Source of the DNA: Acidimicrobiaceae bacterium
GTDB taxonomy: Bacteria; Actinomycetota; Acidimicrobiia; Acidimicrobiales; RAAP-2
Assembly: GCA_013044265.1 (NCBI GenBank)
Contig: JABEUQ010000093.1
Location: 31,235-95,234, forward strand
Reading direction: 5' to 3'
DNA length: 64,000 bases
Part shown: piece by piece, positions 1 through 64,000 of the stretch
Numbering within the stretch: position 1 is the first letter of the stretch
How the letters are laid out: each line of letters starts with the position of its first letter
The notes under the pieces: model-generated
What the model saw: only the letters and a program-made list of their open reading frames with translations
Told to the model about the DNA's origin: nothing
The model's database searches: none
Translations under genes and position numbers: made by a program

Positions 1-630
1 CGTCGTGTTGTCCGGGTAACCCTGGGAGCTCTGGACGAGCACGACTCTCTCTACGGTGGCGATGCGCGTCGACCAGTTGGTGAGTCGCGTCACGTAATTG
101 TTGTAGTGGTTGAGGGCGGTGTGGTAACCCGCCTGACCCAGGAGCGAGTTGGTCTCGGTTTGGAGCATGGCTTCGTTACCCTGCATCGTCGCCACCTGAG
201 TGGCCACCGTCGACGCCTCGATCATCTCGAAGACCTGGGGGGTCATTACCGCGTAGACGCGGTTGTCCTTCAACATGGCCGCCTGGTCCGATCGCAGTTG
301 CGCCCAGGTCGTGTCGCCGGGGACCTTGGCGATGAGTGCGTTGATGCTCGCTTGCTCGGTCAGCAGGCGTGCCTGGAGGGCGGCTTTGGCGCTCGCGTTC
401 AACGCCGTCGCGGCGCTGACGTCAGCGCTGAGGTGAGTCAATTCGGTCGCTCGGTTGGCCAATTGGACCTCGAGCGCCTTTTGAGCTGTCACGAAACCGG
501 CACCGGGAGCGGTCGAATCCGCCGGCGTCGTCGTGCCCGTCGAACTGGCGAACGCCACCGAGGGAATGCTGATACCCATAGCGGCGACGAGTGCCAGCAC
601 CGCTATGGATCGGGTTGATACGACTTTCAT
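1..630 (-). CDS. Secreted alpha-helical hypothetical protein, 3' end outside the window
   Basis: Not in the ORF track because its stop is off-window. ATG at 630, preceded by GAGAGGAG RBS, is open to base 1: MKVVSTRSIAVLALVAAMGISIPSVAFASS... has a signal peptide with AFA cleavage site, then an Ala/Leu/Gln-rich helical sequence. Confidence 0.75.
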   Translation of the reverse strand, partial: MKVVSTRSIAVLALVAAMGISIPSVAFASSTGTTTPADSTAPGAGFVTAQKALEVQLANRATELTHLSADVSAATALNASAKAALQARLLTEQASINALIAKVPGDTTWAQLRSDQAAMLKDNRVYAVMTPQVFEMIEASTVATQVATMQGNEAMLQTETNSLLGQAGYHTALNHYNNYVTRLTNWSTRIATVERVVLVQSSQGYPDNTT

Positions 631-959
631 GGGGTCTCCTCTCAAAGTGTTGTCCTCCACGGTAGGAATCGCGTCTGTGAAGGCCATGACAGTGTCGTGT
701 TGGAGAGGTGAGAAGTGCCTCAGAAATAGCAAAGAATCCACTCCGCGTCGAGTTCGACGCACGCGGTTCTCACCGGAGTGCTCAAAATTATGTGGGCCGG
801 AGTGCCCCAGTGCTCTCGTTCACCTCGCGGCGGACCACTGGTCGTCGCGCGAGCGCGGTCACTCGACGCCATTCTCGATTGACGAGGGGGGCCGGTCACC
901 TCGCGGCGTACCGAACCCCCCTGCGTTCTCTGGTGAGACGAATGCTCACCCGCGAGGCC

Positions 960-1799
960 TTAGGCGTCGCGACGAACCATCATCCACATTCCCACCGCGA
1001 GTGCGACGAACGCGTAGCCGCACAAGACGGCGAAGCCGGTCCAGGGGCTGAGCGAGGGTCCGCTGCCCAGCACGTGGGTGACCGAGGTCATCGCGTCACT
1101 GATGTGAAAGGGCAGGTACTTGGTGACGGGCTGGGAGATCGATGAGGGTAGCGCCTGCACGACCAGCGGCAACACCAGAAGAACACCCACGTAGGTCGTG
1201 ATGGCCGCGGCGGAGTGACGGATGATAGTGGCGAGTCCTAGGGCGAAGAGGCCGAGGACCGTCAAGACCAGCCCGCCGCCCACGACCGCGCGCAACACGC
1301 CCGGCTGGGACAGCGCGGCGTGCGGCGCGGGACTGGCGAGCAAGGATTGACCCAAGAAGAATGCGCCGAAGGACAGGACCTCGCTGACGATCAAGCCAAC
1401 AGCCGCCATCGTCGTGATCTTGGTGAGCATCACCTTGGAGCGATTGGGTACGGCCATGAAGGTGGAGCGGATCGTGCCGGTTGAGTACTCGGCGCTCATC
1501 ACCAAGATTCCGAGGACGCCAATCACTAATTGTCCAAAGAGCATGCCGCGTAGCGACAATCCGGTCGGGTCGAAGGTCTGACGCTCGAACGCGGACATGG
1601 TGTGCCAGCTGCTCGAGACCGTCGAACCGGCAATCGCCGCGACCCCCAGCGTGATGCCCGCGAGAGCGAGAATCGTCCACGCAGTCGAGCGGACGCTCCG
1701 CAATTTCGTCCACTCGGCGCGTAGGGCGCTGGTGGTGCGCACGCGAGCGTGCGAGGCCGGGGCCAAGTCGCTCGAAGTGTAGGTAAGGGTGGTGGACAT
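960..1799 (-). CDS. ABC-2 type exporter permease
   Basis: ALRAEWTKLRSVRST N-terminus, EYSTGTIRSTF motif, 6 hydrophobic segments, directly downstream of an ABC ATPase. Confidence 0.9.
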   Translation of the reverse strand: MSTTLTYTSSDLAPASHARVRTTSALRAEWTKLRSVRSTAWTILALAGITLGVAAIAGSTVSSSWHTMSAFERQTFDPTGLSLRGMLFGQLVIGVLGILVMSAEYSTGTIRSTFMAVPNRSKVMLTKITTMAAVGLIVSEVLSFGAFFLGQSLLASPAPHAALSQPGVLRAVVGGGLVLTVLGLFALGLATIIRHSAAAITTYVGVLLVLPLVVQALPSSISQPVTKYLPFHISDAMTSVTHVLGSGPSLSPWTGFAVLCGYAFVALAVGMWMMVRRDA

Positions 1800-1804
1800 G
1801 GTTT

Positions 1805-2776
1805 CTACTTTCCTGAGTGAGTGGAGGGGAACAAAGTGCTCACCGGCGTACCGTTGGTGGCGCCGTGGGGACTATCGTGACCGCGGTACTCGACACTGTC
1901 GCGTGTGAGTTCCATGAAGGCTTCTTCGAGTGAAGCCATCTGGGGCGACAACTCGTGCAGGTGCAGGCCGGCGTCGCCGGCCACGGTGCCAATAGCCGCC
2001 GCGTCGAGGCCACTCACTGAGTAGCTGCCGTCGTCCTCGGCGACAACGTGCGCCCCGCGCTCGAGCAACAACACCTCAAGTGCTTGGGCCTCGGGTGAGC
2101 GAACGCGCACGTACTGACCCGAACTCTCGGCGATGAAGTCATTCACCGAGCCCGACGAGATGAGTCGACCGCGACCGATAACGACCAATTGCTCGGCCGT
2201 CAGGGCCATCTCACTCATCAGGTGACTCGACACGAAGACCGTGCGGCCCTCGGCGGCGAGGCCCTTGAGCAGGTTGCGCACCCACAAGATGCCTTCGGGG
2301 TCGAGCCCGTTGATGGGCTCGTCGAACAGCAACGTTGGCGGATCGCCCAAGAGCGCCGCGGCGATGCCCAGACGCTGGCCCATGCCGAGCGAGAACTTGC
2401 CGACGCGCCGGTTCGCCACCGCCGAGAGGCCGACCATCTCTAAGACGTCGCTCACTCGTTGACGTGGAATGTCATTGGTCTGAGCCAAGAAGAGCAAGTG
2501 ATTGAAGGCGCTGCGACCCGGGTGGATCGCCTTGGCCTCGAGTAGTGCTCCGACCTCACGCAACGGCAGGCCGAGCCCGTGATAGGACGCCCCGTCAATG
2601 GTTGCGGATCCCTCGTCGGGGGCGTCCAGGCCCATGATCATACGCATCGTGGTGGACTTGCCCGAACCGTTCGGTCCGAGGAAGCCGGTGACGACTCCTT
2701 CTCGCACTTCGAACGACAAGTCGTCCACTGCCACGGTGTCCTTGTAACGCTTGGTGATGCCTTCTACCTGAATCAT
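1805..2776 (-). CDS. ABC exporter ATP-binding protein (BcrA/LanF-like)
   Basis: Walker A GPNGSGKST, signature FSLGMGQ, Walker B LLFDE, SSH; start moved to ATG 2776 (MIQVEG) behind AGAGGAGG. Confidence 0.95.
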   Translation of the reverse strand: MIQVEGITKRYKDTVAVDDLSFEVREGVVTGFLGPNGSGKSTTMRMIMGLDAPDEGSATIDGASYHGLGLPLREVGALLEAKAIHPGRSAFNHLLFLAQTNDIPRQRVSDVLEMVGLSAVANRRVGKFSLGMGQRLGIAAALLGDPPTLLFDEPINGLDPEGILWVRNLLKGLAAEGRTVFVSSHLMSEMALTAEQLVVIGRGRLISSGSVNDFIAESSGQYVRVRSPEAQALEVLLLERGAHVVAEDDGSYSVSGLDAAAIGTVAGDAGLHLHELSPQMASLEEAFMELTRDSVEYRGHDSPHGATNGTPVSTLFPSTHSGK

Positions 2777-3005
2777 GCGTCCTCCTCTGAGCGACCTCTG
2801 GTGTTGCGTCACCACGGGAGTGACGTCGATACATAAAGTCTGGTGCGCGACCAAGGCGAAAATCATCGACCGCACGGCCATTTCTTTTCGCTTCGCGAGA
2901 TGTAGGTACGACTCAGATCGTGCCCCGCACGTCATACTTGCGATGGATGCAGAATCACGACTCGGGGCCCATGCGCTGGGCCTGGGACTTCGCTAGCGTC
3001 CAAGT

Positions 3006-4241
3006 GTGGCCCTCAGCGCGACTTCGTCGTTACCCCGTCCCCCCTGGCTCGAACGATTCTCGGCGCGCCAATGGGTGTTGATCGACTACGCCATCGCCAT
3101 CTTTTTCACCACGGGTGCGTTGGTGCACCTGTTCGTCTTTCCCCGGTTCCCCACCAGTACGCCATTCGCCGTCTCGCGTTGGGTATTCGCGCCGTTCTAC
3201 CTCTTAGCGACGGTGCCAGTAGCTTTTCGTCGCCGCTGGCCCGTCATCACCTTGATCCTCACGAGCGCGGCGGTCGCGGTCACCACGGTGCTCGGACACT
3301 CCCTCGCTCCGGCCCCTCTCATCGCCCTCCCCCTCTATTCGGTGACTCTGACGTACCCCCGACGCCAATCCATCGTCGCGGTGGTCCTGGTGGAGGCAGC
3401 CCTGGCGGTAGCCGTGGTGATCGCCTGGTCCCTCGGGCGCGCCCAGGGTGACGTCACCTTTAACTTCTTCTTGGCCGCCGCCACCTGGTTCATCGCTGAC
3501 TCCATCGCTACTCGTCGCACGTACTTACGGGGCCTGAGTGAACAGCGAGAGGAACGCCAGCGTCTCGAGATCGAAGAGGCGCGTCGGGCCATCGTCGAAG
3601 AGCGTATGGCCATCGCCCGCGAGTTGCACGACGTCGTGGCGCACAGTCTCAGCGTGATCGCCATCCAGTCGGGTGTCGGACGTCACGTGCTCGACACTCA
3701 ACCCGACGAGGCCCGTAAGGCGTTGGCCGCAGTGGAGTCCACGAGCCGCTCCGCCCTCGAGGAATTGCGCGGTGTGCTGGGTGTGCTGCGACGCGGCGAC
3801 GACGACCCGGTCGCCACCTCGCCCACGCCCGATCTCAGCGACCTCGAGGAGCTCGTCGAACGTATTCGTGCGGCGGGTGTCCCGGTGCACGTGAACGTGA
3901 CCGGTCGGGTGCGCGCGTTGCCCCAGGGCCTCGAGCTCACGATCTATCGCATTATCCAAGAAGCCCTCACCAACGTCGTGAAGCACACGGCGAGCGCCCC
4001 CACCGCAGTCGAGGTGGACTACTCGAATGACGAAGTGGTCATCGAGGTCCGCAACGAAGGCACACTCGCAACGCACGAGCCGTCCTCGGTGGATGTGCCC
4101 GCGACACGAGTGGGAACTGGGCACGGCATCATCGGCATGACTGAACGAGCTCGATCCTTTGGCGGGACCTTACGCACCGCGACACTCGACGATGGAGGGT
4201 TCCTCGTGAGCGCTCGTCTACGCACCAAGGACGTCTCGTGA
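3006..4241 (+). CDS. Membrane sensor histidine kinase (HisKA_3/NarX-DesK type)
   Basis: N-terminal TM segments, H-box ARELHDVVAH, N-box YRIIQEALTNVVKH, G-box GHGIIGMTER; TAGCGT at 2994-2999 lies 6 nt before the GTG. Confidence 0.95.
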   Translation: MALSATSSLPRPPWLERFSARQWVLIDYAIAIFFTTGALVHLFVFPRFPTSTPFAVSRWVFAPFYLLATVPVAFRRRWPVITLILTSAAVAVTTVLGHSLAPAPLIALPLYSVTLTYPRRQSIVAVVLVEAALAVAVVIAWSLGRAQGDVTFNFFLAAATWFIADSIATRRTYLRGLSEQREERQRLEIEEARRAIVEERMAIARELHDVVAHSLSVIAIQSGVGRHVLDTQPDEARKALAAVESTSRSALEELRGVLGVLRRGDDDPVATSPTPDLSDLEELVERIRAAGVPVHVNVTGRVRALPQGLELTIYRIIQEALTNVVKHTASAPTAVEVDYSNDEVVIEVRNEGTLATHEPSSVDVPATRVGTGHGIIGMTERARSFGGTLRTATLDDGGFLVSARLRTKDVS

Positions 4242-4903
4242 CGATCCGTGTCGTCGTGGCCGACGACCAAGCACTGGTACGCGCGGGATTTGGCGTACTG
4301 GTGAACTCCGCGCACGACCTCGAAGTGGTGGGCGAAGCGAGCAATGGCGAGGAGGCATTGGCCGTCGTTCTCGCCACCCAGCCCGACGTCGTGATGCTCG
4401 ACGTACGTATGCCGGTGATGGACGGGCTCGAAGCTGCTCGACGCATCAGTGCCTCGACCTCGGGATCGGCAACGAAGATACTGATGCTCACCACTTTCGA
4501 CCTTGATGAGTACGTCTTCGAGGCTCTGCGCGCGGGCGCGAGCGGTTTTCTCTTAAAGGACACGCCCCCCGAAGATCTTCTGAACGCTCTTCGCGTCATC
4601 GCCAGTGGCGAGGCGCTACTGGCGCCCAGCGTGACGCGTCGACTCATCGCCGAGTTCGCGAGTCGCCCCAACACCACGTCGGTGGCATCGACGGATGCGC
4701 TCGAAGAGTTGACTGAGCGCGAACGCGAGGTGATGATTGCGGTGGCTCAGGGTCTCTCAAACGCGGAGATCGCCGAGTCGCTACACATGAGCGTTGCGAC
4801 CGTCAAGACTCACGTGAGTCGCATTCTCACCAAGACGTACACCCGCGATCGCACTCAACTCGTTGTGCTGGCCTACCAGAGCGGACTCGTCACGGCGACG
4901 TGA
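4238..4903 (+). CDS. NarL/LuxR-family response regulator
   Basis: VVADDQ, phospho-Asp MLDVRMP, LTTFD, GFLLK, LuxR HTH LTEREREV...TVKTHVS; 4-bp overlap with the kinase. Confidence 0.97.
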   Translation: MTIRVVVADDQALVRAGFGVLVNSAHDLEVVGEASNGEEALAVVLATQPDVVMLDVRMPVMDGLEAARRISASTSGSATKILMLTTFDLDEYVFEALRAGASGFLLKDTPPEDLLNALRVIASGEALLAPSVTRRLIAEFASRPNTTSVASTDALEELTEREREVMIAVAQGLSNAEIAESLHMSVATVKTHVSRILTKTYTRDRTQLVVLAYQSGLVTAT

Positions 4904-4938
4904 GACCGAGCCCACGTCGCCGTGACGAGTTGGCCAGT

Positions 4939-6432
4939 CTAGGAACCCGACAACGCGGTGCTCGTGGGCTGCGCGGCGCTGCTCGCGGCACCAGCCTCAC
5001 GGTGGTGCATGCGCGGGGCGCGCACCACGAGGAGGGCGGTCAAGAAAGCGAGGAACGCACTCAGCGCACCAACGCGCAGCGCAACGTGAAAGCCCTGTAC
5101 CGTGGCGTTGATCTGTGCCTGCGCCGCACTCAGCGTGCTCGACTGCGTCAATTGGTGAGAACGCACCGTCGCCGAAACTGTCACCAGTACCGCCAGACCC
5201 AGTGAACCACCAATCTGCTGAGAAGTGTTCAAGAGGGACGAGGCGAGACCCTGTTCGTGGTTCTGCACCGAGGACACCGCATTGAGCGTCAGTGGTACGA
5301 AGGAGAAGCCCATGCCGAGTCCGAAGGTCACGAGCGGTCCTAGGACGTGCCAGTAGCTCGACGTCGGGGTCAGGAACGACGCCCACAGGATGCCCACCGC
5401 GACGAGGAGCGGTCCCGTGGTCAAGAAGATCCGCACACCGAAGCGCTTGATCTTCTTCGAAAGGAACACACTGGTCCCCGCCACCATGATGGGCACGGGT
5501 AGGTAGGACACCCCCGCGCGTAGCGAGCTGTAGTGCATCTGTTCTTGGAGGAACTGGGTCAAGAAGAACAGGAGCGACAGCATCGAGGCACCGATCAACA
5601 TCATCGTGATGTAACCACCGGCGCGGTTACGGTGCCGCAGGAAATGGGGAGGGATGAGGGGTTGCTGACTGCGCCGCTCGATGAGGGCGAACACCACGAG
5701 CAACACCACCGCGGCGGCGAATGCTGACAACGTGCTCGCCGCGCCCCAGCCCGCCGTCGGCGCATGCACCAAACCGTAGACGAGGAACGCCACGCCACCC
5801 GAGACCGTGACCGCGCCGGGGACATCGAGTCGCCCACCGTGTCCGTCAATGCGAGGTAGGACCAAGGGGGTGGCGATCATCACGACCACGCCAATGGGTA
5901 CGTTGACGAAGAAGACCCAACGCCACGAGGCACTCTCGACGAGCGCCCCACCCAGGATCAGTCCCAGTGCTCCACCAGCCGCAGTCATCGCGGCGTAGAC
6001 CGCCATGGCGCGATTGCGCGCGGACCCCTCGGGGAACGTCACCGCGATGAGGGCCAGTGCGGTCGGTGACGCAATGGCCGCACCCACACCCTGGAGCGCT
6101 CGCGCTCCCACCAAGAGACCCTGCGTCGTTGCTACGCCGCCCAGGAGCGACGCGAGAGCGAAGATGCCAATACCGATGAAGAACATGCGGCGGCGACCGA
6201 AGATGTCACCAACTCGACCACCCAGCAGTAGCAACCCTCCAAAGACGAGCACGTAGGCGTCAATCACCCACGTCAAGTTCGTCGTCGAGAAGTGCAGGCT
6301 CGTTTGAATCGAGGGCAACGCCACGTTGGTGATTGTGAGGTCCAACATGACCATCAACTGCGCGGCCGCAATGAGGACCAGTGCCAGACCACGACGATCG
6401 TGCGTGGACTCGGCGGAGTTGAAGTCGGTCAT
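4939..6432 (-). CDS. DHA2 (EmrB/QacA) 14-TMS MFS efflux transporter
   Basis: LDLTITNVALP, GGRVGDIFGRRR, ARALQGVGAA, WRWVFFVNVPIG, QQIGGSLG motifs. Confidence 0.93.
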   Translation of the reverse strand: MTDFNSAESTHDRRGLALVLIAAAQLMVMLDLTITNVALPSIQTSLHFSTTNLTWVIDAYVLVFGGLLLLGGRVGDIFGRRRMFFIGIGIFALASLLGGVATTQGLLVGARALQGVGAAIASPTALALIAVTFPEGSARNRAMAVYAAMTAAGGALGLILGGALVESASWRWVFFVNVPIGVVVMIATPLVLPRIDGHGGRLDVPGAVTVSGGVAFLVYGLVHAPTAGWGAASTLSAFAAAVVLLVVFALIERRSQQPLIPPHFLRHRNRAGGYITMMLIGASMLSLLFFLTQFLQEQMHYSSLRAGVSYLPVPIMVAGTSVFLSKKIKRFGVRIFLTTGPLLVAVGILWASFLTPTSSYWHVLGPLVTFGLGMGFSFVPLTLNAVSSVQNHEQGLASSLLNTSQQIGGSLGLAVLVTVSATVRSHQLTQSSTLSAAQAQINATVQGFHVALRVGALSAFLAFLTALLVVRAPRMHHREAGAASSAAQPTSTALSGS

Positions 6433-7049
6433 AGCGTCACCTCATCGGCGTTGCGCTGAGCCCAGAACAGGACTGACACGTCTTCGGTGTCCCCGTCATC
6501 GGAACGAGTGTCGAGCCGCTCGAGACGGTCGATCGTAAAACCGTCGAAACGGTCTTCGAAGAGCGACTCCTCGAAGAGTCGTTCGAGCACTGGTGGTCCA
6601 GATTTACCTAAGGCGTCGACGTGGTGACCCACGATGAAGAGGTGACCTCTCGGCGCTACCGCCGCAGCGGCGCGCTCAAAGAAGAGGTCGCGCTGCTCGG
6701 GCATGAGGTGGATGTTCGCAACCACCACGAGATCGAAGGATGCGGGTTCGGCCACGTAGCCCAAGAGGTCCGCCTGCTCGGTGTGCAGAGTCAGGCCCTC
6801 ACTCGTCGCCTGTTCCAGCGCCATATCGAGTCCGACGCGCGACGCGTCGACTCCAGTGACCGACCAGCCGGTGCGCGCGAGCCAGAGCGCGTTACGGCCC
6901 GTGCCACAGCCCAGGTCAATGGCGCGTCCCGTTGCCAGTGGGCTCACCAGTTCAACCAGCAGCTCATCGGGGACTTGGGACCACCCGTGTTCGCGGTAGC
7001 GCCGATCCCACATGGGCCCGATCGCCTCGCTATTGTCTTGCATACTCAT
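6429..7049 (-). CDS. Class I SAM-dependent methyltransferase
   Basis: WDRRY N-terminal motif, motif I AIDLGCGTGRN, TGVDAS, FDLVV; 4-bp overlaps with both neighbours. Confidence 0.92.
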   Translation of the reverse strand: MSMQDNSEAIGPMWDRRYREHGWSQVPDELLVELVSPLATGRAIDLGCGTGRNALWLARTGWSVTGVDASRVGLDMALEQATSEGLTLHTEQADLLGYVAEPASFDLVVVANIHLMPEQRDLFFERAAAAVAPRGHLFIVGHHVDALGKSGPPVLERLFEESLFEDRFDGFTIDRLERLDTRSDDGDTEDVSVLFWAQRNADEVTL

Positions 7050-7594
7050 GAGTGCTCCTCACTCTGCTCGTTATTGACTATTTCTTCTTCGACGCCAATG
7101 CCCTCGGCACGCTCCAGGTGTTCGAGCAACTCGCTGAACACTTGCAGTTGCGACGGCGATAACTGCGATCGCAACGTGCTCTCTTGGTGGTGCACGAATT
7201 CGTCCAGTCGGCCCATCAGGGCCACGCCCTGTTTCGTCAGCGTCACCGTGCGCACTCGTCGGTCGTCGTCTCGAGTGGACGTAGCGACCCATTGTCGCGA
7301 CTCCAATCCATCGACGCACCGCTTCACCGCCATCACGTCAGATTTGAGTGTTCTGGCCAAGGCGCGCAGTGCTTGGTTCGGGTGGTCTCTCGTGGCGCGC
7401 AGAATCGCCGCTTGGGGTGGCGTCAAGCCCAACGTCTCGAGTTCACTCGCCCAGCGCTCACGGCGTACCCGGACCAACCGACTGAGGCGAAAACCGACGC
7501 TGTCCTCCAAGGAGATGCGAGTCGCGGGTTGCGCCGCCTTCGCGGTAGCGGTGGCCTTAGCTCGGGCCTTTGCGACGCCATGTGATGAAGTCAT
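7046..7594 (-). CDS. MarR-family transcriptional regulator
   Basis: LGLTPPQAAIL, wing DDRRVRTVTLTKQG; TACACT (7606-7601) 6 nt before ATG. Confidence 0.9.
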   Translation of the reverse strand: MTSSHGVAKARAKATATAKAAQPATRISLEDSVGFRLSRLVRVRRERWASELETLGLTPPQAAILRATRDHPNQALRALARTLKSDVMAVKRCVDGLESRQWVATSTRDDDRRVRTVTLTKQGVALMGRLDEFVHHQESTLRSQLSPSQLQVFSELLEHLERAEGIGVEEEIVNNEQSEEHS

Positions 7595-7612
7595 GAATCG
7601 AGTGTAGCACAG

Positions 7613-7632
7613 ATTGTAACATTTGTTACAAT
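7613..7632. promoter_or_regulatory. 9-2-9 palindrome ATTGTAACA-TT-TGTTACAAT, probable MarR operator
   Basis: Perfect inverted repeat immediately upstream of the marR -10 element. Confidence 0.7.
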
Positions 7633-7679
7633 TAATTCGATAGTGGCGACGACGGGCGCACCGACGTGATTCGATAGTC

Positions 7680-8861
7680 CTAGGTTTTTACGTCGCCCGA
7701 TGATCGAGAGCGGCGGCGAAAACTCCACGGTGAGTTGACCACTAATGGTGCTTCGAACGTCGCGTCAGGATTGCTCCCCGGGTGACGATGAGGCGGGCGG
7801 TGAGGCTCTACTGAAGCCTCCGGCAGATTATGTCGGGCACCCGACCACTTGGCCGGAGGTGCCGACAGGCGATCCGTCAGGTGATACATCGATTCCTCAT
7901 AATTGACGCGCCATCCATGAAAGTCTGGCCACGCCTCTTCGGCCGTGCGCTCCATGACGAAACCCACTCGATGCAACATCGCCACGGCTTCTTGGAACTC
8001 CGCGAAAGTGAGTTGGATCGGCTGATCGGGGCGAGGATCGAAGTTCACTTCCCAGCCCAGTGACGTGGCGATGCGATTGGTCAACGTGAACCCCATACGC
8101 AAAACCAGTCGCGCGTGCGAGGGTGCGCTCGAGGGAGAGAGAGCGAGTTGTAGTGCCGCGGCGTCCAGGACCGCGAGCAAACCCAGCATCCACGAGAGCC
8201 AGGGCTCGGGAGAGCGAAAGAGCAAGAGGATCGGGTAGGTACTGTGACTCTCGGCGACGTCGGCGGCCCAAGTCTCCCAGTCCTTATAGAGATCAGGGAG
8301 GGTGTCCAAGATACCCACCAATTGATGGCGCGCCAATAGTTCAGGCCCCCACGCGGGTGCCCCCGCGCGACTCTCGAGCATCGCCACCAGCGCTTCACGC
8401 CGGCTGAACGCGCCGTAGAGGGTAGGGAGGTACGCGATTTGCAAGGCGACCACGATGACCCACGTGGCACCGGCCCAAATATCTATCGCCGTGTTCGTAG
8501 GCCCACCCACGTGAATGGTTCCCACCGTGAACAGCGACGTGAGCGCCTGTTCGATCCCCCACCACAAGGAGTGCGTGGTAGGCATCAACATCAGGCCGAA
8601 ACCCAAGACCAACGATGCCGCCCAGAAAAGTATCTGACTCAACAGCGCCACCGGCGCAGTCGGAGCCAAGATAGCGTCTCTCTTCTCGTAGGTCCGCGCT
8701 AGGTGCGAGAGCCCCACGAAGACGAGGCGCACCGAACGGTTCACCAACAAGGTCAGGCGTTCGATGCCGAAGGGCTGGCGAGGCAGGACTAACACAAAGA
8801 GTGTGCCCGTGATGGTGGTCACCACGATGGCGAGACCGAGAATGAACTCGAGGACGTACAC
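7680..8861 (-). CDS. Potassium-channel-family membrane protein with a non-canonical filter
   Basis: TM helices flank a pore-helix-like SLFTVGT; cytoplasmic ESHSTYPILLLFRS motif typical of this family; GGGAG RBS. Confidence 0.6.
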   Translation of the reverse strand: MYVLEFILGLAIVVTTITGTLFVLVLPRQPFGIERLTLLVNRSVRLVFVGLSHLARTYEKRDAILAPTAPVALLSQILFWAASLVLGFGLMLMPTTHSLWWGIEQALTSLFTVGTIHVGGPTNTAIDIWAGATWVIVVALQIAYLPTLYGAFSRREALVAMLESRAGAPAWGPELLARHQLVGILDTLPDLYKDWETWAADVAESHSTYPILLLFRSPEPWLSWMLGLLAVLDAAALQLALSPSSAPSHARLVLRMGFTLTNRIATSLGWEVNFDPRPDQPIQLTFAEFQEAVAMLHRVGFVMERTAEEAWPDFHGWRVNYEESMYHLTDRLSAPPAKWSGARHNLPEASVEPHRPPHRHPGSNPDATFEAPLVVNSPWSFRRRSRSSGDVKT

Positions 8862-9037
8862 CCGTATCTCCCGTATATATCTCTAACGAACGCGACGGCC
8901 CACGCGCGTTAGCGTCATCGTAGACGGGAGTGCCAGGACTTCACCTGCCCGCGTGTCGACTCGCGTGCGCGGGGCCGTCGTCTCGCAGCACTTCACGAGA
9001 CGCTCTTGACGCATCGCTCAACGCGACTGCGAACTCC

Positions 9038-9244
9038 TCAGCTGTGACCGCTCTTGAGCGATCGACCAAAGAGTGGCGCCAGTAGACACACGTTGGCCAT
9101 TCCCGCCAACAACGGAATCACGCCCACGATGGAGAGTATGACCCATCCACCACCCCCAACGAAACCAATCACGATGAGGACCACCCCCGCGATAATTCGA
9201 GCCACACGCCCCACACTCGAACCCAGCCATTCAATAATCTTCAT
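9038..9244 (-). CDS. DUF2892 (YgaP-like transmembrane) small protein
   Basis: 68 aa: GRVARIIAGVVLI...GVIPLLAGMANVCLLAPLFG, the hallmark two-helix + G..C.L pattern; start moved to ATG 9244. Confidence 0.8.
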   Translation of the reverse strand: MKIIEWLGSSVGRVARIIAGVVLIVIGFVGGGGWVILSIVGVIPLLAGMANVCLLAPLFGRSLKSGHS

Positions 9245-9301
9245 TCGCCGATCTCCTTCGTCTCGCCTTCGAATGGTCACCCACCTGATGCCACACCATG
9301 A

Positions 9302-9335
9302 CTTGAACCTATACCCCCGGGGGTATAGGTTCAAG
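9302..9335. promoter_or_regulatory. Perfect 34-bp palindrome, CsoR/CstR/RcnR-type operator
   Basis: CTTGAACCTATACCCCC|GGGGGTATAGGTTCAAG; the ATA-C-tract/G-tract-TAT core is the known architecture of CsoR-family operators. Confidence 0.7.
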
Positions 9336-9477
9336 ATGACGAAGGTCCCAAATTCATCGCTAATCCCCCGCAAATGATCACGTTCCTACCCTCCAAGGCT
9401 AATTACCCTGATCACGATGCTCTGAATTACCCGTCGGCTGCCTACTTCGGGTCCAGTAATGCCCCACGACCGCGATT

Positions 9478-10125
9478 ATGGTGAGCGCTGTGGCTAACGT
9501 CATCGAGATTTACGCCGACATCTGGTGTCCCTTCGCGCACGTCGGGCTGCGCGCGGCGCGACGTGCGCGCGAGCAACTTGGTCGTTCCGACGTGATCTTC
9601 TTGATTCGTCCCTGGCCACTCGAGTTGGTGAACGCCGGGCCCCTGGATCCTGGGGTGACCGCCCGCCACGTGCGCGAGTTGCGCGAGCAGGTCGCCCCCG
9701 ATCTTTTCACCCACTTCGACGAGAACTCCTTTCCCACTTCGACGTTGCCCGCATTGTCACTGGCCCTGGCCGCCTACGAGAAGGACTCCGCAACGGGTGA
9801 GGCCGTGAGCTGGGCGTTGCGCGACGCCCTCTTCGAGTCGGGTCGAGACATCGCGAGCGCGCACGTGTTGGAGGACATTGCACACGCCTTCGCCGTGCCC
9901 GCGAGCGCTCCGAGCGACGCCGCCGGGGTCATCCAAGAATGGCGGCGCGGACAATCACGGGGCGTCAAAGGTTCACCCCATTTCTTCTGTGGCGCGAGTG
10001 ACGCCTTTTGCCCGGCGCTCGACATCTCGCGCATCGGCACGGGCGACCTCGCCCTACGTGCCAATGCCGAACGCCTCCGGACATTTCTTGAGTTCTGCTT
10101 GAGCGACGATGAGGCGCGGGGCTGA
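9478..10125 (+). CDS. DsbA/FrnE-like thioredoxin-fold protein (single-Cys CPFA motif)
   Basis: IEIYADIWCPFA at the CxxC position, cis-Pro loop GVKGSPHF. Confidence 0.8.
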   Translation: MVSAVANVIEIYADIWCPFAHVGLRAARRAREQLGRSDVIFLIRPWPLELVNAGPLDPGVTARHVRELREQVAPDLFTHFDENSFPTSTLPALSLALAAYEKDSATGEAVSWALRDALFESGRDIASAHVLEDIAHAFAVPASAPSDAAGVIQEWRRGQSRGVKGSPHFFCGASDAFCPALDISRIGTGDLALRANAERLRTFLEFCLSDDEARG

Positions 10126-10185
10126 ACGGCGACCCGGCGACCAGGCGCAACACCCGCGCGCCCGCTCGTCATGTACGTTGAAGCT

Positions 10186-10602
10186 ATGGCCGAATCCCTG
10201 CCTCCGATCGCGGTGCTCTTGAAGGAGGCTCGCGACGCCTACGGCGCGGTCATTCGACGCGAGGTCGAGCGCAAGGGGCTGACCCCCCTGCCGCCGAACG
10301 GCGCCTTCGTGCTCGGCGCGCTGCACTACGGTTTGACGCGCCGCGACATCATGCATCAGCGCGACCAGGCCCTCGACAAGAGTCGCGCGTTGTCCCAACT
10401 CTGCGAATGCGGCTACCTGCACGACGAGCCCGATGGGTTGCACCTCACTGCTTCGGGTCGCGAGTGCGCCCTGGCGATCGCTGATGCCACTTCGGCGCTG
10501 ACGACTCATTTGAATCAGGCGCTGGGCGATGAGGGGTACTCCCATTTCATCCTGGGCCTGATGACTTTGATCGACATCAAGGAAGAGATCGAGCCGCACT
10601 AG
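10186..10602 (+). CDS. MarR-like winged-helix protein
   Basis: LPPNGAFVLGAL, LCECGYL, LHLTASGR wing; TACGTT (10174-10179) 6 nt before ATG 10186. Confidence 0.55.
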   Translation: MAESLPPIAVLLKEARDAYGAVIRREVERKGLTPLPPNGAFVLGALHYGLTRRDIMHQRDQALDKSRALSQLCECGYLHDEPDGLHLTASGRECALAIADATSALTTHLNQALGDEGYSHFILGLMTLIDIKEEIEPH

Positions 10603-10616
10603 GTCCCGACGAACCC

Positions 10617-11302
10617 TTGGCGTGGGTCGGCCTGGCCGTCGAGGACGAGGCCCATTCGGCCGTCGCCGCCGCCGGAATCGCCGACTACCTGTCAGAGATC
10701 ACGGTGCGCTGGGGTGACGACCAGTTCGGCACTGGACCGACCGGATTGGCCATTCGTAACGGCACCTGCCAAGTCATCAAGAACCTCCAGCGCTCCAAGA
10801 GATGCGGCGCGTGGCGAGAGGGAGTGACGAAATACGAATTGCAATCGGCGTGCGCCTGCGCCTGTGCCGCAGCGATGGCAGTTGGAGGGGCGGACACGCC
10901 ATCGTCACGCGTATCATGGACCCCGAACTGAGATTCGGTCTGGCCTTCTCGCTCTCGGAGAACGTGGAGCCCGAAGCCGACCGGCGCGTGGCCGCCCTCG
11001 AGAGACACCTCTGGCGTATCGCACGCGAGATCGATGACGCCGGTGTCGGGCCGGGTCCTTCTCAGGTCCCCAGCCTCGACGCCATGCCGGGGCTCAGCGA
11101 ACTCTTCGCGCGACAAGAAGATGTCTTGAACCGTCTGCTGCGCGGAGAACGCACCGCCACGATTGCTCACGACATGTTCATCAGTCCCAGCACGGTGCGC
11201 AACCATTTGTCCGACATCTTCAAGAAGATGGATGTCCACTCCCAGGGGGAACTCCTCGAACGCTTACGCGCGGACGAACTTCGAGATGTGCGTGGAGTGT
11301 GA
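10617..11302 (+). pseudogene. Disrupted GAF / PAS-LuxR regulator (5'-truncated GAF fragment out of frame with a LuxR C-terminus)
   Basis: Frame A: AWVG...YLSEITVRWGDDQFGTGPTGLAIRNG (GAF). Frame B: VRLRLCRSDGSW (PAS C-terminal strand)...MFISPSTVRNHLSDIFKKMDVHSQGELL (LuxR HTH). The LuxR part (ATG 10916) could still be expressed. Confidence 0.6.
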
Positions 11303-11477
11303 AGCCTCGTGGGCAACGACTCGCGATGGCGGGACTCCCAGTGAATTAGGACCAAAGACACGGTGGTTGTGCCACTTTCACACTGCTCATCCAGGTCACA
11401 GCGATATACAGTGACAAGGGTCCACGAATCCGCGAAGGATGAGGGGCCGGTGACGACTTTTATCAGGGGGACGTTCG

Positions 11478-13289
11478 GTGGAACCAACGAATGATCAGGA
11501 TCCCAACTATTTTCATCAGGTAGTTGATTGTCAGTGGGCGTGTCCCGCCCATACCGACGTGCCGGGATACATCCGGCTCATCGCCCAGGGTCGTTTTGAC
11601 GACGCCTACTTGCTCAATCGTGAGTCCAACGTCTTTCCGGGAATCTTGGGTCGAGTCTGTGACCGCCCGTGCGAACCGGCGTGTCGGCGTACCCGCGTCG
11701 ACGGCAACCCGGTCGCCATCTGCCGCCTGAAGCGCGTGGCCTCGGACTTGAAGGGCGATATCGCCGCCGCGCTCCCGAGCGCACCTGACGTCAAGAACGG
11801 CAAGCGCGTCGCTCTCGTGGGGGCCGGACCGGCATCCTTGAGCGTCGCCAATGACCTAGTGCCGCTGGGATACGACGTGACGATCTTCGAGAAGTACGAC
11901 AAGGCCGGTGGCCTGATGCGGGTCAATATCCCCGAATTCCGCCTACCCAGCGAAGTGCTCGACGCCGAGACCCAGGCCATCATCGACATGGGAGCCACCA
12001 TCCACTACAACTCGCCAGTCGACTCGATGCGCGAACTGCTGGCCCGAGACTTCGACGCCGTCTTCGTCGGAGTCGGCGCGCCCAAGGGCAAGGAGCTCGA
12101 ACTGCCGGGTCGTCACGATGACGCTAGCGGTCATATCTTCATCGGTATCGAATGGCTCAAATCAGTGGCCTTCGGTCACATCGAATCGATTGGCGAGCGC
12201 GTCCTCATCATCGGCGTGGGCAACACGGCAATGGACTGCTGTCGCACTTCGCGACGCATTGGCGGCGTGGACGTCAAGGTGATGGCGCGTCGGCCCCGCG
12301 AGTACTTCAAAGCCTCACCCTGGGAACTCGACGACGCCGAAGAGGAAGACATCGAGATCACCGTCAATCACTCGCCCAAGCGCTTCGTCATCGAAAACGG
12401 CAAGTTGTTGGGCATGGAGTTCGACGTCGTCGAATGGGACGAGGGCGCACGCCACTCCACCGTGCGCGAAACGGTGATCATCCCCTGTGACGACGTGATC
12501 CTGGCCATTGGACAAGAGAACGCCTTCGACTGGGTCGAGCGCGACCTCGGCATCGAATTCGGTGAGTGGGAGACCCCGGTGCTCGACGAGGTCACCCTGC
12601 AGTCGACGCTGCCGCACGTATTCTTCGGTGGCGACGCCGCATTCGGCCCCAAGAACATCATCTGGGCCGTCGCCCAAGCCCACCAGGCCGCCATCTCCAT
12701 CGACCAGTTCTTGCGCGGCGAGGACGTCAGCGTGCGTCCCCCGGTGGGTATGACGCTGGCGAGTCAGAAGATGGGCATGACCGAGTGGAGTTACCACAAC
12801 GAGTACAACCCCTCGCCTCGCCAGAAGATGCACCACGTCGAACTCACGAAGCGCTTCGCAGCGATCGATCTCGAGGTGGAGCTCGGCTTCGACGCCGAGC
12901 AGACCGCCCACGAAGTGCAACGCTGCCTCAACTGCGACGTGCAGACCGCCTTCAAGGCGAACTTGTGCATCGAGTGCGACGCCTGCATCGACATATGTCC
13001 GGTGCGCTGTCTGACCATCACTACCAACGGTGACGAAGCGGACCTGCGCACTCGGCTCAACGCCCCCTCGGTCAACCCCGATCAGGCGATCTACGTCTCG
13101 GCCCCGCTCCCCCAGACCGGACGCGTCATGGTGAAAGACGAGAATGTCTGCGTGCACTGCGGGCTCTGCGCCCAACGCTGCCCGACGGCGGCGTGGGACA
13201 TGGAGAAATTCGAACTCGACATCCCCTACGCCGGCCAGTACGACATCCTGGGCAAGTCCCGTACCGACAACATCCTCTCGAGGAGCTAG
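11478..13289 (+). CDS. GltD/FNR-like FAD-NAD(P)H oxidoreductase with extra 2x[4Fe-4S] ferredoxin domain (KorC-like)
   Basis: CQWACP and CDRPCEPAC N-terminal clusters, GAGPAS, IGVGNTAMD, C-terminal CIECDACIDICP and CVHCGLCAQRCP. Confidence 0.88.
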   Translation: MEPTNDQDPNYFHQVVDCQWACPAHTDVPGYIRLIAQGRFDDAYLLNRESNVFPGILGRVCDRPCEPACRRTRVDGNPVAICRLKRVASDLKGDIAAALPSAPDVKNGKRVALVGAGPASLSVANDLVPLGYDVTIFEKYDKAGGLMRVNIPEFRLPSEVLDAETQAIIDMGATIHYNSPVDSMRELLARDFDAVFVGVGAPKGKELELPGRHDDASGHIFIGIEWLKSVAFGHIESIGERVLIIGVGNTAMDCCRTSRRIGGVDVKVMARRPREYFKASPWELDDAEEEDIEITVNHSPKRFVIENGKLLGMEFDVVEWDEGARHSTVRETVIIPCDDVILAIGQENAFDWVERDLGIEFGEWETPVLDEVTLQSTLPHVFFGGDAAFGPKNIIWAVAQAHQAAISIDQFLRGEDVSVRPPVGMTLASQKMGMTEWSYHNEYNPSPRQKMHHVELTKRFAAIDLEVELGFDAEQTAHEVQRCLNCDVQTAFKANLCIECDACIDICPVRCLTITTNGDEADLRTRLNAPSVNPDQAIYVSAPLPQTGRVMVKDENVCVHCGLCAQRCPTAAWDMEKFELDIPYAGQYDILGKSRTDNILSRS

Positions 13290-13291
13290 AT

Positions 13292-15157
13292 ATGACCACC
13301 ACCCTGCCCCAACGCCACGAGAGCGAAGCGGCGAACTCCAAGGTGAACAACTTCGCCCTCAAGCTCGCCAACGTCAACGGCACCGGTTCGGCGAGCGCCA
13401 ACTCATTACTGATGCAGGCGATCTTTCGCATGGGCATTCCCGTGTCGGGCAAGAACCTCTTCCCCTCCAATATCCAGGGTCTGCCGACCTGGTACGAGAT
13501 CCGGGTCAACAAGTCGGGGTACACCGCGCGCGCCCTGGACTACGACCTCATGGTGGCCATGAACTCCCAGACCTACGCCGACGACATCGCCGAGGTCGCT
13601 TCGGGGGGATATCTGCTCTACGACTCGTCCTGGCCCCTCGACACGGAGCTGATGCGCGAGGACGTGACCTTCCTCGGCGTGCCGCTCGCCAAAATGTGCT
13701 TGGAGAACTTCTCTTCCTCGCGCGAACGCGTGTTGATGAAGAACGTCGCCTACGCCGGAGCCCTCGTGGGGCTACTCGACCTCGACCTCGACGTCATCGC
13801 GACGTTGTTGACCGAGTCCTATTCGCGCAACGAGAAACTACTCGCATCTAACCAGAAGGCGCTGCGCCTCGGCTACGACTTCGCGAAGGAGAATTTCAGC
13901 TGCCCCCTTGAGTTCCACGTCGCGCCCATGAACGAGACGGCTCATTCAATCCTCATCGACGGCAATACCGCTAGCGCCCTGGGCTGTCTGTACGCCGGAG
14001 CAACCGTGGCGGGCTGGTACCCCATCACCCCGGCCACGGCGCTGATGGACAACTTCACGGCGCTGTGCGCCAAGTATCGTCGTGAGCCCGTCGACTCGGT
14101 TGTTGCGGGTGCGCCGGATTCTATTCAGAACAACTACCTGATCCTGCAGGCCGAGGACGAGATTGCCGCCATTGGCATGGTGCTCGGCGCCTCGTGGAGC
14201 GGAGCGCGCTCCTTCACCTCCACATCGGGACCGGGCATCTCTTTAATGAGCGAATTACTCGGACTCGCCTACTACACCGAGATCCCCGCGGTCATCTTCG
14301 ACGTACAGCGCACCGGACCATCGACCGGCATGCCCACGCGTACCCAACAGGCCGATATCTTGCTGTGCGCCTACGCGAGTCACGGCGACACCAAGCACAT
14401 CTTGTTGTTCCCGGCCAACCCCCACGAGTGCTTCGAGTTCGCCGTCGCTAGTTTCGACCTCGCTGAGCACTACCAGACTCCAGTATTTGTCTTGAGTGAC
14501 CTCGACATTGGAATGAACGACTGGGTCGTGCCCGAACTCACCTGGGATGACCACTTCGTACCCGATCGTGGACGGGTCCTTGACGACAAGGACTTATCAG
14601 AGATTGCTGAGTTCTTCCGCTACGCCAACGCCGACGATGACTTCGTCGCTGCGCGTACCGTGCCAGGTTCGGCCGAAAAGGGTGCCTACTTCATCCGTGG
14701 TTCCGGTCATGACAAATTCGGTAAGTACACCGAGGCGCCCGCCGAATACCAAGAGGTGGTCGATCGCCTGAAGAAGAAGCACGCCGCCGCCGCGCACTCG
14801 GTGCCCGCGCCCATCGAAATTCGCCGCCCCGGTGCCACTGTGGGCATCATCACACTCGGCAGTTGCGACCTCGCGGTGCGCGAAGCTATTGATGAACTGA
14901 GCGCGCTCGGCATCGAAGCTGACTTCTTGCGCGTGTGCGGCTTCCCCTTCGCGCCAAGTGTGCGTGAATTCGTCGAGAGCCACGAACACTGTTTCGTCGT
15001 CGAGCAGAACCGCGACGGGCAATTGCGATCACTCATCTCGCTCGAGACCGAAGTCGACATCAACCAGATGCACCCCGTCCTGCACTACGGAGGTTTCCCC
15101 CTCTCGGCAGTTCAGGTCGTCACTGCCGTCACCGAGAAGTTGGAGATCCGCTCATGA
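13292..15157 (+). CDS. korA: 2-oxoacid:acceptor oxidoreductase alpha subunit (fused gamma+alpha)
   Basis: NVNGTGS, FPSNIQG, GWYPITPAT, QAEDEIAA, TSGPG, QRTGPSTGMPT; ATG 13292 behind AGGAG. Confidence 0.93.
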   Translation: MTTTLPQRHESEAANSKVNNFALKLANVNGTGSASANSLLMQAIFRMGIPVSGKNLFPSNIQGLPTWYEIRVNKSGYTARALDYDLMVAMNSQTYADDIAEVASGGYLLYDSSWPLDTELMREDVTFLGVPLAKMCLENFSSSRERVLMKNVAYAGALVGLLDLDLDVIATLLTESYSRNEKLLASNQKALRLGYDFAKENFSCPLEFHVAPMNETAHSILIDGNTASALGCLYAGATVAGWYPITPATALMDNFTALCAKYRREPVDSVVAGAPDSIQNNYLILQAEDEIAAIGMVLGASWSGARSFTSTSGPGISLMSELLGLAYYTEIPAVIFDVQRTGPSTGMPTRTQQADILLCAYASHGDTKHILLFPANPHECFEFAVASFDLAEHYQTPVFVLSDLDIGMNDWVVPELTWDDHFVPDRGRVLDDKDLSEIAEFFRYANADDDFVAARTVPGSAEKGAYFIRGSGHDKFGKYTEAPAEYQEVVDRLKKKHAAAAHSVPAPIEIRRPGATVGIITLGSCDLAVREAIDELSALGIEADFLRVCGFPFAPSVREFVESHEHCFVVEQNRDGQLRSLISLETEVDINQMHPVLHYGGFPLSAVQVVTAVTEKLEIRS

Positions 15158-16209
15158 GCTCACCCACCAAGCCGCTCATCCCTCTGGCGATTTTGCCCAA
15201 GAACGACCTGGGGCTGACCGTGCGCGACTACGAGGGCGCCATGTCAACGTTGTGCGCAGGCTGTGGCCATGACTCGGTCACCGCCGCCATCACCCAGATG
15301 TTCTTCGAACTCTCGATGCCGCCACGCGACATCGCCAAACTCTCGGGTATCGGCTGCTCTTCGAAGACCCCGACGTACTTCGTACGCGGCGCGCACGGCT
15401 TCAACTCCGCACACGGGCGTATGGCGACCATCGCCACCGGTGCCAACGCCGCCAATCGCGAGTTGACCTATATCGGCATCTCGGGCGACGGCGATTCGTT
15501 GTCGATTGGCATTGGGCACCTCTCGCACCTCATGCGACGCAACGTCAACATGGTCTACGTCTTGGAGAATAACGGCGTCTACGGACTCACCAAGGGCCAG
15601 TTTTCGGCCTCGGCCGACATTGGTAGTCGCTCCAAGCGTGGGGTGCCCAACGTCGTCGCGCCCATCGACCCGATCATGTTGGGTCTCTCAATGGGCGCGA
15701 CGTTCCTCGCGCGCAGCTTCTCGGGCGATAAGGAGCAATTGATCCCACTGCTCAAGGCAGCGGTCGCCCACAAGGGCATGGCCCTGATCGACGTCATCTC
15801 ACCGTGCGTGACTTTCAACGACCACGAGGGTTCGACCAAGAGTTATCGCTTCATGCGCGAGCACGAAGTCAAGGAGATCGAGACGGACTTCGTCCCCTGG
15901 CAACAAGAGATCTCAATGCCCCACGTCAAGGATGACGCACGCGAAGTCATCATGCACGACGGCTCGGCGGTGCGCTTTCGCTCGGTACCTGATGGATACG
16001 ACCCCCACGACCGTCAGAAGGTCGAGGAGTACATCCGAGAACGCCACGACCGCGGCGAGATCGCTACGGGACTGCTCTACGTGAACGAGAACTCTTCGGA
16101 CGTGCACGAGATGAACAACACCCCCGAGATCGCGCTCTCCAAGGTGCCTTTCTCCAAGCTCTGTCCGGGTTCCTCCGCTCTGGCCAAACTCCAAGAGGAC
16201 TTCCGCTAA
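15154..16209 (+). CDS. korB: 2-oxoacid:ferredoxin oxidoreductase beta subunit
   Basis: CAGCGH, SGIGCS, HGR, TPP motif GDGDS...NNGVYGLTKGQ, SPCVTFN; 4-bp overlap with alpha. Confidence 0.94.
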   Translation: MSSPTKPLIPLAILPKNDLGLTVRDYEGAMSTLCAGCGHDSVTAAITQMFFELSMPPRDIAKLSGIGCSSKTPTYFVRGAHGFNSAHGRMATIATGANAANRELTYIGISGDGDSLSIGIGHLSHLMRRNVNMVYVLENNGVYGLTKGQFSASADIGSRSKRGVPNVVAPIDPIMLGLSMGATFLARSFSGDKEQLIPLLKAAVAHKGMALIDVISPCVTFNDHEGSTKSYRFMREHEVKEIETDFVPWQQEISMPHVKDDAREVIMHDGSAVRFRSVPDGYDPHDRQKVEEYIRERHDRGEIATGLLYVNENSSDVHEMNNTPEIALSKVPFSKLCPGSSALAKLQEDFR

Positions 16210-16225
16210 CCACCAATCGCTGCGG

Positions 16226-16252
16226 GACCGGTGACTTCGCGGTGCACCGGTC
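16226..16252 (+). terminator. GC-rich hairpin after korB
   Basis: GACCGGTG-N11-CACCGGTC, 17 nt after the stop; no U-tract. Confidence 0.4.
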
Positions 16253-16267
16253 GGCCATAATGAAGTA

Positions 16268-17143
16268 GTGAGTCGTCCGCGCCAATACTTCGCTAGTGCC
16301 GTGGTTGCGGTGTTGGCGTCGCTCCTCGTTCCCTCCACTGGCGCCATTGCGGCCAGCGCACACGCGGCCAGCGCACCCTGCGGGGCATCAACAACCCACG
16401 CCCCCACTCACGTGGTGTGGATCGTGTTGGAGAACGTCGGGTACTCAGTCGTGGGATCTCCGAGCGCGCCCTATCTCAATTCGCTCGCGAAGAGTTGCGG
16501 ACTCGCCACGAATGATGTGGGGGTGGCACACCCGAGTCTGCCCAACTACATCGCCCTCACCTCAGGCTCGACCCAGGGAATCGTGGACGACGACGAACCG
16601 AGTTCACATCATTTGAACGTCGCGAACATTTTCTCCCAGCTCCAGGGGGACTGGCGCGCCTACGCCGAATCAATGCCGACGCCGTGCGATCGCGTCACGA
16701 GCGGGCAGTACGCCGCGCGCCACAACCCGGCGGTCTATTACACCAACCTGCCCACGTGCGCTCGCAACGACGTGGCGCTGCGCACCCCACTGAACCTCTC
16801 GGCTGCTTTCACGATGATCACCCCCAATGTCTGCAATGACATGCACAGTTGCCCGGTGGTGACCGGAGACGCGTGGTTGAAGAAATACGTGGCGCTCATT
16901 ATCGCGAGCCCGCAGTACCGTGCCAAGAATTTGGCGCTCTTCATCACCTTCGATGAGAGCAACCAGTCCGCGTCGAACCAGATTCCCACGGTGGTGGTCG
17001 CCCCTTCGGTGCCCCGCGGCGTTCGCGTAGGAACTCGATTCACCCATTACTCGTTGCTGCGAACGACCGAGGCGCTGCTGCACCTACCCTTCCTGGGTGG
17101 TGCGCGCAGCGCCGCGTCAATGCTGAGTTCTTTTCACCTCTAG
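16268..17143 (+). CDS. Secreted phosphoesterase / acid phosphatase (PF04185-like)
   Basis: Signal peptide, HVVWIVLEN, HPSLPNYIALTSG, YAARHNP, DMH, ITFDE, FTHYSLLRT. Confidence 0.88.
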   Translation: MSRPRQYFASAVVAVLASLLVPSTGAIAASAHAASAPCGASTTHAPTHVVWIVLENVGYSVVGSPSAPYLNSLAKSCGLATNDVGVAHPSLPNYIALTSGSTQGIVDDDEPSSHHLNVANIFSQLQGDWRAYAESMPTPCDRVTSGQYAARHNPAVYYTNLPTCARNDVALRTPLNLSAAFTMITPNVCNDMHSCPVVTGDAWLKKYVALIIASPQYRAKNLALFITFDESNQSASNQIPTVVVAPSVPRGVRVGTRFTHYSLLRTTEALLHLPFLGGARSAASMLSSFHL

Positions 17144-17147
17144 CGAA

Positions 17148-18653
17148 TCAGTGCGCGACCACCGGTACGTCACCGGCCTCGTGCACGGGCGCGCCCGACT
17201 TCAGGACCACCGCGGCGGCGATCGCGCCACCCAGGAAGATCCACGCCGAGATCATGAAAGCGGTGGTGTAACTGTGCACCGCGGCCATGCCCTCGTTGAG
17301 AGGCGTGTTCGACTTGCCCACCATGAACGACGTGGCGGCGCTGGCGGCCAAGGTGTTCAACAATGCGGTACCGATCGAGCCACCGATCTGTTGTGAGGTG
17401 TTGACTAACGCCGAGGCGACGCCCGCGTCGTGGGGTGCGACGCCCAGGGTAGCGGTGTTAAAGGACGGGGCGAAGATGAAGCCCATCGCCAGACCGATCA
17501 CGATCAGTGGCAACAAGACGCCGCCGGTGTAACTGGAGTGAATAGTGACCTTCGAGAGCCAGAAGAGTCCTGCGGCGGCCATTGCCATACCCAGGGGGAT
17601 CAACGGCCGCGGTCCGACCTTGGGCAGGAGCATGATGTTCGAAACCTGTGCCGTGAATATCAATCCACCGATCATCGGTAAGAACGCCAAGCCAGTCTTC
17701 ACCGCCGAGAAGCCGAGGGTGAGCTGCATGAAGTAGGTCAAGAAGAGGAACATGCCGAACATGCCCACGCCGGCCACGAGCATGGCCAGGAGTGATCCCC
17801 CGCGGTTGCGGTCAGCGATGACGCGCAACGGTAGCAGCGGGAACTTGGTGCGGGTTTGCACGAAGAAGAAATAGGCCAGCAGGACCGCGGCGACCACGAA
17901 GGAGCCAATGGTGTAGCGGTCGTGCCACGACGTGGTCTCGACGTGGCTGAATCCGTACACCAGCGCGAAGAGGCCCAGAGTGACCGAGAGGACGCCCTGA
18001 ATGTCGAGTGGATCGTGGTCCGTGCCGCGGTCGCGCTTCAACAGGGGCATCGCACCACCGATGGCGACGGCGGCGATGATGACGTTGACCAGCAGCGTCC
18101 AACGCCACGACGCGTACGTGGTGAGCACCCCACCCAGGATCAGTCCAATCGCGCCACCCGCACCCGCGACAGCGCCGTAGATTGCGAAGGCCTTACCGCG
18201 CTCGCCCGGATCGACAAAGGTAGTTGTCAACAAGGCCAGCACCGCGGGCGCCAACAAGGCACCGAACATGCCCTGGATCGTGCGCGCGGAGACCAGCATC
18301 GTGAAGTTCTGAGCCAGTGCGCCAAAGGCCGAGGCGGTCGCGAAGCCCGCCAGCCCGATGATCAGAGCATTCTTTCTGCCGATGTAGTCCGAGATGCGAC
18401 CACCCAGTAGGAGAAGGCTACCGAAGGCCAGGGAGTACGCGGTGACGACCCACTGGCGGTCGGCGTTGGAGAAGTGCAGCGCGTGCTGCGCCGTGGGCAA
18501 AGCGATATTGACGATCGTGCCGTCCAGGATCACCATCAACTGGGCTATGGCCAAGACGCCAAGGATCCACCACCGCTGACGGTGTGCGCGATCATGGTCG
18601 GTCTCGGTCTTCGCCACGGTGGCACCCGTTTCTTCGAACTCTGTAGTCTCCAC
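17148..18653 (-). CDS. DHA2 14-TMS MFS efflux transporter
   Basis: LDGTIVNIALP, GGRISDYIGRK, WRWTLLVNV, QQIGGSIG. Confidence 0.93.
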   Translation of the reverse strand: METTEFEETGATVAKTETDHDRAHRQRWWILGVLAIAQLMVILDGTIVNIALPTAQHALHFSNADRQWVVTAYSLAFGSLLLLGGRISDYIGRKNALIIGLAGFATASAFGALAQNFTMLVSARTIQGMFGALLAPAVLALLTTTFVDPGERGKAFAIYGAVAGAGGAIGLILGGVLTTYASWRWTLLVNVIIAAVAIGGAMPLLKRDRGTDHDPLDIQGVLSVTLGLFALVYGFSHVETTSWHDRYTIGSFVVAAVLLAYFFFVQTRTKFPLLPLRVIADRNRGGSLLAMLVAGVGMFGMFLFLTYFMQLTLGFSAVKTGLAFLPMIGGLIFTAQVSNIMLLPKVGPRPLIPLGMAMAAAGLFWLSKVTIHSSYTGGVLLPLIVIGLAMGFIFAPSFNTATLGVAPHDAGVASALVNTSQQIGGSIGTALLNTLAASAATSFMVGKSNTPLNEGMAAVHSYTTAFMISAWIFLGGAIAAAVVLKSGAPVHEAGDVPVVAH

Positions 18654-18675
18654 GACTATTCTCCCTCAACACAAC

Positions 18676-18738
18676 AACCGGAGTCCATCACTCCGCTTAT
18701 ATCCACTATAGCGATATATGGAGGAAGTCATTCCACTT
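18676..18738. promoter_or_regulatory. Two tandem imperfect palindromes (GGAG-N7-YTCC), probable TetR operators
   Basis: AACCGGAG-N7-CTCCGCTT at 18676-18698 and ATATGGAG-N7-TTCCACTT at 18716-18738, 40 bp apart between the divergent MFS and TetR genes. Confidence 0.6.
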
Positions 18739-18776
18739 ACGTCGAATCCCCTGTACAGTGGATGTGGGAGCACCGC

Positions 18777-19451
18777 ATGAGCATTGAAACTGAACATCAC
18801 GATCGTCCGCTTCGCGCGGACGCCGAGCGTAATCGCACCAAGATTCTTGATGCCGCGGCGAAGGTCTTCGCCGAGCAGGGTCTTGACGCCACGCTCGATG
18901 AGGTGGCCGCCGCCGCTGGAGTCGGCGTGGCTACGGTCTATCGCCGTTTCCCCGATAAGGATGCCCTCATCGGCGCTTTGTTCGACAACGCCGTCGACGA
19001 GATCGCCAATCTGGCGAGCGTGGCGCCGAGCCGGGGCAATTCTTGGGATGCCCTGGTCTGGTTCCTCGAAGAAGCCCTGCAGCGCCAGTGCGCGAATCGC
19101 GGACTGCGCGAGGTCGTCGTGGGATCCACGTACGCCCTGGACCGCATCGAAGCGGTGAAGTGTCGCATCGCGCCGGCAATTGATCTACTCGTGGAGCGTG
19201 CTCAGAGCGATGGTTACCTGCGCACCGATGTCGTCGGTGCGGATTTCCCGATCATGGAGATGATGATCAGCTTTCTCGGAAACATGACCGCCACCGTGGC
19301 ACCCGACTTGTGGCGACGCTACCTCACGATCATTCTCGACGGCCTCATGGTGTCACGCGGCGCACCCAGTGCGCTCTACGTGGTGCCGGTGGACACGATG
19401 TTGGGTGAGGCGTTGCGTTCCGCGCACCGTCACGCTCGTCGATCCCTGTGA
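18777..19451 (+). CDS. TetR/AcrR-family regulator
   Basis: LRADAERNRTKILDAA, HTH GVGVATVYRRFPDK; start moved to ATG 18777 behind GGGAG. Confidence 0.93.
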   Translation: MSIETEHHDRPLRADAERNRTKILDAAAKVFAEQGLDATLDEVAAAAGVGVATVYRRFPDKDALIGALFDNAVDEIANLASVAPSRGNSWDALVWFLEEALQRQCANRGLREVVVGSTYALDRIEAVKCRIAPAIDLLVERAQSDGYLRTDVVGADFPIMEMMISFLGNMTATVAPDLWRRYLTIILDGLMVSRGAPSALYVVPVDTMLGEALRSAHRHARRSL

Positions 19452-19553
19452 CGCACGCGACTCGCGGCGGAGTAGCGAGAGGTTCGAGAGTTCATCGATG
19501 CTCTCTCGCCACAACTACGACTGCGAACCCGAGTAATGACCTCATCATCTTGG

Positions 19554-20471
19554 CTACCAGGTGACCCCGGTCAACTCCTCAGAGACCTCCCACAGTTTCG
19601 AAGACAGGTCAGCGTCGAGCGCGCGCGCAGCGGGCTGAACTACTTTCGGGGTCCCGCGAAGTTGACCCGGACCGCGAGGTCCGAAGTACTCTCCCCCGTG
19701 AAGTGCGGGGAAGGCCGCGGCGCAGAGTTGGGGCAGCGCCCCGCGCTGAGCACTCTGGGCCATGAGGTGAGCACTCCATGACGCCATTGTGCCCATGAGG
19801 CCGAGGGAGGAGGACGCTTGGGTGAAGAGGTTCGTGTTCGACCACCCCGGGTGCGCGGCGACCGCGATGAACGACCAACCACCAGCCGCGCGGCGGCGCT
19901 GAATCTCCTCGGTGAAGAGCATGTTGGCCAACTTGGAGTCGCCGTAGGCGTCGCGTGAGGAGTAGGGAACCTGGCCGAGACAGCGACGTCGAATCTCTTG
20001 TAGGGAACCGTCCCCGAAGGAACCGTAGCGCTGGTAGATGCTCGAGACCGTTACCAATCTCTCAGTAATGAAGTCCTTGATCAAACCCGCGAAGGCGAAA
20101 TGACCGAGGTGATTGGTTCCGATCTGAGATTCGAAGCCGTCAGTCGTGAGTTGATAGGGCGTCCACATGACACCGGCGTTCAAGATCACCACGTCGAAGG
20201 CGTCACGCACGAGCTCCGCGCCACGGCGCACGCTCGACAAGTCAGTCAAGTCCATCTCGAGCACGTCACTCGCGCCACCCGCCGCCACGACCGCTTGCCC
20301 CTTCGCGAGGTTGCGCGCGGTAATGGTGACGTGGGCACCTCGCGAGCGCAGCGCCCGCGCCGTGGCTTGTCCCAGACCACTGGTGGCGCCGGTCACCAGA
20401 TAGCGGCGTCCTTGTTGGGGGGCAATGCTCGCCTCGTCCCATCCTCGAGGAACCTCCAGTAGTGCGCTCAC
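19554..20471 (-). CDS. Classical SDR oxidoreductase (retinol-dehydrogenase/WWOX-like)
   Basis: TGATSGLG, NAG, TNHLGHF, catalytic YGDSK, HPG; GTG 20471 behind AGAGGAAGG. Confidence 0.92.
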   Translation of the reverse strand: MSALLEVPRGWDEASIAPQQGRRYLVTGATSGLGQATARALRSRGAHVTITARNLAKGQAVVAAGGASDVLEMDLTDLSSVRRGAELVRDAFDVVILNAGVMWTPYQLTTDGFESQIGTNHLGHFAFAGLIKDFITERLVTVSSIYQRYGSFGDGSLQEIRRRCLGQVPYSSRDAYGDSKLANMLFTEEIQRRRAAGGWSFIAVAAHPGWSNTNLFTQASSSLGLMGTMASWSAHLMAQSAQRGALPQLCAAAFPALHGGEYFGPRGPGQLRGTPKVVQPAARALDADLSSKLWEVSEELTGVTW

Positions 20472-20676
20472 GTTGGACCTTCCTCTGCTTGGCATTGATG
20501 CCCCCTACGAGCACCTTATGGGTCGAGCACCGCCTCAGTGTTGGGGTATTCGAGCCCGCGCTCGCCACTCACCGACAGCCATTTCCTGACGTCGTGCAGA
20601 GAGAGGCCCGCTCAAGGAGTCATCATTGGACAAACGCGCGCCAACTCTCGCGCGTTGGTCCTCAGTGGGCCAGCTG

Positions 20677-21246
20677 ATGGCGCTGGAGCTTCGATCGTTC
20701 ATGTTGGAAGACGAAGAAGTTGCGCTCCGCGCGTGGCGTGACTGTCGGAGTTCGCGTCTCGAATTCCTGACCTCGCACTACGAGGGACCGCCTTGGCCCG
20801 AGTATCTAGAACTGACGACTAAGTATCGAGCAGGTTCCAACCTCCCCGAAGGGCCCGTACCCGACGCCAACCTGGCCGCTGTCGTCGAAAGGTGGCTCGT
20901 CGGCCGGGTGTCGATGCCCTTCCAATCCACTGAGTACCTCGCGACACATGGCGGCCACATTGGCTACGCGGTGATCGAGGAGCACCGTCGCAAGGGATAC
21001 GCCACGCAGACGCCGCGACCAGCCTCGGAGCTCGAAATAATGAACGAGGTATCGCCCGTCCTCCTCGCTTGTGATGATGACAACGTCGGCGCAGCCGCTG
21101 TTCGCGAACGTTGCGGTGGGACCCTGGAAATCGTGGGACCGAGCGTTTCGCCTCCATCACTACAACACCGCCCATATATTTCGCTCGCTCGAAGCGCCCA
21201 CTTCTCTGAGCGACGACGACTTCGGATGGGTTCGAGAACACCCTGA
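20677..21246 (+). CDS. GNAT acetyltransferase, possibly decaying
   Basis: GGHIGY, RRKGYAT, CDDDNV, ERCGG motifs present, but with radical substitutions and a C-terminal read-through. Confidence 0.6.
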   Translation: MALELRSFMLEDEEVALRAWRDCRSSRLEFLTSHYEGPPWPEYLELTTKYRAGSNLPEGPVPDANLAAVVERWLVGRVSMPFQSTEYLATHGGHIGYAVIEEHRRKGYATQTPRPASELEIMNEVSPVLLACDDDNVGAAAVRERCGGTLEIVGPSVSPPSLQHRPYISLARSAHFSERRRLRMGSRTP

Positions 21247-21335
21247 TCGCACGTTCACCCCTCACGAATTCCTCGGTTGAAACAGATAATTTCGGTTCGG
21301 CTAGTTTGAAGAGACGAAATCACGGAGCTATACGA

Positions 21336-22064
21336 ATGATGAAGAAAATTCTTGCGGCCACAACCACCCTCTGCCTGGTGGGATCCCTGACAGCCATCGC
21401 CAGCGCGAGTGCCGCGACCCCCACGTCACTCAACGGCCTCACGGGTGCCCAGATCGAGGCCGTCGCGCTCGCGCAGATGAGAGCCGCAGGCAGTTACACG
21501 ATGACGGTGACGAGCGCCATCTCGGGCTTTACGGGCACGTCGACCACTTCCTCCACTTTGACCAGTGGTATTCGACACGACGTTGTCAACGGTCAACGCG
21601 GCGAGAAGATCTTCGTCAACGGCGTGGTGTACGTCAACTTGACTACGGCGCTGGAAAAGATCTACTTCGGCAAAGTCATTCCAGCCTTCTCGAACAAGTG
21701 GATCTCCTTCACTCGTGGTCAGCCCTACTACAGCCTCTTCTCAACCACCATGGCTGAGTCGACACTGGCGCCGATCCTGAAGTTCCGAGGAGCGCTGACG
21801 GTCTCGCCTCCCCTGACCTACGACGCTCAACGTGTCGTAGGCATCTCGTCGGCCGCCAGCTCATCCACAGCCGCATCGGGAGTTCTTGAGACCCTCTACG
21901 TCGCCGACACCCCGCCATTTTTGCCCGTGGCCCTGGTGATCACCGCGCACTCGTCCCCGGCGGCGAAACCCATCGAAACAATCGTCTTCAAGGATTGGGG
22001 TGCGCGCGTCAAGGTGACTGCACCACGTCACTTCACCTCGAGTTCGAAGTTCAAACTCCCCTAG
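21336..22064 (+). CDS. Secreted LppX/LprAFG (LolA-fold)-like protein, paralog 1
   Basis: SPase I signal (ASA|AT), NGVVYVN, NKWISF, ETLYVA, LPV, FKDWG...V.AP. Confidence 0.6.
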   Translation: MMKKILAATTTLCLVGSLTAIASASAATPTSLNGLTGAQIEAVALAQMRAAGSYTMTVTSAISGFTGTSTTSSTLTSGIRHDVVNGQRGEKIFVNGVVYVNLTTALEKIYFGKVIPAFSNKWISFTRGQPYYSLFSTTMAESTLAPILKFRGALTVSPPLTYDAQRVVGISSAASSSTAASGVLETLYVADTPPFLPVALVITAHSSPAAKPIETIVFKDWGARVKVTAPRHFTSSSKFKLP

Positions 22065-22468
22065 GGCAAGTGTCCTTTGGCGAGTGCGCCAGGAACCACG
22101 ACCGACACCGTACAGTCGTGGCCACCTCAAGTGATTTGACCGACGCCGAGGAAAGATAATCGAGTCCCTGTGGGTGACTCCTCCAAGCGAAGCCCAACTC
22201 GAAAAGAACGTACGCCGTATCCCCCCGTGACGGGGCCCGGTTTCGCAACCGAGTACTCACACGAACCTTGGTCCGCGGCGTCCGATGGTGAGCCGACACT
22301 GTTGGGCCACGTGCGTGGCTGGGTCCCAGCGCACCGGTGGGTCTCAAGAGGACATACGTAGTTGGTCGAAGCCGTTTTTCACTACGACTTCATGACGACT
22401 TGTGGAAAGAACTGGCTCGCGGGCTATTCTCGTGTGACATCCCGTGCTCCGAAAAGGTCTCCAACCCC

Positions 22469-23197
22469 ATGAAGAAGGCTCTCAACGTCATCGCCGCCGT
22501 GGTCATTGCCACCCTGGTGATGGGTGAAGCAGCCAGTGCGGCATCGTCATCCTTGACCTCGAACTTTGCGAACATGTCCGCAGCTCAAATCGTGAACCTG
22601 TCACTCAGCAATGCTCAGGCCACTGGAGCGTGTACCAATACCTCCCAGGGCACCGCTGTGGGCTACACCTTTGGATCGACGACGAAGTCCAGTATCGATC
22701 AGGCCCAGCAGTCGACCCACTTCAATAAGTCGACCGGCCAGGTGCTCCTCATCAAGGGGCGACTATACGTCAACGAAAGTGCCGCACTCATCTCGCTCCA
22801 GTTCGGCAAGGCCGACCCGAAGTGGGCCAACAAATGGATTTCAATCCCGAAAGGGAACTCGTCCTACGTACCCTTATCTTCCGGATTGTTGTTCTCGTCC
22901 ATGATGAGTCAAGTTCGTCCAACGGGCACCTTGCACAAGAGCAAGCTCGGAACACTCAACGGCGTCCTAGTCATCGCGATCGCCGGGAGCGCCAACCCCG
23001 AACTAGGGCTGACTCGAGGAGTCGAGACGCTTTTCGTCGCGGCGAAGGCGCCGTATCTCCCAGTCAAACTCCTGGCGGGCGGAAGATCCCAGGGCGTACC
23101 CACCTCGTTGACGGTGACTTTCTCGCACTGGGGACGTCACCTCTCGTACAGCGTGCCGAGGTTAGTCACGCCCATCTCAGCGACTGACCTGCCCTAG
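22469..23197 (+). CDS. Secreted LppX/LprAFG (LolA-fold)-like protein, paralog 2
   Basis: SPase I signal (ASA|AS), GRLYVN, NKWISIP, ETLFVA, LPV, FSHWG; start moved to ATG 22469. Confidence 0.6.
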   Translation: MKKALNVIAAVVIATLVMGEAASAASSSLTSNFANMSAAQIVNLSLSNAQATGACTNTSQGTAVGYTFGSTTKSSIDQAQQSTHFNKSTGQVLLIKGRLYVNESAALISLQFGKADPKWANKWISIPKGNSSYVPLSSGLLFSSMMSQVRPTGTLHKSKLGTLNGVLVIAIAGSANPELGLTRGVETLFVAAKAPYLPVKLLAGGRSQGVPTSLTVTFSHWGRHLSYSVPRLVTPISATDLP

Positions 23198-23206
23198 GAA
23201 CTCACA

Positions 23207-23983
23207 ATGACTTCACTTCACGCATCGCGTAATCGAATGTGGCTCCAGCCCCACGGTGCGCGTTTCATAACCTCCCTCGTTGCGGTGGCGAGCTTGGTGC
23301 TCAGCCTCGGTCCCGTGTCACGGGCCAGCGCGGCAACCCCCACCGCCTTCGCGTCCGAATCAGGTCACCAAATTATGTCCACTGCTCTTTCTGACGCACT
23401 CACGAAATCCAGTTGCACGTCATCCACAGCGACCAAGATCTCGGGTCAGTCCTACTCCTCGACCACCAATTCGGCAATGACCACTGGGCAGCAAACCCTG
23501 GTGATCGGTAACGCTTGGACCATCGTTCGCGTGTTCAACGGTGTGGTCTACATCAAAGAGAACGTGACCGCCATGCAGGAGCAGTTTGGTGTCAGTGACC
23601 CCAAGGCCGTCAATCGTTGGATTGCAATCCCACGAATCGACTCCAACTTCGCGCGTTTCAATACCTACATACTGTTGCCTTCGATGTTGAGTGAAGTCAC
23701 GCCGTCGGGGACCCTAAAAACAACGTCGACCACCACGCTCAATCACGAAAAAGTGGTGGGGGTCACCGGCAAGCCCAACATTCATCTGGGTCTCGCTTCG
23801 GGCACCGAAACGGTCTACGTGACGACAGCGGCGCCGCACGTACTCGTTGAGATGGTGGCCTCTGATATCGTGCAGGGACAACGCGAGACTTTCGTCATCA
23901 CCTATTCCAACTGGGGCATGAACTTTCACATCGTCAAGCCGAGCCCGGTAGTAGATATCTCGACCACGAAATTGCCGAAATAG
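23207..23983 (+). CDS. Secreted LppX/LprAFG (LolA-fold)-like protein, paralog 3
   Basis: SPase I signal (ASA|AT), NGVVYIK, NRWIAIP, ETVYVT, YSNWG; 9 bp after paralog 2. Confidence 0.6.
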   Translation: MTSLHASRNRMWLQPHGARFITSLVAVASLVLSLGPVSRASAATPTAFASESGHQIMSTALSDALTKSSCTSSTATKISGQSYSSTTNSAMTTGQQTLVIGNAWTIVRVFNGVVYIKENVTAMQEQFGVSDPKAVNRWIAIPRIDSNFARFNTYILLPSMLSEVTPSGTLKTTSTTTLNHEKVVGVTGKPNIHLGLASGTETVYVTTAAPHVLVEMVASDIVQGQRETFVITYSNWGMNFHIVKPSPVVDISTTKLPK

Positions 23984-24035
23984 CAGCGAACCAGCGCGAC
24001 GAACTTCGTGGGTGCAACGGTGTTCGCCTACCGCG

Positions 24036-24299
24036 CTACCCGCGCCGACGAGCCCAGGACTGACGGTGACCACACTGAGTGCACGTCGAACGAGGTAGAC
24101 CGGCCATACCTTGGAGTGAGGCTTCGCATTTCTCACAACGCGTGGAGATGGATCCCTTCCCGGACTTGGGTCGCGACCAGAGGAAGGAAGTGCCGATGCC
24201 CAGAACGCCGAGGACCAGAAGAACATCGCCGCCAACCTTGGAGACTGCATCGACACCAAGGAAAAGTGCGAAGTAGATACCGAAAATTAACCACATCAA
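24036..24299 (-). CDS. Small membrane protein with C-terminal zinc ribbon
   Basis: Two hydrophobic segments, then CEKC-N15-CTQC. Confidence 0.6.
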   Translation of the reverse strand: MMWLIFGIYFALFLGVDAVSKVGGDVLLVLGVLGIGTSFLWSRPKSGKGSISTRCEKCEASLQGMAGLPRSTCTQCGHRQSWARRRG

Positions 24300-24367
24300 G
24301 GGGCGGCTCTTGATGATTTTCTAGATGAGAGGTGGCGTCATCAGTACCTCGCGATGTGCATCATTGG

Positions 24368-24925
24368 TCAACGCGTCAATTCGGCGGGCGAGAATGCGGG
24401 ACCGTGCCCGGGAATAATCGTGAGGGGTTTCAACGCCAGCACCGCCGCACGCGAGGACTCGAGCAAGCCCTGATCGAATGCTCGGGGGTCAACCTCGGGA
24501 CCCTGGACTGACCACCAGAGGTGGGTGCAGACCACGAGACCCTCGTCGGTCATGATCAATGTCGAAATGTCTTCTTTCGTATGTCCGGGGGTATCGAGCA
24601 AAGATACCGACGGGGCGCCCTCAATAACATCGGTGCGATCATCCCAATGGTCGTTGAAGTAGATAGCCCACACGTCGTGATACCGCGCGTTGAGGAATAG
24701 CGCGGCGTTCAAGGTGTGGTCGGGGTGGTGATGCGAAAAAATGACGTCGGTCACGTCATCCTCGTGAAGGCCAAGGGCGTGCAACGGTCCGAGGATTTCC
24801 TCACGGCTGACCACCATGCCGGGGTCAATGATGATGATTGCATCATTCTCGCGTACGAGGATCACGCTCGAGGCCACGCGCTCGTGCACGTAACCATTGG
24901 TCAAGACATCAACGACGGCGCTCAA
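24368..24925 (-). CDS. Metallo-beta-lactamase-fold hydrolase (short, MBLAC1-like)
   Basis: IIIDPG, SHHHPDH, DTPGHT, IIPGHG; TTG start behind AGGAG. Confidence 0.88.
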   Translation of the reverse strand: MSAVVDVLTNGYVHERVASSVILVRENDAIIIIDPGMVVSREEILGPLHALGLHEDDVTDVIFSHHHPDHTLNAALFLNARYHDVWAIYFNDHWDDRTDVIEGAPSVSLLDTPGHTKEDISTLIMTDEGLVVCTHLWWSVQGPEVDPRAFDQGLLESSRAAVLALKPLTIIPGHGPAFSPAELTR

Positions 24926-25015
24926 GATCGACTCCTAACTAATCTGGGCTGATGCTACTGCCCGACGGCTCCGCCCCTGTTGACGGGCCTAGATTCCGAT
25001 GATGAGCAACCACCA

Positions 25016-25039
25016 AAATATTTGAATCAAAAGATATTT
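25016..25039. promoter_or_regulatory. AT-rich inverted repeats in the divergent MBL/NMO promoter
   Basis: AAATAT-N12-ATATTT overlapping TTTGA-A-TCAAA (25021-25031). Confidence 0.3.
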
Positions 25040-25106
25040 AACTGGGACATAGACTGTATTGACGCCGTACCGAGACGATCGTCTCGAAGGCACGAAGGGG
25101 CAGAGC

Positions 25107-26639
25107 ATGAACGCGACACCCTCCTCCGCAATTTCTCCACCATGGCTGATTCAAGGTGGTATGGGTATCGCAATCTCGAATTGGCGACTTGCCCGGGCCG
25201 TCGCCAGCGCCGGCCAACTCGGTGTGGTGTCGGGCACGGCCATTGACACCGTGTTCGCGCGTCGACTCCAGGATCACGGAGTTGACGATGCCCTGCGCAG
25301 CGTGCTCGAAAAATTTCCAGTGCCGGGCATCGTGGAAGATGCGCTGCACCGATTTGCCGAGGTGCGTCGCCGTGCGGGTACCCCCTATAAGAGTCTGGCG
25401 ATGTTGACTGAACGTAGTCCTCGTCGCGCATTCGATCTCGTGGTACTGGCGAGTTTCGTTGAAGTGGCCCTCGCGAAACTTGGCCATAGTGGTCTCGTCG
25501 GTATCAATCTGCTCACGAAAGTCCAGATTCCAACGGCGGCCTCTCTCTGTGGCGCCGTCATGGCAGGGGTCGATTACGTCATGATGGGTGCGGGGGTACC
25601 AACCCATATCCCTGGAGTCATCGATGACATCTGTCACGGGCGTCGCGCCACACTCCCCTTCGCGGTGACCGGTGCCGCCAGCGACCACCCGGCCTCCTCG
25701 CTAACTTTCGACCCCACCCCCTACCTCGGCTCGACCCCACTGCAGCATCCAAAGTTCGTGGGCATCGTGTCCTCACACGTCCTGGCCACTGCACTCTTCA
25801 AGCGCAGTAATGGTCCAGTGGACGGTTTCGTCGTCGAGCGCCCCAGCGCGGGTGGCCACAACGCCCCGCCACGTGGTGCCTACGCCCTCGACGAAAAAGG
25901 TGGACCCATCTACGGCCCGCGTGATGAGATCGACTTCAACGTCGTAGGTTCGCTCGGTGTGCCCTTTTGGATCGGCGGTGGCGTGACCTCATCAGCCGAC
26001 GTGTCAGACGCCATCGCTCTGGGCGCCACCGGGGTACAGGTAGGCACAATGTTCGCCTATTGCCAAGAATCTGGCATGGAGCCCGAGCTGCGCCTCCGCA
26101 TCCTAGAAGACCTCAAGGGGCACTCCTTGGCGGTGTCAACGTCAATCACGGCATCGTCCACCGGCTACCCCTTCAAGGTCGTCGACGAGATCGGGACTAT
26201 CGGCGACCCCGACGTGTACGCCGCGCGAACACGTAAGTGCGATTTGGGATACCTCCGTGAGGCCTATCTCGACGACAATGGTGCGACGGCCTACCGTTGC
26301 GCGGCCGAGCCACTCACCATCTATCGTCGTAAGGGCGGAAATGTCGACGACGCCCAATCCACTACTTGCTTGTGCAACGGACTCATGGCCACCTGTGGGC
26401 TAGCCCAAGTACGGCCCGACGGCTACGTTGAACCCGCGTTGGTCACGAGCGGTGACCGAATCGAAGACGTTATCGTTCTGCTCCACGATCGTGAGGACTT
26501 CAGCGCCCACGACGTGATTGACTGGCTGAACCCGGCGAACGACCCGTGCAACGTGGCATCCCTGATCGAGCCCGTTTCGACCTCGCCCCAACCAGTGGTC
26601 GGCGTCACGGATGATACCCCCATGGGTATACTGTCTTAG
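25107..26639 (+). CDS. Nitronate monooxygenase / FabK-like FMN oxidoreductase with Cys-rich C-terminus
   Basis: IQGGMG, GVVSGT, AGGH, GATGVQVGTMF, STGYPFK, CDLGYLR, CLCNGL; start moved to ATG 25107. Confidence 0.85.
   Translation: MNATPSSAISPPWLIQGGMGIAISNWRLARAVASAGQLGVVSGTAIDTVFARRLQDHGVDDALRSVLEKFPVPGIVEDALHRFAEVRRRAGTPYKSLAMLTERSPRRAFDLVVLASFVEVALAKLGHSGLVGINLLTKVQIPTAASLCGAVMAGVDYVMMGAGVPTHIPGVIDDICHGRRATLPFAVTGAASDHPASSLTFDPTPYLGSTPLQHPKFVGIVSSHVLATALFKRSNGPVDGFVVERPSAGGHNAPPRGAYALDEKGGPIYGPRDEIDFNVVGSLGVPFWIGGGVTSSADVSDAIALGATGVQVGTMFAYCQESGMEPELRLRILEDLKGHSLAVSTSITASSTGYPFKVVDEIGTIGDPDVYAARTRKCDLGYLREAYLDDNGATAYRCAAEPLTIYRRKGGNVDDAQSTTCLCNGLMATCGLAQVRPDGYVEPALVTSGDRIEDVIVLLHDREDFSAHDVIDWLNPANDPCNVASLIEPVSTSPQPVVGVTDDTPMGILS
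26614..26629. promoter_or_regulatory. CsoR/CstR-like box over the trxA promoter
   Basis: ATACCC-CCAT-GGGTAT overlaps TATACT (26627-26632), about 50 bp upstream of trxA; same core as the 9302-9335 palindrome. Confidence 0.55.
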
Positions 26640-26680
26640 TCGTTCCACTACGCTGGGACGTACACAGCGAGGAGGCCGTA

Positions 26681-27061
26681 ATGGCGACAACTGAACTCAC
26701 CACCGAGAACTTCGAGGACGTCGTATCGAGTAACGACACTGTTTTCATTGACTTTTGGGCCGCGTGGTGTGGACCATGCCGTAGTTTCGCCCCGACCTAC
26801 GAGAAGGTTTCCGCTCTGTATCCTGACGCCATCTTCGCCAAGGTCGACACCGAGGCGCAACAGGCCCTCGCGGCATCGTTCAATATCATGTCCATCCCCA
26901 CGCTGATGATTATTCGTGAGCAGGTCGTCATCTTTAGCCAGGCTGGCGCACTGCCGGAATCGGCACTGATTGATTTAGTGCAAAAGGCATCGGCTCTCGA
27001 CATGGAAGAAATTCATCGTCAGGTAGCTGAGGAGCAGGCCACTCAGGGCAGTCAGGCCTAA
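26681..27061 (+). CDS. trxA: Thioredoxin
   Basis: DFWAAWCGPC, KVDTE, SIPTL; AGGAGG RBS. Confidence 0.96.
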   Translation: MATTELTTENFEDVVSSNDTVFIDFWAAWCGPCRSFAPTYEKVSALYPDAIFAKVDTEAQQALAASFNIMSIPTLMIIREQVVIFSQAGALPESALIDLVQKASALDMEEIHRQVAEEQATQGSQA

Positions 27062-27174
27062 TTCTCCACGACAGATACCCCTTATCACGAGGGGACCAAG
27101 TACCCATATCGCGATATTTATCCTTAGGTCACCACTTTGTCCTGCGACACTAGAAGCACGAGAAAGGTGTCGAA

Positions 27175-28413
27175 ATGGAAGTTGTTTCCTTAGCGGTTAT
27201 TGGTGAGCGTCTCGGGGCTCTTTCACCGAATGAGCCCCGCATCGTCGTCTCAGGGAACTTCGCAACGCCGTGGGAGCTAGTGAACCTCGCCGCCGCCACT
27301 ATTCCAATTTTTCGCTTCTTCGTCTTGAACCCACAGACGGGTTGGCCACGGCGCGAGGGCATCATTACCGAAACGCCCTTCGTGGGCACCGGTGTTCGTT
27401 CCGACGATGACCTGAAGTACCTCCCGATGCGTCTGTCCCTCGTACCACGCCTCTTCGCCACCAGCCGTCCCCCCGACGTCGTGATGGTGCAGACATCCAG
27501 CCCACGAAATGGCAAGGTGTCTCTGGGTATCGAAACTAACCTTTTGCCCGCCGCTATTGAAGAAGTACGCCGCCGTGGTGGTCTCGTAATCGCTCAGATT
27601 AATCGTCATATGCCGTACACCTTCGGCGATGCTGAGATCGTCGTCGATGACGTTGACTTGGCCATAGAACTTGACGCCCCCCTGCCTTCGCCGAGCGAAC
27701 GCCCGTTGGATGAAGCGGCCCTGATCATTGGAGAAAATGTGGCCTCGCTCTCGAATGACGGGTCCACGCTGCAACTCGGTATTGGACAGCTCCCCGACGC
27801 GGCCCTGGACTGCATGCACCATCGTCGCCACCTCGGTGTGTGGTCCGAAATGGTCAGTGACGGAATAATGAAACTCGATCGAGCCGGCGCCATCGACGTG
27901 AATCGAGTGATGACGAGTACGTTCCTCTTCGGTAGTCCCGAAATGTACGAGTGGGCCGACGAGAACCCCCGTTTGGTCATGCGCCGCACCGAAGTCGCCA
28001 ACAATCCCGCCCGCATCGCCGAGCAGCCCGGAATGCTCTCCATTAACACCGCACTGCAGGTCGACCTGTACGCCCAATCCAACGCCAGTTTCGTGCGCGG
28101 AAGGATCTATTCGGGTTTCGGTGGACAACCCGACTTCGTATCAGGAGCGCTGCACTCTCGCGGTGGCCAAGCAGTTCTGGCGCTACGCAGTTGGCACGAC
28201 AAGTCCGACGCATCGAACATCGTGCCCCTCCTCACCGACCCAGTGTGCTCCTTCCAGCATTCCGTCATCGTCACCGAACAAGGCATTGCGCCAATCTTCG
28301 GCTTCTCTCAGCAATCCCAAGCTCGCTCGATGATCGACCACGCGGCACACCCACGGGCGCGCGAGGAATTGTCACTCGCAGCCCAAAAGATGCACCTGCT
28401 CGGCTCGGACTGA
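27175..28413 (+). CDS. Acetyl-CoA hydrolase/transferase family (4-hydroxybutyrate CoA-transferase-like)
   Basis: TLQLGIG, catalytic Glu in HLGVWSEM, INTALQVDL, GGQPDF. Confidence 0.9.
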   Translation: MEVVSLAVIGERLGALSPNEPRIVVSGNFATPWELVNLAAATIPIFRFFVLNPQTGWPRREGIITETPFVGTGVRSDDDLKYLPMRLSLVPRLFATSRPPDVVMVQTSSPRNGKVSLGIETNLLPAAIEEVRRRGGLVIAQINRHMPYTFGDAEIVVDDVDLAIELDAPLPSPSERPLDEAALIIGENVASLSNDGSTLQLGIGQLPDAALDCMHHRRHLGVWSEMVSDGIMKLDRAGAIDVNRVMTSTFLFGSPEMYEWADENPRLVMRRTEVANNPARIAEQPGMLSINTALQVDLYAQSNASFVRGRIYSGFGGQPDFVSGALHSRGGQAVLALRSWHDKSDASNIVPLLTDPVCSFQHSVIVTEQGIAPIFGFSQQSQARSMIDHAAHPRAREELSLAAQKMHLLGSD

Positions 28414-28414
28414 A

Positions 28415-29299
28415 TTACCAGTTCGCGATGGTCGCCGCGCCCCGTGTCGCGATCAGTTCAAAGAGGCTCTCGTCATAGGCGAAGGGCGAATCGTGCACTG
28501 GCCAGTGCACGACGACTTCATCGAAACCGAGTTCACCGTAGCGCCCGGCCCAGTCCAGGAATGCCTCGAGTGATGCCATCGGCTTCTCGTCACCCTCAAA
28601 ATTGAGGAATACTCGATGGATCGTCGACACGTCACGTCCGCGTCGCTCCAATTCAGTGTTCAACCTCAGCACCTGCTGTTTCACGGCGTCGTAGGTGGAC
28701 AAATCTTCGCTCGCGTTGGGAGATCCCAAACTGACCCACCCCTCTGCCAACTCCGCGGTGAACGCGAGGGAACGTGGGCCCAGGGCACTCAAGTACAGGG
28801 GTGGTCGCGGCAGTTGCCAGGGACCGGGAATTTGCCTCGAGTCAACCACCCGATAGTGCGGGCCATTGAGCTGCGAACGTGGTTCGCGCAACAACTGGTC
28901 GAGGGCGCGAACGAACTCCTCGAATCGCTCGTGGCGTTGTTTCGAAGACCACGACTCCTGGCCCAGTACTGAAGCGTCGAAACCGGTCCCACCCGCTCCC
29001 ACTCCCACGATGAGCCGACCCCGCGAGATGTCATCGAGGGCAATGAGATCTTTGGCCAGCACGAGGGGGTGACGAAAATTTGGCGACGTGACCAGTGGAC
29101 CGATTCGTAGTCGCGAGGTCACCGTGGCCGCGGCCACGAGAGTGGGCACCATCGAGAACCAAGGTTTCTCTCGAAATGTCCGCCACGATAGATGATCGTA
29201 GGTGTAACCCGCGTGCAGTCCCCACTCTTCAGCGCGCTGCCAGTTCAATCGCCCTATCTCCCAGCGCGCACTGGGCAAGATGACAACGCTCAGTTTCAC
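28415..29299 (-). CDS. LLM-class flavin-dependent oxidoreductase
   Basis: YDHL, TSPNFRHP, LDDISRGRLIVGVGAG; TAGCAT 6 nt before GTG. Confidence 0.9.
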   Translation of the reverse strand: MKLSVVILPSARWEIGRLNWQRAEEWGLHAGYTYDHLSWRTFREKPWFSMVPTLVAAATVTSRLRIGPLVTSPNFRHPLVLAKDLIALDDISRGRLIVGVGAGGTGFDASVLGQESWSSKQRHERFEEFVRALDQLLREPRSQLNGPHYRVVDSRQIPGPWQLPRPPLYLSALGPRSLAFTAELAEGWVSLGSPNASEDLSTYDAVKQQVLRLNTELERRGRDVSTIHRVFLNFEGDEKPMASLEAFLDWAGRYGELGFDEVVVHWPVHDSPFAYDESLFELIATRGAATIANW

Positions 29300-29334
29300 A
29301 CTGCGATGCTAGGCCGCGCGAGAAACCCACGCCA

Positions 29335-30363
29335 TTATCGAGCCGAGAGAGTGATGAAGTCGCGTGAATACTTGACGTCGAAGAACCGTGCGGGCGTCTG
29401 CTGCATCGTTGGAGTAAGGATTCGCCCGTTGCCTGGTGTCGCGTACCCAGTGGGAGTCGAGGGTTGGTACGTGGCGAAGACCGGCCACAGCGGGTTCATG
29501 TCGAGCACCATGGCGCGCACGGCCCCGGCGCGCACCAAAATCCGCGCGAGGTCGACGATATTCATTTGACCTTCGACGTACACGAGGGCACCATTGGCGG
29601 TAATGCCCAGCCCGGAACGCGGTGTGTCGATTTGATTATTGAGTGAGTAACCCCACCTGGCGACGTCAGTGGTCTGCAATCCGGCCACGGGCGCCCCGTG
29701 ATCGACGAGCAAGGTTAAGTTCTGTCGCACCGCGACCACGTTCGGGTTCATGGCCACATCGCGTCCCCACTGTCCGAGGGTAATCGAGCCGTTGCGATAG
29801 ATCACGATTGAGGCGGCACCATTGACGAGCGGAGCGACGAGGTGACCCTCACTGAGGTATCCACCGTGTGAGTCCTTGAGTAAAAACCCTCCGCTGAACG
29901 CCGCGACCAGGGTATGCGCAGCCGAGTGCGATACGGGTGCGGTGTTCTTCCAGAAGAAGCCTCCGGGACTTAGGCTGCCCGAATACAGACGCGCGGTCAG
30001 TAGTTTCGGATCAATCCACGCCACGCCCGCAACCGTGATCCCGTTGTCCAGGGGTCGGATGGTCGTCGTGAATATTGCGCTGTGGCCCTGCACCGTACGT
30101 CCCGCAGGATGATAGACACCTTCGCCAGCCATCGCGGGCAGGATGAACGGAGCCAGATTCGTCGGGCTCGGCAGAGTCGACAAGGCGACTCCCGACGTCG
30201 CGGGGACTCTCACCTTCGGCGTCGGAGACGACGCGGCGACTGGTTGGGTCGAGCTGGACTTCGTCGTTGCCCTCGTACCAGCGAGCGCGACCGCAACGAC
30301 ACTCACCGTCGCCACTGTCGCGACCGTCACCACTGTCGCCACGCTCAGCAAGCGGAACCTCAT
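29335..30363 (-). CDS. Exported phosphodiester glycosidase (NAGPA/DUF2233)-family protein
   Basis: N-terminal hydrophobic anchor, AAFSGGF, PRSGLGITANG, AMVLDMN; ATG 30363 behind AGAGG. Confidence 0.75.
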   Translation of the reverse strand: MRFRLLSVATVVTVATVATVSVVAVALAGTRATTKSSSTQPVAASSPTPKVRVPATSGVALSTLPSPTNLAPFILPAMAGEGVYHPAGRTVQGHSAIFTTTIRPLDNGITVAGVAWIDPKLLTARLYSGSLSPGGFFWKNTAPVSHSAAHTLVAAFSGGFLLKDSHGGYLSEGHLVAPLVNGAASIVIYRNGSITLGQWGRDVAMNPNVVAVRQNLTLLVDHGAPVAGLQTTDVARWGYSLNNQIDTPRSGLGITANGALVYVEGQMNIVDLARILVRAGAVRAMVLDMNPLWPVFATYQPSTPTGYATPGNGRILTPTMQQTPARFFDVKYSRDFITLSAR

Positions 30364-30744
30364 CGCAACACCTCTTGGACGTGGCAATTGAAGAGATCAA
30401 GCGGCGCGGAGTCAAATTCACGAATGGTCAATCGAACAAAGTTCACCGAACATTTTTAGTTCGGGGCTTTAAGAACGCACTAAGACCCGCACGAAGATTT
30501 GTTGACAATCCGCACGAAGACAATTCCCCACCAGATTCTTTCATCAATAAATAATCGTAATGGTGAGTGTTTATGCAATATGAACGGCGCCATGATCGCG
30601 AAAGAAGTGCCGCACTCAGCCGATCATCACCACGACTCTTCCCACTCCCCGCAGTCGACCAATTCGACCATTGACCGAAGAATTTACACCTAGATTTCCA
30701 AGTAATTCTCCCAAAATATCCGCGTGTCTCGGTAGAATTCAGTG

Positions 30745-31527
30745 GTGCTGGCCACCGCTGTTCCCCTCGGGCTGAAACTCGCCATTCTCTTCGTCGCGGG
30801 CTGTGCCGCGGGCATCTCCAACGGCATTGCCGGAGGTGGAACTTTTCTCAGTTTTCCGACGCTTTTAGCATTGGGAATACCTTCGCTCACGGCTAATATG
30901 TCATCGTCAGTGGGCATCTTGCCCAGTACTTTCGGTGGAATCAGAGGATTCCGCCACGAACTCAAAGTGCACCGCTCATTGCTCAAGGAATTGGTCCCCA
31001 CGTGCGTCCTCGGTTCGGGTGCGGGCACTGCACTACTGCTGATCGGCAGTAATCACACATTTTCCTTAGTCGTGCCATGGCTAATTGGTATGGCGACAGT
31101 GCTCTTTGCGATATCTCCGCGAGTCACCAAACTTCTCGCCAAGATGGACCGTAATCAAGATTCCAATGCCGTGCGGCGACGATCACTCTTCGTAGGTATC
31201 TTCATTGCCTCGGTGTACGGCGGATACTTTGGCGCCGGTCTGGGAATCGTCTTACTGGCCGTGATGGCCCTGACCCTTCCCTACGACATCAATGTTCTTC
31301 AAGGATTGCGCGTCGCCTTGTCGCTATTGATCAACACCATTGCCGGCATCGTCTTCGTCGTCCGTGGCCACCTCGCACTGCAGGCCGTACTGGTGCTCTT
31401 GGTGGGAGCACTCGTCGGTGGCTGGCTCGGTACGCTACTCATCCGACGTCTGTCCCCCAAAGTCGTTCGCGCGATGGTGGTCAGTATCGGAACAATTACA
31501 ACGCTGAAGTTGGCATTCAGCGCGTAG
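30745..31527 (+). CDS. TauE/SafE sulfite exporter family protein
   Basis: AGGGTFLSFP, YGGYFGAGLG, 8 TM segments; TAGAAT 6 nt before GTG 30745. Confidence 0.9.
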   Translation: MLATAVPLGLKLAILFVAGCAAGISNGIAGGGTFLSFPTLLALGIPSLTANMSSSVGILPSTFGGIRGFRHELKVHRSLLKELVPTCVLGSGAGTALLLIGSNHTFSLVVPWLIGMATVLFAISPRVTKLLAKMDRNQDSNAVRRRSLFVGIFIASVYGGYFGAGLGIVLLAVMALTLPYDINVLQGLRVALSLLINTIAGIVFVVRGHLALQAVLVLLVGALVGGWLGTLLIRRLSPKVVRAMVVSIGTITTLKLAFSA

Positions 31528-31542
31528 CGGCCGTGCGCTCGG

Positions 31543-32628
31543 CTACTTCGACGCGCGTAGTCGACCAATCACGTCGTCAACGACACCGCTGGTTGTGGAG
31601 TCGCCCCCCAAGTCAAAGGTGCGAAACCCTTCGGCCGCCCCTTCCAGGGTGGCGTCGCGCAATCGTGTCCCAGCGTCGCGAAATGATGCGTCGCCCAGTC
31701 GTGACGCGGCCTGGTCCAGAAGGGCGGCACCCGCGAGCAACATGGCCATTGGATTGGCGACATTCTTACCCTGCAACGAGGGTGCCGTTCCGTGGGGCGC
31801 TTCAGCCATCGCAACTTTGGGACGAAGGTTCTCGTCGAGTGACAACAACACTGATTCCGCACCGGCGATTGATCCGAACATCGCCAGTACCAAGTCACTC
31901 AAGCAGTCGCCGTCACGGTTGAGAGCCGGAATCACCATGGTGCGTTCGTGTATCTCAGTCATAAGTCCGGCGTAGGTGGAGTCGATCAACGTCGGGCGAT
32001 AGGTCACGCTGGGGTGGCGAGCCGCGGCCGCATCCATCTCCTCTTTCAGCATGCCCTCATAGGTCGGTGACACGGTCCACTTGGGTCCGCCGTAGACCAA
32101 TCCACCGCTGGCCTCAGCCGCTACGAAGGCGTACTCGGCAACACTCGTGCAGATGGAGCGCTCGATTCTCTCGGTGCGCCACGCGACCTCGTTGCCAAGT
32201 CCCGCTTCACCATCACGACCCTCGTCGGCACCATACGCGTCACCCACGGCCATACGAACGACGATGATCGGAGTGTTGGTTCCCACCACGGGGGGGGTGA
32301 CACCTGGAATTCGTCGTCCGGTGCGCACGATAACCGAGCCACCGATGCCCTCACGCAAAAGTCGGTTCGGCGATCCAACCCCACCAATCTCCGGGGGAGT
32401 CACGGTCGCCGCCTTGAGCCCCAGACCGGCCTGGACCATGGCCGCCGCGGCCTCGCGCACGACCTCGTTTTTGGTCCTTCGACGATTCTCGAGCGAGAGG
32501 TCGTAGTTCACGAAATGCAGGTTGACCCCGAGTAGTTCAGGGGTCATAGCGCGAAGGGACTCGACGAGGAGTTCCTGGCCCGTTTCGTCGCCGTCGCAGA
32601 CAACAATGGTGGCAGTTGAGTTGGTCAC
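31543..32628 (-). CDS. Isocitrate/isopropylmalate dehydrogenase family, probably isocitrate dehydrogenase
   Basis: GDETG, KAATVT, SPN..LR, R..GDAY, catalytic K in GPKWT, NRDGDCLSD, EAPHGTAP; GTG 32628 with TAGACT 7 nt upstream. Confidence 0.85.
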   Translation of the reverse strand: MTNSTATIVVCDGDETGQELLVESLRAMTPELLGVNLHFVNYDLSLENRRRTKNEVVREAAAAMVQAGLGLKAATVTPPEIGGVGSPNRLLREGIGGSVIVRTGRRIPGVTPPVVGTNTPIIVVRMAVGDAYGADEGRDGEAGLGNEVAWRTERIERSICTSVAEYAFVAAEASGGLVYGGPKWTVSPTYEGMLKEEMDAAAARHPSVTYRPTLIDSTYAGLMTEIHERTMVIPALNRDGDCLSDLVLAMFGSIAGAESVLLSLDENLRPKVAMAEAPHGTAPSLQGKNVANPMAMLLAGAALLDQAASRLGDASFRDAGTRLRDATLEGAAEGFRTFDLGGDSTTSGVVDDVIGRLRASK

Positions 32629-32671
32629 GCAACAGAGTCTACGCGAGGATTTTGGGCGACCCTGGCGACGA

Positions 32672-33433
32672 CTATTCCTTGGGAGCGCGCAATGCTGCAC
32701 CGCCACCCAGAAATGATTCGACGAAAATCGGGTTGTTCTGCAGGTCGCCGGGTGCGCCTTCGAGGACTACGCGACCACCACCGAGTACGTACGTGTGGTC
32801 AGAGATCCGCAATGCCGCCTTCGCACGCTGCTCCACGAGTAACACGGTGGATCCGAAGTCAGCGAAGCCGCGGATGTATTCCTCGAGTAGCTGAGTCGCC
32901 ACAATTGGCGCCAAGTTGGCTGTCGGTTCGTCGAGCACCAATACTGAAGGCGAGAGCATCAGCACACGGCCCATTGCGAGCATCTTGCGCTCGCCGCCCG
33001 AGAGTTTGCCCGCCTTGCGCGACATCATGACCTTGAGCTTCGGGAAGAACTCGAGCACGGCATCAATTCGCCCATGGATCTCATTGCGTTTGAGCAAATA
33101 GCCACCGATTTCGAGGTTCTCCTTCACCGACAATGGTGGAAAGACGTCATCAATTTGAGGTACGTAGCCCACACCAATCTTGGCCACTTCCTCAGGGGGC
33201 ATGTTTGTAATGGTCTTCTCGCCCACTTTGACTGATCCGTCGAGCACTTTGACAACACCGACAAGCGACTTGAGTAACGTCGACTTACCCGATCCGTTGG
33301 GCCCAACGATGGAAACCACCTTGCCCGGTGTGGCCTCGATATTGATGCCGCTCACGATGGCTCGACCGTCGTAGCCAGCGGCCAGACCGGTAGCGCTCAG
33401 GATGAGGCCCTTCTTTGAAAGTTCAACCGACAA
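32672..33433 (-). CDS. Liv-type ABC importer ATPase (LivF-like)
   Basis: GPNGSGKST, LSGGERKMLAMGR, LDEPT, LLVEQ. Confidence 0.92.
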   Translation of the reverse strand: MSVELSKKGLILSATGLAAGYDGRAIVSGINIEATPGKVVSIVGPNGSGKSTLLKSLVGVVKVLDGSVKVGEKTITNMPPEEVAKIGVGYVPQIDDVFPPLSVKENLEIGGYLLKRNEIHGRIDAVLEFFPKLKVMMSRKAGKLSGGERKMLAMGRVLMLSPSVLVLDEPTANLAPIVATQLLEEYIRGFADFGSTVLLVEQRAKAALRISDHTYVLGGGRVVLEGAPGDLQNNPIFVESFLGGGAALRAPKE

Positions 33434-35261
33434 GGTATGCCTCCACTACTTCTGGCTTCTGACGAAGTTCCGACATGGTTCCCTGGGCCAGAACTTGACC
33501 CTCCGCGAGGACGATCACCGGGTCGCAGAATGCGTCCATAATCGAGAGTTCGTGTTCCACCATGACAATGGTCATACCGCCGCGACACAGATTGGTCAAT
33601 TGATCGCCAATCCTGTGCGCCAGATTCGGGTGCACTCCGGCCATGGGCTCATCGAGCAGCAGAATCTTGGGTTCAGCGAGCAGCGCGCGCATAATCTCGA
33701 CGAGTCGACGCTGACCACCTGAAAGTCCACCGGCGTAGGAGTCGGCGTATTGCGTCAGTCCGAATCCCTCTAGGAGTTCCTGGGCCCGCTCGATGTTCTC
33801 TCGGTCTTCGACACCCCAGTATCTCTTTCCGCGAATGGATCCCCAGAAGGTATCGCCGGACTGATGAGGGACTGCGCTCACGAGGTTCTCGAGCACGGTC
33901 AGCTTCTTGAACTCACTCGCCAACTGGAAAGTGCGCACAATGCCGTTTTGTGCGCGCTTATTCGAGGGCATCGACGAAATATCTTTACCTTCGTAGAAAA
34001 TCTGCCCTGACGTGGGTGCCAGAGTTCCGGCCAGCATCGCCAATGTGGTGGACTTTCCGGCGCCATTTGGTCCGATCATGCCCGTGAGTCGACCTTGCTG
34101 GATCTCAATCGAGACGTCCGAGACCACGGTGATGCCGTTGAAGACTTTGGTCAGTCCCTTGGTCGAGAAGATCACGTGTTGGTCATTGTTCGTCGGCTCG
34201 AGGTGCAGCAACCGATGCAGGTCGACTTTGTGCAGATCGCCAATCTTGATGAGAGCATCATCTTGCTCATCAGCTTTGGTGGGCGTGGGCGCTGGTGCAC
34301 CCTTATTGCCACTAAGAATCCGACGTTTCTCCGGCAAGATGCCGTTGGGTCGGAACCACAGGAACAGCACGATCAGTAAACCAATGGCCACCCACTCCAG
34401 AGCGGGCACCAGCGCCGGATTCCCCACTGGCGGCAAATAGCGAGTGATCTCTTCGAAGCCCACCGGCACCAGAATCGCACCGAGCACCGCCCCCTTATGG
34501 TTACCCGCACCACCGATAATGATGGCGGCGAACAGGACAATAGTCTCGGCGTAGCCCCAGGCACCTGGCGCCCAGAGAGTAATGAACTCGACCAGGATGG
34601 CGCCAGAGAGTCCGGCGATCATGCCACCAACGACCAGCACGCTCATGCGCTGCATGCGCAAATCTTTGCCGAGGGAGTCAGCCACGATGTCATTGTCACG
34701 CATCGCGCGAAGTGAGCGACCGTAGGGCGACTCGGTGATGCGCTTGACGAGGTAATAGGCGCCCACGGTGAGGATGACGGCGACGAGACCGTACGAGAAC
34801 TGGTAGCTCAAACCCTGTGGGTTGAAATGACTCTGAAAGGGAGCTGGCACCAATGAGATTCCCGCCGCTCCATTAAAGAGGGGCACGTAGTTGGTCGCCA
34901 GCAGATTGAGCAGCACCGCCGAGACCAGGAGGCCCACCGCAGCGAAGTCGCCACGCAAGCGCTTGCCCACGATGAAGACGAAGGGCACGGCCAAGAGTCC
35001 GCCCGCCATAGCGGCACCAATCCACGGGAACGGCCAGGGTAAGTGCCAACCGAGCACGTACTTTTGGAATCCACCATTTGATGAAGCGGAATTGGGCATC
35101 GACAGAACAGCGGCCACGTAGGCGCCCACTGATTGAAAGATGATGAAGCCAAAATTGGAGACACCGGCCACGCCGAACTGCAGACTCAGCCCCAGACACG
35201 CCATGGCATCCACCGCCGCGTACACCATGATGATTGCTATGTAGTAGCCGTAGCTGGACAT
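33423..35261 (-). CDS. Fused LivM permease + LivG ATPase
   Basis: N-terminal BPD_transp_2 (SPYGRSLRAMRDN, IIIGGAGN...GAVLGA); C-terminal GPNGAGKST, LSGGQRR, LLDEP, VVEAYL. Confidence 0.92.
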   Translation of the reverse strand: MSSYGYYIAIIMVYAAVDAMACLGLSLQFGVAGVSNFGFIIFQSVGAYVAAVLSMPNSASSNGGFQKYVLGWHLPWPFPWIGAAMAGGLLAVPFVFIVGKRLRGDFAAVGLLVSAVLLNLLATNYVPLFNGAAGISLVPAPFQSHFNPQGLSYQFSYGLVAVILTVGAYYLVKRITESPYGRSLRAMRDNDIVADSLGKDLRMQRMSVLVVGGMIAGLSGAILVEFITLWAPGAWGYAETIVLFAAIIIGGAGNHKGAVLGAILVPVGFEEITRYLPPVGNPALVPALEWVAIGLLIVLFLWFRPNGILPEKRRILSGNKGAPAPTPTKADEQDDALIKIGDLHKVDLHRLLHLEPTNNDQHVIFSTKGLTKVFNGITVVSDVSIEIQQGRLTGMIGPNGAGKSTTLAMLAGTLAPTSGQIFYEGKDISSMPSNKRAQNGIVRTFQLASEFKKLTVLENLVSAVPHQSGDTFWGSIRGKRYWGVEDRENIERAQELLEGFGLTQYADSYAGGLSGGQRRLVEIMRALLAEPKILLLDEPMAGVHPNLAHRIGDQLTNLCRGGMTIVMVEHELSIMDAFCDPVIVLAEGQVLAQGTMSELRQKPEVVEAYLVG

Positions 35262-36133
35262 TAGTTCGTCTTCTCGCTTCCAAAGATTCCAAAGGGGCGG
35301 AACATCAACATCACGATCAGGGCTATGAACGCGATCACATCTTTGTAGTCAGGATTGATATATGCGGCACTGATCTCAGTCGACAGACCAATGATCAAGG
35401 CGCCAAACATCGCGCCGTAGGGCTCGCCCGGCCCGCCCAGGAACATCGCCGCGAGTAACAAGACGATATAAAGCTGGGCGCTCGTGGCTTCGAAGACGCC
35501 AGCGTTCATCGCGAAGACCGTGCCCGCCAGACCGCACAGTGCACCAGAGATTAGCCACGTCGTAGAGATGATGAACTGCGTCTTGACCCCAGAGTTGCGA
35601 GCCAGATTCTTATTGGCCGAAGTTGCGCGCATCGCCTTGCCCAAGCGTGTGTACTTGAGCAGACCGTGCACGCCCACCAGCACGACGGCACATATCCCAA
35701 TGACGATGAGCTGCAGACTTGACAACAGCAGACCGGCGAAGTGGAATTCCCTCCCCTGGTTCTGGGAGAAGGAGACGTAGCCACCGCCGACAATGGCCTG
35801 CAGACCGAAGGTCCCCATCAAGTCAATCCCGAGCGAAACGATGACCACCGTGATTGGCGCAAGATTGCGCTTCTGAAAGGGTGTATAGACGAAGCGATTG
35901 AGTACCCACGACGCGATGGCGCCGGTGAGGACTCCCCCGATGAGTGCCACCCAAGCATTGACTCCGTGCTCGTTGACGTAGTACGTCACGAATGCACTGT
36001 TGATCATGATGGACCCGTAAGCCAGGTTCAACACGTTGGTGACCGCAAACTGCATGGTGAAGCCGACCGTGGCGATAGCGAGGACCGCCGCCGATATCAG
36101 GCCGAACCCAAATGATGACATGAAGACGCTCAA
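35261..36133 (-). CDS. LivH-like permease
   Basis: VLNLAYG, TRLGKAMRATSAN, FLGGPG..YGAMFGALIIG. Confidence 0.92.
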   Translation of the reverse strand: MSVFMSSFGFGLISAAVLAIATVGFTMQFAVTNVLNLAYGSIMINSAFVTYYVNEHGVNAWVALIGGVLTGAIASWVLNRFVYTPFQKRNLAPITVVIVSLGIDLMGTFGLQAIVGGGYVSFSQNQGREFHFAGLLLSSLQLIVIGICAVVLVGVHGLLKYTRLGKAMRATSANKNLARNSGVKTQFIISTTWLISGALCGLAGTVFAMNAGVFEATSAQLYIVLLLAAMFLGGPGEPYGAMFGALIIGLSTEISAAYINPDYKDVIAFIALIVMLMFRPFGIFGSEKTN

Positions 36134-36238
36134 GGAGAATCAATGTTCCTTTACGAATCGAAAGTGATTACTACAGACCGACTTTGTTGCAACGGACATC
36201 AATGTTGAACCCCACGCGGGGTAGATCATGTTGGCGAC

Positions 36239-36278
36239 GTGATGGCCACGACAACGTAGTTGCTGTCGTGGCCATCAC
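36239..36278 (-). terminator. 15-bp-stem hairpin between the binding-protein and permease genes (mRNA stabiliser or attenuator)
   Basis: GTGATGGCCACGACA-N10-TGTCGTGGCCATCAC, perfect arms, 10 nt past the SBP stop. Confidence 0.7.
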
Positions 36279-36287
36279 CGCCCAGTG

Positions 36288-37649
36288 TTAGAACGCCTTC
36301 AGACTGTTGAGCAGAGCCGCGTTCAGGGTGCCGGCATTAACCGTCGTCCCGGCCGCGGTGTAGTGCATGTCCTCGAAGGCCCCGAATGAAGTGTGGAACG
36401 CGTCGAAGTGATACGTACCACCTACACCCAAGTACTGGATCTTCTTGTGGGCCTTGAGCGCAGCCACGCCCGCCGTGTAGGACGAAACCACCGTCGCACC
36501 AGGAGCACCCGCCGTAATCGTCAAGATGTCGTTCTTGTAGACCGAGCCCGAAGTTGAGCCCGACATCACCATTGCCAGAGCGGCAATGTTGATGGCGTCG
36601 TACAAGTGGACCATGCCAGGGGCTTGCAAGAGCGTCGCCACATTGCCGATGCCCTTAACTTTGCCCGCCTGAGCCATGACCAACTTCGAGAACAACGGGT
36701 ACGCCGGAGTATTGCCGGTGGAAACCTGATTGTCCGCGTCGAAGTTCTTGATGAAGTTCTGCAGACCAACGGCCTTGGTGATTCCCGCGAAGAACGTCGG
36801 GTCAATCATGGCCGAGGTGCCGATGATTGGAATCATCTTCTTACCGTTGAGCTGGTAGACCTCACTCAGTAGCGCCACTCCCGCTGCACCGAGTGCCTCC
36901 ATCATGATGGCTTGAGGTTTCGCTGCGACGATGGCCTGAGCTTCTGATTGGAAGGTGGTGGCGTTGATGTCGAGTGTCTGATTAGAGACGATGGTCATGT
37001 TGCCAGCCTTCGCGATTGCCGCTTCGGCGGGTGCCACGAACGTCTGTGAACCAGCGTCATTGCCGAAGGCCAGGGCAATCTTCTTGTAGCCCTTATTCTT
37101 CGCAATCGCCACCATGGCCACCGCGTCAGCGGCGTCCGGAGGAACGAGGCGGAAGAAGTACGGGAACTTGACCGCATCGAACTCCGACTCACCGGTCATG
37201 CAGAACGACACTGTCTTGTTCGAGCCGAAGACCGGCACAACCGTTGAAGCCTCGTCCGAGGTGCACCCGATCACGAATGCGATGTTCTTGGTGGTCGCGT
37301 ACATCTGTCCTACTGCGGGGACGGCGTCCGCGGGGTCACCGCGTGTGTCTACGGTCTTACAGTTGATCTGATGACCCAGCACGCCACCATCGGCATTGAT
37401 CTGTTGCGTCGCAGCGAGGCACGCAGTCTCGTAGATCGGTCCAAGTGCGGCGTCAACCCCAGTAAATGGCGCAACGACCGGAATCGTCAAAGTGACCCCC
37501 GACGAGTGCGGTTGAGCGCTGGCGTGCGCCGCGGTTCCCGGTAGTCCGACGGTAGCCGCAATCAGTGCCACGACAGCCACTAAAAGTGCCAACCTCTTAC
37601 GCGTACGCGCAGCCGGATTATCCGACCACGTCAACGTCTTTCCATTCAT
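36288..37649 (-). CDS. LivJ/K-type (PBP1) substrate-binding protein
   Basis: Signal peptide, APFTG, INADGGVLGHQI, DTRGDP, PYFFRLVPPD. Confidence 0.88.
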   Translation of the reverse strand: MNGKTLTWSDNPAARTRKRLALLVAVVALIAATVGLPGTAAHASAQPHSSGVTLTIPVVAPFTGVDAALGPIYETACLAATQQINADGGVLGHQINCKTVDTRGDPADAVPAVGQMYATTKNIAFVIGCTSDEASTVVPVFGSNKTVSFCMTGESEFDAVKFPYFFRLVPPDAADAVAMVAIAKNKGYKKIALAFGNDAGSQTFVAPAEAAIAKAGNMTIVSNQTLDINATTFQSEAQAIVAAKPQAIMMEALGAAGVALLSEVYQLNGKKMIPIIGTSAMIDPTFFAGITKAVGLQNFIKNFDADNQVSTGNTPAYPLFSKLVMAQAGKVKGIGNVATLLQAPGMVHLYDAINIAALAMVMSGSTSGSVYKNDILTITAGAPGATVVSSYTAGVAALKAHKKIQYLGVGGTYHFDAFHTSFGAFEDMHYTAAGTTVNAGTLNAALLNSLKAF

Positions 37650-37699
37650 GTATTCCCCCCCATAGTTGATTTGTTACTACTCACTGCATAAAGCAGAAA

Positions 37700-38605
37700 T
37701 CAAAACTTTGTCGTGTCCGCCTTCAACGGCATCCACGGCCAATCCTCCGGAGCTCCCTCCTCGGCAACGACCTTGTTCGCGATTGAACCAACCCCCTCAA
37801 TAAACACCTCGATGGTGTCCCCCGGGTTGAGCCATACCGGCGGCGTCCGCGCGAACCCGACGCCCCCCGGCGTGCCGCTCGCAATGACGTCTCCCGGACG
37901 CAACGTGGTGAATGATGAGAAATACTCCACAGCACGCTGGACGCTGACGATCATGTCCGACGTACGAGCATCTTGCATGACGGTTCCATTAAGAATGGAG
38001 CGAATCGCCAAGTCGTTCACGTTGACCTCGTCGTTGGTCACCAATTCTGGACCGATCGGCATCGTGCCCTCGAAGTTCTTGCCCGGCGTCCACTGGGTCG
38101 CGGCACGCTGCCACTCGCGAGCGGAACCGTCGTTCATGACCGAGTAACCCAAAATCGACTCAAAGGCGTTCTCCGCCTTGATGTAGCGGCCGCCCTTACC
38201 AATAATGATGGCCAACTCTGCTTCGTAGTCCATCCGCACGCTCAATGCCGGCTTGACGAAGTCATCGAAAGCGCCAATGACGCTACCCGCCCCGCGCACG
38301 AACGACTCGGGCCAGGTCGGCACCGCTCGTCCCCCCTCGATGGCGTGGTCGGCGTAGTTCACGCCGAGACACAAAATGCGCGGCGGATTCGGCGTGAGTG
38401 GTCCGAAGTCGGTACCTTCGTAGTTCTGCCCCGCTTGTACTGAGACACCACGCGCCACGTTCAGAGCCGCGTCACCACCTTCGGCGAGTCCGTTCAATGT
38501 CGCAAGTGCCTCATCGCCAGTGGCGTCAGCAAGGTCTACGTACCCCTGGCTCCCCTTCACGTGTAGTCGAAGTCCCCGCGAGGTCCTGATTGTCGCAAAC
38601 CTCAT
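37700..38605 (-). CDS. Fumarylacetoacetate hydrolase (FAH)-family protein
   Basis: ILCLGVNYADH, DYEAELA, NDGSAREWQ, GKNFE, GDVIASGTPGGVG. Confidence 0.93.
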   Translation of the reverse strand: MRFATIRTSRGLRLHVKGSQGYVDLADATGDEALATLNGLAEGGDAALNVARGVSVQAGQNYEGTDFGPLTPNPPRILCLGVNYADHAIEGGRAVPTWPESFVRGAGSVIGAFDDFVKPALSVRMDYEAELAIIIGKGGRYIKAENAFESILGYSVMNDGSAREWQRAATQWTPGKNFEGTMPIGPELVTNDEVNVNDLAIRSILNGTVMQDARTSDMIVSVQRAVEYFSSFTTLRPGDVIASGTPGGVGFARTPPVWLNPGDTIEVFIEGVGSIANKVVAEEGAPEDWPWMPLKADTTKF

Positions 38606-38756
38606 TGGTATTCCCCCCTGGTTTTTTCAACCAAATTGGTTGAATTGGTTACATCTACGAATGCGTACTATATGGCCTGCCCCATGGATTGTCAATCACT
38701 AGGGATGAATTTTTTAAATATGTCAGTAACGCATTTGTAATATTGGTAGGATTGGT
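38604..38756. promoter_or_regulatory. FadR-type operator array in the divergent FAH/fadR promoter
   Basis: Perfect 9-1-9 palindrome TTCAACCAA-A-TTGGTTGAA (38626-38644) and five ATTGGT copies (38604, 38635, 38644, 38742, 38751). Confidence 0.65.
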
Positions 38757-38824
38757 TTCATGAGAAGTCAACTCATTCATCAGCACCGGGAACTTGACTT
38801 CAGTCCGTCCTTCGCAGGAGGTAA

Positions 38825-39535
38825 ATGATGACCACCGTGTCCAATGATCAGATGCGCGACGTGGCCGACAACATCTTGATGTCCGCTACTCACACGGGGT
38901 TGCGCAGCGGAAATCGACTGCCCACCGAGCGTGAGCTCGCTCACGCCCTCAAACTGTCGCGCACCACGATTCGCAATGCCATGGCCCTTCTCGAAAGTGA
39001 GGGTGTCGTCTCACGCGAGGTTGGTCGCGGGACATTCCTGCGGCGTGATCCCGACGTGGTCCTCGGGGTTGAAGTTGGTCATTCACGTGCCCACTCAGTG
39101 GTGGGCAACGTCAGTCCCGCTGATGTCATGAATGCTCGAATACTGATCGAACCAGCGGCTCTCGCGGCCACCGTAGAGAACGCCACTGCGAGCGATTTCG
39201 CCGAGATCGAACGCTGCCTCATCGGTGGCGAGAACGCGGCCGACTACGACGAGTTCGAACGTTGGGACCTCGCCCTTCATCAAGCGTTCGTTCGCGCTTC
39301 GCACAACCCTCTCATTGAGAACATGTATCACTTCATCGCCGAGGCCCGCCTCTCGGTGGCCTGGGGCAGTCTGAAGCGTCGTAGCGACACCCCTGAGCGC
39401 CGCGAACATTATTGCAATCAACACCGAGAGATCGCCCAAGCACTGGCCAACCGTGATGGCCGTAGCGCGCGCGAAGCAATGATGCGTCACCTGGGCTCCG
39501 TCGAAGACAACTTGCAGCGAGCGGCGCAGAGTTAA
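38825..39535 (+). CDS. GntR/FadR-family regulator
   Basis: RLPTERELA..L.LSRTTIRNA, GRGTF; FCD domain DLALHQAF..ASHNP, H. Confidence 0.93.
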   Translation: MMTTVSNDQMRDVADNILMSATHTGLRSGNRLPTERELAHALKLSRTTIRNAMALLESEGVVSREVGRGTFLRRDPDVVLGVEVGHSRAHSVVGNVSPADVMNARILIEPAALAATVENATASDFAEIERCLIGGENAADYDEFERWDLALHQAFVRASHNPLIENMYHFIAEARLSVAWGSLKRRSDTPERREHYCNQHREIAQALANRDGRSAREAMMRHLGSVEDNLQRAAQS

Positions 39536-39546
39536 AGTCTCTTGAT

Positions 39547-40563
39547 CTACACCACCGAATCGCGCACGTGAACGAATTGTTCGATGGCATGCTCTCGATG
39601 GACTGAAGCCGCTAACGCTACGGTCAAGGCAACCCGAGATTTACGCGCGTCTAGAGAACCACCGGATATCACGCCTCGTGACAGGAGATCCGTTTCGGAG
39701 CCCACGAAACCGTAAGTATTGTCAAGGACCTCCCCGGCGCCGGTCCGCGAACACAACACCACGGGCATCTGCGCTACCAGGTTTTCGACGTCGGGTGCCA
39801 TGACTCCAGGCACATGTCCAGCACCGAAACCTTCGATGACCGTGCCACGGTACCCCGAGGCAGCGAGAGTGCGTAGCGTTCGCCCGTCATCACCGATCGC
39901 GCACGTGATGAGGGCGACACGTGGCACGTCCTTGAGCAAGTCGAGCGAGATCCTCGCAAGATGGTTGGGCCGCAGGACAACGCGCACCCGTTCCTCCTTC
40001 ACCCATCCGAGGGGCCCGCAACTCGGCGATTGAAAAGTCGCGAGACTCGAAGTATGCGTCTTGCGTACGAACCGCGCGGCGTGCACCAAGTCATTCATCA
40101 CGACCACGCACCCCAATCCACGCGCATCGGGTGATGCGGCGACCTTCACGGCCGCCAGGACGTTGCCCGGTCCGTCGGGACTCGCCTGGGTGGGATTGCG
40201 CATGGCTCCGGTGACGACAATGGGTGACGGCCCGTCGAGCAAGACGTCGAGCGTGAAGGAGGTCTCCTCTATCGTGTCAGTCCCCTGGGTCACCACGACG
40301 CCATCAACGCCATCTTTGAGACGGTCCCTAATGAGCCGAGAAAGAGCAACCACGTCGTCCAAGGTGATGTCGCCCGAAGGCACCTGACGAAATGACAGCG
40401 TCTCAATGTCAGCCACCTCGTGAAGTCCGGGCACCGAGTCGACGAGGTCCTGCGCCGTGAGCTGGGGTACCACGCCGTGAGCGCTCTGCGCCGTTGTAGA
40501 AGCGATCGTCCCCCCGAGGGAAACGACGAGTACGCGCGCGCGCCGATCTGTGTTTGTCAACAT
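39547..40563 (-). CDS. L-asparaginase/glutaminase-family amidohydrolase
   Basis: GGTIAS, TQGTDTIEET, VTGAMR, RKTHT, EGFGAGH, SRTGAG; start moved to ATG 40563 behind GGAGG. Confidence 0.92.
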   Translation of the reverse strand: MLTNTDRRARVLVVSLGGTIASTTAQSAHGVVPQLTAQDLVDSVPGLHEVADIETLSFRQVPSGDITLDDVVALSRLIRDRLKDGVDGVVVTQGTDTIEETSFTLDVLLDGPSPIVVTGAMRNPTQASPDGPGNVLAAVKVAASPDARGLGCVVVMNDLVHAARFVRKTHTSSLATFQSPSCGPLGWVKEERVRVVLRPNHLARISLDLLKDVPRVALITCAIGDDGRTLRTLAASGYRGTVIEGFGAGHVPGVMAPDVENLVAQMPVVLCSRTGAGEVLDNTYGFVGSETDLLSRGVISGGSLDARKSRVALTVALAASVHREHAIEQFVHVRDSVV

Positions 40564-40699
40564 GTTGCCTCCAGAGTTCACACTAGATGCCTCGCCGCCG
40601 TGCACCAGAAACCCTGGGCTACTATCGCAACAAGGACACCCTCTTCGTTTCGTGCGACGAGAAGTCAACCAGCCAGAAGCAAGCTGACAAAGGAGTGCC

Positions 40700-41377
40700 G
40701 TGGCCGTCGTCGATCGCACCACCCAACGAGCGGACATTTCACACGTGCGCACACTGTCTTCCTTCAGTGTGGCCACCATCCACGAAGCCCAGGACCGCAC
40801 CGGTCTCTTGGCCTCGCGTCTGCGACCGATCTTTCGCGGCACCCGAGTCGCGGGTACCGCTCTGACGTGTGAAGTGGCACCGGGTGACAACTCTTCGATC
40901 CACGTCGCCGGCGACGTCGCGCGTGACGGTGACCTCCTCGTCGTGACACCCACGAGTGCCTGCGACGACGGCTACTTCGGCGAGTTGTTGGCGACTCACA
41001 TGGTGGCTCGCGGCGTCGTTGGATTGGTGATTGACGCCGGGGTACGCGACGTCGCCGAACTCCGTGACATGTCCTTTCCCGTGTGGTCGAGCGCCATAAG
41101 TGCGCGAGGCACGGTCAAGGAGACCCCGGGCAATGTGCAGGTGCCGATTGTCTGCGCCGGCGTCGCCATCGCTCCCGGTGACGTCGTCGTGGCCGACGAT
41201 GACGGTGTCGTGGTGGTCGCTCGTGAGGACGCCCTCGAAGTGATTGCCGAATGTCGCGCACGCGAAGCCAAGGAAGCGGCGTATCGCAAACTTCTCGTGG
41301 CCGGTGAAGGGACTCTTGACCTCTTCGCACTTCGTCAGAAATTCCTCGACGCCGGTTTACGCGACATCAAGGAATAA
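40700..41377 (+). CDS. ligK: 4-carboxy-4-hydroxy-2-oxoadipate/HMG aldolase (LigK/GalC/ProA, RraA fold)
   Basis: VATIHEAQ.R.GLL, VAPGDN, DGYFGELLAT, GVRD, GTVKET, PGD.VVADDDGVVVV, all matching recalled LigK. Confidence 0.8.
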   Translation: MAVVDRTTQRADISHVRTLSSFSVATIHEAQDRTGLLASRLRPIFRGTRVAGTALTCEVAPGDNSSIHVAGDVARDGDLLVVTPTSACDDGYFGELLATHMVARGVVGLVIDAGVRDVAELRDMSFPVWSSAISARGTVKETPGNVQVPIVCAGVAIAPGDVVVADDDGVVVVAREDALEVIAECRAREAKEAAYRKLLVAGEGTLDLFALRQKFLDAGLRDIKE

Positions 41378-41423
41378 ACGACGGGATTCGTTTGAACTCG
41401 CACCACTACGGGCAAGGAAGATA

Positions 41424-41705
41424 ATGGACTTTCACTCTGCTAGCAGTGAATTCTTCTCTGACGAGGAACTCACGAGTCTTGCCCTCAGCGCGGATCCACA
41501 TCCCACCATCGACGCTCGCGTGGCGCCATGGCGGCTAACGAGCGGCGTCGGGAACGGGCTCCTGCCCGACTGGTACATGCCCGCGCCCACGAGTCGACAC
41601 AGGGGAAAAGGCACCAAGGTGGCAATTGGCGTCATCGTTGCGAGCTTCGTACTCATCAACGCGCTCGGTCTGTGCGTCACCTACGGCTTCGTATCGGTGG
41701 CCTGA
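41424..41705 (+). CDS. Small hypothetical membrane protein
   Basis: ATG behind AAGGAAG; DEEL..LAL.ADP, LLPDWYMP, C-terminal TM helix ending LGLCVTYG. Confidence 0.6.
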   Translation: MDFHSASSEFFSDEELTSLALSADPHPTIDARVAPWRLTSGVGNGLLPDWYMPAPTSRHRGKGTKVAIGVIVASFVLINALGLCVTYGFVSVA

Positions 41706-42745
41706 CCACTTTGAGTAGCTCGTCGCACCACCGGCAACACCTCGCTCGCTAATAATTCAATCGAGCGGGCTGTCTCCTTGAAGGGCAGTCCTCCGAGTCC
41801 GATCTGGGCGAGGAAGCGGGTATGCCCCAGCATCTCGTACTCCCACAGCATCTTGTCAATAATCTCTTGGGGGCTGCCGCAGAACAGTGCGCCGTGCGGG
41901 GAGGCCCACGCCTCAAAGTGGTCGTGCGCTAGGGGTACGCCGCGCGCGTGGGGCATGTTGCCGCCGATGTATCGCGAGTAGTAGGGGTAAAAAACTTCGC
42001 GGGCGCCCTGTGATGACTCGTCGACGAAGAAATGGCTCGTCACTCCCAAGCGTAGGTCATCGCTCGCGTAGCCGGCTCCAAGTCCGCTCTGACGATAGAG
42101 AAGGGCAAGATCGACGAAACGCTCGGGTTGACCCAGAATGGCGAAGTAGGTACTCAGACCGTTGCGGCCCGCACGCACGACGCTGGCGGGAGTTCCCCCG
42201 ACCGCAATCCAGACCGGGATCTCGCCCTCGAGAGCGCGCGGGTAGACCCCCGCTTCCTTCAACGGCGCACGGAAATTTCCCGACCAGGTGACGAGTTCTT
42301 GTCGATTTATCCGCAGCAAAAGCTCAAGCTTCTCTTCGAACAATTCGTTGTAGTCCTCCAACTCAAAGCCGTAGAGGGGAAAGGACTCGACGTACGCGCC
42401 ACGTCCCGCGGTAATCTCGGCGCGCCCCTGCGATATCAGGTCGAGAGTCGCGAAGTCCTCGTAGACGCGCACAGGGTCCGAAGTGGAGAGTACGGTGACG
42501 GTACTCGTGAGGCGGATGCGCGACGTGGCTTCGGCAATCGCGGCCAGTACCACGGCGGGCGACGAGATGGCGAAATCGCGCCGATGGTGTTCGCCAACGC
42601 CAAAGACGTCAAGTCCCACTTCGTCGGCAATTTTGGCGAGCTCGATGAATTCGCGCAAACGCTGCGCGGGACTGATGGCTGCTCGCGTCGTCGAGCGCGG
42701 AACTTCGCCAAAAGTGAAGAGTCCTATCTCCATACCCGTACTCAA
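41681..42745 (-). CDS. LLM-class (luciferase-like) flavin-dependent oxidoreductase
   Basis: GVGEHHR, STSDPVRVYEDFATLD, AGRGAYVESFPLYG; alternative start ATG 42733. Confidence 0.93.
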   Translation of the reverse strand: MSTGMEIGLFTFGEVPRSTTRAAISPAQRLREFIELAKIADEVGLDVFGVGEHHRRDFAISSPAVVLAAIAEATSRIRLTSTVTVLSTSDPVRVYEDFATLDLISQGRAEITAGRGAYVESFPLYGFELEDYNELFEEKLELLLRINRQELVTWSGNFRAPLKEAGVYPRALEGEIPVWIAVGGTPASVVRAGRNGLSTYFAILGQPERFVDLALLYRQSGLGAGYASDDLRLGVTSHFFVDESSQGAREVFYPYYSRYIGGNMPHARGVPLAHDHFEAWASPHGALFCGSPQEIIDKMLWEYEMLGHTRFLAQIGLGGLPFKETARSIELLASEVLPVVRRATQSGQATDTKP

Positions 42746-43362
42746 CAGTTCAATACTCTCTCTAGCCAGGGGGACAATGCAGCCACGACCTCGGGAGCAA
42801 GGACGTGACCACCGCTCGTGCGATAGACCTCGAGTGAGGCACCCGACCTCTCGTGGAGATATTCCCAGGTCGACGCCATCAGCTCACGCGGCATCACGGT
42901 GTCATTCACTCCTTGAGCGTGCAGGATATTCACCCCCAAGAGTCGATCCGGCGTCGTGGGCACCCCCGCGTCGAAGGGGATCGTCCCGTAGAGCAACGCC
43001 GCGCCAGCGAATCGAACCGGGTCGTCAAGGACCAGGCCGGCGGCGAAAGCAGTGCCGCCACTGAATCCCACGAGGGCCACGGGTCTGGTCGCTGCGACAC
43101 CGTCCAACCACCCACGAAACCAATCAATCGAGGAGCGCAGCGACTCCGGCACGGGACGACCAATGCCGCGATTCTCGAACCACGTGAACTGCTCGGGACC
43201 CAGCACGACCGGACCTCGCAGGGCGGCCAAAGCGTAGTGCTGGGATAGCGGCGCCGCCAGTGAGTTGATCTCGAGCTCATTCGAACCACGCCCGTGCAAC
43301 AGGACAACAAGCGGGTCGCGCTGATCTGTCGAACCACTCCACAACACCGTCGGCGTCGTCAT
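42742..43362 (-). CDS. Phospholipase/carboxylesterase (alpha/beta hydrolase)
   Basis: LLHGRGSN, nucleophile GFSGG, D in G.ND, GGH; TAAGGT 6 nt before ATG. Confidence 0.9.
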   Translation of the reverse strand: MTTPTVLWSGSTDQRDPLVVLLHGRGSNELEINSLAAPLSQHYALAALRGPVVLGPEQFTWFENRGIGRPVPESLRSSIDWFRGWLDGVAATRPVALVGFSGGTAFAAGLVLDDPVRFAGAALLYGTIPFDAGVPTTPDRLLGVNILHAQGVNDTVMPRELMASTWEYLHERSGASLEVYRTSGGHVLAPEVVAALSPWLERVLNC

Positions 43363-43504
43363 ATTTCCACCTTACTGAGCGCACTAGTTAGTTGATGTTT
43401 CTACAATCATATCGCTATTTCGATGAAATGTCACCGACTAGGCATCCAGCAGCACGTACAGCGCATCGGGGCCCGCACTCTCATCGCGCTCAACGGCACG
43501 ACCC

Positions 43505-44269
43505 TCAAATCACCGGAGATAAACCACCGTCAACGCTCAGGCCCACGCCCGTCACGTAACTGGCCCGCGAGGAGAGCAGGAACGTCGCCACGTCGGCGAA
43601 TTCCTCAGCACGTCCATAACGCCCCAGGGGAATGCGCGCGTTCTTCGTCGCCTCGAGGTAGTACTCGTCGAGAGATTGCTGGTTCGTCGCCGCACGGCGA
43701 ACCCACTGACCCGACTCGATGAGCCCAATCAGCACTGCGTTGACTCGAATACCCCTGGGAGCTACCTCGTGAGCCAGCGCTTTAGTAAACGCCAGCCCCG
43801 CCGCGCGCGACGCTGAGGTGGGCGTTGACCCGTTGGGCGGGGTGCGAGCTGAAATGGCCAGCACATTGACAATGGCGCCACCCGCCTCGAGGTGCTCCAG
43901 TGACGCTCGAGAGATACGTAGCGCCGCCAACACTTTGAGTTCGTAATCGTCGCGCCACTGCTCGTCGGAGGAGGTGGCCACGGGTGTGGCTATCGCCGCG
44001 CCCGCATTGTTCACCACTCCATCGAGGCGAGAGAACCGTTCGAGAGTGACATCAATGAACATCTCGCAATCGCTCGCGCGGGTGACATCGGCTTGTACAC
44101 ACAGAGCACCCGGTCCCAGCAGTTCCTGAGCGATCTCGAGGCGCTGTTCGTTCCGCCCGCACACCGCCACGTTCGCCCCCTCGGCCACGAGTCGTCGTGC
44201 GAGGGCCAGTCCGAGTCCGTCGGTTCCCCCGGTGATCGCTACGGTTCGTTCGTTGAGTTCTAGATCCAT
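43505..44269 (-). CDS. Atypical SDR (BKR-like, no catalytic Tyr)
   Basis: TGGTDGLG, NNAG, YxxxK replaced by TSASR; TAGGAT 6 nt before ATG. Confidence 0.88.
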   Translation of the reverse strand: MDLELNERTVAITGGTDGLGLALARRLVAEGANVAVCGRNEQRLEIAQELLGPGALCVQADVTRASDCEMFIDVTLERFSRLDGVVNNAGAAIATPVATSSDEQWRDDYELKVLAALRISRASLEHLEAGGAIVNVLAISARTPPNGSTPTSASRAAGLAFTKALAHEVAPRGIRVNAVLIGLIESGQWVRRAATNQQSLDEYYLEATKNARIPLGRYGRAEEFADVATFLLSSRASYVTGVGLSVDGGLSPVI

Positions 44270-44303
44270 AGCGACATCCTAGAAAGTCGAAGTGATCAAC
44301 CAA

Positions 44304-45149
44304 CTAGTGCGTACGACGAATCTCCACCACGACGCCGAGTTGCGTCGACGCCGGACCCTGATATATCCCCTTGAGGGGCGCGACGTCGTCGTAGTCTCGA
44401 CCGTGTCCGACGATGATGTGCCGCTCGGTTTCACGCACCCCGTTGGTGGGATCGATGCCCGTCCACGAACCCGAGAAATATTCCACCCACGCGTGGCTCT
44501 GCCCTTCAACCACGTCACCAACCGTAGGTTCGCTGGCGGGATAGAGGTAGCCCGACACGTAGCGCGCCGGTATACCCATCGCGCGTAACAGTCCAATGGT
44601 CACGTGGGTGATGTCCTGGCACACACCCTTTCGACGGTCCCAGGCCTCTTGGGCCGTTGCCGATACCGTGGTCGCCCCCGGCACGTAGGCAATCTCGTTG
44701 CGCACGTACTCTGACGCCGCCTCCACGCACTGGTGCACGTCGGCCACATTCTGCCAGTCCTCGATCTCCTTCTCAACGGTGCCCACGAGTGTGGTGCGAT
44801 GTGTGGGTAGCAAAAACTCTGAGAAACGATCGGTCAATCGTTCACTGCGCAATTCACTCCAGCCCAGGGGTGATTCCAAGGTCGCGGCCCAACTCTCCAC
44901 CTGTGACGTCGCCTCCACCTCGAGTTGAGGGTGATTCTCTTGAATATCGAAAACTGTCACGACCGTGCCGAAGTAGTCGACGTGTGTCGACACGGGGATC
45001 ACTGGTCGCACCAGGATCTTCGAAGTCTGGACTGATTGGGTACTGAGAGAGCGCGGCGTCATTCGTGCTTCGTTATACGAGGCCTTCGCGAGGCCGTCGT
45101 AGGTAAAACCCGTATGGTGACGAATCGAGAGACCGAGACGTTCACTCAC
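44304..45149 (-). CDS. Bacterial transglutaminase-like protein
   Basis: IRHHTGFTY, NEARMTP, catalytic GVCQDITH, PARYVSGY, SHAWVE, DPTN, GRDYDDVAP; GTG 45149 overlaps the alpha-E stop. Confidence 0.93.
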   Translation of the reverse strand: MSERLGLSIRHHTGFTYDGLAKASYNEARMTPRSLSTQSVQTSKILVRPVIPVSTHVDYFGTVVTVFDIQENHPQLEVEATSQVESWAATLESPLGWSELRSERLTDRFSEFLLPTHRTTLVGTVEKEIEDWQNVADVHQCVEAASEYVRNEIAYVPGATTVSATAQEAWDRRKGVCQDITHVTIGLLRAMGIPARYVSGYLYPASEPTVGDVVEGQSHAWVEYFSGSWTGIDPTNGVRETERHIIVGHGRDYDDVAPLKGIYQGPASTQLGVVVEIRRTH

Positions 45150-46099
45150 AGCCCCTCCTCCATGTGCCACACCACTGCCTCTTCGTGGCGAAAGTAACGA
45201 TCGGTCACCGCGTCAGTGATACGAAAACACGTCGCTTCGAGCATCTCGAGGAGTTCGGGCAACTGGTCAATCAGTTGACGCGGATCAATGAATTCAAGCG
45301 TTCCTCGCGCGCGCGCCAACGCTTGGCGTGCCACGTCGCCGGAACTGATGCGCTGACTGATCGGCTGAATCTCGACGAGGCACTCATCGGCGAGATTGAG
45401 CGAATACAGTACTGAACGCGGGAAGAGCCGGTCCAGCATCAAGAACGCTGCCACGCCATTGGCGTCATTAATCTCACGCGTATTACGCATAAAGGCCTCC
45501 ATGGCCCCCGAAGCACGTAGGAACGCCATCCAGTCCGGCGCATTATCCTCACTGACCACGCGCCCGCGTAGGAGACGTGCAGTCATGTCGATACGCTCGA
45601 GATTCCTACCGAGCACTAGGAACCGCCAACCGTCATCGTGGCTGAGCGTGGCGTCAGTGAGTCCGGCTAACAACGACGTACGCTCACGTACGTAGGTCAG
45701 ATAGGTGGATGGACCGAGATCGCGCGCACGCTTTTCTCGCTTCGGTAACTCGTTACGCGTGGTGTTGAGCGCCACCCACATCTCCGAAGAGATGTAGTCA
45801 CGACTTCGCCGCGCATTCTCAAAAGCCCCGTTGAGGGCTCCAGCAATCGAGTTGGGATTTTCGATGTCGTACGCGATGGTTTGCAGAGTTTCCGATGTCC
45901 GCAGACGCTCGGACTCGACTTCGATCCCCAGAATTGCGAAGAGTGAACGGCACGTCGCGCTCTCGTCATTGAAGGGGTCCTCCACCATACGGTGCACGTA
46001 GGAGTCGACGATCCGTGCAGTGTCATCGGCCCGCTCGATGTAGCGACCGATCCAAAACAATGACTCCGCGAGTCGCGAGAGCATGCCACGCTCACTCAT
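45146..46099 (-). CDS. Alpha-E domain protein
   Basis: MLSRLAESLFWIGRYIERA, second ER motif GRNLERIDMTAR, FPRSV. Confidence 0.93.
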   Translation of the reverse strand: MSERGMLSRLAESLFWIGRYIERADDTARIVDSYVHRMVEDPFNDESATCRSLFAILGIEVESERLRTSETLQTIAYDIENPNSIAGALNGAFENARRSRDYISSEMWVALNTTRNELPKREKRARDLGPSTYLTYVRERTSLLAGLTDATLSHDDGWRFLVLGRNLERIDMTARLLRGRVVSEDNAPDWMAFLRASGAMEAFMRNTREINDANGVAAFLMLDRLFPRSVLYSLNLADECLVEIQPISQRISSGDVARQALARARGTLEFIDPRQLIDQLPELLEMLEATCFRITDAVTDRYFRHEEAVVWHMEEGL

Positions 46100-47631
46100 T
46101 GTTCACCCTGCTCGAATATGTATTCATCGTTTTGACGTGGTGGGCCCGAATATCGCCGCGAACGCGCGCTCGCCGGGGGCACCGCACCGCGAAAGGGAAT
46201 CGATTCGTCATTAAGAACCCAGGTGTCTTTGGACCCTCCACCGCGCGACGAGTTGACAATCAACTCACCCGCGCCCAAGGCCACACGGGTCAGTCCTCCG
46301 GGTAGAACCCACACTTCCTCCCCGTTGTTCACCGCAAAGGGCCGCAGGTCGATGTGGCGCGGGACGATGGACTCGTCAACGAACGTCGGGTGAGTCGAGA
46401 GTGCAACCGGTCGCTGAGCGATGAAATTACGAGGCGCGGACGCCACTTCTTTGGCCAACGCCTTGAGTTCGGTCTTGGTCGCCTGGGGCCCAATCACGAT
46501 CCCCTTGCCACCCGAGCCGTCGACTGGCTTGACGACGTAGCGCTCGAGGTGACCCAAGACTTCAGCGCGTGCTTCGTCATCTTCGAGACGATGCGTTTCG
46601 ATGTTGTCGAGTAGGGGCTTCTCTCCCAAGTAGAAGCGAATGAATTCGGGAACAAAGGTGTAGACAAGTTTGTCATCGGCCACACCATTGCCGATACCGT
46701 TCGAAATGACCACATTGCCCGCACGCGCCGCGTTGACCAACCCCGCGACACCAATGACGGTGTCCGGACGAAACTGAAGGGGGTCAATCCAATCATCATC
46801 GACACGGCGGTAGATGACGTGCACCGCACGCTCTCCGTTTGTGGTGCGCATGTACACGTGATTCGAACGACACACCAGGTCGCGACCCTCAACCAGTTCC
46901 ACCCCCATCATCCGGGCCAGCAGCACGTGCTCGAAGTAGGCCGCATTGAAGACGCCGGGGCTCAGAACCACGATGACCGGGTCTTGGGCCTTGGCCGGTG
47001 CGGCCGCGAGTAGCGCCGCGAAGAGGCGCGAGGGGTAGGAGTCAACGGGATGAACCCGATGGTCGGAGAAAAGAGCGGAGAACGCCTGGGTCATCGCGCG
47101 ACGGTTCTCGATCACGTAACTCACTCCCGACGGAATTCGCACATTGTCTTCGAGAACGCAAAAGTTCCCATGCTCGTCTCGAATGAGGTCGATACCGGCC
47201 ACGGTGATGCGTACGCCATTGGGAGGGGTGATCCCGAAAGCCGCTCGGTTGAAGTGCGGACTCGAGGTGACCACTCGACGGGGCATGAGTCCCTCGTCAA
47301 AGATGCGACCTTCGCCGTAGATGTCCGCCAAGAACGCTTCGAGGGCCCGGACCCGCTGAGCGATGCCACGAGAGAGGCGATCCCACTCCAGGGCTCCGAG
47401 AATACGCGGCACCAGATCCAACGGGAAAGGCCGCTCCTCGCCGCTGTGGGCGAAAGTAACGCCGCGATCAATGAAGGTATGCGCGAGTTGTTCTGAGCGC
47501 AGGCGCAGTTCCTGGGGCTGATACGCATTGAGGTCGGCGAGGAGTCGTTCGTAGATGGGCCGGGGCTGACCAGGGGCGGAGAACATCTCATTCCATGCAC
47601 CCGACACATCGTCTTCGAAAACCACTCCCAT
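46096..47631 (-). CDS. Circularly permuted type 2 ATP-grasp protein
   Basis: FPLDLVPR, GIDLIRD, VLEDNVRIPSGVSY, AYFEH, DDKLVY, VKPVDGSGGKG, HIDLRPF, NSSRGGGSKDTWV. Confidence 0.95.
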   Translation of the reverse strand: MGVVFEDDVSGAWNEMFSAPGQPRPIYERLLADLNAYQPQELRLRSEQLAHTFIDRGVTFAHSGEERPFPLDLVPRILGALEWDRLSRGIAQRVRALEAFLADIYGEGRIFDEGLMPRRVVTSSPHFNRAAFGITPPNGVRITVAGIDLIRDEHGNFCVLEDNVRIPSGVSYVIENRRAMTQAFSALFSDHRVHPVDSYPSRLFAALLAAAPAKAQDPVIVVLSPGVFNAAYFEHVLLARMMGVELVEGRDLVCRSNHVYMRTTNGERAVHVIYRRVDDDWIDPLQFRPDTVIGVAGLVNAARAGNVVISNGIGNGVADDKLVYTFVPEFIRFYLGEKPLLDNIETHRLEDDEARAEVLGHLERYVVKPVDGSGGKGIVIGPQATKTELKALAKEVASAPRNFIAQRPVALSTHPTFVDESIVPRHIDLRPFAVNNGEEVWVLPGGLTRVALGAGELIVNSSRGGGSKDTWVLNDESIPFRGAVPPASARSRRYSGPPRQNDEYIFEQGEQ

Positions 47632-47637
47632 TCTCAC

Positions 47638-47691
47638 AACCTAGGACGGCTATGTGTCCGGAGTATTTCTAAGTAGTAACGGCGATGTAAC
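47638..47691 (-). promoter_or_regulatory. Leaderless promoter with a GlnR-box-like array
   Basis: Minus strand reads GTTAC-N6-GTTAC-N6-GAAAT-N6-GACAC (47691-47654), then -10 TAGGTT (47643-47638), 6 nt, ATG 47631. Confidence 0.6.
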
Positions 47692-47733
47692 CGCTACCCC
47701 ATTTTCCCTCACAACGGCGGGTAACTGCCCACT

Positions 47734-49224
47734 TCATTCAGAACCTCGCACGAGCGAATGGGAAATTGGGGTGCTGGCCAGGCTGAGTTGTAGAAATTGC
47801 TGGTAACGCTCCTCATAGATGGTCACGTTCTCAGAGTCGGGTGTGAATATCTCACCCAACTCTGAAGCCCCCTCGACGTAGGACCAGTCACTAATGAGTC
47901 CGATACTGATGCCGGCAATCACCGCGGCGCCGTAGGAGGCTCCAGGGTGCTCACTAATGGATATCAGGTCGTGATGCAAGATATCAGCGAGTATCTGTCG
48001 CCATAAGCGAGAACGCGACCCTGCACCAGAAACCCGTATGTCACCCAATACCAGCCCCCCTTGGGTGAAGACGTCGACGTGGGACTTGAAGCCGTAGGCG
48101 ACACCTTCGAGGAAGGAACGATGCAAATCACCCCGCGTCGTGCCCAGGTGCAGTCCGGCTATCACTCCACGCAATTCCGCGTCGTGCAGCGGCGTCGTCT
48201 CGCCAAGGAAGTACGGCAGCGACACCAGCGCGCCAGGTCGTGAGACACGGGCCTCCTCGTCGAGACGAGGGAGCGGCACCGCCTCGAAGAGACTCTGCTC
48301 CCAGCGCACTACCGAACCACTGGTCGCCATCGATCCGTTCGGCAACCACGTTCCAGGAATTGGGTACGCGTCGAGGTAGAGCCGTCGATCCAAGAACAAC
48401 TTCTGAGACATCGCGAAAATATCACCCGCATCCCCCAGCGTGATCAGGGCATCACCCGTAGTTACCAAACCAGTTGCGAACGCCGAAAGCACGTGCTCGG
48501 CCCCGCCGACCACGATTGGCGTCCCCAGTCGCAGTCCACTCGACGTCGCAGCTCGCGCGGATACTTCTCCTACGATCTCACCCGAGCGCATGACTGGTAA
48601 CAGCGCGGGCCAAGTGATATTCATTGCTGTGCGAATGGCATCGAGGGGACGCAGCTGCAGATCGTACAAGCCACTCTCGAGCGCCCAGTTCTGTTCCACG
48701 TAAAGAGATGCCCCGAATTGCCGAGAGAGCCAGTCACTCGATCCCTGCACGAATGCCGTGCGCGACCAGATCTCCGGCTCATTTCTCGATAACCACAGAA
48801 TCGTCGGGGCGACCGATTGTTGCGACAGAACCGAACCGGTGAGTGCCAGGAGATTAAGGTGCCCCAAGGTTCGCTCGAGCTCACGGGTCTCCTGAGAGGC
48901 CCGCACGTCGTTCTGGAGAATCACGCGTCGCAACGGCGTCCCGTCGGCGTCACAAACGACCACTGCGGGCGTGGTCCCCGAGACCGAGAGCGCCACCACG
49001 TCTGCACCGGATGCGCCAGCATCGTGCAACAAATTCGCAATCACCTCGCAAGTCACTTGCCACCACGTCTGCGCATCGACCTCGGCCCAGCCCGCGACAT
49101 CTCGACGGGGCCCAACATTGTGCGAAGTACAAGCGACGATGCCTCGATCGGGGCTAACCAGCGTGCCCGTCACGCACGATGGACCCAAGTCGATACCGAG
49201 CAGGAGTGAGCCGGTGTCAGACAT
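47734..49224 (-). CDS. FGGY-family carbohydrate kinase (xylulokinase-like)
   Basis: LLLGIDLG, ILQNDVRA, LPYFLGE, SFLEGVAY, GAGSRS; start moved to ATG 49224. Confidence 0.9.
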   Translation of the reverse strand: MSDTGSLLLGIDLGPSCVTGTLVSPDRGIVACTSHNVGPRRDVAGWAEVDAQTWWQVTCEVIANLLHDAGASGADVVALSVSGTTPAVVVCDADGTPLRRVILQNDVRASQETRELERTLGHLNLLALTGSVLSQQSVAPTILWLSRNEPEIWSRTAFVQGSSDWLSRQFGASLYVEQNWALESGLYDLQLRPLDAIRTAMNITWPALLPVMRSGEIVGEVSARAATSSGLRLGTPIVVGGAEHVLSAFATGLVTTGDALITLGDAGDIFAMSQKLFLDRRLYLDAYPIPGTWLPNGSMATSGSVVRWEQSLFEAVPLPRLDEEARVSRPGALVSLPYFLGETTPLHDAELRGVIAGLHLGTTRGDLHRSFLEGVAYGFKSHVDVFTQGGLVLGDIRVSGAGSRSRLWRQILADILHHDLISISEHPGASYGAAVIAGISIGLISDWSYVEGASELGEIFTPDSENVTIYEERYQQFLQLSLASTPISHSLVRGSE

Positions 49225-49352
49225 TCTGCCCGACTTCGCTACGGCCCCGGTCACCTCCAGGGTCATCTTCGCTCCAGCCAAAGATGTCGCGGCGCTGACG
49301 CGCTCGAGGACTCTGGGTTGGATCCGTCACGGCTCGAGCGCTCACGGCGACA

Positions 49353-49720
49353 TTACGGTTTCCGGACGCCCCTACAAAAACTGTCATTGTGAGACCTCGT
49401 CTCAGTCGCGAATGTCCCCGACACGTCCGAAGCGTAGTGTGTACCGGCGCCAGCATCGCGGTAACTCTCGTTGAGCGAAGAATTGCCCGGCGCGACAACT
49501 CGCCCGTCAATCGAGACGCCCGCGAAACCCACACCAACATCAACACCTCCACTCTCGTTGGCGACACGAGAGACGGCGACACTCAACCGCGAGAGAGGAC
49601 GGGGATTCACCGTTTCGATGTGAATCGCGTCTTTCAACCACTCACCCGCGCATCAACGGTACAGAACTCAATGAACGTCGCTCCGTTGCCAACGACGAGA
49701 ACACTCTGAGGTCGACGACG
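49353..49720 (-). pseudogene. Possible eroded SIS/GmhA-like sugar isomerase
   Basis: VLVVGNG, then after a frame change SRVANESG and VVAPGNS, at spacings like GmhA CGNGGS/TAxxND/STSGNS; stop codon present, no start. Confidence 0.35.
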
Positions 49721-49805
49721 CTCGACTCCGCAATGGGCGAAGCGTGCTCAACACGGGTCAAGCGATACCATCGGTAGCCGTCGCATCACCAACCGAGGAG
49801 GGTTC

Positions 49806-50990
49806 GTGTCATCTCCGTCTACGCCCTCGTCCCCACAAGCGACCACCCAGGTCGAGTTGACCACGCTGGCCCTCGGCAATCTCACGGGCGTCTTCATCCT
49901 CATTGGCGCGATATCTTCACTCTTTGGACCACTCCTCGTGACGTTCACTCACCACTTCTCCATCTCACTTGCCCGAGCCGGAGAGGTTCTGAGTATCTAT
50001 TTCATTGGCGCACTGATTGGGGTGGTGCCGGGCTGGTGGGGGCTGAAGCACACCACTGGTCGCAAGGTTTTGACAGTCTCACTCATCACGGTGGCGGCGG
50101 GTACGCTCTGCTCCGGACTCGTGCACTCATGGCTGATCTTCCTAGCGAGCATCTTCCTCCTCGGGTTGGGATTCGGTTCACTCGATATGGGTCTGAACGT
50201 ATTGCTCTCACGTACCGCAGTCGAGGGTCGCGCGCACCGGCTCAGCTTCGTCAATGCGGGCTACGGCCTGGGCGCGGTTATCTGTCCGTTGCTCTTGGTG
50301 GTGGTGCACCCGGGCAATTTTCCCGCGGTGTTCGTCGCCATCTCGATCATTGCACTCCTTCTCACCACCTTCAACAGCGGCGTACACGCTCCCGCCCTAA
50401 AGGCCGAGTCCCTCCAAAGCCAGATCAGCGCTCGCAGGGCCCAGCGTTGGCCCATTCTGCTCTCCTTTATTGCGGCCTACATCTTCTACGTGGCCCTGGA
50501 GACGAGCGCATCGGGCTGGATATCCTCGCAACTCCAGCGTGGTGGCTACTCGGCGTCACTGGGCAGTTTCATCACCGCCGCCTTTTGGATGGGGATGACC
50601 ATCGGACGCAGTCTGGGAGGGACGCTGCATCGAATCTTCAACGAGCGCAAACTCATCCTGGGTGGATTAGTTCTAGCTATTTTTGCCGACCTCGGCGCAA
50701 CGTCGAATCACCTAGCTCTCGTGACGTACCCACTGCTTGGTCTGATCTTGGCGACAGTCTTTCCAATGGGACTGATGTGGTACACCCGACTCCTACCCCA
50801 CGACAGCGATGGCATCTCACTCATTTTGTTCGCGATGATGGCCGGCGGCGTGATCGGCCCAGGTGGCGTGAGCCTGCTGGTGTCACACTTCGGCGTTCAC
50901 GTCATCCCCTACACCTTCGCGGGTTTGGCACTCATCGACGTCGCCCTCTTCGCCAGTATCTTGCGCTTCCAACCAGTCGAACTGACCTGA
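49806..50990 (+). CDS. MFS transporter (FucP/YbfB-like sugar family)
   Basis: 12 TM segments, GSLDMGLN, GYGLGAVI, FWMGMTIGR; GAGGAG RBS. Confidence 0.85.
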   Translation: MSSPSTPSSPQATTQVELTTLALGNLTGVFILIGAISSLFGPLLVTFTHHFSISLARAGEVLSIYFIGALIGVVPGWWGLKHTTGRKVLTVSLITVAAGTLCSGLVHSWLIFLASIFLLGLGFGSLDMGLNVLLSRTAVEGRAHRLSFVNAGYGLGAVICPLLLVVVHPGNFPAVFVAISIIALLLTTFNSGVHAPALKAESLQSQISARRAQRWPILLSFIAAYIFYVALETSASGWISSQLQRGGYSASLGSFITAAFWMGMTIGRSLGGTLHRIFNERKLILGGLVLAIFADLGATSNHLALVTYPLLGLILATVFPMGLMWYTRLLPHDSDGISLILFAMMAGGVIGPGGVSLLVSHFGVHVIPYTFAGLALIDVALFASILRFQPVELT

Positions 50991-51020
50991 TGCGGTCCGC
51001 CCGACGGGCGGACCGCATCA
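50988..51020. terminator. Perfect 16-1-16 hairpin between convergent genes (bidirectional terminator)
   Basis: TGATGCGGTCCGCCCG-A-CGGGCGGACCGCATCA. Confidence 0.8.
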
Positions 51021-51024
51021 CGCA

Positions 51025-52518
51025 CTACAGGTTCTGCTGAATCTCCACGAGGATGGCGTGGCGGTCCTCCTTAGAGGGCATCTTGAAGTATGGGGCCTTC
51101 TTGTACCAGTACCAGACCATCGGGACCAGACCCAGAGCCATCGAACCCAGACCGACGACCTTGGTCGTGGTGTTCAAACCGGGAATGACCTTGAAGAAGA
51201 CGACGGTCATAAAGATGGCACCGAGTAAGGGCCACAGTCCCATGAAGATGAAGTTCTTCACCGACTTAAAGAGTTGGCGACGGTACAACACGATGACCGA
51301 GAAGCCCGCCAGTGCGTAATAGATGCAGATCTGAATACCAATCGCCGAGTAACCGTCTTGGAGGATGTTGTACACCGATCCGATGTACTGAGAGCCCACG
51401 AAGAGTGCCAACGAAATGACCGTCACCACCACTGTCGCGACCATGGGAGTGCGACGCGTCGAGTGCACGTGACCGAGTGCCGCGGGCAGCGTCTTATCAC
51501 GACCCATCGAGAACATCGTGCGCGTGACTTGGATCAGCGTCGTTTCGAGAGTGGCAATTGTTGACAAGAGCACCGCAACAACGATGAGCTTGCCGAACCA
51601 CCCCGGTGCCACTAGTTGACCGAGGCGCGCCAAGATATCGGCCGAGTAGGCGGAGTTCGCACCCATGTCCTTGGCCGGAATCACCATCGTTGAACCAACG
51701 GTGAAAACTTCGAACAGTAAGAACACCACGATGGTACCGAGGATGCCGCCCATGCCCGACGTCGACGTCGGCGCCTTCTTCTGGGTGGCGCCCTCACCGA
51801 CCTTGGTCTCCTCGTTCAAGTTGGCCGTAACGTCCCAACCCCAGTAGTAGAAGGCTGAGAGCAGTGCTCCCGCGAAGAACGTGTTCCCCGAGGACGACTT
51901 AAAGACGTTGGGCGAGAACCAGCTCCACGAAAAGGGAGCCCCCAACTTGTGCGAATGGAATATAGCGAGCCCGGCGAAGAGGATGAGGAAGGCGATCTCA
52001 ATACAAGACATGATGATCTGCACCTTCACCGTCACAGTCACGCCCGCCGCGACCGCCCACACCATGGCCAAGAAGAAGGCGGCCCCGAGAATGGTGATCA
52101 ATGTCTTATTCGACGCCAGCGAAGGACGGAAGATGTCCAGGACGTTCGAGCCAGCTGGGAAGGTGGCGATCACCATGAAGATGAGCGCCGAAACAATGAG
52201 CGCCCAACCAGCCATGTAGCCCAGGAAGGGGTGCAGTGCACGACGCACCCACGAGTAGGTCGCTCCCGCACTCGAGTCGGATTTCGAGAGGTAGTTGAAC
52301 GCGAAGACGATACCGAACATGAAGAATCCGCAGTAGAGGAGTGACGCCGCTCCGCCAACGCCCACCGCGGCGAAGAGGAACAGTGTCGTGGCCGATATCG
52401 AATACGCGGGAGCGGATCCGGCGATGCCCATGATCGCGGAGTCGAAGAGTCCGAGAACCCCCGACTTCAGTGAATGCTCGGACGTACCCGATGCGCTTGG
52501 TGTAACGGTGCCAGACAC
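51025..52518 (-). CDS. APC-family amino acid/amine permease
   Basis: GSAPAYS, AGATYSWV, YWGWDVTANLNEET, RTMFSMGRD, 12 TM segments. Confidence 0.92.
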   Translation of the reverse strand: MSGTVTPSASGTSEHSLKSGVLGLFDSAIMGIAGSAPAYSISATTLFLFAAVGVGGAASLLYCGFFMFGIVFAFNYLSKSDSSAGATYSWVRRALHPFLGYMAGWALIVSALIFMVIATFPAGSNVLDIFRPSLASNKTLITILGAAFFLAMVWAVAAGVTVTVKVQIIMSCIEIAFLILFAGLAIFHSHKLGAPFSWSWFSPNVFKSSSGNTFFAGALLSAFYYWGWDVTANLNEETKVGEGATQKKAPTSTSGMGGILGTIVVFLLFEVFTVGSTMVIPAKDMGANSAYSADILARLGQLVAPGWFGKLIVVAVLLSTIATLETTLIQVTRTMFSMGRDKTLPAALGHVHSTRRTPMVATVVVTVISLALFVGSQYIGSVYNILQDGYSAIGIQICIYYALAGFSVIVLYRRQLFKSVKNFIFMGLWPLLGAIFMTVVFFKVIPGLNTTTKVVGLGSMALGLVPMVWYWYKKAPYFKMPSKEDRHAILVEIQQNL

Positions 52519-52719
52519 GACAACCTCTTTCTTGTGGATATCACCTTCAATTAGGAATTACTCAAATATCGGATTCAACCTAGCCTGCGCCACGGGGTCG
52601 CGCTGGCCAATTTGGTTTCGTCCGAGTGAAGTCCGCTCCCCTCGCTAATTAACAACGCCGCGGTCTAGTAAAATTCTGTAGATTCGGACCTCAGCCGAAC
52701 TATTCAGCGAAAGGTCGTC

Positions 52720-54360
52720 GTGCCAGCATTTGAACGCTTCGATCTCAATGGTCGTGCCGCGACACCGCGCGAAATCGCCCGGCGGTGGCGTGATTTCCAC
52801 CACGCCGTTCGCCAAGTGTCCTCGAGCAGATTTGCGCGTATCGTCGGACCGATGCTGGGTGATGACACCTGGCGACGACGACTAGCCGAGCAGGTGCGTC
52901 CCAACACTCAGGCACCGACTCCGGTCCCGGTCGCTTCAGTGCGCACCTTCCCCCTGAACTACGCCCCGGCCGCGCTACCCGTGAGTGACCAATCAGGCCA
53001 AGTCGCCGAGAATGTCGAATTCATCGTGCTCGACACGCACGATCCCGCAGAACTTCTAGAAAAGTTTCGCGTGGCCCTGTCGTCGAGTAAGGAGTGGCTC
53101 ATGGTGACTTGCGACACCGACGAATCCTCGCGTCGCGCCGGCGCCGCGGCACTCTACGCCCAGCGCGCAGAGGCCGACGTCATCTTCGCCGACGAGGTCG
53201 GTGACCATGACACGATTCCGATCCTCAAATCGCCCGTCGTGGGTCCGCACACATTACTGAGCTACAACCTCATTGGCCGTCCCGCATTACTGCGTCGCGC
53301 GTCAGTACTTCGAGAAGGCGGACTGCGCGCTGAGACCGGCCGTGCTGCCGAACACGATCTCTACTTACGACTAATAGAGTCGCGAGCAACTTTTCAGCAC
53401 GTCCCGATCGTTTTGCCCGGCCGTACCGCGCACGAACGTCACCATGATGCCCTGGTCAACGACACGAAACGCATCGTCACCGAAGCGCTGCGGCGCCGTG
53501 GTATTGCCGCGCACGTATCGCCGACTTCGAGACCTTCGGTGGTGACCTGGTCTCCGCTACCCGCTTCGTGGCCATCGATTGACGTCATCATCCCCACCCG
53601 CGACCGGGTGGACTTACTGCGCCAGTGCATCAATTCAGTCGAAGCTAGTTCCTACGAGAATTTCGTTATCACGATCTTGAACAATGGATCAATTGAAGCG
53701 GCCACGCTCGAATTCTTCGCCAGCACTCCCCATCGAGTCATTGACTGTCCCGGTCCTTTCAACTACGCCGCCATCATCAATCGCGGTGTCGCGCACTCCC
53801 ACGCGGACTATGTCGTCACACTCAACAACGACACTGTTGTGCGCTCCAAAGATTGGCTCGAACAGTTAGTCGGCGTCGCTTCTCTCGACGACGTGAGCAT
53901 TGTGGGCGCAACCCTGCTCGACCACGACGACGTGCACGAGCACGATGCGATCATCATTGCTCCCTACCCCCAACACTTGCGCCGCGGAGTCAACTACCTC
54001 GTCGAAGATGAGTCGGTACTCGCACGACGCGACGTGTCAGCAGTCACCGGTGCAGTCCAAATGATCGCCCGCACGCAGTACCTCGAACTCACCGGGATGG
54101 ACGAGAAGCTCGCCGTCGTCATGAATGACGTCGACCTGTGTCTGCGCAGTCAATCCGACGGACGCCACGTGGTGATGTTGCCCGATGTCGTGCTATCTCA
54201 TTTCGCGGGCTCGACGCGTGGGCGTCTTGACCCCCTGAGTGACCGTAACTATTTCGTTCGACGTTGGGACGTTTTTGGCACCCTTAAAGACCCGTATTTC
54301 CCCGAATCCCTGCGCCTATACGGTACGACCATGCAGTACCACTCGGTGGTGCCAAACTGA
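52720..54360 (+). CDS. Family 2 glycosyltransferase with a degenerate N-terminal and an intact C-terminal GT-A domain
   Basis: VIIPTRDR, NNGS, FNYAAIIN.G, TLNNDT, AVTGA, NDVDLCLR, H..GSTRG. Confidence 0.85.
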   Translation: MPAFERFDLNGRAATPREIARRWRDFHHAVRQVSSSRFARIVGPMLGDDTWRRRLAEQVRPNTQAPTPVPVASVRTFPLNYAPAALPVSDQSGQVAENVEFIVLDTHDPAELLEKFRVALSSSKEWLMVTCDTDESSRRAGAAALYAQRAEADVIFADEVGDHDTIPILKSPVVGPHTLLSYNLIGRPALLRRASVLREGGLRAETGRAAEHDLYLRLIESRATFQHVPIVLPGRTAHERHHDALVNDTKRIVTEALRRRGIAAHVSPTSRPSVVTWSPLPASWPSIDVIIPTRDRVDLLRQCINSVEASSYENFVITILNNGSIEAATLEFFASTPHRVIDCPGPFNYAAIINRGVAHSHADYVVTLNNDTVVRSKDWLEQLVGVASLDDVSIVGATLLDHDDVHEHDAIIIAPYPQHLRRGVNYLVEDESVLARRDVSAVTGAVQMIARTQYLELTGMDEKLAVVMNDVDLCLRSQSDGRHVVMLPDVVLSHFAGSTRGRLDPLSDRNYFVRRWDVFGTLKDPYFPESLRLYGTTMQYHSVVPN

Positions 54361-54365
54361 ACCAT

Positions 54366-55148
54366 ATGAGCAATCCTCTCGACGAGCTGGACCTTACCCA
54401 GACCCTGTCGGCACTCGAGTCCGAGAAGCGCGTCGCTGCGGCCCAGAAGCGTCTCTTACACCTACGCCTCTTCAGTGCCGGTCTCCTCGGACCCGCCCCG
54501 CACGCGCCCGGCCTCCTTGTGCTCTTCGAAGGTTTTGACGCCGCTGGTAAGGGCGGGGCAATTCGTCGTTTGACGTCGGGGCTCGATCCGCGCCACGTTC
54601 GCGTCGTGCCCATCTCCACTCCGTCCCCGGAAGAACTTCGTCACCACTTCCTCTGGCGCTTTTCTCCATCGCTGCCGGGCCAGGGCGCGATGACCGTGTA
54701 CGACCGCTCCTGGTACGGGCGCCTCCTCGTAGAGCGTGTCGATCAGCTCATCGGCGAAGATGACGTGCGTCGTTCGGCCCAGGAGATCGTCCAATGGGAA
54801 GAAGCGCTGGTCAATGATGGCCTGACGATCGTCAAGTTTTGGATGCACATCTCCGAGGAAGAGCAACTACGCAGATTCAATGATCGTGCTAGTACTCCTT
54901 CCAAACAATGGAAACTCACCGAGGAGGACTGGCACAATCGTTCACTTCGTCCTCAGTACTTGCGCGCGCTCAAGGACATGATCAACTGGACCGACCATTC
55001 ACACGCCCATTGGGACCTCGTCGCGGGCGAGGACAAACGCTTTGCACGGGCCTACGTGCTCGAAACGCTGATTCAGCGCTGGGAGCATGACCTCGAGCGG
55101 CGTGGATTCAAGGTCCCGCCCTCGCACGGGACGAATTATTTGGCGTAA
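54366..55148 (+). CDS. ppk2: Single-domain polyphosphate kinase 2 (class II-like motifs)
   Basis: Walker A FEGFDAAGKGG, HFLWRF, DRSWYGRLLVERV, KFWMHIS, WKLTEEDW. Confidence 0.92.
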   Translation: MSNPLDELDLTQTLSALESEKRVAAAQKRLLHLRLFSAGLLGPAPHAPGLLVLFEGFDAAGKGGAIRRLTSGLDPRHVRVVPISTPSPEELRHHFLWRFSPSLPGQGAMTVYDRSWYGRLLVERVDQLIGEDDVRRSAQEIVQWEEALVNDGLTIVKFWMHISEEEQLRRFNDRASTPSKQWKLTEEDWHNRSLRPQYLRALKDMINWTDHSHAHWDLVAGEDKRFARAYVLETLIQRWEHDLERRGFKVPPSHGTNYLA

Positions 55149-55185
55149 GACCCCGTGTCTCTAGACTCGTTGTAGCGATGGGAGC

Positions 55186-55734
55186 GTGATGGCAAAGAAG
55201 AACTTGGAGAAGAAGATTTCCGACAAGAAAGAAAAGAAGAACCTCAAGACGAGGAAGATTCGCATCGGCGTCGTCGACACGATGTTCGCGCGTTACGACA
55301 TGGGCCAAGCGGCCTGCGACGAACTCTCCATCTGTCCCGGCTACAACAAGACTTTCAAGGTGATCTCGAAGACGGTCCCGGGCTTCAAGGATCTCGCGGT
55401 CGCCGCCTTGAACCTGATCGAAGAAGATGGTTGCTCCATCGTGGTCGCTCTGGGCATGCCGGGCTCGGCGCCGATTGACAAGCAGTGCGCCCACGAGGCC
55501 GCTCAGGGCATCATGCAGGCACAGCTCTTCACGGGGACCCCAATTCTCGAGGTCTTCGTGCACGAAGACGAAGCGAGTGATCCCAAAGTATTAGCGAGCG
55601 TCTTTGAGAATCGTTCACGCAAACACGCACGCAATGCGTACTGGATGCTCTTCGAGCCTGAGCAGTTGCGCCGACGCGCCGGACAGGGGATTCGTCAGGG
55701 TTTTGACGACGCCGGCCCGCTGCAGTTGAAGTAG
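55186..55734 (+). CDS. ribC: Archaeal-type (pentameric, lumazine-synthase-fold) riboflavin synthase
   Basis: IGVVDTMFARYDM, KTVPGFKDL, ALGMPG, DKQCAHEA, EVFVHEDEA, AGQGIRQGFDDAGP match the recalled Methanocaldococcus RibC motifs in order; bacterial RibH motifs are absent. Confidence 0.9.
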   Translation: MMAKKNLEKKISDKKEKKNLKTRKIRIGVVDTMFARYDMGQAACDELSICPGYNKTFKVISKTVPGFKDLAVAALNLIEEDGCSIVVALGMPGSAPIDKQCAHEAAQGIMQAQLFTGTPILEVFVHEDEASDPKVLASVFENRSRKHARNAYWMLFEPEQLRRRAGQGIRQGFDDAGPLQLK

Positions 55735-55744
55735 GAGGTTCACC

Positions 55745-56953
55745 ATGGCTGAAGCCGTTCTCGTTGCAGCGGGGCGTACCGCGATTGGTCGGGCCTTTAA
55801 GGGCTCGCTGATCGATGAGCGCCCCGATGATCTCACCGCGTACGTGGTGACCCAGGTCCTCGAACAAGTACCCGAACTCGATCCCCATATGGTCGAAGAC
55901 CTGTTGGTGGGTTGCGGTCAGCCCGCCGGAGAGGGAGGGTTCAACTTGGCACGCGTGGTAGCCGTCCTCGCCGGACTCGACGACGTGCCCGGCGTCACCA
56001 TCAATCGCTACTGCTCATCCTCCCTGCAAACGATTCGCATGGCCGCTCACGCCATTCGCGCCGGTGAAGGTGATGTGTTCGTGGCCGCCGGGGTCGAGAC
56101 CATCTCGCGATTCGGCGCGGGGATGTCCGATATCGACGCCGCCGCGAATCCTCGATTCGCCGCGGCGCGCGAACGGAGCACGATGCGCTCTGTGGAGGGT
56201 TCCGACGTCTGGACGCCGCCAACGGGTCTGCCCGACATCTACATCGCGATGGGCCAGACCGCGGAGAACGTGGTGCAACTCGAAGGCGTGAGTCGCTCGG
56301 AGATGGACGAATTCGCCTTGCGCTCCCAAGAACTCGCCGTCACCCACCAGCGCAGTGGTTTCTTCGCTCGCGAAATCATTCCAGTGACGCGCGCCGACGG
56401 GAGTATCGTCGACACCGATGACGGTCCGCGGGCCGACACCTCGCTGCAACGTCTCGCTTCGCTGGCGCCAGTCTTTCGCGCCGACGGCACTATCACGGCC
56501 GGCAACGCCTGCCCCCTCAACGATGGTGCGGCCGCGGTCGTGGTCATGAGTGATGTGCGCGCACGTGAACTCGGAATCCGTCCCCGAGCGCGCATCGTGT
56601 CCTCAGGACTGAGCGGACTCAATCCCGAGATCATGGGACTGGGGCCCATCGAGGCCAGTCGACAAGCCCTCTCTCGGGCGCACCTGACGATGAAGGACAT
56701 CGACCTCGTGGAGATCAATGAGGCCTTCGCCGCCCAGGTACTGCCGAGTGCGAAGCACCTCGGCGTACCACTCGAAAAGTTGAACGTTCGAGGTGGAGCC
56801 ATTGCGCTGGGCCACCCCTTTGGAATGACCGGCGCGAGAATCATGACGACGCTGCTGCACTCCCTCGAGGAGTCGGGTCTGCGCTACGGGCTCGAGACGA
56901 TGTGCGTCGGTGGTGGTCAGGGTATGGCGATGATCATCGAACGCCTCGACTGA
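55745..56953 (+). CDS. Acetyl-CoA C-acyltransferase (thiolase)
   Basis: NRYCSSS, TAGNACPLNDGAAA, NEAFA, GHPFG, CVGGG; AGGAGG RBS. Confidence 0.96.
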   Translation: MAEAVLVAAGRTAIGRAFKGSLIDERPDDLTAYVVTQVLEQVPELDPHMVEDLLVGCGQPAGEGGFNLARVVAVLAGLDDVPGVTINRYCSSSLQTIRMAAHAIRAGEGDVFVAAGVETISRFGAGMSDIDAAANPRFAAARERSTMRSVEGSDVWTPPTGLPDIYIAMGQTAENVVQLEGVSRSEMDEFALRSQELAVTHQRSGFFAREIIPVTRADGSIVDTDDGPRADTSLQRLASLAPVFRADGTITAGNACPLNDGAAAVVVMSDVRARELGIRPRARIVSSGLSGLNPEIMGLGPIEASRQALSRAHLTMKDIDLVEINEAFAAQVLPSAKHLGVPLEKLNVRGGAIALGHPFGMTGARIMTTLLHSLEESGLRYGLETMCVGGGQGMAMIIERLD

Positions 56954-57038
56954 GACTCTCTCCGGACCTTCAAGCAAATCGAATTAGATGATCAGGAGCG
57001 GAATGCCGTCGAGGTACGCTCCTCGTAAATTGGGCGTC

Positions 57039-58091
57039 GTGCATGATCTTGACGAAAGCCGGTGGAGCGCGGTGCAGCGTCGCGACGAGAATCTGGGGGG
57101 GACCTTCGTCTACGCCGTGGTGACGACTGGCGTAGCCTGCCAACCGGGGTGCGCCTCGCGCACACCACGTCGCGACAATGTCGAGTTCTTTTGTACCCTG
57201 CACGAGGCCGAACTCGCGGGATATCGTGCGTGTCTGCGGTGCCGTCCAGGAGAGCAGCGGGTCCTCGATGCCTCGCTCGAGGCGGTCATCTCGCTGTGCC
57301 GTCGACTCGAGCGCGACAGCGCGTCGCGCGTCGCTACCTTTGCCGCTGAGGTGGGCTACAGCGAAAGCCACCTCCGGCGTCGCTTCAGCCAAGTGATTGG
57401 TGTGCCGGTAGCCACGTACCAACGCGCACTGCGCGCCCAACGTGCCCGCGAAGCACTCGGCACATCAATGGCGGTCACCGACGCCGCGTACGAGGCCGGA
57501 TTTGGTTCGAGCCGGGCCTTCTACGAACACAGCGCGAGCCAGTTAGGCATGAGCCCACGCCACTACCGGAGTGGAGGTGAAGGTGAGCGTATAGCCTTCA
57601 CTTCGCTCGTTACCCCGCTGGGCCACGTGGTCTGCGCGAGGACTGAGCGTGGCGTGTGCGCGGTGCGAATTGGCGATGACGAGGAGGCTCTCGTGAGGGA
57701 AGTGGTCCAAGAGTTTCCCCGCGCGACTCTCGAACGCGATGACGCAGGCCTAGGAGACCTCGCATCGGTCATCGCTCTCGTGGTACGCGGCGAGGGTGAA
57801 TCCACCTTGCTCCCGCTCGATATCCAAGGAACAGCTTTCCAAATACGAGTCTGGGGTGCCCTGCGACGCGTGCCGCGCGGTACGACTCTCACGTATTCTC
57901 AGCTAGCCGAGTTAATTGGCTCTCCGCGCGCCGTGCGCGCGGTCGGATCGGCCTGTGGGGCGAATCCGGTAGCACTGGTGATCCCCTGTCACCGGGTCGT
58001 TCGCCGCGACGGGTCCCTGGGCGGCTACCGGTGGGGACTCGAAGTCAAAGAAGCGTTGCTCGAGGCCGAGAAGCCCCGGACACCGTCATGA
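57039..58091 (+). CDS. ada: Bifunctional Ada regulator / O6-methylguanine-DNA methyltransferase
   Basis: Zn motif CQPGCASR...GYRACLRC, AraC HTH, GTAFQ, PCHRV, GGYRWG; TAAATT 7 nt before GTG 57039. Confidence 0.93.
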   Translation: MHDLDESRWSAVQRRDENLGGTFVYAVVTTGVACQPGCASRTPRRDNVEFFCTLHEAELAGYRACLRCRPGEQRVLDASLEAVISLCRRLERDSASRVATFAAEVGYSESHLRRRFSQVIGVPVATYQRALRAQRAREALGTSMAVTDAAYEAGFGSSRAFYEHSASQLGMSPRHYRSGGEGERIAFTSLVTPLGHVVCARTERGVCAVRIGDDEEALVREVVQEFPRATLERDDAGLGDLASVIALVVRGEGESTLLPLDIQGTAFQIRVWGALRRVPRGTTLTYSQLAELIGSPRAVRAVGSACGANPVALVIPCHRVVRRDGSLGGYRWGLEVKEALLEAEKPRTPS

Positions 58092-59026
58092 GTGCCCCCG
58101 TCGCCACAACGAAGGCGCTGGCTCGCTCGCACGTTCCCTGGCAGGTCTGGTTCGTCGTACTCGGCGCCATCTGGGGCTGTTCGTTCTGGTGGATCAAACT
58201 CGGTCTGCGTTGGATGACCCCCGTGGACGTCGCCTTCGCGCGACTCGCCGCTGGCGCGGGTACGCTCGTTCTCATCTCGCTGTTCACTCGATCGGCTTGG
58301 CCCCGACGAGCCTCGACGTGGGGGCACCTCTTCGTCGTGGCGATCTTGCTCAACAGTGCGCCATTCACACTCTTCTCCTACGGTGAGACCCACGTGTCAG
58401 CAGTGCTCGCGGGTCTTATCAACGCCACGACGCCACTGGCGACTTTGATCGTGGTCCTCTTCGTCCTACGTCAGGAGCGCGCGAGCGCTTCAGTCCTCAC
58501 CGGACTCGGCGTCGGACTACTCGGTGTCGTCATCCTTATCGGCGTCTGGAACGGCTTCGGCGCGAGTCAGTGGCTGGGTATGGGATCGTGTCTGGCTGCC
58601 GTCGTCTGTTACGGCTTCGGCTTCTCCTATGCGCGTGGACACTTAGCGACGCTGTCGCACTCACCCGTCGCACTCGCCACCGGACAGGTACTCTGCGGGA
58701 CACTACAACTGCTGCCCTTCGCCCTGCTCTTCGGCCACGTCCACGCTCACCCACCGCTCTCGTCAGTGATGGGTCTGGCCGCGCTAGGAATTCTGGGTAC
58801 CGGCGTCGCCTACATCATCAATTTCCATATTGTGCGTAACGCTCCAGCCAGTGTCGTCAGTAGTGTGACCTACCTCACACCAATCTTCGCCGCCATCGTG
58901 GGCGTCACGTTTCTCGGCGAATCTCTCACGTGGAACGAGCCGATCGGGGCGATACTGATCCTGGTGGGGGCGGCTCTCGCCCAGGGCCGATTCCAACGAC
59001 GCGGGTCGAGCGCGGCCCCGGTGTAG
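58088..59026 (+). CDS. EamA/DMT transporter
   Basis: IWGCSF, INATTPL, two EamA repeats, 10 TM segments; ATG overlaps the ada stop. Confidence 0.92.
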   Translation: MSAPVATTKALARSHVPWQVWFVVLGAIWGCSFWWIKLGLRWMTPVDVAFARLAAGAGTLVLISLFTRSAWPRRASTWGHLFVVAILLNSAPFTLFSYGETHVSAVLAGLINATTPLATLIVVLFVLRQERASASVLTGLGVGLLGVVILIGVWNGFGASQWLGMGSCLAAVVCYGFGFSYARGHLATLSHSPVALATGQVLCGTLQLLPFALLFGHVHAHPPLSSVMGLAALGILGTGVAYIINFHIVRNAPASVVSSVTYLTPIFAAIVGVTFLGESLTWNEPIGAILILVGAALAQGRFQRRGSSAAPV

Positions 59027-59032
59027 CTCGAA

Positions 59033-59260
59033 CTAGGGTCGACCCGTATCGCGGCCCGAGGGATCATTCATGATCTCCTCGTGCTCAGCGGCGTCGACGG
59101 CGCGAACTTCACTCGTGAGCAACACGGGGATATCGTCGCGCACATCGTAGGCCTGGCGCGTTCTGGGGTTGTAGAGCACGTCACGAGAAGCGACGTAGCG
59201 CAAGACTCCGTGATCGGCGGGATCTTCGATCAGTTCCAGTAAGAAGGTGTCCAGGGCCAT
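59033..59260 (-). CDS. Trm112/YcaR-like small protein
   Basis: LLELIEDP, AYDVRDDIPVLL; 2 bp after the PMM stop. Confidence 0.85.
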   Translation of the reverse strand: MALDTFLLELIEDPADHGVLRYVASRDVLYNPRTRQAYDVRDDIPVLLTSEVRAVDAAEHEEIMNDPSGRDTGRP

Positions 59261-59262
59261 CG

Positions 59263-60609
59263 CTAGTTGGCCTTAATCATTTCAATGACCTCGGCCACGT
59301 GGCGTGCACAGTCCTCGTCGCTGGTCGCCTCAACATTGAGTCGTAGTAGTGGTTCAGTGTTAGAAGGGCGCAAATTGAACCACCAGTCACCAAAGTCCGC
59401 GGTGAGACCATCAAGTTCATCGATTGATGCGCCCGACGCACGAAGTTCGTGCGTGATGGAAGCCACAGTGGCCGCGGGGTCGCTGACGACGGTGTTGATC
59501 TCGCCCGACACCGCGAAGCGATTGAATGGTGCCACCAACCCCGACAGCGCACCGTCGAAGTTGCTCAGTAGCTCCAGCACGACCATGGCGGTGATGATGC
59601 CAGAGTCGGCACGGTAATTGTCGCGGTAGTAATAGTGACCCGAATGCTCACCACCGAAGATGGCGTTGGTCTCGGCCATGGTCTGCTTGATGTAACTGTG
59701 ACCCACGCGCGTGCGTACGCCCACCCCTCCGTGTTCAGCGATGACCGCGGGCACGGACTTCGAGCAGATCACGTTGTAGAGGATGGTCGCACCGGGATTC
59801 TTGTCGAGCAGGCTTGCCGCGACCATCGCGGTCGTCGTGGATCCGCTAATGCCCTGAGCCCTCTCGTCGATCAAGAAGACGCGGTCGGCGTCTCCGTCAA
59901 AGGCCAGTCCAATGTCGGCGCCACTCTCAAGAACGCGCCTCTGCAGGTCCACGATATTGGCCGGGTTGAGCGGGTCGGCAGGGTGATTCGGGAAGGTGCC
60001 ATCGAGCTCGGGGTACATGATCTCGACATCGAAAGGCAGGCCTGCGAAGATAAGTGGCGCGACGTAGCCGCCCATACCGTTCGCGGTATCGGCCACGATC
60101 TTCAAGGGGCGCAACTTCTTGGTGTCAATGAAGGAGTGCACGTGCGCGACCCAGGCACTCACGATGTCGCTTTCGGACATGGGGGCGAGGTCGCCACGCG
60201 CCGGAGAGGCGAGGAACTCGTTCGTCATCCGTTCGATGTCGGCGAGACCCGTCTCGAGGCCGATGGGTTTGGCCTCGGCCAGACACATCTTGATCCCGTT
60301 GTATTGAGCCGGGTTGTGCGAGGCAGTGAACATTGCGCCAGGTGCATTCAAATAACCCGAGGCGAAGTACAAGAGATCCGTCGATGCCAGACCAATGTCC
60401 ACTACTTCTACACCCATGCGGCGCACACCTTCAGCGAAGGCGGCCACCAAGCTGGGGCCCGAAGGACGCATGTCGCGCGCGACGACAATCGAGGGTCCGC
60501 CAACGAAAGTGGCGAACGCTGAACCAGTGGCCCGCGCGACGTCCTCGTTGAGTTGATCGGGGTAGGTGCCGCGAACGTCGTAGGCCTTAAATATCAACGA
60601 TGTGTCCAT
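59263..60609 (-). CDS. manB: Phosphomannomutase/phosphoglucomutase
   Basis: FKAYDVRG, TASHNP, FDGDADR, GEHSGH, RPSNTEP; start moved to ATG 60609. Confidence 0.95.
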   Translation of the reverse strand: MDTSLIFKAYDVRGTYPDQLNEDVARATGSAFATFVGGPSIVVARDMRPSGPSLVAAFAEGVRRMGVEVVDIGLASTDLLYFASGYLNAPGAMFTASHNPAQYNGIKMCLAEAKPIGLETGLADIERMTNEFLASPARGDLAPMSESDIVSAWVAHVHSFIDTKKLRPLKIVADTANGMGGYVAPLIFAGLPFDVEIMYPELDGTFPNHPADPLNPANIVDLQRRVLESGADIGLAFDGDADRVFLIDERAQGISGSTTTAMVAASLLDKNPGATILYNVICSKSVPAVIAEHGGVGVRTRVGHSYIKQTMAETNAIFGGEHSGHYYYRDNYRADSGIITAMVVLELLSNFDGALSGLVAPFNRFAVSGEINTVVSDPAATVASITHELRASGASIDELDGLTADFGDWWFNLRPSNTEPLLRLNVEATSDEDCARHVAEVIEMIKAN

Positions 60610-60620
60610 GACGGCCAATC

Positions 60621-62984
60621 CTACCGTTGGGCCCGGCGTCGCCTCCGAAGACTCGCCACCACGACCACGAGGCCCCCAGCCATCGTGAGTTCGGTGAGGA
60701 TACTGCCCCACGCGACCGCCGGATTCGCCCCGTACGTCAAGGACACCGACTTCGACGTCGGTACCACCACCATCAGATTGGGACTTACCCGGTAGGGTCC
60801 GCTCGCGCCGCTGGCGTGCCATCGTGGGAAGTACGAGATCTTGACGAGTACCGGTACTCCGACTCGAGACACGTCAAAGGAAATCGACTGCGTCGTCTGG
60901 GTCACGTGACTCACGTTCACCTTGGGCAATGTCACCGGATTGGACACCAAGTTCGCGGCGGCGACGTGAGGCCACGAGGCTGGTCCGCTACTGGCGATCG
61001 GTACTTTCCACGCCGTCGGATCCAACCACCAGGTGGCATTCGCGTTCAGCCACGCGACACGGCTCGAGAGTCCCGACACCACCACCGGGGCGTGCGTCAT
61101 CGCACTCACCACGGGGCTGTTCTTGATGAGGTAGACGTACCACTTCACTCCCGGAGGCGCCCAGGCCTTGGTGGTGGCGACGAGACGGAGCGCGGGGTCA
61201 GCGTTCGCCTGAGCCACTGCCCCGGAGGAGAAGGCGATGTAGTACTTCACCCCGAGCATCTGCAAGTGCTGAACCCCCTCGGCCACGTTCAATATTCCGT
61301 AGTTGAGGCCGACCTGAGGATTGCTCGGATTCTGGCTCAACTCGGCCTGATCGAGGAAGTGATAGGGCGTGGTGGCCGAAGATTCGAAGTAGAGACCCTC
61401 CATTGAGTCCACACAATTGTTGGTCCAGTACGGCAACAGCATGAGCGCCATCGGGGTTCCAAAACGCGATTCTCCCGCGCTGTACTCCCACATCGCGCGG
61501 CCGCAACCGTAGGTGGTGCCAACCCGACCCATGGTGCTCATCAGGTCGTGGTACTCGGGCCACGCGGCTTGACCCTGGTAGCCCGAATAGTTAAACGCCG
61601 CCCAGTTGGTGACCTGGTTGCCGGAGGTGTTGAGGTGCAGCGCGCTGGCGACGCTCGGAATCAGTCCTGGAACCACCGAGAGCAGGCCCACCAAGATGAC
61701 CACCGAGGTCGCATTAACCAGGCGCGATCGGTGCAGGTGCTCAACCAACTCGTTGCGCCAGGTGCCCGGCGTCGGTGCCACGCTCTCGACATTGGCTGGA
61801 TCTTCGACATCTTCGCCGGAGTCCTGTAACGACAGATCAATCCGGTGTTGTCGCTCGACCCATCGCCACGCACCGTAACCGACGACCCAGCCCCCCAGGA
61901 GATGGACACCGAGATACCAGAACGGGATCAAGCGCTCGTTCCAGATTGCGGCCTGGGGATCGACCACGAAGGCGACCAGCGAGGCGACCGTAATCAGCGC
62001 CAGGACCACACCCAGGCGATTACGCGTCAACGCGGCCACCACCGCTCCCACGGCGGCGAGCACGATGACCCAGCGGTACCCCGATGCCCCGCCATTCTGG
62101 GTCCACCACCCGAGCGTCGTAAAGATTGAATGCACAGAACTGGTGTTGAGGTTGGTGTACCCCATCGAGTTAGTGAGGTTCTGCGTCGCGATGAAACTTA
62201 GAAGCCACCATGCCGACAACCCAAATGAAATCAACCCCGCCCCAATAGTGAAACGAAGGGGGCGTGCGTAGTCTCCTGGTACACGTTCTTCTCGAGGGTC
62301 ACCCCATCCGCGGCGCTGTAACACCTCAACCACGACGAGAATGCCAATCGCCCCGAGCGCGAACATCCAGGGCAGGACGTGTGAGGCCAGGGTGAGACTC
62401 AGTGCAATGCCCGCCCACCAGTACCCTCGGCCCGTGCGCACACCCCGTGCAAAGAGACCGATCGTGAAGAGACTGAGCGCCAAGGAGAAGGAGAACGCGT
62501 ACTCCCCGGCCATCGTGGAGAAGAGGTTGCCCCCGTCAATCGTGAAGCTGGCGTCAAAGAGGAATGGCAGAGTGGCGAGCGCCAGTGCCGCCGGCACCGG
62601 GCGGGGCGCCCGAAAGAGTCGAGCCATCACGTAGGCGCTGATCGGCATGAGGACCGAACCAAGGATCGTGACCAACTTGAAAGCCACGGCAAAATTGATC
62701 ACGTAACTCGCGAGCACCGCCAGGTAGTCCGGCAACACGAAGTAGTAGGTGTAGGCGGGCATCCCGTCAAACCAACCGGGGTACCACGGAGTGACATGCA
62801 AGAGATCACCCTGACTGCGCAAGAACGCCGGCAGGACAACGTGTGCTCCAGTATCACCTCCGGTGATGAGCGTCGAGGAGAAGATCAGGTTGGGGTGCAT
62901 CGACCACACGGTGACCACGATGACGACGGCCACCGCGAAGAAGTCGATCCAGGACAGCACCGTACGCCGTCGTAGCCAGCGCAT
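60621..62984 (-). CDS. GT-C/YfhO-like multi-TM glycosyltransferase (PTPS_related family)
   Basis: First-loop GGDTGAH, WYPGWFDGMP, about 12 TM segments, large extracellular domain ending SYFPRW...NLMVVVP; ATG overlaps the CPBP stop (TAATG). Confidence 0.7.
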   Translation of the reverse strand: MRWLRRRTVLSWIDFFAVAVVIVVTVWSMHPNLIFSSTLITGGDTGAHVVLPAFLRSQGDLLHVTPWYPGWFDGMPAYTYYFVLPDYLAVLASYVINFAVAFKLVTILGSVLMPISAYVMARLFRAPRPVPAALALATLPFLFDASFTIDGGNLFSTMAGEYAFSFSLALSLFTIGLFARGVRTGRGYWWAGIALSLTLASHVLPWMFALGAIGILVVVEVLQRRGWGDPREERVPGDYARPLRFTIGAGLISFGLSAWWLLSFIATQNLTNSMGYTNLNTSSVHSIFTTLGWWTQNGGASGYRWVIVLAAVGAVVAALTRNRLGVVLALITVASLVAFVVDPQAAIWNERLIPFWYLGVHLLGGWVVGYGAWRWVERQHRIDLSLQDSGEDVEDPANVESVAPTPGTWRNELVEHLHRSRLVNATSVVILVGLLSVVPGLIPSVASALHLNTSGNQVTNWAAFNYSGYQGQAAWPEYHDLMSTMGRVGTTYGCGRAMWEYSAGESRFGTPMALMLLPYWTNNCVDSMEGLYFESSATTPYHFLDQAELSQNPSNPQVGLNYGILNVAEGVQHLQMLGVKYYIAFSSGAVAQANADPALRLVATTKAWAPPGVKWYVYLIKNSPVVSAMTHAPVVVSGLSSRVAWLNANATWWLDPTAWKVPIASSGPASWPHVAAANLVSNPVTLPKVNVSHVTQTTQSISFDVSRVGVPVLVKISYFPRWHASGASGPYRVSPNLMVVVPTSKSVSLTYGANPAVAWGSILTELTMAGGLVVVVASLRRRRRAQR

Positions 62985-63727
62985 TAGTGATGCAACCTTT
63001 GAGAGATGAGTGAAACCATAGTGAGCGCATTGAAGCCTACGTGCGTCAACACCGCCGGCAGAAGTCGCTGGGTTCGCAGCACGATGACTGCGAGCACCAC
63101 ACCCAGGAAGAAGAGTCCTGGCAACTGCAGCCATTCCGCGTGCGCGAGCGCGAAGATGAGAGCACTGCTCAGCACCGCGAGTACTGTCCCATTACGTCCC
63201 CAGCGTGGCGAGAGTCCCGCGTCGAGCGCGCGAAAGATGACGCCGCGAAACAACCACTCCTCCACCACCGGAGCGCCCACGACCGTCATTAGCGCGAGCA
63301 GGGCAAACCAGCTCCCGTGGGCCGATCCAAAGAGGTGATTGACAGGTTTGTTCATATTCTTAAAATGGAAAGGTAAATAGGCCAGTCCGACCAGCAATTG
63401 CAGTGCGACGCCCACGATTAGAAAGGTCCCGTCGTAGCGACGCGGACGCCACGCGTTGGCCAATGCGTCAAGGCCCCCGCGATGGTGCGCGAGGTAGATC
63501 GCGACACCGAAACCAACCCAAAGTCCAGCCAATCCAGCCACATTTGACCACCAGGGTGGCTCGCTGGCCGCAGCGAGAGCGGTCATGCCACCGGGGAAAT
63601 GAGCGACTGACACGAAGACACCATCGAGCAGGGACGCCACTACCTGACCCAGCACGAAACCGAGGAGGGCAATGACGATGATGCCCACGACGCGGGGCTG
63701 ATTCTTAAGTTTCGTGTCCGTCACCAC
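62984..63727 (-). CDS. CPBP (Abi/CAAX type II) intramembrane glutamic protease
   Basis: APVVEEWLFRG (EExxxR), FALAH, HVGFN; TAGCGT 5 nt before GTG. Confidence 0.93.
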   Translation of the reverse strand: MVTDTKLKNQPRVVGIIVIALLGFVLGQVVASLLDGVFVSVAHFPGGMTALAAASEPPWWSNVAGLAGLWVGFGVAIYLAHHRGGLDALANAWRPRRYDGTFLIVGVALQLLVGLAYLPFHFKNMNKPVNHLFGSAHGSWFALLALMTVVGAPVVEEWLFRGVIFRALDAGLSPRWGRNGTVLAVLSSALIFALAHAEWLQLPGLFFLGVVLAVIVLRTQRLLPAVLTHVGFNALTMVSLISQRLHH

Positions 63728-63803
63728 CCTTCACGCTAACAACTCGAGGGTTTTGCACAGGCGAGCAGAAACAGGCGTCGCTCACCACCTCTAGATTGGT
63801 GAA

Positions 63804-64000
63804 GTGACTATGCCTCCTCCCGAAAAGAACACTTGGCGCAAGTACGTACCTGGCGGGCCCAGCCCCATGCCGCCGGATAGACGCCGCCGAGTCCTGACAT
63901 TCGTGGCCATCTTCTTCGTTCTGGGGATCATCCTGATTCCTTCGTTCTTCTCGAGCAAAAACGTTAAGAGTGTCAACTACTCCAACCTTTTGACTTACGC
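63804..64000 (+). CDS. ftsH: Probable FtsH N-terminus (runs off the window)
   Basis: MPPPEKNTW...VLTFVAIFFVLGIILIPSFFSS.. VNYSNLL resembles FtsH TM1 + xSYSxF; TAGATT 6 nt before GTG; the AAA domain is not visible. Confidence 0.5.
   Translation, partial: MTMPPPEKNTWRKYVPGGPSPMPPDRRRRVLTFVAIFFVLGIILIPSFFSSKNVKSVNYSNLLTY

Follow-up and report, generated by a model that had tools for sequence, protein, structure and literature searches.

Two unrelated types of riboflavin synthase have been described. The trimeric enzyme of bacteria and eukaryotes (E. coli RibC/RibE, PDB accession number 1I8D; PF00677) is a double β-barrel trimer that catalyzes the same overall reaction as the archaeal enzyme, but by way of a pentacyclic intermediate of opposite stereochemistry (PMC13151069). 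The archaeal enzyme is pentameric and is thought to derive from its paralogue lumazine synthase; riboflavin reviews, one of them from 2026 (PMC13151069), treat it as a rare form reported for two methanogens. Only one bacterial case is discussed, and it concerns an accessory gene of roseoflavin-producing Streptomyces. This enzyme, RibE2, was published as an archaeal-type enzyme in a bacterium, is located in roseoflavin clusters, and was attributed by its authors to horizontal transfer (PMC11039241). An archaeal-type ribC was also found in the rosB cluster of Streptomyces camelliae plasmid NZ_CP115301.1. The statement of the sequence-only reading that bacteria use the unrelated trimeric enzyme is thus too absolute, because it is contradicted by RibE2 (PMC11039241) and by the S. 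camelliae plasmid copy. A search of the literature on archaeal-type riboflavin synthase and on riboflavin synthase of Acidimicrobiales yielded no paper discussing the distribution of the enzyme in this order.

The window analyzed here is a 64-kb stretch of DNA from an Acidimicrobiales bacterium of acid mine drainage. It contains an intact ribC gene, and the features of the gene and of its surroundings are listed in Table 1.

Table 1 Features of the ribC locus; coordinates are positions in the window.
Feature	Coordinates	Strand	Remarks
PPK2 (polyphosphate kinase 2), upstream neighbour	54366..55148	+	Pfam PF03976, E 1e-66
TAGACT, candidate -10 (TANNNT type)	55162..55167	+	Hexamer read in the sequence
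Shine-Dalgarno-like GGGAG	55180..55184	+	4 nt upstream of ATG 55189; read from the sequence
ribC, intact ORF including the GTG alternative	55186..55734	+	Archaeal-type riboflavin synthase, lumazine-synthase fold (predicted)
ribC, ATG start	55189..55734	+	181 aa plus stop
Lys-rich low-complexity N-terminal tail, residues 1–24	55189..55260	+	Alignment
Catalytic DMRL_synthase-fold domain (predicted), residues 25–181	55261..55731	+	TIGR01506 match, 34/35 columns
Ser60 codon	55366..55368	+	Takes the place of the invariant Arg of the family (R36 in M. jannaschii); 2 residues ahead of TVPG
Asn75 codon	55411..55413	+	Lys/Arg elsewhere in the family (M. jannaschii K51)
Stretch encoding conserved C-terminal GIRQGFDDAGP, 48 nt	55672..55719	+	Short-read assembly break site
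Acetyl-CoA acetyltransferase (thiolase), downstream neighbour	55745..56953	+	Pfam Thiolase_N, Thiolase_C

The assignment of the gene product to the archaeal RibC family, which had been made earlier from its motifs, was borne out by profile comparison. RibC matches the NCBIfam equivalog model TIGR01506 (ribC_arch) with a score of 177.5 bits (E 1.6e-52, cutoff 100.55), and residues 27–179 align with positions 2–151 of the 151 model positions. Its score against the lumazine synthase model TIGR00114 is 26.7 bits, under the cutoff of 84.6. The top match among solved structures by sequence is the pentameric riboflavin synthase of M. jannaschii (2b98/2b99), with an end-to-end alignment and an E value of 1e-50, whereas the lumazine synthases in the same PDB comparison have E values of 0.17 or worse. 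The respective sequence identities are 54–57% and 19–24%. The motifs quoted earlier are all found in RibC (DTxFAR, TVPGxKDL, ALGMPG, CAHEA, EVFVHEDE and AGxGxRQGF), and of the 35 columns in which members from outside Acidimicrobiales show ≥ 90% conservation, RibC retains 34. The Pfam scan detected PF00885 alone (52 bits) and no Lum_binding (PF00677) β-barrel domain, so there is no sequence similarity between RibC and the trimeric enzyme.

The AlphaFold2 (AF2) model of the RibC monomer is of modest quality, with a mean pLDDT of 63. It contains alternating strands and helices, from E24–31 through H132–145, that form the flavodoxin-like lumazine-synthase fold. Foldseek returned 2b99/2b98 as the best structural matches (E 2e-15, target-normalised TM-scores of 0.70–0.74) and lumazine synthases as weaker ones, with E values of 1e-6 or worse. 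The C-terminus, residues 144–181, is of low confidence in the monomer model; this would fit a segment that becomes ordered only in the oligomer.

The fold shared with lumazine synthase RibH (TIGR00114, PF00885), a protein also built of pentameric blocks that catalyzes the preceding step of the pathway, together with the common Pfam family and the weaker structural matches, are what would favor a divergent lumazine synthase over a riboflavin synthase. Such a function is most improbable and is effectively refuted by the profile scores and identities given above and by the AGxGxRQG motif at the C-terminus, to which nothing in B. subtilis RibH corresponds in the alignment. The chance that the locus is an assembly or binning artefact, in which an archaeal fragment was joined to actinobacterial DNA, is negligible. 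The Logan contigs of two sequencing runs are indeed interrupted at 55690–55701, in the 3'-terminal part of ribC. However, the break coincides with a high-depth unitig of 48 nt (Table 1) that encodes a motif common to co-occurring strains, and short-read assemblies break there because the strains share this stretch. The unitig has a depth of 246 in run X1, and the contigs on its two sides are equally deep (28 versus 26 in X1, 14.5 versus 11 in X2). An independent contig of 3448 bp spans PPK2-ribC-thiolase-Ada with 99.9% identity and bridges both junctions. In addition, the gene order is repeated in 50 other metagenome-assembled genomes (MAGs) from unrelated studies, and the codon use of ribC is host-like. 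The spanning contig, the equal depths and the repeated gene order together refute a chimera, and the integrity of the contig is confirmed.

The ATG at 55189 is the better start of ribC because the alternative GTG at 55186 is positioned only 1 nt past the GGGAG motif. The same start was called in a public assembly of independent origin (VFSW01092613.1), which encodes the exact 181-residue product. In an exact-protein look-up the ATG version was matched, whereas the GTG version had no match. The GGGAG and TAGACT motifs, previously taken to provide ribC with its own ribosome-binding site and a possible -10 element, are both present. Nonetheless, a sigma-70 promoter and terminator scan of the + strand upstream of ribC yielded nothing exceeding the shuffle expectation and did not report TAGACT, so that this hexamer is only a candidate -10 element. 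The GC-rich third positions noted earlier were confirmed along with the intact reading frame: GC3 of ribC is 0.764 versus 0.67–0.78 in ten neighbouring genes, the codon use is indistinguishable from that of the neighbours, and the gene is fully ameliorated.

The closest characterized system is M. jannaschii RibC (MJ1184; 2B98/2B99), the type member of TIGR01506. The two proteins share about 57% identity over the complete domain, the fold and all the conserved motifs, and the same reaction is expected of them. They differ in that the present protein belongs to a bacterial host, contains a 3-residue insertion (CPGY...) after helix 1, carries the 24-residue Lys-rich N-terminal tail, and has Ser and Asn in place of R36 and K51, respectively. 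In the one archaeal contig examined, ribC is part of a ribB-ribL-ribC-ribH cluster, whereas here it stands alone. By homology with the M. jannaschii enzyme, RibC, a member of the archaeal type with the lumazine-synthase fold, is predicted to function as a riboflavin synthase (EC 2.5.1.9). It would form a homopentamer whose active sites are located where subunits meet, and would dismutate two molecules of 6,7-dimethyl-8-ribityllumazine to riboflavin and 5-amino-6-ribitylamino-uracil. The pentacyclic intermediate would be opposite in stereochemistry to the one that the trimeric enzyme of bacteria forms.

The thiolase gene starts 10 nt past the ribC stop codon, and therefore the two genes are probably co-transcribed. 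Metatranscriptome contigs are identical to positions 55558–55719 within ribC, and one such contig crosses the ribC/thiolase junction (55690–55838). Among the best 80 Acidimicrobiales loci, a thiolase gene accompanies ribC in 50, in most of them directly after it; PPK2 is upstream of ribC in 41, PGM is present in 36 and an 837-residue ORF in 37. The genes flanking ribC in the window are 70–90% identical to genes of Acidimicrobiaceae MAGs, in agreement with the earlier description of clearly actinobacterial neighbours. A second large Acidimicrobiales ribC subclade has conserved adjoining bioA/F/D/B genes.

The location of ribC outside any rib operon, also pointed out earlier, holds for the whole window: RibA, RibB, RibD, RibE and RibH queries identified no rib gene in the 64 kb, and an Rfam scan detected neither an FMN riboswitch nor any other RNA family. 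Likewise, tblastn searches with four E. coli queries (RibE, RibA, RibB and RibD) and with RibH of B. subtilis gave no matches in the window and 82 related loci (944 kb), a set that comprises the 64 kb of the window and about 12 kb per relative and represents well under 1% of those genomes. The identity of the RibE query was confirmed against PDB 1i8d. Since no rib gene is linked to ribC in the window or the 82 loci, the genomic context lends no support to a role in the pathway. Expression of ribC would not be from a rib operon; the gene would stand alone, sharing a transcript with the thiolase gene.

The 80 best GTDB species representatives that carry ribC are all Acidimicrobiales MAGs, with 70–93% identity and conserved synteny; the family is widespread and vertically inherited in this class. 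The sequence-only reading had itself listed such a distribution among the findings that would refute it, and its interpretation holds only in part. In the databases, thousands of proteins (labelled Acidimicrobiales, Actinomycetota or Aciditerrimonas ferrireducens) already carry the name riboflavin synthase, and both NCBI and JGI give this name to the Acidimicrobiales RibC proteins, including that of the cultured A. ferrireducens. The ribC gene is an old trait of the lineage, shared by no fewer than 80 related species, and is not novel in kind. The copy in the window is ordinary: it is inherited, is correctly named in public databases and is 93% identical to known sequences.

The ribC gene evolves under purifying selection, with a median dN/dS of 0.12 over 76 orthologues and a value of 0.043 versus the closest one (L001). 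RibC is conserved to a greater extent than its two flanking proteins, thiolase and PPK2. In the neighbor-joining (NJ) tree the Acidimicrobiales proteins are monophyletic in 78% of the bootstraps and the subclade of the window in 95%, whereas the nodes below the Acidimicrobiales clade have bootstrap values < 50%. The domain of origin of the nearest 50%-identity cluster representatives was assigned from their neighbouring genes. No archaeal donor clade for the Acidimicrobiales RibC is supported in this tree (bootstrap < 50%), and at such low values the tree favors no particular direction or number of transfers and no particular placement of the copies from Streptomyces and other bacteria. Comparison of RibC with the concatenated neighbours gave a Mantel r of 0.42 (0/2000 permutations; 24 loci holding all three neighbours), and comparison with thiolase alone gave an r of 0.15 (108/2000 permutations; 47 loci). 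The neighbour-versus-neighbour correlations are about 0.65. Co-divergence of RibC with its neighbours is therefore only moderate.

A single ancient inter-domain transfer followed by vertical descent fits the host-like codons, the dN/dS of ~ 0.1, the 78% monophyly and the 55–60% identity of RibC to archaeal members. The old archaea-to-bacteria transfer suggested by the sequence-only reading is plausible, but its donor lineage is without bootstrap support. The proposed route through Thermoplasmatales and shared acidic habitats, on the other hand, is without support because peat and soil are the main sources of the carriers, no archaeal clade is supported as the donor (bootstrap < 50%), and Thermoplasma species have been reported as vitamin B2 auxotrophs (PMC5397151). 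The gene most probably stems from one ancient transfer between archaea and an ancestor of this actinobacterial lineage and would since have been a vertically inherited housekeeping trait of Acidimicrobiales. Overall, the protein is judged with considerable confidence to be a functional archaeal-type riboflavin synthase, inherited vertically after such a transfer and co-transcribed with thiolase, whose likely role is that of the cell's riboflavin synthase.

A serious competing possibility, although not the favored one, is that RibC is an accessory riboflavin synthase that operates beside a trimeric RibE, as Streptomyces RibE2 does, in which case no non-orthologous replacement took place. The only published bacterial precedent is indeed an additional copy in a specialised rosB cluster (PMC11039241), and on the S. 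camelliae plasmid the gene is likewise accompanied by ribA, ribX and rosB. RibE2 of the rosB clusters of S. davaonensis, S. berlinensis and S. camelliae is likewise an archaeal-type enzyme in Actinomycetota and is 63% identical to RibC. However, the Streptomyces copy is an extra gene in an antibiotic cluster and can be plasmid-borne, whereas the Acidimicrobiales gene is core, syntenic and lineage-wide, located in the PPK2-thiolase-PGM context or beside bio genes and not in a secondary-metabolite cluster. No Lys-rich tail was seen on Streptomyces RibE2, and its grouping with the Acidimicrobiales clade is not robust (13% bootstrap). Furthermore, ribC has been kept under strong purifying selection in at least 80 species, whereas redundant copies are usually lost patchily, and nothing resembling RibE occurs in the 944 kb described above, although these amount to well under 1% of the genomes. 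A different alternative, that the tail-bearing subclade is neofunctionalised and acts on another substrate, interacts with another partner or serves in regulation instead of plain riboflavin synthesis, is improbable. The replacement of an otherwise invariant Arg by Ser, Thr or Ala in 120 of 120 subclade members, all of them tailed, and the Asn in place of Lys/Arg at position 75 argue for it. Against it, the remaining 34 conserved positions are unchanged, the score on TIGR01506 greatly exceeds the equivalog cutoff, the dN/dS of the subclade is as low as in other subclades, and no examined locus contains a second ribC copy.

The archaeal-type riboflavin synthase of the window nevertheless belongs to a subclade with features of its own. 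Ser60 is the sole exception among the 35 family-conserved columns: all 27 non-Acidimicrobiales representatives have Arg at this position, and the other Acidimicrobiales subclades have Arg or, rarely, His. Asn75 is the only other fixed residue specific to the subclade. Neither the archaeal members nor the remaining subclades of Acidimicrobiales have the N-terminal tail, but it is present in all 120 best matches to RibC, with a variable length (median 12–16 residues) and about 7 Lys/Arg residues. Its GC3 of 0.79 versus GC1 of 0.21 indicates that it is translated, and residues 1–19 have pLDDT < 50 in the AF2 model. The riboflavin synthases of the 'MDRIGVVDTMF...' subclade, for example that of A. 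ferrireducens, belong to the same family and order, share 70–74% identity with RibC and are also encoded by stand-alone genes. They differ in that their genes are located beside biotin genes and not beside PPK2 and thiolase, the invariant Arg is kept, and the N-terminal tail is absent. The Arg-to-Ser exchange together with the 24-residue polycationic tail makes an altered activity or regulation in the tail-bearing subclade possible.

A broader scenario, which is speculative and rather unlikely as a whole, combines an order-wide displacement of RibE by the archaeal pentameric enzyme with the remodelling of one subclade whose tail docks to an anionic partner. The displacement, perhaps class-wide and extending beyond Acidimicrobiales, would be ancient, inter-domain and non-orthologous, and it is unmentioned in the riboflavin reviews. 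The remodelling would concern one family-level subclade, in which the invariant Arg and a Lys/Arg disappeared and a disordered polycationic tail was acquired. This tail might dock the pentamer electrostatically, either to the lumen of a lumazine synthase capsid or to polyphosphate from the adjacent PPK2. Docking in the capsid lumen would be an independent reinvention of the 'heavy riboflavin synthase' of Bacillus.

The distribution of ribC shows that a large and environmentally abundant bacterial order of peat, soil and acid mine drainage has a conserved core gene for the pentameric enzyme. If the trimeric enzyme is absent from these bacteria, an essential vitamin pathway would have undergone inter-domain non-orthologous displacement across a whole lineage, in a clean example of the process. 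In that event, pathway-completeness pipelines that consider only the trimeric enzyme would miscall these bacteria as B2 auxotrophs, and inhibitors directed against the trimeric enzyme would spare them.

An intact ORF lies at 55186..55734 on the + strand of the window. ATG at 55189 is a better start for RibC than GTG at 55186. A GGGAG sequence (55180–55184) is positioned 4 nt 5′ of this ATG, the resulting 181-residue protein is the product called on an independent public contig, and an exact-protein look-up of the 182-residue GTG-start version returned no record. RibC matches positions 2–151 of the 151-position NCBIfam model TIGR01506, an equivalog model of archaeal riboflavin synthase, with 177.5 bits (E 1.6e-52; cutoff 100.55). 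The lumazine synthase model TIGR00114 yields 26.7 bits, below its cutoff of 84.6, and the sole Pfam match is the shared fold family PF00885. Among solved structures, the top sequence match is the pentameric riboflavin synthase of M. jannaschii (2b98/2b99, E 1e-50), aligned end to end. In the AlphaFold model (mean pLDDT 63) strands and helices alternate as expected, and a Foldseek search with it ranked 2b99/2b98 at the top (E 2e-15), far ahead of lumazine synthases. RibC retains 34 of the 35 columns conserved at ≥90% in 27 diverse members from outside Acidimicrobiales. The TIGR01506 score, the structure matches and these conserved columns establish that the archaeal-type enzyme proposed in the sequence-only reading is real, and every motif listed there is present. 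Judged by sequence, RibC is a genuine representative of a known enzyme family and was already annotated as one. Archaeal RibC is described as a pentameric class of its own, without homology to bacterial RibE (PMC5397151), and its pentacyclic intermediate has inverted stereochemistry (PMC13151069).

Features of ribC and its immediate surroundings
Feature	Position	Description
PPK2 polyphosphate kinase gene	upstream of ribC	40-nt gap to ribC
Thiolase gene	downstream of ribC	starts after 10 nt
Lys/Arg-rich disordered N-terminal tail	55189–55260	residues 1–24; ~10 to 80 residues among aligned sequences
Ser60 codon	55366–55368	Ser/Thr/Ala for otherwise invariant Arg (M. jannaschii R36), two residues before TVPG
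Asn75 codon	55411–55413	Asn for Lys/Arg (M. jannaschii K51)

Further genes near ribC encode a GT2 glycosyltransferase, permeases, an Ada-type methyltransferase, an EamA transporter and phosphoglucomutase (PGM). As listed, the methyltransferase (56988–58091) and EamA (58031–59026) ORFs share 61 nt; the call on a public contig gives EamA a later start (312 aa). An 837-aa ORF (60621–63134, − strand) matches no Pfam family at E ≤ 1e-5, yet 37 of 80 Acidimicrobiales loci, the best 80 of at least 591 relatives, conserve it downstream of ribC-thiolase-PGM. As had been claimed, ribC stands outside a rib operon: homologues of RibA, RibB, RibD, RibE (query identity confirmed) and RibH are absent from the window and from 82 related loci, and an Rfam scan of the window detected neither an FMN riboswitch nor any other RNA family. 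The candidate −10 hexamer TAGACT is present, but no + strand promoter upstream of ribC emerged from a consensus scan. Mixed-culture metatranscriptome contigs identical to 55558–55719, one of which crosses the ribC/thiolase junction, hint at expression of ribC and its co-transcription with the thiolase gene.

The possibility that ribC was joined to these neighbors in a chimeric contig was weighed against read coverage. Short-read contigs from two mine-drainage runs stop at 55690–55701, within the 3′ end of the gene. This break coincides with a 48-nt unitig (55672–55719) of ~9-fold excess depth, which encodes the conserved C-terminal GIRQGFDDAGP and is common to several co-occurring Acidimicrobiales strains. 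Depths on either side are equal (28 vs 26 in one run, 14.5 vs 11 in the other), an independent 3448-bp contig covers PPK2-ribC-thiolase-Ada at 99.9% identity, and the PPK2-ribC-thiolase order is found again in dozens of unrelated MAGs, which excludes a chimera. Acid mine drainage metagenomes also contain the window DNA nearly word for word, and proteins of the flanking genes are 70–90% identical to those of the closest MAGs.

The gene is equally at home in its composition. Its GC3 of 0.764 falls within the 0.67–0.78 range of ten neighboring genes, in line with the GC-rich third positions noted in the sequence-only reading, and its leave-one-out codon-usage score is mid-range among them. Comparison with the closest orthologue gives a dN/dS of 0.043, and the median for 76 orthologues is 0.12; these values are approximate, since most pairs have reached dS saturation. 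Both flanking genes, thiolase and PPK2, evolve faster than RibC.

With E ≤ 1e-10 as the limit, a profile search yielded at least 7999 proteins. Where a source names such a protein, it is called riboflavin synthase of Acidimicrobiales bacterium, Actinomycetota bacterium or Aciditerrimonas ferrireducens; the function is therefore already recognised in public annotation, also in one cultured species. A literature search found no paper on the Acidimicrobiales distribution of the archaeal-type enzyme, and a 2026 review cites two methanogens alone for the pentameric type (PMC13151069). Relatives were sought in one genome per GTDB species. The best 80 of the at least 591 found are 70–93% identical and, with two exceptions, belong to Acidimicrobiales/Acidimicrobiaceae or less precisely named actinobacterial MAGs. 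The two exceptions (L021 and L048), on contigs titled Acidobacteria/Acidobacteriota, have the PPK2-ribC-thiolase order and are probably mis-binned or mislabelled. Their RibC proteins are 75–85% identical to that of the window, and L021 additionally has PGM downstream. Among these best 80 loci, thiolase occurs in 50, mostly directly 3′ of ribC, PPK2 lies upstream in 41 and PGM downstream in 36. In the remaining loci of the 80, and in a very large second subclade recognised by its MDRIGVVDTMF N-terminus, ribC is divergent to the biotin genes bioA/F/D/B. A neighbor-joining tree (100 bootstraps) supports the window's subclade at 95% and all Acidimicrobiales-type sequences together at 78%. Distances between RibC proteins track those between concatenated neighbors (Mantel r = 0.42, 0/2000 permutations, 24 loci), below the ~0.65 of neighbors with one another; with thiolase alone r is only 0.15 (47 loci). 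Taken together, the distribution, synteny, tree and Mantel results identify ribC as a long vertically inherited Acidimicrobiales lineage trait, precisely the circumstance that the sequence-only reading had named as telling against its special status.

The tree names no donor lineage, as every node deeper than the Acidimicrobiales clade has <50% bootstrap. Clustered at 50%, the family is small overall (247 representatives, E ≤ 1e-3), and its nearest members beyond the clade are about 55–61% identical to the window RibC. P0127 (57%) is on an archaeal contig (L084) with Ribosomal_S17e, L21e and Rpb4, where positions 1–4700 hold a compact ribB-ribL(CTP_transf_like)-ribC-ribH cluster whose RibC has Gly-rich termini. 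P0131 (54%) is on a bacterial-looking contig with TetR, MerR, peptide deformylase, zf-CGNR and an MST/DinB protein. At 57%, M. jannaschii RibC is no closer than these nearest sequences. Six representatives of ~250–310 aa (P0143, P0147, P0150, P0158, P0161, P0163) fuse an N-terminal archaeal-type riboflavin synthase to a C-terminal lumazine-synthase-like domain and so hold the last two pathway steps on one chain; P0129 and P0133 have Pro-rich, low-complexity N-terminal extensions of 200–250 aa. With the tree unrooted, we favor transfer from archaea to bacteria because the family is broad in archaea, stands in rib clusters there and occurs in few bacterial groups. The acid-habitat route through Thermoplasmatales finds no support: peat and soil are the source of most carriers, and Thermoplasma is reported to consist of B2-auxotrophic species (PMC5397151).

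A bacterial precedent is RibE2 of Streptomyces davaonensis and S. berlinensis, which one report places in the roseoflavin cluster and regards as horizontally acquired (PMC11039241, citing Jankowitsch 2012). The same arrangement as in those clusters occurs on a linear, non-mobilizable 273-kb plasmid of S. camelliae (NZ_CP115301.1, 98636–117097; L088), with ribA, archaeal-type ribC (63% identical to the window RibC), ribX, rosB and ABC transporter genes, which suggests that the RibE2/rosB module can be plasmid-borne.

The polycationic tail, the Arg loss and Asn75 occur in all 120 best RibC matches and in no other family member, being absent alike from other Acidimicrobiales subclades and archaeal members. 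The tail is taken to be translated because its codons have a GC3 of 0.79. The variant might conceivably compensate charge or let RibC dock to some anionic partner. In the DNA examined, which comprised 64 kb from this genome and ~12 kb from each relative, the core-genome context, lineage-wide retention and strong constraint tip the balance towards RibC having replaced trimeric RibE in these Acidimicrobiales. Only this possible replacement across the lineage and the variant with the tail and the lost Arg might be worth pursuing further.
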